Below, one piece after another: positions 1 through 64,000 of a stretch of DNA of 64,000 nucleotides. The notes under the pieces are model-generated. The model did no database searches, was not told the DNA's origin, and saw nothing but the letters and a program-made list of their open reading frames with translations. The position numbers were made by a program, and so were the translations under genes. Source of the stretch: Somniosus microcephalus (lineage: Eukaryota). Position 1 is the first letter of the stretch; every line of letters begins with the position of its first letter. The DNA is taken from positions 138,570,001 to 138,634,000 of the forward strand of contig JBMRGM010000035.1 of assembly GCA_052327205.1 (NCBI GenBank), written 5' to 3'.

Positions 1-136
1 GGATTCTTCGGGGAGGCCCTGGAGGGACGGTTTGCGCTTGCGAATGATGCAGAGACTGCGGAAGTTGAACCAGGGGCTGCTGCATGGACCCAAAGCCAGG
101 GATAGACAACTGCGAGCCCAGCATCGGGACCAACAT
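1..136 (-). CDS. PRRC2A: PRRC2A exon (cut by window edge)
   Basis: MLVPMLGSQLSIPGFGSMQQP (human MLLPMVDSQLPVVNFGSL); cag acceptor at 137-139. Confidence 0.88.
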   Translation of the reverse strand, partial: MLVPMLGSQLSIPGFGSMQQPLVQLPQSLHHSQAQTVPPGPPRRI

Positions 137-361
137 CTGTTAGAAAAAAGCAGTCCAAAATGAGCACAGGAATGGAGGCGGGAAACCGAGGCAAGAGTCT
201 CAAAGTAAACATTAAAAAAAATAAAAATAAAAAGGGCTGCTTCAAGATACATGATCACATCTCAAAGCCTTGAAAGAGTCTGGTTAGGTAGTCAACGCTA
301 GCATCTGTCTGATTTTCAGTTCCTTTTATTGTTTTCAAACCGGTAATAGCAAACCATTAAT

Positions 362-740
362 GGGGACAGTAGCATAGTGGTTATGTTACTGGATCAGTAA
401 TCCAGAGGCCTGGACTAATGATCCCATCAGCTACTATCAGTAATGGATTAACGCAAAAACCCATCTGGTTCGCTAATGTCCTTTAGGAAAGGAAATCTGC
501 CGTCCTTACCCGGTCTGGCCTATATGTGACTCCAGACCCACAGCAATGTGGTCGACTCTTAACTACTCTCTGAAATGGCCGAGCAAGCCACTCAGTTGTG
601 CCAAACTGCTACGACAAAATCACCACACAGACTGCAGGTTCAAGGTGGCGGCTCACCACCACCTTCTCAAGGGCAATTAGGGATGGGCAATAAATGCTGG
701 CCTTGCCAGCGACGCCCAAATCCCTCAAATGAATAAAAAA
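362..740 (+). mobile_element. tRNA-derived SINE with LINE-derived tail (second family)
   Basis: Head GGGGACAGTAGCATAGTGG; tail GGGATGGGCAATAAATGCTGGCCTTGCCAGC shared with fragments at 38790-39085 and 62782-63100. Confidence 0.75.
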
Positions 741-1774
741 AATCTGAACATATTCAACTTTACAATCAAATATGTGGACTATATTCACACTACACACGTC
801 TACAATTCACGCAAGCCCACTGTAATCTGGGCAGATGTCCTCAGTGCAATACGAAGGAGTGCCGCATTGTTGGGACAGCAGTCCTTTATAAAAAATAAAA
901 AAAAAGATTTGAACCAAGGCCCCTACCTGCCTGTCAGGTGGATCAGATCCCGTGGCATTGTTCAAAGAGGGGGCAGGGAGTTATCCGTAACAATAGACTT
1001 TCCTCAACCAACACCACTAAAGGAATGGGTTAACTGGTTATTCAACTCATTGCTGTTGCCTTCAGCTACCTAGCCCCTAAGCTTTGGAATTCCCTCCCCA
1101 AGCCCCTCCACCTCCCTCTCCTCCTTTAAAACACTCCTTAAAATCTACCTCTTTTGACCAATGTCCTAATATCTCTGTGTGGCTCGGGATCAAATTTTGT
1201 TTGATAACGCACTTGAGAAGTGCCTTGGGATGTTTTACTGCGTTAAAGGCGCTGTATAAATGCAAGTTATTGCGGGACAATCCTGGTGTAGAAGGGCTGC
1301 TGCATTTGCCTCAAGTCAGTGCACTTTACAAATAACTTATGGCGTCACATGCTTTAAGATAGTGGCATGATAAAGGCGCGGACGTAAAAAAACTACTAGG
1401 CACTTGGTCTAAGCGTTAAACAAAGCTTTAATCAACTGTTTTACAACATGGAGGTCTAGTTGTGTCCTTCACTAGTTCCTGTTAAGAATGTCCTGCACAA
1501 GCTGGGCCTGTGCCCGAGTATTTATACTTCCCTGGACAGCGCCACCCGTAGGCCGCTCAGTATTATTTCATAAGTCTTTCTTTCATGAATGACTGATTCA
1601 TGTCAGGTGTACTTCTCACCTCTACTTACTTCAGATCTCAAATCATTTTCTTGAGTCTTGAGGGATTTAAAATATGGCCAGTTTAATAGTTTGATTTTCA
1701 AGCAACATTTGAATAGTTTCTCCCTACCCCCCAACCAGCAAGTAGTATCAGCAAAACTCACTGTCGAGGATTAC

Positions 1775-1885
1775 CTGGTGGAGCGCGCCACTGGACATTG
1801 GTGCTGCTGCAAAGTAGTTGCTCTGAGTGGGCTGCTGCAGTGGAGAGGAATAGAAGTCCGATGGCTGGGCCAAGCCTTGCCTCAT
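1775..1885 (-). CDS. PRRC2A: PRRC2A exon
   Basis: MRQGLAQPSDFYSSPLQQPTQSNYF (human VRQDLPSPSDFYSTPLQ); cag/gtaatc. Confidence 0.9.
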
Positions 1886-2589
1886 CTGTCGGAAAGGTCA
1901 GCCACGTTAGCATTCAACATGAATTATCTGGGCACATCATAGCGATTCTTGTATAATGTGACACAACCCAGCAAGTGTAAACAGTCAAATCAAACGTGCA
2001 CTTCAGACGCGTATATAGGACAAAATGCTACCTGCTCCTGGTACAATCTCTTCTTCAAAGGCTGAGCTGCATGGATATAAAAGTAAGACTACTTTCCACG
2101 ATTGCTTGTGGTGGTGGTGGGGGGGGGGGGGGGAAAAGAGAGAAGAGAAAGAGAGGAGAAGGAAAGGGGCTGCACTGGCACACTGTTCCTCTTGGAATGA
2201 CACCATTCAAGCAACCCAATGGTTCAGTGGGTAAATGCATATCCTAGAGAGTGTACCAATCCATACAGGGGAGGAAAAGGTTCAGTCCACATTCTGTGCG
2301 AAGTTCGACGATCACAGTCAAGGCTGTGGTGTTGGGGCCTCATCATTGTGCTCATTAGGCTAGGGAGCAGTGAGAAAAAGCCAAGGTGGCCAGCGATCCT
2401 GTTCCTGCTTACCATCCTGCGATCCCTGCTGCAAAACAGCTGGCAAATCATTCACTGTCTCGTCTCGCCTCGCATATTAACAGAGCGCACTTGGGCGAGG
2501 TACTGAAGGGCCGCAGAACTTTTCTTTGGGGGGGCAGGGGAAAAGTGAGATTTTAGGAGTTAAGAATTGCAGGCCAATGTACAGTCATG

Positions 2590-2736
2590 TGTTCAATTTG
2601 AGATTTGAGTAATGACAACGTGGCACCAACACAAGTTTGGCAGTGAAATTAATTCAAAAGCCTTTAAATCGGGTTCATTGCACTGCCAAACTTGTATTGG
2701 TGACACATTGTCATTACTCAAACCTCAAATTGAACA
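2590..2736. repeat. Long inverted repeat (56-bp arms, 4 mismatches, 35-nt spacer)
   Basis: 2590-2645 versus 2681-2736, compared directly. Confidence 0.92.
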
Positions 2737-2915
2737 GATTTATATGACTCACTTTAAAAAGGGATCCGAGTGCGTAAATATATAAATTGTTTCCCCACCA
2801 CCCACTCACCTGATTGTCACTCTTCTGCCCCCCCGCTTACCTGAAGGCTGCTTGCTGGCGTCCCTCCTCTACCTCACCCAAGTGGTTACCAAGTGCAAGT
2901 TCAGATGGCGCTCAC

Positions 2916-3391
2916 CAATGTTCTCATTGAAACTTATAAATCTCATTGAAACTTATAAAATTCTAACAGGACTAGACAGACTAGATGCAGGAAGGCTGTT
3001 CCCGATGGCGGGGGAGTCCAGAACCAGGGGTAAGCCATTTAGGACTGAGATGAGGAGGAATTTCTTCACCCAGAGTGGTGAACCTGTGGAATTCTCTACC
3101 ACAGAAGACAGTTGAGGCCAATTCATTAAATATATTCAAGAAGGAGTTAGATATATTTCTTAAGGCTAAAGGGATATGGGGAGAAGGCAGGGACAGGGTA
3201 CTGAATTTGGATGATCAGCCATGATCGCATTGAATGGCGGAGCAGGCTCGAGGGGCCGAATGGCCTACTCCTGCTCGTATCTTCTATGTTCCCTTTAAGC
3301 TGCGCAGCCGGCTCACCGGCTTTAAATGCAATAAACCGCGCATGCCCGTTAAAGGGGCAATGCGGCCAAAAAAAATTTAGAGGAAACATTG
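2916..3391. mobile_element. hAT-type MITE (TIR CAATGTTC) carrying a CR1 insertion
   Basis: TSD GCGCTCAC/GTGCTCAC. Confidence 0.8.
2922..3290 (+). mobile_element. CR1 3' fragment inserted into a MITE
   Basis: LIETYKILTGLDRLDAGR, 3' UTR and tail. Confidence 0.9.
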
Positions 3392-3446
3392 GTGCTCACC
3401 CGACTTCCACTTGACAGCAAGAGTGTCACTGATCAGGAGTGGTAAC

Positions 3447-3556
3447 CAATGTTCTCTAAGCTGCGCGGCGCTCCAGGGATCCCACATAGCTGACATTTCA
3501 ATGCAAATGCCCCTTAAAAGGGCCGCGTGGTGCCAAAAAAATTACAGGGAACATTG
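3447..3556. mobile_element. hAT-type MITE
   Basis: TIR CAATGTTC..GAACATTG; perfect 8-bp TSD GTGGTAAC. Confidence 0.88.
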
Positions 3557-4575
3557 GTGGTAACTGTGGTCAATTTGCCCTCACTATCTCAACAGCATCA
3601 AGGTTAGTTACAGCACCTCTACCACCACCCTGGTGGAGATCAGTTAACTCAGCACAAGCCAGGCAGGAAATCTGGGACCTTCTTGACCTACATATGGCTC
3701 AGTTCTAGACTAGGTGGTGAACCAATCAACTGAGCAAAGTATTCAAAAAAAATTAAGGGCTTTGATTTTAAAATATATTGGTTGTTTAGACGGATGATGT
3801 TGGATGGGGTGAAGACTGGAAAGGAAGAGCTGCCCGAGGCAAATGGCTGACACAACCTCCTCCTCCCAGGCCTATTGTTAAAGACTGGCGCAGGACTCCC
3901 CACCACTCATTGAGCCCAGGGTTGCTGCAATCTGCATCAGCCCATGGGGAATTCTCTCCATGTCTTTTCTGCTGGTTCTTCTAGATCTGCAGCAACTACC
4001 AGGCTGAAATTCATAAGACAACTGCCCAGTCATTGTGTCTTTTATCCCCCCTCACTCCCATAAATAGACGCAAATTGTTACTTTCAGCCATTCTTCCGTG
4101 GTTGGCTTGTTTCCAAGACGATGAAGGAGCTGGGGAAAGTTGATCCAGTCAAATTATGGCAAGCGGGTTCAGATACGAGGGTAAAGTGTTTAGAAGTTAG
4201 GAGTAAGGAGGGAAGAGACCCGTGAAATTTGACAGTGACCAAGAAGTGCACAGAAGGAAGAGAGTCAAGTGGCAATTGGACATGCTTCTGAAGAGCAAAA
4301 AGACTGGGGAATATGGTGAGAAGGTGGGATTGGATCTGTGAAAAAGGGGAACATAAGAACTAGGAGTCGTCGGCCAACAGTCCCTTCGAGCCTGCTCCGC
4401 CATTCAATGAAATCATGGCTGATCTTCCACCTCAGCTCCACTTTCCCGCCCCATCCCCATATCCCCTTAAGGTCCAAAAGTCTACATCACAGCCTTGAAT
4501 ATACTCAACTTGGGAAGGACTTGCTCGGTCTATTTCCCCATTTCTAAATGTTCTTGAGATACTGACAGTGGGCAC

Positions 4576-4724
4576 CAATGTTCCCTGTAATTATTTTTGG
4601 GCCCGCGCAGCCCATTCAAAATTTCGCCAATGAGCCGTCTTTTCCCCCCAATTTAAAAGTTGGCTCGCCAGCTGCACGGGACTCCTAGAGCACTGCGAGG
4701 CTGTGGAGCTTAAAGGGAACATTG
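4576..4724. mobile_element. hAT-type MITE (opposite orientation)
   Basis: TIR CAATGTTCCCT; perfect TSD GTGGGCAC. Confidence 0.88.
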
Positions 4725-4763
4725 GTGGGCACCCCTCTAATATAGGCAGTGTAGGCCTCTTAC

Positions 4764-5010
4764 CTGTATCAGCTGAGAGTCGATGAGCTGGGAGTTGCCC
4801 AGCTGCGTGTTGTAGATAACCGACATGGGCGGGGTGCAAGCTGCCTGCTGGTAGGGCAATCCCGCCTGAGCCTTTGCTACCTCCCCAGCCTGCACTGCTG
4901 AAAAGCCAACGTACTGGCCTTTCACTGGACCCCCAGATATTAACGGAGAGCCTTGCACCATGGCTGCAGAGGGAGGGGAAAGTCCAGGCTGTAGATACAG
5001 CTGTTGGGAC
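4764..5010 (-). CDS. PRRC2A: PRRC2A exon
   Basis: RSQQLYLQPGLSPPSA...VKGQYVGFSAVQAGEVAK...LIDSQLIQ; cag/gtaaga. Confidence 0.92.
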
Positions 5011-5731
5011 CTGTCAAATACAACAGACAGATGCATACTTTGAGACATTCACTGGCACACACACAGACAGAAGGCTGTGGAAATGCAAATGCACTGAACC
5101 CACCGCAAATAATGAGAGCCGCAGCATTTGTACCCTGCATTTTATAAAATGGTCCAGCCCGCCTCATTCCCATGAATTACAGCAACTACAGACAACCGTT
5201 ACATTTTGCTGGGTTCCAAGTCTCAGGATAGTGATCTATGCTGGGTGGCTCAAGAATCTCAATTTTTTTTCAACCGCATCCGTGACCAGGCTGTGCCAAC
5301 TTGAAGACGCCTGCATGACTGCAGATGGCTCGTTTACAGGTCGGGTTCAGGAACCGTGGGATATCGGGGGGGGAGGAGAGAGAGAACAGCAAAGAAAGTC
5401 CCCACAGCCTCAATATTAAACTTCCTTAATATTAAACTGAGTAACTTGTTTATACTGAATGCAATGAAAGAGACTCTAAAAGGAGGGTCTGTACAATTGA
5501 ACACAGATAAAACTGTATTAAGGAATTACAATGCAAACAGTGAGCTCTGGCCGAGAGTTACAACCAAAGAGTTACCATGTCCGAGTGCATTTATACTTCT
5601 GTTCTATTTATCCCAGTGTGTCAAATCAGTGACACGTTTAAAGGGTTATTTAAAAAGGGGCAGACCTGTTGAACTTCGTGGTCTTCTGCTCTTATTCCGA
5701 GGCACAGACTGCAATGACTAGGAAAGCCTTA

Positions 5732-5899
<168 letters not shown>

Positions 5900-6484
5900 T
5901 CAACCTCTTTTCTGGTCCAGCTGCTTGAAAGTGGCTTTTTCTTTTTTTTAGAAAAAGGAAACATTTGAAGAGCATTAAATAATTTTTGACAAATTCTTCA
6001 TGAGTTGTTCAAAGAAACTGGGGTAACAATTCGCAATACTGGTTACGTCACCGCTTGTTAACACGGGGTAAACCAATTGTGATACCAAACTAGACCATGA
6101 AGGCTCCAGGTTTGATCATTGGTCTGCATGGAATTAGACGGGGAAGCAGTGGAGGTGCAACAATTGGCCTCGGTAGCGCTGGGCTAGTGAGAGGAAAATC
6201 AATGATCACCATCCGGTTACCACACCCCCTCCCCGCCGCTGGAAAGCTGATTAGCTTCAGTTGCAATGCCCTCCAGTGAAACTCATCAGATTCCCCAACA
6301 ATGGAGTTTATGGCTGGGGCAGACCCGGTTTAAAAGAAAAAGGATATTCTCAGACCCCCAGCCTCGACAATTCTGGTAAGCTTAACTTGTGTGCGCGCGT
6401 GCACACACGCACACAAAACCTGCACGATGGGAGCACGGAAGCTGTAGCTCAGTGGGTAGCACACTCGCCTCAGAAGGTCCTGGG

Positions 6485-6646
6485 CAATGGTCCCTTTAAG
6501 CTGCGCAGCCTAGCGCTCTGCGGCTCCCGCGCAGCCGGCTCACCGGCTTTTAAATAGGAAAAACAGGGCATGCGCGGTACTTTGAATGGGCCGCGCAGCC
6601 CCTTAAAGGGGCCACGCACCCAAAAAAAAAATTAAAGGGAACATCA
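6485..6646. mobile_element. hAT-type MITE inside a SINE head
   Basis: Degenerate TIRs; TSD GTCCTGGG/GTCGTGTG. Confidence 0.75.
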
Positions 6647-6983
6647 GTCGTGTGTTCACGTCCCACTCCAGTGAATTGAGCAAAATTCTAGGCCGACACT
6701 TCCAGTACTAAGGGAGTGCTGCACTGTCAGAGATGCTGTCTTTCGGATGAGGCGTTAAACTGCGTGTAAAAGATTGAAAAGCTTGGGAGTTCTCCCCCAG
6801 TGTCCTGGCCAATATTTAGACCTCAAACAACATCACTAAAAAAAGAGATTATCTGGTCATCATCACATTGTTGTTTGTGGGAGCTTGCTGTGCACAAATT
6901 GGCTGCCGCATTGCCTACATTACAACAGTGACTACACTTCAAAAGTACTTCATTGGCTGTAAAGCGCTTTGGGACGTCCCGAG

Positions 6984-7170
6984 TGTGGTGTATGTGCCTT
7001 TAAGAGCCCCAGGTGTGCTGTAATGCCGGTAATTGCCACTCGGGCTATATAAGCCTGTATATTGTGTATATCCGTTAGAACCCCCCCCCCCCCCCCAAAA
7101 GACTTTGCTTAGTAAATACCTATGAACCAACTCCTGTCTTCAGTGTCCTTATCAACACACGGACACTACA
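6984..7170 (+). mobile_element. Solo LTR (187 bp)
   Basis: TGTGGTGT...ACACTACA termini, 5-bp TSD CCGAG/CCAAG, TATATAA at 7046, AGTAAA at 7111; cleanly interrupts the SINE tail. Confidence 0.75.
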
Positions 7171-7389
7171 CCAAGGTCATGAAAGGCGCTGTATAAATGC
7201 AAGTTTTTTTCCCTTCTTTTCATTACAAAAGCACGTGTGGTTGCAAGGACGAAACCTATTGAAAGAGAAAGCTGAAATCTGTCCCAGAGTCCCTCTACAT
7301 ATCCGATGGCCTGTTAACAGCACCGGGACCACACTGGCAACTGCACACACCAAAACCCACAACACAATAGGGGATGACGAAGCTCTTAC

Positions 7390-7505
7390 CCGCGAGAGTC
7401 CAGACTGGAACGCCTGATGCTGGGAAATGGAGGGAGGCATTCCGCGAGGCTGGCTTCCATAGAAATGACTTTCCATGTAGCAAGGTGGAATCTGGCCACT
7501 TGGCG
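7390..7505 (-). CDS. PRRC2A: PRRC2A exon
   Basis: PSGQIPPCYMESHFYGSQPRGMPPSISQHQAFQSGLSR; cag/gtaaga. Confidence 0.88.
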
Positions 7506-8335
7506 CTGTAGGGGGTGGGAAAAATATTGATGATTTTTTAACTAATGAAATAGTTCAGTGTTCTCTAGATCAGAGAGAACACACAAGCTCTGTAAATTAA
7601 ATTCTGACATTGCAGGGAGCCGTGAAGAGCTGCGAAAGACCAAGAACAGTGTTAAACCCCTCAAGAAACCCTTGGGCTCAGCTCAATTACACAGAGTCTA
7701 CAGCGATGTAATTACTTCTTGTTTTGTGCAATTAAATTAGGATGACAGGTGCGGCGGAGTACTAAGAATATAGCAATTATATCCAATGGGGAGCCAACAA
7801 TACAATTGCCGTTCTCTATAAAGGGAAGCAGCTTTTTATAAAAAATTAGCCTACTTTAGAGGAACCAAGCTGTTCCTTTAGGATGATTTTCTACCAGCAG
7901 ATGGTGCTGCTGCACAGTACAAGCAAACAGTATAATCATTTAACTGTATAGCATCCGACCCCACCAAAACAAGAGAATGCTACTTTACTGTTGACAAATT
8001 AGATTTCTAAAAAAACTGAACAAAGAGAGACATCTTTAACAGTTTTTAATAGGTTGCTCCCTGATTGCTTAGTCAGTAAAGGCTTCGTCCAGTGAACAGC
8101 TGAGCCATCCAAACCAGGACAGTCCCAGGTTGCATCACTGGGCCGTGCTGAGTTCCTAGGCTCAGCTGGGGAGACAGCCGGTTTGGGGGAGGGTGCTACA
8201 ATTCAATTTGGGCTAGGAAGGTAGAAAATTGCTGGGATCCATGCTGGAAAATTGCCTGTGTGTGAACATTGGGGAGGACCAGGTCAGGCTGGGCTCTGAT
8301 GCCCTCGGTCACTAAAAACCCTACGGATACTCACT

Positions 8336-8765
8336 AGTCGTGGCTCAGTGGGTAGCATTCTCGCCTCGGAGTCAGAAGGCCGTGGGTTCAAGCCCCACGC
8401 CAGGGCGTTGAATGCATAATCCAGGCCGACACTCCCAGTGCAGTACTGCGGGAGTGCTGCACTGTCGGAGGTGTTGTCTTTCCTCGAGACACTAACCCGA
8501 AGTCCCGTCTGCCCTCTTGGGTGGGCGTAAAAGGCCCCATGGCACTATTTCGAAGAAGAGCAGGGGAGTTCTCCCTGGTCTCGTGAGCAGTACTTATCCC
8601 TCAACCAACATCGCAAACAGATTTTCTGGTCACTGCTGTATGTGGGACCTTGCTGTGTCATGTTTCCTACATCACAATAGCGACTATACTTCAAAACTAT
8701 TGGTTGCAAATTGCTTTGGGACGTCCTGAGGATGTGAAAGGTGCTATAGAAATGCAAGTCTTTCT
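8336..8765 (+). mobile_element. Deu-type SINE, near full length
   Basis: TGGCTCAGTGGGTAGC...GGTTCAAGCC head, core and tail as in the other copies. Confidence 0.85.
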
Positions 8766-9424
8766 ATTTATCAAGATTCACACGTGGGTGAGGTACTAAA
8801 GGGTTACCTGCACAGCATTGGCTCATTCAAGAGAAAAGAGGGGGGGGGGGGGGGGGGGGAACAATCAAAACACCCTGCCCCAAAACAAACAAAAGCAAAA
8901 GACCACAGAGGCTTAAAATCTGAAACAAAATTAAAAAACACTGAAGGGGCTCAGCATTTGTTGAGGTAACAAGTCAAGTCGACATTTCAGGCTTAGGACC
9001 CTCCTTCAGAACTAAAAAAAAAAATTAGATAACGAGCATTTAAAAATTAACAAAACAGAGAAGGGGGAAGTTAGAAAAAAAACAAACCAAGGACACATAC
9101 AGAAAAAGAAACAGAATGACCTGAAAAGTGTTTAGGTAGAGAACAGGAGATGGTTAAATGGTAGAAGTGACATGCGGAGACGACAATGGGCATAATCAGA
9201 CAAATCAAGGAAATAAAAACACCCAACATAATGCAGAGTGTGAGGACAACAAAAGGGGGATAGATAAGTGAATTAAGGAGCACAGGAAAAGAAAGCAGGA
9301 GCAGGAAGCAGAGAGAGGGAGAACAAGTGGGCAGGGAGCAGATAGGGAAGAGAGAGTGCGCACAGATAAGGGGCAGGGGAAGGGAACAGTATAGGCATTA
9401 CATCAAAGTATTGAAATACTGAAC

Positions 9425-9596
9425 CTGAGAGGGTGGCAGATGGTGCCACAGAGGCCACAGGTATTGCTGGCATGGAGGTGACAAAAGAATGGTAGCCGCC
9501 AGTAATCTCGGGCACGTCTGCATTGGTCACACTAGCAGCAACATCTTTTTCTGTGACACCCGGCGATTTCTCCCACGCTTTGCGAGCAGACTCCAT
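9425..9596 (-). CDS. PRRC2A: PRRC2A exon
   Basis: MESARKAWEKSP...SMPAIPVASVAPSATLS; cag/gttcag. Confidence 0.9.
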
Positions 9597-10249
9597 CTGA
9601 GGAGGAAAGAGAAAGATCAGCAAAATAGCCTCTTTGATACTAGCCATGTTAAAACTATACTGCAGCCACCACTGTTAAAGCAGGCCCAGCGCTATCACGA
9701 AGATTTCCTTAAAGGGAAAAGGCGGACGTGGAAAATTTAGGTGCACGCGAACTGTGAAGAACACCCAGTGGTGCAACTGTAGATTCTGTCTTCCAAACTT
9801 GTACCTGGAGACAGTAGTTTGACAAGAGGGCGAGGTGCTGGTGCTGCGGATAGTTTGTGGTGCTGAATTAAAACATCCACAAGCAAGTGCATCCCAGAGT
9901 GTACCGGGTTAAGTGAGATTTTTCCTTTACTGTATTGGTATCTGGTCAAGAATTCCTTTTTATGGGTACCATCCTTTGCGATGAGCTAGCTGCATGTCTT
10001 TTTCTCAAGGTGTGGGAGTAACTTGTAGGACAAGATCAGGGTCCATTATCAATCTTTCAACAATACAAGACTGTGGACAAAATGGGAAGCCTGCAAATGT
10101 GAGGCATTTAGGGTATAAGCCAGACACATTGCAACAAGAAATAAAAGGTAGCATAGCAAAAGCAGAGAAGTTAAAATTGAAGAATTAGAGGTACGTGACA
10201 AATCTAGGGCTAATATGGAAAACAAAGTGGAACAAAAGGCTAAGAGAGG

Positions 10250-10974
10250 GTATGAAGAATGACTCGCAGGTAACAAAGGAATGCTATGTATATAAAAAAA
10301 GTAAAATAATTAAAAAACCAAAGAGTAGGGCAATACGATGAAAATGGAAATCTTATGCAGGATGAAGGCACAGCGGAAATACCGAACGAGTACTTTATCT
10401 TGGTTTGCACGGAAGTGTGGCAGAGTACAAGAGGAGAAAGTGGAGCAATTAGAATAACTACAGATAAAGAAATAGCACTGGAAACAAATGGTGGAGTTCA
10501 CAGTGGAAGAGGCATTGAGCTCTTGACTTGCATCCTAGAATGCTGAAGGACAGCGGAGGCTCTGACCACACTGGGATGTTTACAATGAAACATCTCTGTT
10601 CAAGAAGGGAGAAAGGGATGAACCAGGTAACTATAGACCAGTCAGCCTAACATTAACAATGGGCAAGGTTCTCAGGGTCGTAACAGTTGGGGAGGATGGG
10701 TGAATACTCACTTAGAAAGATACGGGTTAATTAGGACAGCCTGCAAGAATCTGTAAAAAGCAACAGGAGGGGGTAAATATCAGGTCAGACTCACAGCCGG
10801 AACTCCAGCCCCACCACACTTCCGGCAGTGGAACAAGGCTCCGGGAATTTCAGATCCCTGATGTTCAAAACTATATGGGGTTTCAAAATAAAGTAAACTG
10901 GGGAAAACTACTTCCACCAGTCAGCATATTGGTAACTAGAGGGCAAAAATTCAAATCACAAGAGGGGAGGAAAA

Positions 10975-11005
<31 letters not shown>

Positions 11006-11232
11006 GAGGCTTTGTTAGCACATGGAATGCCCAACCAGAACAGCAGTGGAAGCAGAGTCTACAACTTGCTTACTTTTTATTTTATTTTTTTTTAAAAAGG
11101 GAAGTAGTAGATAACCATTTGAGAAGGAAACATTTAAAAAAGATTTGAGGAAAGGGCATGGGAATGTGACTTTCAATGAGCAGGAACAGGCACGATGGGC
11201 TGAATGGCCACCTCCCATGCTGTAAAATCCAT
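10250..11232 (+). mobile_element. Highly decayed CR1 fragments
   Basis: Remnants resembling NEYF..VF and PGNYRPVSLT coding segments, and a CR1 3' UTR at about 11190-11230. Confidence 0.6.
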
Positions 11233-12590
11233 AAACGTTGCTTGCATTCTGGGTGAATCCTGTTTGTACCGAGGAATGAATGCGAAAATCAGCAGTAACA
11301 CTACGCATAGACCGATGCTCAAGAGGAGCAACCGCAACTTTCTTCATATTCTCCGATCAACCTCACTACTTGCATACACCCCATCACAAGGTCTTTGATT
11401 TAGTGGTTGGTGAGCAGGCTTGGTACGTGGCATTGTACTTTGATGTCAAGAACATCAAAGTGGCTGGCATGACCAAGCTGTCCCAGCCTTCCGCTACACT
11501 GAAGGCAATGTCCATTGTGTTGCCTACTAGAAAACATGGGATAATAGCAGCCGGGATACATTACCTGAAGACTGGGTACAAGCACGCTTGCTGCCTACCA
11601 CGATTAGGTTGCAGAGAGGCAAACCGATGCCGATAAAGCTCTACACCGCCAAATGATAGACCCACTCACCATTCAATGGTGCATGCCTATGCTGGGATCA
11701 GGAGGATGATGCTAATGCGCCCCAGGTTGTATGGTGAATTGCGCTGTGCGCACTACGGCGGCACTCGAACTCCTAGCATCTGCTGTCCATCTGGCAAGGG
11801 CTCAAACTCGGGCTTCATCGATTGTCTAGCTGCCCATTAGTGACTAATGTTCCCCAGGAGGAGTCTCTCAGCGTCAAGGTGGCTCTAAAGTAATACAATT
11901 AGTAGCGGAAGCTTGGAACCAAGTCAAATGTTTGTGTGCAGGCTTGGCAATTGGATACCTGAGCCAGATAGGTTCACAGCATTCCCGGGCACTTTTGATG
12001 ATCAAGCCCACTCACCTTCAGAAGTAAGCCCCAAAACCCTAAAACAAATGGTTCTATATAGCTGAAGCAGCTGTGGGAAGCTTGCCAGCGATCTCTGGTT
12101 TGCGGAGTAGTATTAGCTGGTCAAACTCGAGCACTACCTTTTTTTGGGGGGGGGGGGGGGGTGGGGCGGGGAAATGGGGGTCTCCTAATCCTTGGCTCTG
12201 ACAACATGCAACTATGTTCTTTAAACTATGGTAAGAGGAATGTGTCCCGTAGGGACGAGTGTGTGCACTCCATGCTAGGCATACAGATTAACCCAGGGTA
12301 TGGCTTCTCCCAAAGTAGAATTGCAGACTCAAACATGTTTCTGTGCGTGTTTAACAGGTAGCTGAGCACACACATTTTTAAAAAAGTCCACGGTTGTTCT
12401 CCTAGGGTTCCACTAGATCGCCATGTAAATGGCACAAAATTCAACTAAAAATTGATAAAATTCTTTCAGGATAAGTTTTAAATAGGCACTGATCTGAAGC
12501 CCTCTAATTCCTTGACAGAGTTGCTGATTAGTGACTTAGCCTAGTAGAACTGATTGCCCTTTCTCGTCAACAGTGAATCAGAAATCCTAC

Positions 12591-12692
12591 CTTGAGAGTC
12601 AACTCATTGCTGGGGAGAGTTACAGGAGCCATCTCACTGTCCTGTGGTGGGGTCTCAATGGTGGGGACTGGCAGTGGGGCAGCTAAAGGCAC
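12591..12692 (-). CDS. PRRC2A: PRRC2A exon
   Basis: VPLAAPLPVP...LPSNELTLK, leading into MESARKAWE; cag/gtagga. Confidence 0.87.
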
Positions 12693-15263
12693 CTGGGAAG
12701 GACAACATAAGAAAAATCAACACCCGACTCCTGATAAAAATAATGAGCTGACTAATATCCCATGCGGTCTGGCAGCCTACCTACACTCACTATCTAGGCT
12801 GACACACGAAGAATGGCCACTTAGGTGATTTAGCATACGATGCATTTGCAGCCCAGCAGGGATAAGCATCTTAAGCAGGGGAACAAAAAATAGGGAAAAT
12901 GACCAAGAGCAGTGCAACTAAAATAGGAAAAAGGTATTCACTCACTGCAGATAAAATGTTACATTTTCATCACTACGAAACATGACTTACACAGGTTTGT
13001 CTAATAGAATTATCTGTGATGCACATTAAAACTACTGTCATTAAATCCTTTACCTGCCTCTTCTCGCTTAACAGCAACACATTTTTCAACAAAGACTTTT
13101 TAAACACGTACAGAATCATTGTTATTTAGGGATGACGGATAGTTGCTTGGCCATGCAAAGCACATCTTTATAAAGCGCTTTCTCTTACACCGGCCTCGTT
13201 TTAATTCAGATTGCGGCACCCACATCCTTAAATCCGGCTCCCTGGTCCCTAGCAAATGGGTCCATGAAGATGTCACCAGGATAAAGGAGCTGGATTTAGC
13301 AGTGCAAGGGTCAAAAGCGGGAATAAACACTGGCCAATATAAAAAGTGTCTTTACATTGCGTTTAGCGAGGTGCTTTGGGGTTGCCGCCAGATGTTCAAG
13401 ACCCTCGGATTTGGGAGCCGGCGGCTCGGACACCCCACTAAACCCAACAGAAAAGTAGCCTTATTGTTGATAAAAATACACTGGTCAGATTAGCCCATTG
13501 TGCCCACTGGGCTGGCTTCACAATAGACTCCTGCCTAAGGGGGAGCGGGCTCGCTGTGTGCGCACACAACCAGAACAATTACTTGCAATTACCGCAGCCA
13601 CTGCAATTAACTAGGAATTCTGGAAGCCCGTCTGTCTAGACCCCTGCAGACCCAGTATTTACATCAGAAAGGGGTTGTACCCTGCAAGCGTTTAACCTGG
13701 CAGTAAATCCACTAGTTTTGACATCTTGAAAGCCACGCTTTGCTCATTTAATGATGCCAGATCAATTTGCCAACAGCTGGAAAGCAGGATCTAGAGGAGG
13801 AAGTTGCATAAAAGGGAAGTGGTAAAATCATGAGCAGATTAACCTGTTCTTCTGCAGAGATTATAGTTGCTTTTACAAAGGAATTTAATTTGTTTGGATT
13901 CCAGGAGATCGGCAAACGTGTGGCAGCTTCCCTTTCGTTTATATTAAAATCGGGCTCCCTGTTCCTGCCAGCAGAATTGTAAACTCCTTGTTTCGTGGGG
14001 ATATTAATCTGCCGCCAGGAAAAAAGGAGCCAGATTGAGCAGTGCAAAAAAAGGGGAGCCAGTTTATTGTCGTCAATCTCCCTGAATTTTAATTAAATGG
14101 CCCCATCGTGAAAGCACTTTGAGATAGTTGTTGTCCGTATTTCCTGAACTGAAAATCTCTCAAAAAAAAGGTGCAGCAATTTTGGTTCCATTCACTGCAC
14201 ACACTTCCGACTTAACTCAACCCCCCGTCTTCGAGACCAGGAACCTTGCAACTCCGTACCGTCCTTGCGCTCTCTTTCCTCCTATAATCTGCAGGCAGCT
14301 AAGACCCAAGCTTGGCAACACCCACATACCACTGCTGCATCGACCGCATCTTCGCTCCTGCTCCCGTCAACCGCGGTGGAGTCTTGCACCGTGAATGCTG
14401 GCTCTTCACCTACACTTTTGCAGTGGTCAGCAGTGGCACAATCACCTCCCCCTACCCCAAAACAAGTAGAACTCAAAAGCATACGCACACATTAAAAAAA
14501 AACACAGCTCCCTGCGATGGTCCAGTTAGTAAAAATAGCACATTCAGCAAGATCAGTAAGGTCTAAAGTTCTGGTTAGCAATGGGTGCAGCGATAGGGTT
14601 ATTGCAATTGGCCTCAGTATCAGCGTGTTTGGGATGGGGGGGGGGGGGGGGGGGGAGGAAATAAAAGCCAAGGTTCCTGCTCCAAAGTGCATGTTTGTGG
14701 GCGCTGAATCAGGGCAGGATTGGGCTCCACACTCCATAAAAGAATAGCCCATCATGACCCATTCTTCAAGGATGAATATTTGGCCGAGTACCAGAATGCA
14801 ATTGGTGGTTATGCAAACATATCACTGCAAGAGACAGCTTCTTCGGGGGAAAAAAATTACATTCCCAATGATTTTTAAGCCAGTTAAAAAGGCTACGGAC
14901 CAAGTGCTGGAAAATGGGATTAGAATAGAAAGGGTTTGATGGCCGGCGCGGACACGATGGGCCTCTTTCTGAGCTGTATAACTATTACCTAGGCTCAGGC
15001 CCCTACTGCTACCCCAGGTCAGAGTTCAAACATGGAACCTTCCAGGTCTGCATGGCTCAGGTCGACAATGGGTAGTGTCTCTCAGCAACTGTACTGTCAG
15101 GGGATTATAAGTCTATACAGAGCACGGTACTAGATTGAAATTTTAGGCATTTTTAAAGTGTGTATGTGTGTGCGTGTGTGTAACCAGCTTATGAAGTAGC
15201 ACTGTACCAGCAAGGAATTACAAAGGATGGGTAAGTGAGGTTTGCAGATCAGGCAATACGTAC

Positions 15264-15350
15264 ATCATTGTTGGCGGTATTCTGCAGGGTGCTGGGCGGT
15301 GAACTCGTGGATCTGGGCAAGGTACTCACAGCCAGACTGAAATCAGAATC
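15264..15350 (-). CDS. PRRC2A: PRRC2A exon
   Basis: DSDFSLAVSTLPRSTSSPPSTLQNTANND; cag/gtacgt; phase 0-0. Confidence 0.8.
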
Positions 15351-16904
15351 CTGAAAAGGAAGAGGGCACAGAAGCACAATTAATCATCTGATGCTTACTG
15401 AAATTCAAAAAAATGGTTCTTTTGGTAATTGTTCAAAATAACAACCATCTCTCCTTTATATCAGCTTAGCAAAAACTAGCACATTTTCCAAGCTACACAA
15501 AAACATTTGGGACTGTCTGCTATCTCACCAGTGATGGCAAGTTCTCTCTCCATCTGGAGGTTCACGGCTCTGGAATTGGAGACCACAGCTCTCCACAATC
15601 TGTAGCTTCTGTACAAGTGGATTGTATCTGCCTCTCAAGTTACATCTGTCTGTTCAAGCACATCACGTCGCCCACATTAGTTCCCTGCCAGCTGATCCAT
15701 CAAATCTTCCCCAGATGGTAATAATTTCAACTTTCCTTGTGACTCTGAATGTGCCAACAGCAAGTACTTTTTTTCTCACCATAATCAGCCTCAGCCCTTC
15801 TCAAAGTTGCTGTTTCGATCACTGTATTGTGTGCCAGCGTCAAGAGTTCCCAGATCAGGGCCAGCAGAGTTAGATGCAAATAAAGCTACCTCTGAAATGC
15901 TGTGGTCATTATGCATGGACATGCATGGCCAGTTAATCTGTTTTTGGTGCAATTGATTATCAAAATGTTGGCCAGAGTTAACAGGACTAATCCTTGCTCT
16001 TTGAATAGTGCCATGGGATCTTCAACAACTACAGGACCAGGCAGATGTCACATCTGGCAATACAGCACTGAATCAGGCCAGGTTTATGCACTTAAATCTT
16101 GGGTCTTGGACAGCTCTGACCAACAGGGCCAAATTGATGCACAAAATATGTTGGTGGGGCTAGCTGGAAAAAAAGGGGGCAACCTCACAGTATGGCATGA
16201 TCTCATTGAATGGCGGAGCAGGCTCGAAGGGCCGAATGGCCTACTCCTGCTCCTATCTTCTATGCATCTACTACCTGGCATAGATGCACCATCCTCATCT
16301 CTGAAGAACAGAAAGTTACCGTAGCCGTGTCTTTCAGCAAGTTTATTAAATCATCAGTCTAAACAAACCAAGGTGGGTAGATGAGTTCAGATACAATTCA
16401 GCCATGATCTAATTGAATGGCGAGACAGGTTCAAGGGACTGAATGGCCTGCTCCTGTTCCTATGATTGCATACTCCCCATTTCAAACTTGAGGATCCTTC
16501 AAAATCATTTTCATGTCCTTGTATGTACTTGCCCCACTCTTTCTTAGTGATGATCTCCACACATCACAGTGTGTGCATTCTGACACTATTATTCATTCCC
16601 CATTCTCTTGACTTCACAGTTATTAAGCCTCTTCCCTATGGAAGCCCTGTCCTGGATCTCTCCAAAGTTTCAAAAGACTCCTCAAAAACATTGTTCAACC
16701 CAGACATTTCCCCCCACTCTTCCTCCTTTTCCCTTCTGCTTGGATTTCTTTACTTTATCCCTAAAGCACTTTGAGAAGCATTATAGAAGCGATAGTTGTT
16801 GCGGTGGTTATACCTGCCAATGACCAAGTTGAACTAGGATCCAAGGTCAACAGGCTCTGAACTTGACAATTTAAAAATCAAGTCTCTCCAAGGTGGTGAC
16901 TCAC

Positions 16905-17132
16905 CTTTGCACTCACACCAAACTGGATAGGCGGTACAGCGACTTCAGTCTCCAGGAGCAAGTCTGGATCAGGCTTTGATTTCGGCCTGCTGCTTATAGA
17001 AAAGCCAACAGCCTTTGCACCCCCCTCGGAACTCTCTTTATGCTGTCCTTCTCTTGCCTTTTTATTTTTCAGTGAACGCTCATTTCCGATTGGTCCAGGT
17101 TTATGCTCTTTACTCAACTCACTGGCAGACTC
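16905..17132 (-). CDS. PRRC2A: PRRC2A exon
   Basis: ESASELSKEHKPGPIGNERSLKNKK...PPIQFGVSAK; cag/gtgagt. Confidence 0.92.
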
Positions 17133-19289
17133 CTGAAACTAGATGAAACACAGACTCTTAATAGATGGTTTATAAAAGACAAAGAATTAATCCATCCTAG
17201 CATTAGAACCAAGAACTTGTACAAAAATGTTACGCACTACAATGTACTCCTCTTAATTAAAAGTCAATTAATCCAAATTATTTAATAATTCTACATTTTT
17301 AAAGCACCAAATTCCTGCCGTGCACAGTTATTGATTTTGCTAAATTCAAACGGTTGAATATTCCAGTTTTTAAGTACAAAATGCTTCTAATTACCAGGAA
17401 CAGACTACCGGTGAATAAGTAACCGATTAGGCTAAAGCTCAGTTCGCAGGGCTGCGCCAATGTAGCTCTCTGCTAAGTCTGCAAGAGCAGGATGGCACGG
17501 CTGCCACCCTCCCTGGGGGAGACACACAGATGGCTTCTGGAGCCAAGTTTGTATAGAACTTAGTGTGCCAGCCTGTATCCTACCAGTCAGCAGCACCCTC
17601 CAAAGATCACTCCTTCAGAATCAAACCCAATGTTATTCAGGAGCGGAATTCTCTACACAAAGAACAGTGTACAGGAAAAATAAAAGACTGCTTAGGGGAT
17701 GTAAACAAGACCTCTCAATGCCCATGTGCTTTTCAGTGTCATCATGAACATCACAAGATTACCAACTTCCCCCCCCCCCTCCCCACTTAGAAACACTGCA
17801 TGCAGCTTAAACACTTATAAAAAGCAACAAGCTAATCCATACATATATTATCTAAAGATATATATAAAAATATGCGCCTTGGGAGTCCATTTATAGAACG
17901 GGATAGAATTCTGTGCGCTGGAGTGGACTATACATGTTGAACTTGTTGACTTCAGTGTGTGACAATCAGCCTCAGTGACACCTGGGCTGGCTAGGAAGAG
18001 AAATCACCCAGGGCTTCCACTGTGAAGTGGACCCTGCTGTAAAGAGAGTGGCACATGTACAGACACTGGATGAGGGAAAGGATCATGTTTTACCTCTGAT
18101 GTCACCCACCGTGAAATAGTCCTGCCCGCAATACACTCAGATCAAGAACGACTATTGTGCAAGATACCAGGGAAGCTCTGGTGGCCATGCAGAAGGGTCA
18201 AGAGCATGAATAAGCACCTTCAGGAGAGGAGGCGAGAATAGCGAAGGGAAAACAAATCCAAACACAGCAAGGCATCAGCTGGATTCCTCTCCCTTTCCAT
18301 TACCAGTATTAAGACATAGCCAATGAGAAAATGCATTCCCTAATCCTGGAAGTTCATTAGCTGAACCACTGTACACCACGACTCAACTGTATTTTGCTGC
18401 TGGACTGGTCATATGATTATGTACTTTGACAGATAGAGCCAGCTGTACTGTAGTTTAGCTTCTGGCCCGTGGTCAACTCAGTCCCTGATGTCGGTGGAGT
18501 TCAGTATATAAAATGCATCAAAGCAGGGCTCTGAGCAGCAGCAAAGCATCATCACTATGAGCCAGTGCTTACTCACAAAAAGCAGTATTTGAAATCTGTG
18601 TGTTAAATGTAGTTGGGAGAAACATGCTCAAGGCCATTAGGCTATCTATGGGTGGGCTTCAAGCAATCACTCTGCTCGAAATAATTGATCCACATTTGCT
18701 ACAGATATCGGAAACATAATTTCTACAACATGCTCCTTTTAATTTGCTCCTGTCTAGAGCCAAGCAAAATCCTTAAGTTAAAGGGAGATGGGAGGGTTTA
18801 AAGTCTGGACAGTGCTTCATTTGTCTCTTTCACCAACCCCCCCCCCCCCACCAAAATCCCCCACACAAATCTCAGCATTGAAGAACTTTGAATGGGCATA
18901 ACTCAAATTCACAGCCAAGGCAGAATTATTAGTCAGGACATAGTCTTTTGAATTGGCCACAATGTACACAGTAAACATGTAGTTAAATAAAAACCATAAT
19001 TAATGAAGGAATTTTTTTTGCAGGGCTACAAGGAAAGGGCAGGGGAGTGGGGCTAGTTGAAGTGCTCTTGCAGAGCCAGCACGGGCTCAATGGGTCAAAT
19101 GGCCTCCTTCTGTGCTATAACCATTCTATGATTCTAAAATTACTCCACTGTTCATCCTTGGGAGCCTGTTCTTCATTACAGTTGCTGTTACCCCTCACTA
19201 GCCACTTCCCCTTCCACCCATGAAAAGAAACACCCCCATGCCGCCCACTTGCACATATTATAAACACACATTCCTAAGTATATATAGAG

Positions 19290-22250
19290 TCAATAGGGGA
19301 GGAAAGAAAAACTGGAATTGTAAAACAAAAACGTAGAAAGTAAATTGGAAGGACAGAGGAATCAAGGAGGTTTGTCTGTACTAAATGGTATATACTTCAA
19401 TGCAAGGAGTATAGCGAACAAGGCAAATGAGCTGAGGGCACAGGTAGGTTCTTGGGATTATGATATAGCTTTTACAGAGACGTGGCTGAAAGAGGGGCAG
19501 GTATGGCAGCTCAACATTCCTGGTTACAGGATTTTCAGACGGGATAGAGGGGGAGGTAAAAAGGAAGGGGGGTTCGCGGTATTGATTAAAGAAACTATTA
19601 CAGCTGTGAGAAGGGATGATATGTTGGAGGGATCATCAAACGAGGCCACATGGGTTGAATTGAAAAACAAAAAAGGGGCGATCACACTGCTGGGAGTGTA
19701 CTAGACCCCCAAACAGTGAGAGGGAGATAGAAGAACAAATATATAGACACATTTCTGAGAAGTGCAAAAACTATAGGGCAGTAATAGTAGGTGATTTCAA
19801 CTACCCCAATATTAACTGGGATAAAATTAGTGTGAAGGGTATAGAGGGTGCGGAATTCCTAAAATGCATCCAGGAGAACCTTTTTAGCCAGTATGTAGCA
19901 AGCCCAACAAGGGAGGGGCAGTTTTGGATTTAGTTTAAGGGAACGAAGCTGGGCAGGTAGAAGGCGTATCAGTGGGGGAGCATTTTGGTGCTAGTGACCA
20001 TAATTCTGTTAGATTTAAAGTAGTTATGAAAAAGGACAAGGATAGACCAGGAATAAAAATTCTAAATTGGGGAAAAGCAAATTTTGCTAAGCTCAGGGGG
20101 GATTTAGCCATAGTGGACTGGAAACAGCTACTTGAAGGTAAATCAGTGTCAGAGCAGTGGGAGGCATTCAAGGAGATCCAGAGGGCTCAGGCCAAATATG
20201 TGCCCTTAAAGAAAAATGGTGGGACTAACAAATCTAGAGCCCCCTGGATGTCGAGACATATACAGGGTAGGATAAAGAAAAAAAGGGAGGCGTATGACAG
20301 ATACTGAGGGCTAAATACCCCAGAATCTTGAGGAGTACAGAAAGTGCAGGGGTGCAATTAAAAAGGATATTAGGAAAGCAAAGAGAGAGCATGAAAAATT
20401 CTTGGCAAGTAAAATCAAGGAAAACCCCAAAGATGTTTTATAAATATATTAAGAGTAAGAGGATAACTAAAGAAAGGGTAGGGTTAATTAGAGATCATGA
20501 GGGTAATTTGTGTGTGTGGAGGCGGGAGACGTCGGTAGGGTTCTTAATGAATACTTTGCGTCTGTTTTCACAAAAGAGAGGGGCGAAGCAGACATTGTTA
20601 TCAGGGGGGAGGAGTGTGAAATATTAGATGAAATAAACAGTGAGAGGGGAAGTATTAAGGGGTTTAGCAGCTTTAAAAGTGGATAAATCCCCAGGCCCGG
20701 ATGAAATGTATCCCAGGCGGTTAAGCGAAGCAAAAGAGGAAATAGCAGAGGCCCTGACCATCATTTTTCAATCCTCTCTGGCTTCAGGTGTGGTGCCGGA
20801 GGACTGCTAATGTGGTACCCTTGTTTAAAAAGGGAGAAAAGGATAGACCGAGTAATTACAGGCCAGTCAGCCTAACCTCGGTGGTGGGAAAACTATTGGA
20901 AAGAATTCCGAAGGACAGGATAAATCTTCATTTAGAAAGACATGGATTAATCAAGGATAGTCAGCACACATTTGTTACGGGAAGGTTGTGTCTGACAAAC
21001 TTGATTGAATTTTTTGAGGAAGTAACAAGGAGGGTAGATGAGGGTAGTGCGTTTGATGTAGTGTATATAGACTTTAGCAAGAATTTTGATAAGGTTCCAC
21101 ATGGCAGACTGGTCACGAAGTTAAAAGCCCATGGGATCCAGGGCAAAGTGTCAAGTTGGATTCAAAACTGGCTCGGAGACAGGAAGCAGAGGGTAATGGT
21201 TGATGGGTGTTTTTGTGACTGGAAGGCTGTTTCCAGTGGGGTTCCACAGGGCTCAGTACTAGGTCCCTTGCTTTTTGTGGTATATATCAACGATCTAGAC
21301 TTGAATATAGGGAGTATGGTTAAGAAGTTTGCAGATGATACTAAAACCGGCTGTGTGGTTAATACTGAAGGAAGCTGTAGACTGCAGGAAGATATCAATA
21401 AATTGATCAGGTGGGCAGAACAGTGGTAAATGGAATTCAATCCGGAGAAGTGTGTGGTAATACATTTGGGGAGGGCCAACAAGGAAAGGGAATACACATT
21501 AAATGGTAGGACACTAAGTAGTGTAGAGGAACAAAGGGACCTTGGAGTACATGTCCACAGATCCCTGAAGGTAGCAGGCCAGGCAGATAAGGTGGTTAAA
21601 GAAGGTATATGGAATGCTTGCCTTTATTAGCTGTGGCATAGAATACAAGAGCAGGGGGGTTATGCTTCAACTGTATAAAACACTAATTAGGCCTCAGCTA
21701 GAGTACTGCGTGCAGTTCTGGTCACCCCATTACAGGAACGATGTGATTGCACTAGAGAGGGTACAGAGGAGATTTACAAGGGTGTTGCCGGGAGTAGAAA
21801 ATCTTAGCTATGAGGAAAGACTGGATAGGCTGGGTCTGTTTTCCTTGGAACAGAGGAGGCTGAAGGGAGACCTTATTGAGGTGTATAAAATTATGAGGGG
21901 CATAGATAAAGTGGATAGAAAGGACCTATTTCCCTTAGCAGAGGGGTCAAAAACCAGGGGGCACAGATTTAAAGTAATTGGGGGAAGGTTTAGAGGGGAT
22001 TTGAGGGGAAATTTCTTCACCCAGAGGGCTGTAGGGGTCTGGAACTCACTGCCTGAAAGGGTGGTAGAGGCAGGAACCGTAACCACATTTAAAAAGTACT
22101 TGGATGTGCACTTGGGATGCTCTAACCTGCAGGGCTACGGACCAAGAGCTGGGAAGTGGGATTAGGCTGGATAGCTCTTTGTTGGCCGGCGCGGACACGA
22201 TGGGCCGAAATGGTCTCCTTCCGTGCTGTAACTTTCTATGATTCTATGAT
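19290..22250 (+). mobile_element. CR1-clade LINE, decayed ORF2 (APE endonuclease + reverse transcriptase)
   Basis: YFNARS..ETWL (APE), NYRPVSLTS, SGVPQGSVLGPLLF, KFADDTK, LEYCVQFWSP; several stops and frameshifts; ends in a (TTCTATGA)n tail. Confidence 0.95.
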
Positions 22251-22384
22251 CGATTCTCACACATCTAGAATCCTAGCTCCAGCTTCATATAAAACCAAAT
22301 GTGTTTGCTTTATTAACTGACCTGCCATTTATCATGGAGTAAAATGAGTTCATGCCGATACCAGTTTTAAGCTTATTTTTTCAC

Positions 22385-22775
22385 CCAATACAACTTGCAT
22401 TCATAGTAATTTGCATCCTTTAAATGTACAAAAATGCCCCATGCTGCTTCAGAGACAACATCCAAAAAAATGGACATCAAGCCAAATGAATAGTTATGGG
22501 AGGAGGTTGGGGGGGGGGGGGGGAGTGCAACCATAAACTTGGTCAAAGAGGTGGGTTTTAAGCAGGAGAGGGAGGCGGAGAAGAGGGTTTTAGGGAGGGA
22601 ATCCCAGAGCATGGGGCCTCGGCAGCTGAAGGCACGGCGGCCAATGCTGGGGTAAGAGATGGAGATGCCAGAGTCAGAAGAATGGAGAGTACTGGGAGGG
22701 TTGTAGGGCTTGAAGAAGTTACAAAGATAGGGAGAGACATGGCCATAAAGGGATTTAAATACAAGGACAAGGATT
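22385..22775 (-). mobile_element. L2 3' fragment
   Basis: ILVLVFKSLYG..GRRAFS..LWDSLP; tail shared with the 46146 copy. Confidence 0.75.
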
Positions 22776-23500
22776 GCTGGAGGACTGGCAGCTAATGTAG
22801 GTACCTCGTCCAATACATGGATATCACTTTTTGTGGCACGATGGCCAGAAATGATTACAAGAGAGTGATTTGAAAGTTTTTGCATAACTTCTGTAGACTA
22901 ATCGTCTACTGCTCTGGCTAGATGTCCAAGCACTATTAGTTTTAACTGCTTTGCCACGTCGTCTGAACATCAAAACCCAAGGTCCCATCACACACCACAT
23001 TAGAAATTCTTCACACCCTATGGTTAATGAGGTTTAACGCTCTAATGCCTTTCCCCAAACCTATGTGGAGGTGGTTTTTTTTTTTTACATTGCCCTGCAC
23101 CATGCAAAATGGAAGGCCCTGCGTTTGATTGCAGTTTGGGGTGGGGGCACAGAAATAATCGGCCAGATCTCTTGCTCCAAATCGCTCTCCACAGACCCTA
23201 AATGGAAAATAAGCGTGTGCTTCTGCAGAGACACAGAGACAGACGGCAAGAACGGTATCAAAATGGCTGTGATTCCCTCTCCTAAGCAAAAGCCTGCTGA
23301 AGCTCACTGTTTAGGGTCACACAAGAATGGCTACCGGGAATGGGGAATGAGGGAGGGGGGGGGGGGGGGGGGAAAAAGAGACAGAAGGAAGGACGGTCCC
23401 AAAAGTGACCGGTGACCAGTAGAATAAGCACCTTCAGGAGAGGTGCTGTGTGACAGACAAGGTGATTAATAAGGCCAAGTCATGAGAGCAAGTGCTATAC

Positions 23501-23737
23501 CTTATTTTCTTTCAGCGCTCCTGTCCTAGCAGGTCTCTGTCTCTGCTCTTTGGGTTCTGGGAGCTGGTTTTCTGCCGATCGCATCTCGATCACTTTTGTG
23601 CCGATCCGGTTAATAAGCCCAACACGCTCCCCGGTGTCTGTTTTCAGGCTGCCATCTGGAGAACTACGCTGCGAGGAACTGGTTGAAGAGACCTGACAGT
23701 CGCTGCTCAAATCCACCCCACTGTCAGTCTGGCTGGC
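23501..23737 (-). CDS. PRRC2A: PRRC2A exon
   Basis: ASQTDSGVDLSSDCQVSSTSSSQRSSPDGSLK; aag acceptor, gtatag donor. Confidence 0.9.
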
Positions 23738-24857
23738 CTTGAAACAAAGGGCAGAGAGATACACGCTGCAGTTTAATCAAAATACATAAACTACACTGTC
23801 CTTTTAAAGTGCACGGCACCAACTCATTACCTTTTTCTAGGCAACTGTACATCATGGCCAGTTCCTTTAGCCATCAGTCGTTGCACTCCCACTTGCAAAG
23901 CTAATTAACCCTTCAAGGAGTGGAGAAGCATTTCTAAAAGCAAATCAAGTCTACTATAACACTTTCCTCCCCTCCTGAAGACATTGGTATCATTCCGTGG
24001 AGGCCAGTTGCTCTCCAATAGCTCGCTTGAGTGACCATTCTCCAGGCATGAGCCTAGACAGTGAGTGCCAGCAGGCTGTTCAACCTTTGGAAAAAGAGGG
24101 GGGGGGGGGGGGGAAACCTCATCATTCTCCATCTGACATCTAAACACCTGCACTTTGCAGCAAGGGCCACTGAATAGCAACCAGAAGCAGGAACCCTGGC
24201 CGATTTCCTCCCTCCTCAGCCAGAGGCTCCAAGACCAAATGAAGCACCTTTACCGCCTTAATTCATCACTGATGTTCAGAAATGGGGTGGGGAAAAAACA
24301 AAACAGGGTGTTTAGGGGAGTGGGGGACCGAATGCGGTTCCTTCTGGTTTATAGGGCTGCATTTATGAGTTGTCGGGGGAAGCAATGAAACATTGTGAAG
24401 CACTTGCTTTGTATGTTTGCGACTCGAAGTGTTTGTGGGGGGGGGGGGGGGGGTGGGGGTGTCATGGGATCTTTAAAATCTACCTAAACAAGCAGATGGG
24501 AGATCGGTCTGCAACTGAGGGGGACAAATGCAGAGCCTGCTCCCAGGTACTGCCATATGCACCCATGTGCTACAGTGCTCCTCTGGTCATTTTCCTCGTC
24601 AGTGGAGCTTGAACCCAGGTCAATTCCTGCTCAGCACCTCCCACACGGTAAACGGCAAGCAGCTGCTTTGAAACAACATGAAGGGGATGGCCACCGCCAC
24701 ACAGTCTACCTTGCCTGTTTTAATCAGTCGGGTTGCAGAAAAATCAGATACATGCTTGCATCTGCAGATTACTCCAGAAATACAATCTCAAGTCAGAATA
24801 AGGAACTGCAGCAGGTTCGCTCCCGTGACCGCCAAGAGTTTGGGGAACGTTTCTTAC

Positions 24858-24943
24858 CTCAGCACTGGCTGCCTCTGCAAAGACATTCAGAGGTTTGATC
24901 CAAGTATCCAGACCCGAGGCTGCTGGAGGACTCAGGGAGCCAA
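24858..24943 (-). CDS. PRRC2A: PRRC2A exon
   Basis: ...LDTWIKPLNVFAEAASAE (human MEPWMEPLSPFEDVAGTE); cag/gtaaga. Confidence 0.85.
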
Positions 24944-25336
24944 CTGCAACATTGGGGGGAAAAGTTATTATTTTTTTACTTGTTTTTAAAAGAGAAAACC
25001 ACAATGGACTTGGTACTGAGAGCAAAACTAGATTCCTGATCTCTCACAGAAAGTACAGTGGAACTCATTATCCACAAGCTAGACCAGTGGAGTTGGAGAC
25101 TTCTGGATGTTTTTTTTTGACTGCTGCGTTGAATCTTTTATGCACATTAGATACAACCTCTACACCCAGTGGGCTTCATCAGGTCACGTAGGGTCTTTAA
25201 TGCAGATTATGCTGCCACTTCTAAATGGATTGAGCCCTTTATTGGCACTGGGCTGCATTTTTGAGTTGGGAGTCAGCTGCAGCCATAGCTGCCAAGTTCT
25301 AGTATCACCAAGGGAGGGAGGGTAAGCCTCATTATA

Positions 25337-25750
25337 AAAGAAGGAATTTGCATTTATATAGCACCTTTCATGACCCCAGGATGTCCCAAAGTGCTTTACA
25401 GCCAATTAAGTTCTTTTGAAGTGTAGTCACTGTTGTAAGGTAGGAAAGGTGCCATCCAATTTGTGCACAGCAGGACCCACACAAAGAGCAATGAGATAAT
25501 GGCTGGATAATCTGTTTTCGTGCGGTTGGCTGAGGGATAAATATTGGCCAGGGCACCAGGGAGAACTCCCCTGTTGTTCTTCGAAACAATGCCATGGGTT
25601 GTTTTACATCTACCTGAGTGAGCAGATGGGGCTTTGGTTTAACGTTCCATCCAAAAGCCTAGATTTCGCACTCAAGTCTCCGGAATGGGACTTGATCCCA
25701 CAACCTTCTGACTTGTAGGCGAGAGTGCTACCCACTGAACCAGAGCTGAC
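25337..25750 (-). mobile_element. Deu-type SINE
   Basis: Reverse complement of the same family; more decayed copies at about 29830-30105, 50205-50550, 50870-51200 and 56490-56830. Confidence 0.8.
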
Positions 25751-25821
25751 AACCCAGTTTTCACTGTAAAATTAAATTCCTAACAGCGTACAAGTGGGAT
25801 GAGTTTTGGATTGTAAAGCTG

Positions 25822-26124
25822 CGGTACAAAAGGGATCTGGGGGTCCTAGTACATGAAACACAAAAAGTTAGCATGCAGGTACAGCAAGTAATTAGGAAGG
25901 CTAATGGAATGCTGGCCTTTATTGCTAGGGGGTATGGAGTATAAAAGTAGGGAGGTTTTGATGCAACTTTACAGGGCGCTAGTGAGACTGCACCTGGAGT
26001 ACTGCGTACAGGTTTGGTCTCCATATTTAAGTAAGGATATACTTGCATTGGAGGCAGTGCAGAGAAGGTTCACTAGGTTGCTTCCTGGGATGAAGGGGTT
26101 GACGTATGTCTTATGTTTTTATGT
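25822..26124 (+). mobile_element. CR1 fragment, internally deleted
   Basis: YRALVRLHLEYCVQVWSPYLSKD joined to a tail-like TTATGT repeat. Confidence 0.85.
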
Positions 26125-26769
26125 AAAGACCTGGCATAGGAATAATAGCCAAATGGCTTCCTCCTGTGCTGTGAACTTCAATGGGACTCGAGACTTGATC
26201 CAGAACACGAGGGAAGACCAAAACCCCCAAATTACATTCGTTCAGTGCCAAATGTAGAATCGCTGCAAGGATCTCCATTCAAAAACAATATTTCACCTTT
26301 AATGAAGGCTCAGATGCACGCCGGGCTGTCGAGCCATCAGTGCAAACAGCTCTCGGTAACCTTACTCGTGGCCATTCTTCACGTGGGAGTGGAGACAACA
26401 AACGTCGAAGGTTATCGGGTGGGGGGCAATCATGGTCAAACCCAATTTTGTCCTCTCCTAACATTCACACATGTCCCCTTGCGAACAGGATGAATTTAAT
26501 AATTATGGGGAACCGAAAGCCAGAGGTGTTTTAATGCAAAACAGGGGCACTTCAGCCAGAATGCAAGCGCCGCTCGGCAAGCAAAGACATTCTTGGGACA
26601 TTGATGGGGGTGCTGTTCGCTGACAAATAACTTGCCCAAGCTTTCCTCTTCAGAGTTTGAAGTACTTACAGGTTCCCACTTATACCATGGGAGAAATTTT
26701 GATTTAAAAAAAAGACTTCACATCCATGCCCTCACATTACCTTCCCATTCGCACTGCAGAGTGACGTAC

Positions 26770-26938
26770 CGGAATGCGTGGTATTCCAAATCTGGGTTCC
26801 CAGATCAGTTGCATTAGTCTGCCCCTTGCAGCTCTCTTCAGGCTCGATGTTTGAAAGAGTCACCTTCTTTGACTGCTTTTTGGGGAAGCCGGGTAATGAA
26901 GGATGCAGAGAATCCATCGTGCAGATTTTAACAGCCTT
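26770..26938 (-). CDS. PRRC2A: PRRC2A exon
   Basis: KAVKI...LPGFPKKQ...DLGTQIWNTTHS (human HIWNRLHT); cag (NAGNAG) / gtacgt; phase 0 to 1. Confidence 0.8.
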
Positions 26939-28242
26939 CTGGTGAATGAAAAGCACATCACGCATTAGGGAGAATCAAGTACCATGAGCTACCCAACACA
27001 GGTATCACTCCGAATACTACATAGGCTTCTGCCTTACTGCCTGCTGCATGACCACGTCCCCCTCCACCTCTCAAACTCAGCTAGCAATCACAGCCTTCCA
27101 GCCCACTGGCATACAGCAGAGGGCTAAAGCAGCAAATCTTCTCTGCTCAAGGTTTCAGGTTCTACCCAACGCCGTCACCGTCATCTGCCAGTTTCAGATT
27201 CAGCCAGGAGGTCCAGACAATCTACCATAACTGCAGCAAGTTTTAAGCGGTTATATGTTGTGTGGCAACAAGGTAGTACAGAGTATCGCACCGTGGTACA
27301 GGTGTCTGTTCACTGCCCCCTAACAATCTCCCAGTCTCATATGTGCTGTTAGGCAAGGGTGGTGGTGTTTGGGGGGGGGGGGAAAAGAGAGAGCACGGGG
27401 AGGAAAGAGAAAGGAAAAACTAACTATCTCACCAGTGGAAAAAAATGTATTCACTCCTAGGATTACACTTGAGTATTTAAACAACCACAGGCTGGAGCCA
27501 GGGGTGAGGGGGGAAGAGAAGTTTTTTGGGGGGGGGGGTGGGGCAAGGAGCAGCTATTTCCCAGTTGTTGTAATTAAATGTGTCTGTTTTCTTGTTCCTC
27601 TATGTCTGCCTAGGCCTGGCAGCTATAGGCATCATCTTGGTCTCCACGGATTTTCCTGCGTGGCAGCCCCTCCAGTACCATGATGCAGCTCCAGGTAAAA
27701 CCCTGCAGATCTGTTGCCTTTCTTAAAACAATTTACCAACTCCACGGCAAAGAGCACGAATATTTGCCACGACTGGGTTTCAGACCACAGAGCAACAATG
27801 CTCCAAGTAGTGGGGCCACCTCTAGAATCTCCAACAAATACATCGATAACTAGATTCTCCCATTTCCCCAAATTTTCTGCCCTCTTTTTCTGAAGCCCTG
27901 ATCGATGCCAGGACATGATTTCGAAAACTAGCAGCCCCTCCAGTACCTCACTCAAGTGTTCCATTCTTCACACGTCAGTCTAGATGGTGGCTCCTTCACC
28001 ATGGAGTGTACTACAGCCAAGCATGATCTTGTCCTCGGCCATCTCCCACACATGTACATTTTCCACCAGGCAGCGCCAAGTAGGCATCGTAGCTGATTCC
28101 GCTCACCCTGCCCTCAGCAATGAGGCCATCTGCGGCCTCAGTGTCTTTACTCACTAAATCACAGAGGACACCCACCATCACCTGTTCTTATTTTTATACA
28201 CAGGCTGCACTCCCGACCAAGAGCCCGCCTCATTGCAGTCAC

Positions 28243-29466
28243 ATAGAAACATAGAAGATAGGAGCAGGAGTCGGCCATTCGGCCCCTCGAGCCTGCTCCG
28301 CCATTCAATGAGATCATGGCTGATCATCCAAATTCAGTACCCGGTCCCTGCTTTCTCCCCATATCCCTTGATCCCCTTAGCCTTAAGAAATATATCTAAC
28401 TCCTTCTTGAATATATTTAATGAATTGGCCTGAACTGCCTTCTGTGGTAGAGAATTCCACAGGTTCACCACTCTCTGGGTGAAGAAATTCCTCCTCATCT
28501 CAGTCTTAAATGGCTTACCCCTTATCCTTAGACTGTGACCCCTGGTTCTGGACTCCCCGAACATCAGGAACATCCTTCCTGCATCTAGTCTGTCTAGTCC
28601 TGTTAGAATTTTATAAGTTTCAATGAGATCCCCTCTCATTCTTCTAAACTCCAGTGAGTATAAGCCTAATCGACCCAATCTCTCTTCATAAGTAATTCCT
28701 GCCATCCCAGGTATCAGTCTGGTGAATCTTCGCTGCACTCCCTCCATGGCAAGAACATCCTTCCTCAGATAAGGCAACCAAAACTGCACACAATACTCAA
28801 GGTGTGGTCTCACCAAGGCCCTGTACAACTGCAGCAAGACAGCCTTGTTCCTGTACTCGAATCCTCTCGCTATGAAGGCCAGCATACCGTTTGCCTTCTT
28901 AACCGCCTGCTGCACCTGCATGCTTACCTTCAGCGACTGGTGCACAAGGACACCCAGGTCTCGTTGCACTTCCTTGTCCCAATCTATTGCCGTTCATATA
29001 ATAATCTGCCTTCCTGTTTTTGCCACCAAAGTGGATAACCTCGCATTTATCCACATTATACTGCATCTGCCATATTGCCCAACCTGTCCAAATCGTACTG
29101 GAGTTTCTCTGCATCCTCCTCACAGCACACACGTCCATCCAGCTTTGTGTCGTTTGCAAACTTGGAGATATTACATCTAGTTCCCTCGTCTAGATCATTA
29201 ATATATATTGTGAATAGCTGTGGTCCAAGGACCGATCCCTGCGGTACCCCACTAGTCACTGCATGCCACTCGGAAAAAGACCAGTTTATTCCAACTCTTT
29301 GCTTCCTGTCTGCCAACCAGTTTTCTATCCAAGTCAGTACCTTACCCCCAATCCCAAGTGCTTTAACTTTACACGCTAGTCTCTTATGCGGGACCTTATC
29401 GAAAGCCTTCTGAAAGTCCAAATACACCACATCCACTGGTTCTCCCTTGTCTATTCTACCAGTTAC
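28243..29466 (-). mobile_element. 5'-truncated CR1 LINE inserted at a PRRC2A splice donor
   Basis: RT fragment DFQKAFDKVPH..GVPQGSVLGP, C-terminal ORF 28334-28969, TTCTATGT tail. Confidence 0.95.
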
Positions 29467-29615
29467 CTGCAGCAGATGCTCTTCCTTTTTGCGACGCTCA
29501 TCGTCCAGGATTCTCTTCTGCCGCTTTGAAAGGACGCGGGTGAAGCCGTCGTTTAAGGGAGATATGGTCTCATCATCTGCAGAAACTGCTGGGTGATCAT
29601 CAATGATCACTACAC
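29467..29615 (-). CDS. PRRC2A: PRRC2A exon (PRRC2B/C-like segment)
   Basis: SVVIIDDHP...DGFTRVLSKRQKRILDDERRKKEEHLLQ; tag acceptor; donor gtaact abuts a CR1. Confidence 0.9.
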
Positions 29616-30585
29616 CTAAAATGTGGAACAAAAGATTTTTAAAAATTAAAACCACACGATGGCCCAAATGGCCTCCTTCTGTGCTGTTCTATGAGTCAAT
29701 GAAATAGAAAATCATGTCAGAGGGAGAAGAGGGGAGGCAAAGAGGGGACCAAAACACACCAACATGATGCAGATTACCAATGGCGTGGAGGCTTAGAAAC
29801 ACACACACACGATATACAAGTCACCCTTGGCACACTGTCATGTGTGCAAGCCCCTCTCCACAGATTTGAGCACATAACCTAAGCTGGCACTTTAGTGCAG
29901 CACTGAGGAAGAGCTGCACTACTTGAAGAGCAGGGGAGCACTCCCGGTGTCCTAACCAACATCTGTCCCTCAACCAACAGTGCTAACAGAGATTATCTAG
30001 ACATTTGTCTCATTACACACTGAAGTCCCACAAAGGGCAAACTAACTGCTGCTTTTGCCTACATTACAACAGTGAAAGGCACTGTAGAAGTACAAGTTCT
30101 TTCTTTCACATCGGGATTAAATGGCTTGTAACATTCTAGACTTTGCACTACATAGAAATTAAACTGAATGATGTCAGCTTGGTTCGATTGATGGCACTCG
30201 CCCCTGGGTGAGAAGATTATGAGGAAGAGCCGGGGAGTGGGACTAACTGGATTGCTCTTCGAAAGAGCCGGCAGAGACTCGATGGGCCAAATGGCCTCCT
30301 TCTGTGCTGTACTATTCTATGATTGTGGGTTCCAATCAAGGGTTGCGTGCATAATCTAGGCCGACTTTCCAGTGCAGTATTGACGTGCGCTGCCCTTTGA
30401 ACAAGATGTTAAACCAAGGTCTTACATGACTCTTGGAGGTTCTGGTGGAGATTAGAAATTGGAAGGTGCGCAAGTTTACCCACAATCCTTGCTACTAGTG
30501 ACCTCTGATGCCACAGAATGCCTTCTGCATTTGCTGATAACAGCTTTAAAGTAAGCAATTGTGTGAAGCATGAGAGATGGGATAC

Positions 30586-31000
30586 TTTTTATTATTCGTT
30601 CATGGGATGTGACCGTTGCTGGCATTTATTGCCCATCCCTGATTGCCCTCGAGAAGGTGGTGGTGAGCTGCCTTCTTGAACCGCTATAGCGGTTTGGTAC
30701 AACAGAGTGGCTTGCTGGGCCATTTTAGAGGGCGGTTAAGAGTCAACCACATTTCTGTGGGTCTGGAGTCACCTATAGGCCAGACCAGGTAAGGATGGCA
30801 GATTTCCTTCCCTTAAGGACATTCGAGAACCAGATGGATTTTTACGACAATCCGGTGGTTTCACGGACTTCGTGATACTAGCTTTCTATTCCAGATTTAT
30901 TTAATTAACTGAATTTAAATTCCACAGCTGCCGTGGTGGGATTTGAACTCATGTCTCTGGATCGTTAGTCCAGTAACATAACCACTGCACTGCCGTTCCC
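30586..31000 (-). mobile_element. Second-family SINE, full-length copy
   Basis: Reverse complement of the 362-740 element, with box B GAGTTCAAATCC. Confidence 0.78.
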
Positions 31001-31460
31001 TCATTACTACACATTATAAATGCAAGTATTATAAAAACATAAAGCTGAAAGAATCTAATTTCATTCAGTATCAATGTGGAGGTCACAACACAAAACGAGT
31101 GGATGACCTTCCACATCTTCAATTATCAGGATCATATCTGAACATGGCACTCTCATTCAGAGCAATCAATGCAGCAAGAGCAGGAGCCTGATCTGCTTTG
31201 TTGAAAACCCATTAAACTCTAACTGCGAGAGTAATCTCATCTCAGGGTCAGATGAGCTCAAGCACAAGACCAAAGCTTTGATAACTGATGGGAGACCATA
31301 GAGCTGCTGTGTGCAATTTTCAATTTGCCATCTTCAAGCAGCAAGTGTTGTCAGAGACACAAAAACGTTGCATCAACCAGCCACGCTATTCAAAAGGATA
31401 TTTGAACTAGCCATTTATTTGTTTCCTTCTTCCTTCCTAAAGATGCCAACCCCTTCTGGG

Positions 31461-32984
31461 CAATGTTCCCTGTAAGCTGCACTTTGCTCTGCACAGCCGG
31501 TTTCTGTTAATGCACGGTCCCTTTAAATTTCTGCGCATGCGCGAGATTTACAATGTAACAAAAAATAGGAGCAGGAGTAGGCCATACGGCCCCTCGAGCC
31601 TGCTCCGCCATTCAATAAGATCATTGCTGACCATCGACCTCAACTCCACTTTCCCGCCCGATCTCCATATCCCTCGATTCCCCAAAAACCTCTCTCTCTC
31701 AGCCTTGAATATACTCGAAGACTCAGCATTCCCAGCCTTCTGGGGCAGAGAATTCCAAAGATTCACAACCCTCAATGACGAAATTCCTCCTCATCTCAGT
31801 CTTAAATGGCCCATTCCTTATCCTGAGACTATGCCCCCTAGTTCTAGACACTCCAGCCAGGGGAAACAACCTCTCAGCATCTATCCTGTCAATCCCCCTC
31901 AGAATCTTGTATGTTTCAATGAGATCACCTCTCATTCTTCTAAACTCCAGAGAGTATCGGCCCATTCTACACACACTCTCGTTGTAGGACAGCCCTCTCA
32001 TCCCAGGAATCAATCTAGTGAACCTTCGTTGCACCGCCTCCAAGGCAAGTATATCCTTCCTTAGATAGGGAGACCAGAACTGTGCACAGTACTCCAGGTG
32101 CGGTCTCACCAAGGCCCTGTACAATTGTAACAAGACTTCCTTACTCTTATACTCCAACCCCCTTGCAATAAAGGCCAACATGCCATTTGCCTTCCTTATT
32201 GCTTGTACCTGCAGGCTAGATTTCTGTGTTTCTTGCACGAGGACACCCAAATCTCTCTGAACACCAACATTTGAAAGTTTCTCACCATTTAAAAATATTC
32301 TGTTTTTCTATTCTTCCTACCAAAGTGAATAACCTCACATTTCCCTACATTATACTCCATCTGCCACCTTACTGCCCACTCACTTAGTCTATCCATGTCC
32401 CTTTGCAGACTCTGTGTTCTCCTCACAGCTTACTGTCCCACCTAGCTTCGCATCATCAGCAAACTTGGATACATTACACTCGGTCCCTTCATCTAGGTCA
32501 TTAATATAGATTATAAATAGCTGAGGCCCCAACACTGATCCTTGCAGCACCCCACCAACCTGAAAAAGATCTGTATATCCCTACTCTGTTTTCTGTCCGT
32601 TAACCAATCCTCTATCCATGCTACTATGCTACCCCCAACCCCATGAGCCCTAATCTTGTGTAATAACCTTTTATGTGGCACCTTATCGCCTTTTGGAAAT
32701 CCAAGTATACTATGTACATCCACTGGTTCCCCATCATCTACCCTGCTAGTTACATCCTCAAAAAACTCAAATGTCAAACACGATTTCCCTTTTCATAAAA
32801 CCATGTTGACTCTACCTAATCATGTTACGATTTTCTAAGTGCCCTGATGCCACTTCCTTAACAATGGATTCCAGCATTTTCCCCGATGACATAGACACCA
32901 GGCCAATGTAAATGCCGGTGAGCAGCCTGCACGGGAGCTTTCAGATTACTGTGCAGTCATGCGTGCACCTTAGCAGGAACATTG
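31461..32984. mobile_element. hAT-type MITE split by a 1.3-kb CR1
   Basis: TIR CAATGTTCC; perfect TSD CTTCTGGG. Confidence 0.85.
31559..32890 (-). mobile_element. 5'-truncated CR1 LINE nested in a MITE
   Basis: RT and C-terminal fragments (DKVPHKRLL, LEYCAQFWSP) plus 3' UTR. Confidence 0.92.
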
Positions 32985-33546
32985 CTTCTGGGGTGCAACT
33001 CCATGCATGGCAGCGGCCCCACCCCCCCAGGTAAGTGTTAGCTGGCTACTCGAGTATGTAGATGAACGGCAGCACAGCTAATCTGGAACTGGTCCTCACC
33101 AGTCACACACACAGCCACATTTCAGCAAGAGTCAGTGATCAGGCACAAGAACCCCGGTTTATTCCCCTCGCGGCCCCCCTCCTCCTTAATATCAGGGGGA
33201 TGGGTTCGGAAGTCAACTTGTAGCAAGCACACCACCATCCTGGCTGAAATCAGTAGTTCGTCACAGAACCAGGGGTCAAACCTGGGACTTTCCTAGTCTG
33301 TATGGTTCATTTTCATACTCGGTCGTGTTTTACTCAGCCACTGAAGATTTTAATGATCACGGTCGAACCACATCACTTAATCAAATGCTAATCGACATCA
33401 GAGTACCAGCAAATATCATAATCGTACAACGTAGGTTTGTTCCATCGCGTGGAAGTTTAACTGTTGCGGGCACGTTCAGAATAAACGCAAACCGACAACA
33501 CAGCTGCTCAACACACCCAGTAACAGAACATTGTTCCCGGACTTAC

Positions 33547-33761
33547 TTGCGTAATTGTTCAGATCGAATTGCGTCAGCATGTCAGTCTTCTCCTTGGCTT
33601 TGCCGGGCACCAGCCTGCGGTCCTTGTGCCGGCTGTTGACTTCTGCAATGGCTTTCTGGATGGCGGCGGAATCGCTGGGGATGATCCTGTCCACTCTGAA
33701 CACAGCGCTCGCATTCTGAGGAAGGGCGGCAGGGAGGGGAGGCGCCCGTTCTTCCACTGGC
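33547..33761 (-). CDS. PRRC2A: PRRC2A exon
   Basis: PVEERAPP...SAVFRVDRIIPSDSAAIQKAIAEVNSR...QFDLNNYA; cag/gtaagt. Confidence 0.92.
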
Positions 33762-34227
33762 CTGCCAAGTAGACAGTGCAAGCTCGTTACAAAATGCGTA
33801 GCCTTATTCCCTCATCTCAACGCATTCACGAAAAGTTAAACCGCCCCATAAATTCTCTCACCTGGTCGTTGTAAAGATACATTAATCTCTCTCTCCCCCC
33901 ACCCCCCCCCACTCCTTCAGTAGTTGATTCATGCAGAGATATGGTCTCAGACATTGAGCAACCTGTAGTACCTCTCTCAAGAGGCCATTACTATATGTAA
34001 GCCTAGACACTCAGAACTACATAAGCTTACAGAACAGAAGGAAACACTCGACCCATCATGTCCGTGCCAGTTCTTTGCCAAAGAAATCCAAAATTAATCC
34101 CGCTGTCCTGCACAGTCACCGTGGCCTTGCATAGTAATCTTCAAATATTGTTCTAGTTAAGTGTCAGCAAATATTCTTTTGCGGAGGGGGATCACGATCA
34201 ATGCAATTCTGCCCTTACCCGACGTTA

Positions 34228-34480
34228 GAACATAAGAAGTAGGAGCAGGAGTAGACCATACGGCCCCTCGGGCCTGCTCCGCCATTCAATAGGATCATGG
34301 CTGATCCGAACCTAGACTCACATCCACTTCCCTGCCCGCTCCCCGTAACCCCTAATTCCCTTATCAGCAAGGAAACGGTCTATCTCCGTTTTAATTTTAT
34401 TTAATGTCGCAGCTTCCACAGCTCTGAGGTAGCCAATTCCATAGATTTACTACCCTCTGAGTGAAGAAGTTTCTCATCAC
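34228..34480 (-). mobile_element. CR1 3' end fragment
   Basis: Shared 3' UTR (GAATGGCGGAGCAGGC..) and tail. Confidence 0.8.
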
Positions 34481-34637
34481 ATACATAGTTTTCTACAGTG
34501 GTCACTGGACATACGTTAACAGCAGGAATCCTGACAGATTTCTTCAATCCCTCCCTATCCCAGGGAACCAATAGAAGTAGCAGTACCCTCATCCAAGCAC
34601 CTGTATTTTCTCCTTCTCAGAGCCCACAGGACGTTAA

Positions 34638-34772
34638 GAACATAAGAAATAGGAGCAGGAGTAGGCCATTCGGCCCCTCGAGCCTGCTCCGCCATTCAAT
34701 ATGATCATGGCTGACCTTCTACCTCAACTCCACCTTCTCACCCTATCCCTATATCATTCGATTCCCTTATCG
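34638..34772 (-). mobile_element. CR1 3' tail fragment next to the large-exon donor
   Basis: Same 3' UTR motif; similar short copies at about 4352-4510, 16195-16265, 16385-16465, 19010-19135, 55410-55630 and 61693-61825. Confidence 0.8.
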
Positions 34773-34784
34773 CTATTCACACAC

Positions 34785-37043
34785 CTCCTATTCTTTGGAG
34801 AAGGCCAGTTGCGTTTCTCGTTCCTGACAGACCCGGCGCTATTTCGGTTGCCTTTGCCACTGGAATCTGCCGGATTCGAACGCCGATTCTGTCGGTCCAT
34901 CCCGGGTCTCTGGCTGGAGAAACTGCGCTTGGACGATTCCTTCTTCTGGGCAGAGTTGGGATCGATCGACTTGATGCCTCCAGGGGTATTTTTCATGAAG
35001 ACGCCGTCCTTGTCCCGCCTCTCCGTGAAGTCGCTGCTTTCGGACGCGGTCTCCCATTCTTCGTTGGCCTGGTCGGAGTTCTGGTTGGACAGGTCCGGGG
35101 ATTTGGTGCCGGCTGCGTTACGCACGACTTCTTTGATCTCCTCCGTTTGCGGGTTGGGAGGGGGGTTAGGTGGCAAGGCTTCGGCTGGGAAGGGGGTCCT
35201 TTCTCCGTTCATTCTGGCGGCCACTTCCCGCTCTTGCTTCAGGCGGCGGAACCGTGGCGGCTTGTCCTGCTGCTGGGCACGCCCGTGACGCCGCCTCCTC
35301 GGCGGTCTATCGATGGGTCTCTCTGACCGGTGAGGCTGCCCCTCAGGCATAACGGGGTCGCCGACTGGCGGCGGCTTATCGGGTAGGCTCTTGTCGTTTT
35401 CCCTGCCCGGTGGGACGTCCGGGGGCCTGTTTTCTGGGGCTTTCATCTGTTCTTTAGAGGGCTGCTTCTTGGGAGGGGGCATTTTTGAAGGAGGACACCA
35501 GCCACCTTGCTGAGGGCGGCCACCACCACCACCACCACCACCGCCTCCCCCGCCTCGGGGCATACCTCCACGGCCTCGTCTAGACGGCACGCCACGTGGG
35601 GTGAAGATCCTGCCACGAGAAGAGTCACTCAGCCGGGGAGGCATTTTATCTCCAAACTTTGGGGGTTCGGATCTGTTCCTCTTGTCCATCCGACCTTGAT
35701 CTGAATTTCTAAACTCTTTCGATGGCTCTTTGGAGCTGGAGGAGACCTCCTTATCGGAGTGAGCCACGTCACTGGCGCTCTCGTGAGTCTCGCTACCGGT
35801 CTCTGAACCCCTCTGGCGGCGGCGCTTGGGAATCTCTTCGTACTCCGAGCCTTCGCTGCGCGTCTCGCTGGGGTTCCTTGGCCTGAACGAGCCTTTGGGG
35901 CCGCCCTCATCAGTCCTGTACATGGGCTCCCGGTAGCCTCGGAACTCTCTGCTGCGGCCCCTGCCGCCTCTTCCCCGCCCGCCATAGGCGCCTCGGTAGC
36001 CTCTGCCCCGCGAGAAGAACTCACCACGCCCTCTGCCCCGGCCTCGCCCAGAGTAGCTGCGGTCAAATGAATGATCCCGGTCCCTATTCCGCCGAGGGGG
36101 CGGAGGGCCGCTGTTGAAGTCCTTGGGAGGTGGCTTGGACGGTTTCATTTTCTCAGGCCTCTGATCCTTTCCAGCAGGCTTAGCCTTCCCTCGATCGTCC
36201 TGCATGTTCGAAACAGGAGGGCCTGGCAAAGGCTTATTGGAGGCAGACATAGAAGGACCAGGCTGGCTCACTTTCAAACTTGCAGGAGAATCTTGCTTCA
36301 AAGGGTCAGCCTCAAATTTGGATTCCTGTGGCTTGTCCTTCCCTTTGACAGTGGTTTTATCTCCTGATGCAGGCTTTCCCTTCTCTGTTTCCTGCTCACT
36401 ATCTTCTCTCTTCATGTCCTTGAGTATCGGCTTTTTGATGGGGCCGGCTCTCCGGGCAGGTTTGTCCCCCATCTCATCGCGGTTCTTACTGCCTGGCCGC
36501 GGACCCCAACGGGTTTCCGTCTTGGATTCCTTCCGCTGAGCTCTGTGCATGTCCTGACGGCTGGGCTTGTCTCCTTTCCTGCTCTCATCCTGCTTGTTCT
36601 CTTTGGTGGAGTGGTCTTCCTTGTGCTGTAGGAGTTCCAGAGCTTGAGTGTGGGGCCCTGCCTTCTTCACGCTGTTGGAAAGCTGGCCGGATTCTCGAGA
36701 CACGTGCATTACGAGCGGCTCTACCTTTTTGTCTTCGTGATGCATTTGAGCGGTTTCCCTGCGCAAAGACATCGGCTCCTGGTCTGCCTTGCGCTGCGAA
36801 TGCGAGTGTGAATGCTGGTGCTGCGAAGGCATCTCGACCCGCCTATCTCTTCCCAGCTCCGCCTGGACACTGGGCAGGGAATTCTGCCAGGGACCCTGTC
36901 GCTGTTCATCCAGACGTTCTACCAGTGGATATCGCTGCATCTGGGCAACATGCCGAGGCCCACTTTCTGAAACCTGCTGGAGGCCACTCATGAAGGCCTG
37001 AGGGGGCCCAGTGTCTCTTTGTCGGACTGGTGGGGTTTCACTT
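34785..37043 (-). CDS. PRRC2A: PRRC2A large central exon (2259 nt; RG/RGG-rich)
   Basis: SETPPV...ETRWGPRPGS...SETRSEGSEYEEIPKRRRQRGSETGSE...KRNWPSPKNR; cag/gtgtgt. Confidence 0.95.
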
Positions 37044-38007
37044 CTGTGTGTAAAAAAATAATAGCCAATGAGGAACAGATATTGTCACCAATGTTATATT
37101 GCACAATATGCCAAAAAATCTAGGACCATCTTTTAAACATGGCTGTCAAAAGGTATCACCATTGACGCTATATTGTTATATACATGCCTTTCCCCTCACT
37201 TTTCTCCCTTCAGCACGCTGACTCCTCCTGACGCTTATCTCAACATCTGCTGACAGCCTTCACCCAACTAAACATTCCCCATGTGAGCTTAAACAGGGAG
37301 TGCCGGCAGTCTGTTTGCAATTTGGAAAGTGGGGTATGGGTGCGCTGGACCTCACAGCCAAACCCCAGTCCTATCTGCTCCCAAAGTTCACATGCACAAA
37401 ATTTCCAATAGAAACAAGCACGGTCGCTGATTTCTCCCACACCCCATCTCAGTACTCCCACTATTGTTGCCTTGGCTGGGATCAGATGACTCAGGACTAA
37501 ATTAGAGACCTCCCAAGGTCTTTATGATACAGCACCTACCCACTGAGCCCTGGTTTGGGGGGGGGGGGGGGGGTGGGGGCGGGGAAGACATGTTAAAACT
37601 ACATATTTTTAAAACTGCACAAGGCAACTGTGAATAGAGAATCTTTAAATTGCCATAATTAGCATTATAACCTAGAAATTGCATATTGCAACTTTAGCAT
37701 ACAGAACCCTTAATGTTCATATGATGTTTCTTGCGACCCATTATTTTACCAGAGCCAGTTCATTTAAAATAAAACTGGAGTTATGGGACTGTTTCCTCTG
37801 CAGCGGAGAAAGGAAAGCGATCTAACCAAAGTCCAAAAATTGTGAAGGATTCTAATAAGCTGAACAAAGAAAAACTGTTTCCCCAGATGGCGAGTCAGTG
37901 ATGACGGTCAGCATTTTAAAAATAGCCATTTAAGAGATCAAGGTTAGTAGAAATTTCTTTACGCAGAGTGTTGTTGAAACATTAAAAAAAACAACTGTCA
38001 CAGGGAG

Positions 38008-38448
38008 TAGTTGTGGCTCAGTTGGCAGCACCCACGTCTCGGAGTCCGAAGGTTGTGAGCTCAAGTCCCACTCCAGATGCTTGAGCACAAATAAAAAATC
38101 TAGGCCGACACTCCAGTGCAGTACTGAGGGAATTGGAGGTGCCGTCTTTTGGGTGAGACATTAAACCGTGGCCCTATCTGCCCGCTCAGGTGGACGTAAA
38201 AGATCCCATCGCACTATTTTGAAGAGGAGCAGGGGCGTTTCTCCCTGGTGTCCTGGCCAGTATTTATCCCTCAACCAACATCACTAAAACAGATGATCTG
38301 GTCATTATCACATTGCCGTTTGCGGTGCGCAAATTGGCTGCTGCATTTCCTACATTACAAGTGACTCCACTCCAAAAAGTACCTCTGCGAAGCGCTTTGG
38401 GATGTCCGGTGGTCATGAAAGGTGCTATATAAATGCAAGTTCTTTTTT
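38008..38448 (+). mobile_element. Deu-type SINE, near full length
   Basis: Same family as the 8336 copy. Confidence 0.85.
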
Positions 38449-39481
38449 TCTAGTTGGGGCAGGGACCACTTCACCCATTACAGTAAAATACAAGATGAAT
38501 ATTTGAAGCAGAGGAAAATGCAGGGCTATGGGGAGAGTATAAGGCAGCGGGATTAGTTTCAGATTGCTCTGGCCAAGAGCTGATAGACAGAATAGGCCGA
38601 ATGGCAGCCTCCTGTGCTGTAAACTATTATGGTTCTAAACAGACAAGGCCTCTCCTGAAATACCAAAATCATTTCACAAGTACGAGCACAACTTGTCAAT
38701 TCGGGTGGTGTGATTAGTGGTTTTAAACAGAATAACTTTTGGTTAGAAACTGAATTTGCCATTTTCCTGCAAAGCAGCAGCAGCAATTAAAAAAAAAAAA
38801 AATTCATTTACGGGATGTAGACGTTGCTGGCTAGGCCAGAATTTATTGCCCATCCCCAATTGCCCGCGAGAAGGTGGTGGTGGTGAGCCGCCTTCTTGAA
38901 CAGACCGTGTGGTGAAGGTGCTCCCACAGTGCTTTCAGGGAGGGAGTTCCAGGATTTTGACCCAGCGATGATGAAGGATCGGCAATATATTCCCAAGTCA
39001 GAATGGTGTTTGTGACTTGGAGGTGGTGGTGTTCCCACACGCCTGCTGCCCTTGTCCTTCTAGGTGATCGTGGTCATGGGATTGGGATCAAATTACCCAC
39101 AGCCAACAAACAAGCAAATAATTGCATTTTGGTGCTTTGAAGTGGTGAACTCCCTTTCAGGATAATGCATGGCAAAGTGAAGTAGCTTCAATATAATCAA
39201 GATAGCTAGTGAGTGCGGGCAGCTTCTCTCAATACAAGTCATCCTTGAAAATACATTAGCTACCCTCCCTAATTTTCACTCCACTCCTGAAGATGCGCAC
39301 TCCTGCTGCTATGCAGTTCCACAGGCATCGGAAGCCCTCCAGTACCTCGTCCAAGTAGCTATTTCTCGTGTGAAATCCTCAATGGCAAAAGTTGGTCTGA
39401 TATTCAACCATTTGGGGCACCACAGGTGAGCCTGAATCCGTCCTTACTCACTGACATCTACATATTCGGCCAGGGATCACT

Positions 39482-39705
39482 ACAACAACAACCTGCATTT
39501 ATTATAGCACCTTTAGCGTAGTAAAACATCCCAAGGTGCTTCACAGGAGCGTTAGCAAACAAAATTTGACACCGAGCCACAGAGGTACTAGGACAGGGGA
39601 CTTGGTCAGAGAGGTAGGTTTCAAGGAGCAGAGAGAGGTAGAGACTTGGGGAGGGAATTCCAGAGCTTAGGGCAGACGGCACGGCTGCCAATGCTGGAGC
39701 GATTA
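39482..39705 (-). mobile_element. L2 3' tail fragment
   Basis: Matches the 3' UTR of the 46146 copy with (TTG)n end; another copy at about 1070-1272 (+). Confidence 0.7.
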
Positions 39706-39829
39706 GATAATGATCAGGAGTGGGGGGGAACCTTTGCTAAGTGCAGAGCCCCAACGGAGAGCAGTTAACTGACACAGGCCTGGTACCTTCTGGTTTGTAT
39801 GGCTCAGTTTCACACATGCGGTGCATTTA

Positions 39830-40099
<270 letters not shown>

Positions 40100-40929
40100 T
40101 TAGTATAGATGTAGTCCGTCCTGCTCGAACAGGATGCCAATTATACAAGGGAACAAACCGTTTAGTAAAAAGTGGATGCTCAAGATCTGTATGTTAAACT
40201 GGGAGAGTGAAAAGGACAGGTTTCAGCACTACAGGGACCAATAAACTGAAACCAGAGATTTCCCTCCTTTTACCTCCCCCGATTGCAGCTCCGACAATTC
40301 CACAGGGAATTCGCATTGCTACCCTTCCCCTCTGCATGCTGAAGCAGGCATCTAATCCGACTATGGGACTTCCCGTTTAGCTCCAATATGGCCAAGTGTT
40401 TACTGATGCATCATTTTCTTCCAGTATCATGGCTCGGCATCAACTTTAAGAACTTACGGTCTTAGGAAACAGTCTGATAGGAGGACATTTTGAACACTGT
40501 CAGATGAACAGTCCCAGCCCAGGAACCTGCACGTGGGACGTGTACAAAGATTCTTCTTCAGAAATCAGGAGGGGCAGGTTTTCACTGCATGTGTTGTAAT
40601 TTCAATTGCATGACTAGCAAACAGATTACTTTTGCAGTCCTAAGTAAGAGGAGCAAATCCTGTGTGAAAGGCAGCTTTTGTTCGCATTTAAACCATTTTC
40701 ATATTACTGGGGCAGAGACCACCAACCGTGATTGTAGTTTCATATCTTTGCTTCTGAAGGTAAAGCATCACTGCCAACCAATGTAAGAGACTACCAACGG
40801 GGCCATACTGCGTTGACTGTGGACCAACAAGGTTTGCACACAGCTGAAAAGGGATTTTGCCCCCCCCCCCCCAGGGATATCGAAAAATTAGACATTAAGA
40901 CTAGTCGAATGCGTAGTAACCAGCAGCTA

Positions 40930-41418
<489 letters not shown>

Positions 41419-42453
41419 TTAAAAAAAACACAAGCCACAAATAATGCCGTGTGCGGCAGTGATGCGATTTATATACAACTTAAAAAACTCTTTACAGCTT
41501 TGTACCATCTAATTTTTCTCTCTCCTTCCTTAAAAAGGAGGCTGCAGGACTATGGTCACCTGGTTCAACGGACCATCCTTCATGCGCCAATTTGTACAGA
41601 GAGTTGACTGCAGGAGGCATCACAGCCAAGCCGAACGCTGTTCTCACTTGATTATCACACTTGCACATTCCAGAAGAGGTCTCTGGATCGGCAACTTGGT
41701 CTTCAAGACCAGTTAAAAATCTTGTGTAGCGTGTGCACATCCTGCCCACAGACATTACTTTCTGATCACATTTTTCTTTCAACTATGTTAACGGTCACTG
41801 TAGTTGCAGGCTCTAGCCATTAGACAGCTGCATAGCAAGTATTTGAAGTCTCTCTCAACTGAGTCATCACCTTGTATATATAAAAATCCAGTGTGTCTAT
41901 TGACAGCACTGCGTCAAGAGTTGGAGCGGAATGGGACTTACGACAGGACTCACAGCAAACAATGTATTTTACAGCAAACAGTCTACAGAGTCTTTTTTTT
42001 TTTTTTTTTTTAAAGTCTCTACAAACTACAGCAAACAGAACTCATGACAAACTGCAGCAACGTCTCCCGATACAAGCAGGGCGATTTCGCCAGCAAAATG
42101 CAGAGTGGGGGATAGCTACATACAAATGGTGAGTAAAATAAATCCAAGTAACTTACAGCGGGATTGACAGGGGAATTACCCAATCATCTCCATTCTGGCT
42201 GGGAATAGTGGTGTCACTATATGGAGCCATAAAAATCCACAAATTCTTCATTAACCGTGCGTGGGCATTGCCCATGGGCAATTCATTAGTTTACATTAAA
42301 AACGCTAGAACCTAAAAACTTAACAGGATGTTAATCGGTTCTCCATGTAAACTGCTCCATTGCAGCAGACTACATTGCAGTGTGAAGCAGTTGCACACTG
42401 CCTTACTTCAGGATGGGAGAGTTTGCTTGCGATGGCTAGACCACAAAGCTTAC

Positions 42454-42626
42454 CTGCTGCTGTCTTTGAAACCTGGGTGGCAACGACTTCTGGTACTTGG
42501 AGTAGCCCTGGGAAGCTTGTGGTTGTCTCCCGGGTACCACTGCTTCTACCTTTGACTCAACTCTCACCACCCCTGCCTCCTCTTTCACTTCAATAGTTTC
42601 CTTTTCAGCAGGAGGTGGGGGCTCAG
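42454..42626 (-). CDS. PRRC2A: PRRC2A exon
   Basis: ...QGYSKYQKSLPPRFQRQQQ; cag/gtaagc. Confidence 0.93.
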
Positions 42627-43196
42627 CTGGAAAGCAAAAGGCAAAGAAAAAAAAAGAAAAAAAACTGGTATTACATCCAAGCTCTTCCACTCTGGTCCTT
42701 TCTAGGACGTTCAGGCGAGTCCCACGCTTGCAGCAAGTAGCTATTGTATGGCTCACAGTAGGCTGCGAAATGGGAAACAAATTCCCTGCAGATACCAAAA
42801 GATCAAGGTCGAGCACTCTTGCTCACACAAGGTACTTCCAGTCAAACAGGACAGTGGGGAACCTGCACAACGGTGTAGAGCAGCCAAGTTCAACGATGAA
42901 GACCCATTTTGTTAAAGATGAAAAAAACACATGCCTTCATCTCCCTCATGCAGCACATGCCCATTTTTGCGAGGTTGTCAAGTGGAGGCATAGCAGCCTT
43001 CCCTTGGAGGGTGGGAGAGGGGAAATAAAAGAGGCCACGAGCAACTTGCACACACCACAAAAAGACAGGAGCAGAGGGTCACTTACGTTCTCAATTGGAG
43101 AACGGTGCGTGGGACCCAGAGAGAGGGGGAAAGAAACACAAAAAAAAAAGCTAGTTTACCCATGAATTGGCAAGGGCTTTAAAAAAAAAAAAATTA

Positions 43197-43589
<393 letters not shown>

Positions 43590-43775
43590 TCAGAATGACC
43601 ATTTCAGGGATGTCCACACGCACCGGCCGGATCAGAGGCAGCCCTGCACGGCGTTCTTGCGGGCTCACGTATACAGCAAGCAGAGCCTGAGCATGTTTCC
43701 CCCCCCACCCACCTCACCACTCAGATTGCCTGCGTTAAAACACCAGACTTAATGCGGATGGATTCAAGCAATCTT

Positions 43776-43813
43776 GATAATAGTGGAGTATTAAGATAAT
43801 AGTGGAGTATTAA
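43776..43813. repeat. Perfect 19-bp tandem duplication
   Basis: GATAATAGTGGAGTATTAA x2. Confidence 0.9.
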
Positions 43814-44838
43814 GTTAATTCTATCAACACAGAGGAACTGCAGAAGGCACTGAATCAGGCAGCTTTAGTCGCAAGACTTTAGATGATAGAGAAGACAGTG
43901 ACAAAGAAAAAAGCTGCACAAATAAATTGGAACAAGAAAAACACTGGTAATGCACAGCCTGACCAGCAGAGAGAAAGAAAAGGTCAATGGTTCTGGTGTG
44001 ATGCGGACATCAGAACTGGGAGGGAGTTGCACTAGACAACTTCTACCTGTTCAGGTCCAGACAATACTGGGCAGACTGAAAACGGGGAACAACAGTCAGA
44101 ACTGGCGTTGCAGAGACATATGCAGAGCAGCACCTGTGGAGATATTACTGGCCCAGGCCACTCTGCTCATAGGAAGAGGAAAATGGTGTTCAGCATGTGC
44201 CTAAACAAACCAAAAAACATTAAAGGAAAGGGGAAGGACTTAGTGAATGCGAAGGGTGGTGGGGGGGGGGGGGGGAAGGAAAAGGAAGATAACATTATTT
44301 ATTTAAAACTTAATATTTATTCATCTGCTGATTCAAAATTACCCAGCCAGTGGTGCACTTTCCCAGGGCTTCGGACAGGTTCAAAGGGCAATCTAAAATT
44401 GCAGCCCCCATGGTCTTCAAAAGACATTCGGTGTCCTATATCACAAGGCTGCCTCGCAGTGAGGGGTCAGATCCAGTCAATCCCTTACATGAGATTACAA
44501 CTTCAAAAAGACACCTCCCTATTTAAAAAGAAATCCATGAACAATGGCAAAGTGCACGTCCTAGGCTCTCAGAGTAGGGCAACCCCTGGCTCTCACGAAT
44601 ATTAATTTTCTCAGTGACATCCCTGTGGCTTGAGTTTTCCAGATACTTGACACCGTTTCGCTCACATCTTCTCTCTAACCATCATGTCCTGGACTATGGA
44701 CTGTGACCCCCCTCACCTGAGTATCTCAAAAATGAGAAGACGAGGTAAAGCCAGTTTAACTTTAAACCCAAGGCACTCCTTTTTGTAACTTGAATTAAAT
44801 CAAGTCATCTGTCGTAACCTATTGCTAACCCTACAAAC

Positions 44839-44934
44839 CTGATGCATGCTGGGGGAAGCGGCCTGCCTGTAGATGCCGTACGGCCCTTGAGCAATCTGAT
44901 GCTCGTGAGGTGAGCCCATGCCTGTTCTTCGACC
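44839..44934 (-). CDS. PRRC2A: Probable additional PRRC2A exon (96 nt, phase 0-0)
   Basis: ttttag acceptor, CAG|gtttgt donor, open frame GRRTGMGSPHEHQIAQGPYGIYRQAASPSMHQ; no homology recognised. Confidence 0.6.
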
Positions 44935-45479
44935 CTAAAAAGACAGTTACTGAGTTTAAAATGTTAGGATTTTACCCCAGTAGTAGGCATTGGAAGGGGG
45001 TGGGGGGTAAAAAGAGAACGGGGTGGTAAGGAAGAGGAGGTAGATTTAAAGGCAGACTGTGCATAGCTAAAATCTTTTGCACGATAACCAGAAATAATTA
45101 TTAGCAAAAACCAAAACAAGTGGAAAATTAAACTTTTGCAGCATCACTTTTCTTGGATTTTGGCACTGCTGAGGGAATACTTTCCATTTCAGACACACAG
45201 TGCCAGAATCAAACAGTCCCCCGTCAGGGACAGCATGGTTTGGAGTAAGGCTCCCATATCCAATACTCCCAGCTCAGGTTAGATATACTGTAGAATGAAG
45301 CTCCTTATACACTGCCCCTTTACACATATCCAGGCCAGGTATAGTACTGCAGAAGCCTGTATTTTAAGAAATCAGAGAAGATGCTACACTGAGACAATTA
45401 CTTGTCTGCATCAATGAATCTGCATGGATGTTACAATAAGACAGACAGGGGGTTCTTTGCACCAATTTTCCAACTAACA

Positions 45480-45830
45480 CTGGGGTAGTTAGTTACACAG
45501 CGGCCAGTTGCCCATCGGTACCTTGCCAAGTGGCCACTCTTCATTTGTGAGCCGAGACAGCAAGTGTTAGCAGGTTACTTGACCAGAGTGCAACTCAATC
45601 GTGTACTCCACCGACATCTACAAATGTGTTTTCTAGTGGGAGTCACCAGAAAGCAACTGGATGCATCTTTTCCCTCTACTACACAGAGGCCAACTGTAGC
45701 ACTCGAACCACTGTCCCGGTTGTGGTTCAGCTGACTTAGTGCAGACTCGGAATCAAACCTGGGCACCTCCTGGTCCTGACTCAGTACCACACTACGTACA
45801 GCATTTAGCCCACAAGGTCACCAGGGGGAA
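45480..45830 (-). mobile_element. Old tRNA-like SINE (third family), representative copy
   Basis: Motifs CCAGGAGGTGCCCAGGTTTGATTCC and GAAGAGTGGCCACTTGG recur in decayed form at about 2225-2520, 3410-3730, 8070-8335, 17960-18250, 23965-24240, 27930-28170, 33000-33345, 52490-52820 and 55630-55810. Confidence 0.6.
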
Positions 45831-46145
45831 ATTAATACATTTGAACAGGCAATTAGCTCAGGGCAGTGGCATGTGGAAGGTGTCTAAATTGGATAGCCTG
45901 TCAAAGTCATGGTTGATGCAGCATTGAGGCCCTGAAATATGCTTATTTATAATAATAACCTGTCACCAAGCAGATAGATCACCAGAAGTGACACCTGCTC
46001 ACTCGTCACATCTGGCCTGGAAAACTGGCCTCAGGCAGGGAGATACCACACAACTACCTGCAAAAATGGTTCCCTCAAATGGTAAAGCTGAGAAGTGCCA
46101 CGCTGGTTAAAAACAAAATCAGTGCAGAAATTGTTTTTGCTGTTC

Positions 46146-46851
46146 GCACCCTTGGCGTCATATTTGATCCTGAAATGAGCTTCTGACCTCGGAACTAAGG
46201 CTGCCTATTTTCACCTCCGTAACATCGCCCATCTCCACCCTGGTCTTAGCTCATCTGCTGCTGAAACCCTCATCCATGCTTGGTTACCTCTAGACTTGAC
46301 TATTCCAACGCACTACTCCTGGTTGGCCTCCCACATTCCACACTACGTAAACTTGAGGTCATCCAAAACTCGGCTGCCCGTGTCCTAACTCACACCAAGT
46401 TCCATTCACCCATCACGCCCGTGCTCACTGACCTACATTGGCTCCCGGTAAAGCAACACCTCAATTTCAAAATTTTCCCTTGTTTTCAAATCCCTCCATG
46501 GCCTCGCCCCTCCTTAGCTTGGTCATCTCCTCCAGCCCCATAAACTGCGCCTCCCACCCCACCCCCAAGATATCTGCACTCCAGCATCCCCGAGTATAAA
46601 TTGCTCAACCATTTGTGGCCGTGTCTTCTGTTGCCTAGGCCCTAAGCTCTGGAATTCCCTCCCTAAACCTCTCTACCCTCCTTTAAGACGCTCCTTAAAA
46701 CCTACCTCTTTTACCAAGCTTTTGGTCATCTCCCCCAATTTCTCCTTATGTGGCTCGTTGTCAAATTTTTTTGTCTTGTAATACTCCTGTGAAGCGCCGT
46801 GGGACGTTTTACTACGTTAAAGATGCTATATAAATACAAGTTGTTGTTGTT
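46146..46851 (+). mobile_element. L2-clade LINE 3' fragment
   Basis: VTSRLDYSNALL..LEVIQNSAARVLT..ITPVLTDLHWLPV, ending in a (TTG)n tail. Confidence 0.9.
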
Positions 46852-47356
46852 GGAGAGTTTCGCACACCCTCTACCCTGCCCAACAATGCACTCAGCCCCA
46901 AACTCAAACAGCCATCCCCCAATTACTGTACCAGTTCCAACACCAGCAATCTAATTAAGTGCCACCTTAGCGCTAACCAGTGGTAGCTTCATCCTTGAAG
47001 CCACAATCTCTAGGAAACAGATTTGACTACCCAAACCCATTTCACAGAAGACCCTTGCATCTTGGTAAATATCTGGTGGCAGAATTCCAACATCAACAAT
47101 TCCAGTGTGGCAAAACGTCAAAGAAACACACGGCTTTAATCTACCGATGGTGAAATCAAAGTTCATCCCAACAGGACTTCTACTATAAAGCAATTCCAAT
47201 CATCAAATTAGTTTCAAGCAAACAATCTGTAGGAGAACAAGCCTTTGGACCTATTTACTGAGATTACGCAGCTTGGAAAAACCCATAAAGATTGGCAAAC
47301 AATGAACAAAAGAAAATAAAGGTGGTGAATTATAATTGCTTCTCTTGGTCACGTAC

Positions 47357-47552
47357 CTGGTAATCCACAGCAGGACCCCAGCTGGCAGAAACTCTGGGTG
47401 GTTGGGCTCCAGGTGGCCCCAGCTCTGTCTGGGCAGGGGCTGGACCTTCACCCCTAGCCGCTTTGACAGACGAGTGCTCTTCCAAGGGGGTCTCCTTCCT
47501 GTTCTCAGAGTTGCGCAACTCTTGCTGCTCAGGCCGACTCAACTGGCCGTCC
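47357..47552 (-). CDS. PRRC2A: PRRC2A exon
   Basis: DGQLSRPE...ASWGPAVDYQ (human NWGPPGDYP); cag/gtacgt. Confidence 0.88.
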
Positions 47553-48062
47553 CTGTACAAAAGAATATCATTATTTTCGGCAGCACTTACTGCAATCTTG
47601 TATACGTTTACACAAGGGCAACTTGAATGCCACAAAGCATTTACAAATCAGACGACCACAGCACTAGAATGGTCATACTTGGCTGCGGAGCAGAACATCG
47701 AAACAAAAAATAAATAAAGCTGGAATCAGAAAGAATTGGAGAGTTAGAGAGTTGCAGTGGCGTACAGCATTAAAACACACCTTAAGAAGGGAAGGCTGGA
47801 GAGTAGAGAAACAGGGAACGGAATGACCCTGGTTGTGGACAAGAGAGTTTGGAGAACCAATAAGCTTGTCCAGACAAAATTTGAAGAAATGATAAAAAAA
47901 CAGGTTTTGTCTGGGCAAACAGTTTGTCTAGTTTACTCAGCTGGACAAACTCCTCTTTTAGTGCAATGCACTGTATTAATCAAACTAGGTTCTAGGATTT
48001 CTTCAATCAGATGTGTATATATGTGACTTAGATTACATCTAAACCCTATAAAAATCAGAGTA

Positions 48063-48196
48063 CAGTTCTGACAAAAGGTCATTGACCTGAAACATTAACG
48101 GTTTCTCTCCACAGATGCTGCCTGACCTGCTGAGTACTTGCAGCATTTTCAGGTTTTTATTGGATTTCCAGCATCTGCAGTATTTTGCTTTTGTAT
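48063..48196 (+). mobile_element. Penelope-like terminal fragment with decayed minimal hammerhead motif
   Basis: CTGACAA-AGGTC/GACCT stem-GAAAC followed by CCACAGATGCTGCCTGACCTGCTGAG; related pieces at about 8880-9013 (-), 54210-54248 and 54785-54900. Confidence 0.6.
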
Positions 48197-48334
48197 AGAG
48201 GAATACAAGTTCAATACAAGTAAAAAGAATACTAACTGCAATTTAAAATAATGAAGTGTTAAAAGCCATTTTCTCCAAATTCTATGCTTTTTTTTGTAAT
48301 CATTGAGATTGACTAATGTTTCCGTCACACTGAC

Positions 48335-48425
48335 CTGTTCTCAGATTTCCCCTTTTCGGCATCATCGTCATCTTCGTCATCACTGAACTTTAGCTTTTCA
48401 GTGTAGTCTATTTCCTCGTGTGCTC
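48335..48425 (-). CDS. PRRC2A: PRRC2A exon
   Basis: GAHEEIDYTEKLKFSDDED; cag/gtcagt. Confidence 0.92.
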
Positions 48426-49345
48426 CTGCAGAAGTAAAGATGCACATTAACACAGTAGAACAAACAGAATGGCCAATGCCAGCCCCGATTCCCAGTTTCA
48501 CAATTGCTTGTCCCTGGTCCAGTTTAATAAACAAACCATTTAAAAAAGAGTTAACTGTGCAATTCCACCCCGGCAACATAAACTCCCTCCGCTTCCCTCC
48601 CACGAGAATGAGTTTCTCTGGTCACTATGAGTTAGCATCATCGTAATCATAACAGGAAGATTTTCTCATCCCGATGATTGCAATCTCACTACAAACATAA
48701 TTTTTCCCTCAAGAGTCAAGTACCAACTTGCTGCCAGCTCTGGGTAAATCCTGCAGGCACTGCCAGAGTGCAACAGGTCACAACGTGACACTTAACCCTT
48801 CCAGCGCCACAAATGAAGTTACTCGTACCACTGCGGTCAGGCTTTGAGGGCTACCCATGAGTCGACTGTGGCACAGCCAGTTTTATGTTTGACGCATAAA
48901 AGCAAGGTGATCCACCAATCTGGTCTCTGCCATCAAGTCACATTTGAAAACACACCAGTCACTAAAAAGATAGTTCTCAACCAATAAAAAGACAGTTCCC
49001 ATCTCTAAAATCAATGGTGGGAAGCAGAAGGAAGAAGAAAGAAATTAAGCAACTCTTAAGGTTAGAAAAAGTAGATTAGGCAGAAAAAAAGTTAAAATTA
49101 AAAATAGGACAGCGAATGAGAGGGAAGGAAGAAAAGGATAAGAGAGCCAGCAGAATGAATGGTTAAAATAGCTCATTTATAATTAAATTATATTTGAAGG
49201 ACTTTAGTGGTTTATGGTTGATACTATAATAATGGTACTCCCAGCACTTTACAATAATAAAGCTATGCAAATGTCTGTCTCAGTGTCATGGCCCATGGGT
49301 TTAAAGCTTAAATACTGCTTTGTACAGGGAGAGTGAAATTTCTTA

Positions 49346-49618
<273 letters not shown>

Positions 49619-50672
49619 TCAGATAAATACTAATTGCGTTCAAATCCGCAAGGACCCGCAGCAGACTCATTCAAGATTCTCCTTGTACAAGTATTTTTGG
49701 TGTGATGCCAGGATACGGTCCACAAGTAATTCAAGCTGGTAATTCTCTAGTATCTTAACTAACTGATAGGTATGATCCCTGACTGTGATTAATGGTAGGC
49801 GATTCTGTTGTAAGCACATCAGGAACAAAGCCCTGTCCCAACACTCACATCCACACTCAACCTTGCCTGTACACCATCACTAGATAACAAACCAGGAATG
49901 GGCCTGAAGGATGATCCCCATTCCATTCAAGGGTACTTCTCCCAGTTAGGTTAAAATTGCCCCCTAGAGATCCAGGATGTCTTCCCCTTTGAAAGATCAT
50001 AGTCAGATTACAACATCTTCTGATTTGCACACTCTTGCCCCAGTCACCAGTATCTTTTCTGCTGTCCTTACCAGCAACAAATGCAGAACGGTGTCTGTTT
50101 TTGACCCAAACTATATTAGACTGCAATTTTTTAAAAACCTACAAAATCAATGTTACAGGCTATAAAAACAATATGGTAATTAATAAGCTTTAAAAGGACA
50201 GTCAGTAAAGAAAGAACTTACAAAGCACCTTTCAGGACATCACAAAGTACCGAAGTATAACCACTGTTGTGATGAAAGAAACATAGCATAGCAAGGTCCC
50301 ACAAACAGCAATAAGATAAAATGATCAGATAATAGATTTTTCGTGATGGTTGAGGGATAACTTAGGCCAGGATATCGGGAGAACTCATCTGCTCTTCTTC
50401 GAATTGTGACATGGGATCTTTTACATCTAGCGGAGAGAGTAAACAGCACACTCAGTATTGCACCGAAATATCAGCCTAGGTTATGTGTTCACGTCTCTGG
50501 AGTGGGGGCTTGAACCTAGAATGCTCTGGCTCAGATGCGAGTGTGCTACCATCGAGACAAGGCAGACACCAGTACATAAAAGCATCAAGCAGCAAAGTTT
50601 CAATTTCTAGGAGTGACTACTTTGCCTTCTGTGTCTGCAACTACAATCAGCCCTTTAATAAGAGAAAACTTA

Positions 50673-50849
<177 letters not shown>

Positions 50850-52831
50850 TTATTCTCTCAGTACTTCAAAAGAAAATAATTTATTTTTGTATAGTCTCAG
50901 ACATTTCAAAATGCATCAAATGCACTTAATTTGAAGTGCAGTTACTGGTGTATAAGTAAACACAAGATGAACAATGTACTAGTTCATTTGTTTTTGATGG
51001 CCTTGATTGAGACAGGAATGTGTTCCCAAGATCAGAACCCTCTGCTCTTCTTTAAAACAATGCCACGATCTTTAATGTTCACCTGAACCACCACACTTTG
51101 CACAAAGCGGCACTCCCTCAGTACTGCACGAATGCGTCTTTGTGCTCAATTCCCAGAGTGAGGCTGGAACCAACAACATTCTGACCTAGGGGCCCGTATA
51201 CTGCGAGCCAAGTCAAGCCAACACACAAGGCAGGTCAAAGCTGCAGGGGCCGACACCTGGGACAGCACTTATTCTCAACTTTACCTTGTTTAAATTTTGA
51301 TCAGTCACAGATGAATAAGGTACATCAGGTGCTCCAAACACTCACAAGTAGCCCAATCATTCCTTTGTGTGGAGTGGATCTCCAGCTGCGCTGGCATTTT
51401 TGTGGCCCAGTCTCAAACTGAACAAAGAACAGCCACATGCAATATATTCTTAGGCAGAGACCTAGTGTAATCCTGGTGGTCTTTTCAAAAGGGGAAGAGA
51501 AGTTACTACAGCATGTTGCAACGGCACCCTCTCCTACTCAAAGCTGTGGAATTTCTTAACTCCCCCAGTCTTTCCTCCCTACAATCTACAGGTTCTTAAA
51601 TTCAAACTTGGCATCACTGAACCTCAAATTCTTGATTTACCAAGTCGTTTTTCTGTTCTTTCCAAGCTTGGCGGCATGGTCTTTGCCCTTTACCTCAGTA
51701 TTTCAATTAAAAAGATAACGTTTTAGAAGCGAATTTATCAGCGGAAAGGCTAACGTTAGAACTTTATCCACCAGAACTTAAAACCATGAGCCGCCCTTCC
51801 ATGGATTTCCTGGCATGCTCTCGTGACAACCCTGCCCACGGGATGTCTGTTTTTAACCATTACCTTATCACTTAACTCACCCTTCTTTGCTACTGCACAA
51901 CCATGATCATGTACAGCATTGTGGCTTTGGACCTTCACCTAGGTTTTTTTTTTAAGTAATAAAACCGACCAACACCCCGTCAAAGTCAGAAACCCTGAAC
52001 TGATCCAGTTAGGGAGCTCTGGTAAACAGTGTGGAGTTGAAGGGCAATTGTTACCTTGGACAAGTTTTCCATTTCATGTGAAAAAGTTGAAGCGTTTAAA
52101 CAGTGATGTTATTTACTAGGGGAATTCGATCACTAAAAGTAAACCAATCCTTAATGCTACAGCTGGAATTGCCAGGCACAATTCATTCAGACAAAAAAAG
52201 GCTTAGTTTTAAATAGGCGATACATGATGAAAAGCTGTGGGATAGGTAAGGCTGGATCGCTAACTCACAAGCGACAGTCTTTCAGAGATCAGCCCTCCTG
52301 TAGATCATAAATCCTACCCCAACGGTCTCTTGTAACGTATGTGTCTTACAATGGGTGTTAAAAGTTTTAGTAAAGAATTAGATTAAACTTTGCAAAGCAC
52401 TAAACGATCACTTATACTCCTTGGTGATTTTGTTCTAATTAGTAGTAGTTAAGCGGCATTATGTTTTTTCACCCCCCCAGCCAAATTTCATCCTTGCCCT
52501 CCATCCCCCCGGCAATGACTCATGATGGGGTATAGTTTCACCCATGCCAATTCCCCTCCAGTAGCCTTTCTTGATATGTGAAACTGGACAGCGAGCATTA
52601 GTGGGATATTCACCTGAAATCAATGCTCTTTCCAGGAGTCACTGGTTGGCCACCAGCAGCAGGAACTCCGGTTCTGCCACCCGTGCTAACCTAGTGGTGC
52701 CGAGACCAACTGTAGCACCTAGACTGGTGGTCCAACCTGGATCAGCTAACTCAGCACAGCCTGTGATGGAACCAGAGATCACCCTTTCTGTACGACTCAG
52801 TACCACACTCAGCAGCTCATCAATTAAACTT

Positions 52832-53179
52832 GGGACGCGACTGCTGCCAACGAAATAAAGTTGCGCAAGTGCAGTGCCAGGGTTTTTTTTGGGGTTGTTC
52901 GCGCCGGACTTCCCACAGATTGGCGAGAGAAAGGAGGGAGTTTTGGGGGGGGGGGGGGGGGGGAAAGAGAGATTGCTGCTGCCGAACTGAGCCGTGTCAG
53001 AAGAAACTAAAAATTAAAAGATGAATTTGTGTTTCTATCGGCTTACTAATGAAAGTTAAGTTATGCGCAGCCGAACTGAGCTGAAAATAAAATTTAAAAA
53101 GCTGAATTGGTGTTTCTATCGGCTTATGAAAGTTAACGCTTATGCGCAGAAGCTGCCGGTTCGTTGGCAGCAGTCACTA
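52832..53179. mobile_element. Non-autonomous DNA transposon, second family
   Basis: 16-bp inverted repeat GACTGCTGCCAACGAA (52839-52854 / 53160-53175), flanking TTAAACTT duplication, internal tandem duplication of about 90 bp. Confidence 0.72.
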
Positions 53180-53398
53180 TTAAACTTGTCACCTGGGTTT
53201 AGGATATTTGGAGTATGAATGTGCAATTGATCAACGGAAATAAGTGCCATCAGTACAAATGCGATTAAATATCACATTAGTTTTCACATGCAATGGAGGC
53301 AACAGCAGACTGAAAAAATTAACAACCGACATCTGCATGTTTTCCTACTGTACCCTTCACCCTCCAGTTCTCCTCCGTTCAAGATCTTGGTTACTTAC

Positions 53399-53637
53399 AA
53401 AAGCCGGCATCATCCCCCTGTATGGTGGAGGGTATGGTTGGGGAACTGCCTGCTGCGGCACACCGACCCCTGGTCTAGGTGGTTGTTCGGCCATCCTCGC
53501 AGTCACCTTCTGGTCGGCTGAGGATGCTATAGAGCTTGCTGCTTCTTCTGGGCTTAGCTCTTTGGTTTCCCCCTCGATCAAAGAGCCACCCGGAGCACCC
53601 AAGTTCCGCCCACCACCCTCCCTCCAGCTGGTCACAT
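53399..53637 (-). CDS. PRRC2A: PRRC2A exon
   Basis: VTSWREGGGR...YPPPYRGMMPAF; cag/gtaagt. Confidence 0.93.
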
Positions 53638-55971
53638 CTGTGTGGGGGGGGGGGGGGGGAAGGAGGAAAAAGCAGAATTATTAACAAATAGCACATCTTA
53701 CAGAATTCAGACAAGACAGAGTGCTTCAAGAGCAAGATTCAAAGTGAACGCCTCAAACTGCATAGATTACACAGTCTCCTGTTAAATTGAGCAAGCATTT
53801 TGGGGGCAAAAAGTCCTTCCCTACTCCCCTGAAGGCACAGATTCTCACTGAATTCTGATTTTATGGGTGCCAGCAGCCCTCCAGTAGCTCATCAAAGTAA
53901 TCATTCTTCATTGGAGCCCATCAGCTCGAGGGAGCAAGCTATCGGACTGTGGAAAACATCACAGCCAAGTCCCACATGATCACGAGTAGTAACCCTGGAT
54001 GGCTTTCCCCCCATCCCAGCGGCAAGTAGGCCAAAAGGCTAGGTAAGCAACCTGATCTTTAGTCACATGGTAGGCAGCCAAAGCATGACTGGTGTCTCCC
54101 ATTTTCCTCTGGTTTGTTCTGTGAAGCACCTTTCCCTGGGTGGCTTGCCCAAGAACAGCAACTCAGTGCAGAGGAGAACCCCATTGATGATTCTTTTTAT
54201 CTGATTTTTTATTTCAGATTTCCAGCATCTGCAGTATTTTCTTTTTGCCCCATTGATTCTACCACTCCATGAAACTCCCGTTGCCTCTTTGCTTTAGAAA
54301 CCTCCAGGCAGTTTGTAGCAACATCTTTCTTCTTAATAAGACGTAAGGGAAACCAACATCAAGAAGGGAAAGTTGTCTGAAATTTGAACTTATTTATACT
54401 ATCTAACATTTCCCCCCCGCACCATATAATTAGTATACGTACATCTGCTACCCATCTTGACTGACAAACAGTAATTTCAGGCCCCTCTAATAACACCTTA
54501 CTCTAAAGATCAGAGTTCTTGCTTTTTAAAGTAGCCATGATTCACTTCTGAAAGAAATCCATGTTAGTCAAATCCACGAGCCACCACCCCCGCAGCCAGA
54601 GGCTACGTGGCCACCTGACCAGCATTTTAGAAGTGCAAGCTGGTTATGACATGACAATCTTATTTTTTCCTCTTGGTGCGGTCAAATGCTAGTAGAGTTC
54701 AAAATAAAAATGATGTTTGAAGTATACAGATCAGTCAGCTTCGATGAAGAGAAAGAGACATTAATGTTTAGTGTCGATCTAACCTCAGTTCAGATGGAAT
54801 GTCTACACCAAAACTTTAGCCCGTCTTCCAGATGCTGACTGACGTGCTGTATATTTCCAGCTTATTCAGGTTTCCAGCAGTTAAAGCCTTTTATTTTCTC
54901 TCTACTGCTGCCAGAGATGCGATTGAACAATTAAAAAGACACGCTATTTCTGAGAGCACACCAGTACATGGCCAAGGGGTGAAAATCCTGGCATTATCCA
55001 CCCAACATCTGGGAACATCAAAGCCACAAGTACTGGAGCAGTTCAAGGTGGCGGTCCACCAATACCTTCTCAGGGCAACTAGGGACAGGCAATAAATGCA
55101 GGCTTGCTGGCATTACCCACATCCCAAGAACAAATTTATCTTGTAGGGAACAAGAGTGTGGCAAAAACCTTAGTAGCCACCAGTATTTGTTAAATGTGCT
55201 GCTGTAGGAGGAAGAGACGAAACAGCTGACATTTTATTTTAAAAGCTCCTTTCCACCCCAGTCTGTGCATAGTTAGATGATCTCAAGAAGTCAGTAGGGA
55301 TGTTGTAATTGTTCGAGCGTCCCCTGAAGGAGTGTAGTTTGGGGGGGGGGGCGGAAAACAGAGAAAGGAAAAAAAAACCACACATTCTTGCTCCTGTTCA
55401 CTAATATAGGAACAGATATAGGGCCATTCAACTCCTCAAGCCTGCTACTCCATTCAATTAGATCATGGCTGATCTGTATCTTAACTCCATTTACCCGCCG
55501 TGGCTCCGTAACCATTAATATCCTTAATTTCAAAACCGAGATTGATTTTCTAAGTTATCAATTGACCCCCAGCCTCAACGGCTTTGAGGGAGTGTTCCAG
55601 ATTTCCACTACCCTTTGGGTGAAGAAGTTCTTCCCGACATAACCAGTGATCCCTTCTGCAAAGTGCAGGTCTGTGTGAACTCTACATGAAGATGGGGCTG
55701 AATTTGGCTGCACCGCTCCCGCAGTTGAATAGCCTGCCAACGCTCCTCTTCAAAGGTCACACATGAATAATGGCTAGCTGGCAAGGAACTGGAGGACTCC
55801 CAGTGGTTTTTGGTTGCTTTCCCAAACCACATCATCTCATGTACTATAAGCAATGGATCCACGTCCTTTAAGACCACACCCTCTGATTCCACTTGACCAA
55901 CACTGCAGATGTTCAACTAGTTACTAAAAAATGTTTTGGAGCTCCCCGTGGTTGCAACATAAAATCTCTCA

Positions 55972-56241
<270 letters not shown>

Positions 56242-58089
56242 TCATTTACATAGCCCCTTTCAAGTCAAAATTTCTCAAAGCACTTCACGCAACGATTCTC
56301 TTTATAGAATCGAAGAACGATACCGCACAGGAGGCCGCCATTCGGTCATTCAGTCCTGTGCTGGCTCTTTGGTAGAGATATCTAATTAGTCCCTTAGACC
56401 TGAATCTTTTTCTCCAAGTATTTATCCAATTCCCTTTTGAAAATTACTATTGAAGCTGCTTCCACCACCCTCTCAGGCAGTGTATTAATTGTAAAAAAGT
56501 GTAATGACTGTTACGTCAGCAATTTTCCACAAACTGCAATGAGACAAGTAATCACTTGATGTTTGGTTTTATACTTGGTTGAGGGAGGAATATTGCCCAG
56601 GACACCAGAAGAGCTCCTTGCTCTTCAAACTGTGCCAGGGAATCTTCAACCACCCACAATAGGAAGGTCACACCTTGGCTTGTGCATCATCCAAAGGACA
56701 GCAACTCCCAACAATACAGCAGTCCTTCTATACACGGACGTGCCAGCCAGGTTATGCTTGCAAGTCCTGATGTAGGGCCTCAACCCACAACCTGCTGAGC
56801 CAAAGGAGAGCGAGCAGCGTTGACACATGTAAAATGAAGTCAGTCTGAGCCAGTGCAAATACCAGTTCCAAATTCCAACTTCCAACCAACTGACAGTTAA
56901 GATGAACGCAAAATTTTTTTAAAAATTGGAGCAGTGGAAGACAAGGCCTCAAACCAGTATGCAAGTTTCTTCAGACTGAACTATATACTGTAGTTAGATG
57001 ATTTTTTTTGTATTTTATTATGAACATGCAGTCTCAACACAGGGTTAGGCCTTAATATTAGATTAGATCTTGGATGATTTTTTTAATAAACATGCAGGCT
57101 CAATGCGAGGTCAGGCCTTAATATTATTCTTTCTGAACAAATCTGATGGAACTATATTTATTTGAATGTGAAAGTAGTTTTTTTATTTTTTATTTTAAAT
57201 AGTACTCACCTGTACACCAGGCAACATAGCCACTATAGTAAAACCAGCCAATCAGGTCACAACATTATGACATCACAATAGCATCTGATCAGATAATTTC
57301 AGGGTTACTATTTCTAGTTTAAAAGAAATATCGAGATGCACAAATTGGGTTAAACAATCTTCCACTTCTTGGATTGGGTGCCGCAGTGGCTTAGACCGTT
57401 GACCTCTGGGACCTAGGTTCACATCCATCAGATACAAAATCAGTACTCAGTTCCTACCTCACTCATAAGCGGCGGAGGAAAATGGAAACGTGGTATAATA
57501 GAAGATGCTCTCATGAGGCTGAGGGACACATGGCTCGGGCAGAATACAAGAGCTTTGTCCTGCATTTTTACCGTTCTGTACCTGGCCTGGGAGTGTCAAA
57601 TTGGCAAGTGTTACATTCCCAGCACGTTGGGCATAGAATTCTCAAAACAAAAAGGGACCTGGTTTAAATCCAACCCTCACAATGAGATTGTAAGTCCTTC
57701 ACAATCTCTCTCTCAATTGTACTGATATCAGCTTCAGCAAGTCTTGCCCTATTCACTATGGGTAAAGGCCTGGGCATGAGAGCGGAAATGGAAGCAATTG
57801 CCCTAGAATAAAATCACTCAGTATAGTATATGGAGACACTTCAACAATGCACAATGCTACACAGCGCTGCCGTCAACTTTTGCTGCCATCTCCTAGCTGA
57901 GGAATTCAGTCAAAATCAGATGCCATCTACGAAGTGGAATCTTCAATTCTCAATTACCAGCACCTCCATTGGAAAACCAAAATATAAGACGCTGCCAAGA
58001 TGTACAGCAGACTTGTAGGTCCGCCACCATCACAGTTGCTAATCGTTCAGCTTACAAGCAGTGTTTTTGGCAGGTTGATTTGAACTTAC

Positions 58090-58162
58090 CATCTCCTTGT
58101 GCACCATGTGTAACGCTCGCCTGTGCCCAGGATTTTGTTCCGCTTTGTGCTGAAGGGGTGGC
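58090..58162 (-). CDS. PRRC2A: PRRC2A exon
   Basis: ATPSAQSGTKSWAQASVTHGAQGD; cag/gtaagt; 73 nt. Confidence 0.92.
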
Positions 58163-58399
58163 CTGCGTTTAACAGAGAAGCAAATATGTTGGCTATTTAC
58201 TTAACTTCTAGCACCTTTTTTTTTGGTTGCCTTTTTACAATGCAGCTTACTGAAACTTCACAAGCACTTTCAACATGTCCTTGAGTTGACAAGACTGGTT
58301 ATTTGCTCAGACTGTAGCAACAGCTGAGCAGATAGGCAGAAATGCAATCAGAAAGAGTAACAATTGGCCTGGGGGCAGGTGGGTGAATGGTGGTCAGCC

Positions 58400-58893
58400 C
58401 ATCATGCCTGCTCTTTGAAATAACTAGCCAATTAGTCTCCCTCCCCCATAGTGCTGCAAATTTTTCCTTTTCCAGTATATATCCAATTCCCTTTTGAAAG
58501 TTACTATTGAATCTGTTTCCAGTGCATTCCAGCTCAAAACAATTCACTGCGTAAACAAAATTCTCTTCATCTCCCCCAGTGCTTTTGCCAATTATATTAA
58601 ATCGGTGTCCTCTGGTTACTGACCCTCCCGCCAGTGGAAACAGTTTCTCTTTATTTACTCTATCAAAACCGCTCACAATTTTGAACACCTATCTGATTTC
58701 CCCTTAACCTTCTCTGCTCCAAGGAGAAGAATCCCAGCTTCTCTAGTCTCCCCACATAACTGAAGTCCCTCATCCCTGGTATCATTCTTGTAAATCTCCT
58801 TTGCATCCTCTCCAAAGAAACATAGAAGATAGGAGCAGGAGTAGGCCATTCGGCCCCTTGAGCCTGCTCCGCCATTCAATGAGATCATGGCTG
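58400..58893 (-). mobile_element. CR1 3' fragment plus adjacent short CR1 tail
   Basis: ERMQRRFTRMIPG..FSLEQRRLRG; second tail at about 58817-58893. Confidence 0.85.
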
Positions 58894-59429
58894 AGTGCCA
58901 AAGAGGGAAGAATGTTGTTTTAAAGAGAGGTAGGGGCAAGTGCAGTAATTGTTACCTAGGCAAATGCAGCAGCCAATCTGCATCATCAATGTCTCCGAGA
59001 CAGGAGGTGAAGGACCAGTTCATTTTTTTTTGTGGTAAGGGTTGAAACATTGGCCAGAAAAATTCAAGTGGGTTTCTTTTCAAGGGGACCTCTGATATCC
59101 ATCCAAACCACCAGAACAGGTAGACAAAACCACAATTCAACATCTCACCCAAAGGATGACACTCCCCAAAGTTGCAGCATTTCCTCATCACGCACTGGAG
59201 TGTCAGCCTAGGCTGGGCTCAAATCCTGGCATGGGGTTTGAACCTGCAACCATCTTATCCACAATCTGAGCCAAGCGCAAAGTAACTTTTTTTGTTGTTG
59301 AAAAAAGACTATCTACATTTTATTACACAGAAATACTAAACAAAATATGCTGTTGGGATGTCTCAATGCCAACCACGGACCAACGCTCGATGTCCACACA
59401 AGCAAACGCGAGCCACAAGCACCACCTAC

Positions 59430-59550
59430 CTCCTGTGAAGCTGCTACCACTGCTGTTGCTGCTGCTGGACGTTTCGGCTGACTGGAGCCAGACGTCTGTG
59501 AAGCCGGCGGCAGCTGCGATTCCGGCTGCTGAGGTGTCGATGCATCGGTA
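59430..59550 (-). CDS. PRRC2A: PRRC2A exon
   Basis: STDASTPQQPESQLPPASQT...QE; cag acceptor, gtaggt donor; phase 2 to 0. Confidence 0.92.
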
Positions 59551-60994
59551 CTGAAAAAAAGAGACAAAGCTGATATGCTGAATACAGGTTTTTAACCCAC
59601 CACAAACTTTACCACTCAAAATTATACTGGAGGGGGAAAAAACTATTGGGAGGAATGACTACTTTTTTTTTAATTGGAGGAGGAAGGAGAATGACGAAGG
59701 CCCACAGTTATCAAGATTGAAAAGATGAGACAAGTCCTTTAGTAATAAGGCAATGCCAAGTATGGGGGTTAAAAGCCATGTAGCAGGAAAGGACGACAGA
59801 GGGAGGTGGAGTGTTTCCACAGTTTTGAGGTCCTGGTGAAGAATAAGTTCAGTTTGAGGAGACTCAATTTCAACACAGGTGAGGGCGCAGGGAGGAGGAA
59901 GCGTGTGGGACGCCATCTTTAGAGCAAAAGGTAAATTCAGAGGGGCAGTGACCATAGCATTACTGTTAAAACAGAAATAGATAATACAAGCATGGCTGAT
60001 GGTGGAAACATTTTACATGTAAAAAAAGCATATGGTTTTTAGTTCTTCCCTTTGGACTATTGATCATCTCTTTTCCACCTCACACCCTCCCAACAAAATG
60101 ATTGAATTCAGTCATGCCATCACACCAGAAAACCTCCACGAATGGATGGAGAACAAAGCAGAAAACCCAAGCCGCAGCACTGGTAGTTTGAGAAGATTAA
60201 ACTATTGCGTGCACAGCTGCAGTTTTGCTTCCACATCTGCTCGTTACAGCACTTCCCCACTTTATTGAGCAAGGTCAGTCCTACAGGCTTCGTAGTTGAA
60301 AATAAAGAGCGCTGAACAAATCAGGCCATGAACGAACCACATATGAATTAAGTGGCACACAACACAAACAGTCCAGAGTGGAAAGCTAATAAAAAATATT
60401 TAGCACAGGGTATAAGCAAGGTGATTTTTGCCCACCATTTTCACCAAATGGGTGCCTGGATACAAACAGAATGCTTAAAAATGCTTTCTAAGCTTCAGGC
60501 CACTTAGCCCAATTGGAATTATGTAAAATAGAACAGAAGTGGGATAACAGGACTTCCGACCTGCTCAGCCTGCATCTGAAAAAGGATTAAGTACAGACAT
60601 CTATTATGTCAATCTAAAGCATGTACTATTCAGGTGCGATCAGGTGGAATTCAGTTTCTGCTGCAACAGAAACACACTGGACTGCATTTTTAAAAAGTTA
60701 CAAGTATCTGATTTTTTTTTTTAAACTTCCTGCTATCGCTCCATTTGCTAGCATGCCAGACATGGCAATGGCATAATTGAAGAGGCAAACGTTTTGGCGC
60801 AATCCAACATCCCACAACAAATCTCCCATACTGGGAGGATTTGCATTAAAAGTCCCGGAGGCAGCAAAAAGGTAGGTTAATGGTACACCAAACTTGCTGT
60901 GCAACACGAGACTTTGAACATCAGCAGTGATTTTTTTTAATGCATTTTTTTCTTTAAAAAGCAATATACACTTGTCACCTAGCAAATCCGAGAT

Positions 60995-61530
60995 ACATAG
61001 AAACATAGAAGATAGGAGCAGGAGACGACCATTCGGCCCCTCGAGCCTGCTCCACCATTCAATGAGATCATGGCTGATCATCCAAATTCAGTACCCTGTC
61101 CCTGCCTTCTCCCCATATCCCTTTAGCTTTAAGAAATATATCCTACTCCTTCTTGAATATATTTAATGAATTGGCTTCGACTGCCCTGTGTGGCAGAGAA
61201 TTCCACAGGTTCACCACTCTGGGTGAAGAAATTCCTCCTCATCTCAGTCCTAAATGGCTTACCCCTTATCCTTAGACTGTGACCCCTGGTTCTGGACTCC
61301 CCCCACCATCGGGAACATCCTTCTTGCATCTAGTCTGTCTAGTCGTTTCAATGAGATCTCCTCTCATTCTTCTAAACTCCAGCGAGGATAAGCCCAATCG
61401 ACCCAATCTCTCCTCATACGTCATTCCTGCCATCCCAGGTATCAGCCTGGTGAATCTTCGCTGCACTCCCTCCATGGCAAGAACATCCTTCCTCAGATAA
61501 GGCGACCAAAACTGCACACAATACTCAAGA
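60995..61530 (-). mobile_element. CR1 3' fragment
   Basis: LEYCVQFWSPYLRKD..., tail TTCTATGTTTCTATGT. Confidence 0.9.
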
Positions 61531-62619
61531 TCATAAATGACTAACAAAGAAACAACATTTAAAAGAACCGCAAAGAGGAAATGGCCACATCACCTCAAAT
61601 CCCTAATAGAATTCCAGAGCAGTGGAAATGGATCGGAATAGATACTTGCCAGTTCATGTTGACACACAGAAATTTGACACCTATTTTTCTATAGGCACAA
61701 AAGGCATTAAGGGGTAAGGGGAGAGAGCGGGACTATGGTATTGAGATAGAGATTCAGCCACGATCATATTGAATGGCGGAGCAGGCTCGAAGGGCCGAAT
61801 CCTGCTCCTATTTTTCTATGCTTCTATTTGCCCCGAGAAAGTAGCTGCAGCTGCCCAGGTGGTCTTTTAGCATTTCCACCATATTGTGAGCCTACTCTCC
61901 CAAATACAATTGATCATTCGGGGCGTTTAAGCACAGATGGATTTTTAGTTCAATTAAGTGATAAAGTAGAGACTTGCAAACTAAGTACACTTATTTTTGT
62001 GTAGCATTCCACATTTGGTGGCAGCTCATAGATCAGCAGAATTTGGGTCTTGATTTAACATTTGATATTCAGAATTTGCACCTTTATATTGTTAAGTGTA
62101 ACATGCATCAGGAGCATGTCGTGCATGTACCACTGATGGCTTATTGCCAACATAAAACTCAGAATTTAAGAATTATAACTTGGAGAATTAGACCCGAGTG
62201 ACTCTAAAAGGTACCAAGCGATACTAAGGGGCAGCAATTTCAGTGCGCAAATTTTTAAATGAATGCGTTAATGAGTGAAATTGCCCTGCTTGCTATCTCA
62301 AATGAAGCTGTTCAAAATAGATGGATTGCTGACTGTGTTAAAATGTTTAAAGCAAATGGTTACAATAGCACGGAGGAATTTGTAAGTACCAAGTGAATTC
62401 TTATTTAAAAGATAATTATGAACGAGCAATGCTATTCGGCCTAGTTTAGCTCATCCGTCCAGAATGACGCAAAATTTTCCATTGCAGCATTCATTGGTTT
62501 TTAAGTGATTCCAGGGTTTTTCCACTTCCATTGCTTTATTCAGGAGCCCATTCATGTGTTAAATCACTGTCAAGAAACATTTCCTGATATCAGACCTAAA
62601 TTTGCAGCTACCCGCCAAG

Positions 62620-62773
62620 TAACGTTCCCTCGAAGCTGCACCTCTGTGCGGCAGCGCAGCTTGGGATCAGCTTTTAATGTGTGAAGTTTTGTGCGTATGT
62701 GCGAAACTTTGAATAGGCTGCGCCACCCATTAAAGGGGCCTCACACCCAAAAACAAAATTAGGGGGAACATTT
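62620..62773. mobile_element. hAT-type MITE
   Basis: Degenerate TIRs; perfect TSD CCGCCAAG. Confidence 0.8.
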
Positions 62774-62781
62774 CCGCCAAG

Positions 62782-63100
62782 GTTTCTTTGATAGCATCTC
62801 CAGTACCCGCGACAACTACCACCTAGAAGGACAAGGGCAGCATGTGCATGGGAACACCACCACCTCCAAGTTCCCCTCCAAGTCACACACCATCCTGACC
62901 TGGAAATATATTGCCGTTCCTTCATTGCTGGGTCAAAAATCTTGGAACTCCCTACTTAACAGCACTGTGGGAGTACAGTCACCACATGGACTACAGTGGT
63001 GCAAGAAGGCGGTTCACCACCACCTTCTCAAGGGCAATTGGGGATGGGCAATAAATGCTGGCCTTGCCAGCGATGCCCACATCCTGTAAATAAATTTTAA
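62782..63100 (+). mobile_element. LINE 3' fragment, likely partner of the 362-740 SINE
   Basis: GQKSWNSLLNSTVG..HGLQWCKKAVHHHLL; inverted copy at 38790-39085. Confidence 0.7.
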
Positions 63101-63844
63101 AAATTGCCATTTACAAGTTTAAACCTAACTGAAGTTAAATTCATCATCATGTCTCATTCCGGGTCCCAATAACTGCTTATTTTAAACAGGAAATCAGGAC
63201 TAACTGGAAACACAAACAGGTACAGACAGAAATGAAGACTCATGAAAATGAATGGGCTGAGGAGAAATGCAAAGATGAATCAGGTAAATGTTGGAAATAT
63301 CTGGGCTTCACACACGCAACCGAAGTTTTCAGGATTACAAAGGGTAACAATGCAAGCAAATTGTTCGCTATGCTGAAGAGGTTATATATCAGGCAACACA
63401 AATTAAAAATTAACATGCCGGGAGCATGTGTGACAACAAAAGTATTCCGCAAAACTATTGCTCAGAGTGTAAAAGTAAACCAGAGAGATCAGTGAAGCAG
63501 ACAGTACACATTAGAGGCAATTAGATACCTTTATGCAGAGAGAAGGAAATGAAAGATATGGTGATAAGATTTGAGAGTGGGGTTGATCAATGAGATAGCG
63601 CCTATATGGGCCTATTGTTTTTTTCCTAACACAGCGTCTCCTGTTCCATCATCTGCTCCCATCCTTGTCCACTGTCTGCACAAGGCTGATAAGCTGATGG
63701 TAAGATTCCAATATAATTTGAAGACTAAATAGTACTGGAGACCATGGTTACAGAATGTCAATAAAAGTGCATTATTAGCGTCACAAAAACAAGAACTCAG
63801 CGCAGCCTCCGATCCAGAGGTAATGTACGTAGTCAAAACGCTTA

Positions 63845-64000
<156 letters not shown>

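Follow-up and report, generated by a model that had tools for sequence, protein, structure and literature searches.

Retrotransposons of the CR1 clade leave target-site duplications with lengths peaking at about 3-5 bp, and a route has been proposed in which truncated inserts with microhomology arise when a host 3' overhang, once freed, anneals to LINE cDNA that is still being extended (excerpts of PMC4245944). In coelacanth, species-specific CR1 copies of about 1 kb containing part of the reverse transcriptase (RT), some of them intronic, show duplications of 2-10 bp, two of these being 7 bp long (excerpts of PMC4255032). Intronic elements located less than 20 bp from exons are mostly found at donors, whose signal spans only about six intron bases, and most mammalian LINEs in the vicinity of exons are short and in antisense orientation, sense ones being depleted (excerpts of PMC3088655). 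In shark and ray genomes CR1-group elements make up 22-34% (excerpts of PMC13343379), so that a few landings of such a kind are to be expected.

We analysed a window of 64,000 nucleotides from Somniosus microcephalus (contig JBMRGM010000035.1, positions 138,570,001 to 138,634,000), in which a CR1 copy directly adjoins a splice donor of PRRC2A. The copy is similar to the CR1/L2-clade inserts assigned to the annealing pathway in its truncation and 5' microhomology, and probably in a short duplication with the host overhang as partner, but in the present case a splice donor would form the overhang, and 7 bp with one mismatch exceeds the 3-5 bp peak (compared with excerpts of PMC4245944). It likewise resembles the coelacanth copies, for which empty sites were available and the closest of which lies about 200 bp from an exon, whereas the shark copy lies at distance zero (excerpts of PMC4255032). 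In contrast to the mammalian LINEs near exons it is sense-oriented, 1.2 kb long and at distance zero (excerpts of PMC3088655). Introners are also tolerated through splice signals from the element or the target duplication, but they are for the most part DNA transposons and give rise to introns at new positions, whereas the LINE described here extends an old intron and has no acceptor role (excerpts of PMC11282704). Open-licence PMC/bioRxiv texts yielded no published account describing this locus or any CR1 directly abutting a donor, which is weak evidence of absence.

The PRRC2A exon and the adjoining CR1 copy

The minus strand of the window carries most of PRRC2A, as tblastn with the two closest proteins (P0001 and P0002) gave 29 matched stretches each in collinear order, and all exons detected agree with the relatives. 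For the large exon, identities of 78-89% were obtained with 13 cartilaginous-fish-type proteins, including one ray cluster labelled PRRC2A-like and one whale shark entry, followed by named PRRC2A proteins from coelacanth and amphibians at 48-54%, which rank above PRRC2B/C. By sequence similarity, the window gene classifies as a PRRC2A orthologue, nearer to PRRC2A than to PRRC2B/C. The features of the locus are compiled in the table; in sequences a slash marks the exon boundary.

Table. Features at the PRRC2A exon and CR1 junction (window coordinates).
Feature	Position	Strand	Evidence
149-nt coding exon of PRRC2A, phase 1 to 0, with EEHLLQ (CAG) at its end	29467..29615	-	tblastn with P0001/P0002, relatives' models
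Present donor GTAACTG, being both the first intron bases and the first CR1 bases; likely left copy of a target duplication	29460..29466	-	sequence, family reads, U1 duplex
LINE-borne candidate cryptic donor GGG/GTAAGGTA, 121 nt beyond the exon end; would shift the frame	29339..29349	-	U1 duplex -9.7 kcal/mol, prediction
Intron retention: exon frame continuing into 136 RT codons, stop at 29058	29056..29466	-	translation
5'-truncated CR1 in gene sense: end of ORF2 with frameshifts, 3' UTR and tail	28241..29466	-	RVT_1, alignment of window copies
CR1 tail (TTCTATGT)2, its final GT doubling as the GT of the distal 7-mer	28241..28256	-	sibling copy, family reads
Distal GTGACTG, likely right duplication copy (inferred old donor); preceded by TAT, predicted inactive	28236..28242	-	sequence, U1 duplex
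Next PRRC2A exon, opening with KAVKIC, phase 0	26770..26938	-	tblastn, relatives' proteins

The exon boundary EEHLLQ/KAVKIC is well reflected in the relatives, all 68 protein models passing from that Q into the next exon with KAVKIC (49), KGVKIC (9), KAGKIC (8) or a sequence lacking the K (2); these models comprise the proteins of the 13 closest entries plus listed cluster members and are isoforms from about 15 assemblies, i.e. not independent cases. The two models missing the first K can be set beside a CAG AAG acceptor at 26935-26941 (-), which permits a 3-nt shift. A metagenome scan returned no shark orthologue of the PRRC2A locus but three distant paralogous PRRC2C-like loci, and in all three the corresponding exon closes with a Q codon and the next bases are GTA, indicating that the intron position is old, as the relatives' proteins imply as well. 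For this reason we rejected the CR1 copy being an introner. The PRRC2C-like exons (L001-L003) are vertebrate sequences within a metagenome collection, presumably representing host DNA. About 45 nt upstream of the acceptor of the 149-nt exon, an antisense retroposon tail fragment (TTCTATGA on the plus strand) is located at 29655-29700, so that together with the CR1 at the donor retroposon remains flank this exon on both sides.

At its downstream end the exon closes with CAG at 29467, and the first intron base is also the first base of the CR1, which starts with GTAACTGGTAGAATAGAC (29466-29449). The initial annotation had described this gapless passage into CR1 ORF2 (VTGRID) with coordinates that we confirm, as 29466-29059 translates into VTGRID and onward and matches Pfam RVT_1 with an E value of 3e-16. 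The copy shares 71% identity over 1230 alignment columns with the window copy 32753-31562, and substitutions relative to its two nearest window copies amount to 3.7-5.2%. Its RT relatives at 70-93% include proteins from ray, bamboo shark and elephant shark, followed by turtle and bird proteins. RT, tail, truncation and copy number identify the element as a CR1-clade non-LTR retrotransposon, the clade name being one which we presume from the tail structure.

The tail is a short tandem repeat lacking poly(A), which is common to a sibling copy in the window and to family reads; the final 16 bases of the sibling (61010-60995) are identical to those of the focal copy. Reads of other CR1 copies continue beyond 28241 with a further tail unit, and past the tail of the focal copy the sequence reads GACTGCAATG. 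The family is abundant, with more than 86,000 records per run in all four runs examined out of 24 listed. The window itself contains 17 CR1-related pieces; only the focal copy touches an exon, the next-nearest piece being 19 nt away from an exon-end coordinate. In the intron following the large exon, whose candidate donor is GAG/GTGTGT, a short CR1-type 3' fragment (34639-34766, -) is located at a distance of about 19 nt from the exon. We also observed an antisense CR1 of about 3 kb from a different subfamily (19301-22260, +) with a TTCTATGA tail and 31% substitutions to the focal copy, and a copy at 2915-2960 (+) whose 5' end is preceded by the ~19 bases with which it begins, repeated nearly in tandem, as from a template jump. 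A CR1 pattern search gave no matches in the genome_contigs and viral_contigs collections.

Junction anatomy and route of insertion

Reads from other CR1 copies depart from the window sequence at 29466 and continue upstream with GAGGAT on the gene strand in four out of four runs, bearing out the 5' truncation claimed at the outset. GAGGAT also precedes GTAACT in window copies and in CR1 proteins, showing that the join is sharp and has no homology on the exon side. At the other end of the element, at an offset of 1224 nt, lies the distal GTGACTG, identical to the present donor GTAACTG at six of seven bases. Both the offset and the match had been reported in the initial annotation and are correct, but the distal GT belongs to the tail as well, whose units normally end in GT, and the near GT is needed in any surviving donor. 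Thus, only AACTG versus GACTG, i.e. four of five bases, counts as independent.

Within the window, 1.9% of 5-mers match at four of five positions. Among 1204 7-mers of the LINE only two reach six of seven matches to GTGACTG, and the junction 7-mer is the only one of these with a paired 3' end, its mismatch being a G:T wobble. GT occurs as a start at 68 positions within the LINE, and given GT the chance of such a match is about 1.5-3%. The six-of-seven match therefore appears to exceed chance, though moderately and for a case chosen post hoc, and the direct repeat at both CR1 ends is a likely candidate for a target-site duplication as judged from the sequence. The sibling copy 61529-60995 (-), which carries internal deletions relative to the focal copy and has no exon within 1.4 kb, is bounded by ATCT on either side, the CT at the 5' join belonging to the LINE as well. 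The same junction anatomy is thus present at an ordinary intronic site. This sibling is the only one of six other CR1 copies inspected that showed a clear duplication.

This suggests a model, which we consider probable, according to which the CR1 was inserted through ordinary target-primed reverse transcription, giving a duplication of about 7 bp starting from the donor GT, so that the donor would have been kept and not rebuilt. The first nick would fall where the exon meets the intron, with the primer end base-pairing to the GU in the tail of the RNA, and a second nick about 7 nt inside the intron would free the host overhang. Of all 7-mers in the 1.2 kb of cDNA copied, this overhang would anneal to the one matching it best, thereby setting the truncation point, and the old intron together with the second 7-mer copy would be shifted by 1224 nt and lose its exon side. 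As the duplication would begin at the donor GT, the donor would stay in place whichever strand supplied a given base, and by the annealing route the matching bases would be the host's own duplicated overhang, preserving the donor by construction. The tail ending in GT, the exon side lacking homology and the junction 7-mer being one of so few good matches all argue for this model. Joining by microhomology, as proposed initially, is likewise the likely route. Against the model, the left copy should retain the host G at +3 in its plain form, which requires one extra event, and 7 bp exceeds the usual peak of CR1 duplications. The chance rate of the four-of-five match, the post hoc choice of the case and the single clear duplication among the six other copies count against it as well.

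The only base capable of distinguishing host from LINE is +3, which is A in both other window copies covering it, and only this A is attributable to the LINE. The G at +7 was considered as a host-derived marker and dropped: the closest CR1 relative, P0318 (93%), has G, as does the distal copy; among 18 CR1 proteins of at least 75% identity, out of 237 covering the start, 16 have S or R and one has G at this position. For the empty site we distinguish three sub-cases, ranked by judgement and not by computation. CAG/GTGACTG is the single likeliest empty site; in this sub-case (CAG/GTGACTGCAATG), to which we give the first rank although somewhat less than an even chance, a 7-bp overhang was used and the G:T mismatch was settled as A. 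The second, rather unlikely, has the old donor reading GTAACTG (CAG/GTAACTGCAATG) with a perfect 7-bp match and a later A-to-G exchange in the distal copy, meaning that the LINE would have left the donor unchanged. The divergence of 3.7-5.2% from the nearest siblings sets the prior for such an exchange at a few percent. On the other side, six candidate PRRC2A donors lack G at +5, five of which have A and none of which has G at +3, and the three paralogous donors all read GTA, favouring GTAACTG over the first-ranked sub-case.

In the third sub-case, which we regard as possible but doubtful, GT alone would be duplicated or shared and the LINE would supply everything from +3 onward, the truncation point giving, by chance, a good donor once joined to CAG. 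This agrees with +1 to +7 matching the CR1 sequence and with the A at +3 in the other window copies, a 2-bp CR1 duplication is tabulated in the coelacanth data (excerpts of PMC4255032), and selection would retain only joins leaving a donor. However, the further match of ACTG would have to be luck, as only one or two of the 68 GT starts equal it, and it extends to the C at +5, a non-consensus base not to be expected from selection for a good donor. A deletion of the old donor plus some intron, in which the LINE replaced the donor outright and the distal GTGACTG is unrelated intron, is improbable. Target truncations by LINEs are known (excerpts of PMC4245944) and the tail alone accounts for the distal GT; yet such a deletion demands a usable donor at the join plus the four-of-five chance match, and the distal 7-mer placed after CAG equals the present donor in U1 pairing.

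Donor strength, assembly and predicted splicing

Donor strength was taken as the predicted duplex energy with the U1 motif, which is a crude proxy. The present donor pairs at -8.0 kcal/mol, the inferred empty site, i.e. the distal 7-mer placed after CAG, at -8.1 kcal/mol, and the distal site in situ at -1.4 kcal/mol, on which ground the distal GTGACTG was rejected as a competing donor. With a duplication from GT likely keeping the donor and only +3 differing, the initial wording of a donor being recreated and a disruptive insertion being rescued is overstated; rescue fits only the duplication of GT alone or a target deletion. The energies of 26 candidate PRRC2A donors range from -5.1 to -12.5 kcal/mol, these having been selected partly by the same U1 score and with the exon end 59385 omitted as unclear. 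The present site is thus predicted to be an ordinary donor with neither gain nor loss. The sequence CAG/GTAACT recurs at 49411 (49404-49414, -), where it contains the sole GT near that exon end and no adjoining CR1 piece was found.

We consider it very improbable that the junction is an assembly error, or that it is real and splicing is disturbed by cryptic LINE donors, exon skipping or read-through into the RT. Among the contigs listed for four of 24 listed runs, none bridges 29466/29467, this stretch being swamped by other CR1 copies. At the 3' junction, a contig of run X3, which may be related to the source of the window, matches 27508-28263 with no other letters and one gap; it enters the tail, arguing against a misassembly, but reaches no more than 23 letters into the LINE, short of the 31 letters set for bridging. 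No empty-site joint was present among those listed in runs X4 and X11, which had been chosen as relatives by word share and have little or no depth on unique DNA, their word share likely stemming from repeats. Matched ends and an in-phase GT would be improbable products of a misjoin. As to disturbed splicing, three LINE sites (29346, 28928 and 28519) pair with U1 better than the present donor. Against this, all window exons match the relatives, and skipping of the 149 nt would shift the frame. Splicing from 29467 to 26938 is predicted to continue unchanged. In the RNA run X21, of which about 24% was read, the two exons had a depth of 0.5-1.7, and the 15 joints listed (456 more exist) included none between exons, which speaks neither for nor against use of the donor. 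The insertion would alter no protein and needs no new mechanism.

Meaning of the locus for sharks and CR1 elements

The finding is real and mechanistically ordinary, representing a known mechanism at a rare position. Given the depletion of sense LINEs near mammalian exons (excerpts of PMC3088655), the survival of a 1.2-kb sense LINE that directly abuts an exon of a conserved gene is unusual. The locus illustrates the donor side being made forgiving by target duplication or microhomology, it provides a clean presence/absence marker, and it suits a minigene test of why a donor beats stronger cryptic sites close by. A more far-reaching reading, which we put forward tentatively and think unlikely, is that a sense LINE swapped the intronic half of a constitutive donor of a conserved housekeeping gene in one step, only the GT being host-derived and +3 onward being RT coding sequence that U1 now reads, with the resulting donor outcompeting stronger cryptic donors of the same LINE. 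Should a genome-wide excess of such joins exist, joining by microhomology together with selection would be a route for CR1 elements to rewrite shark splice donors.
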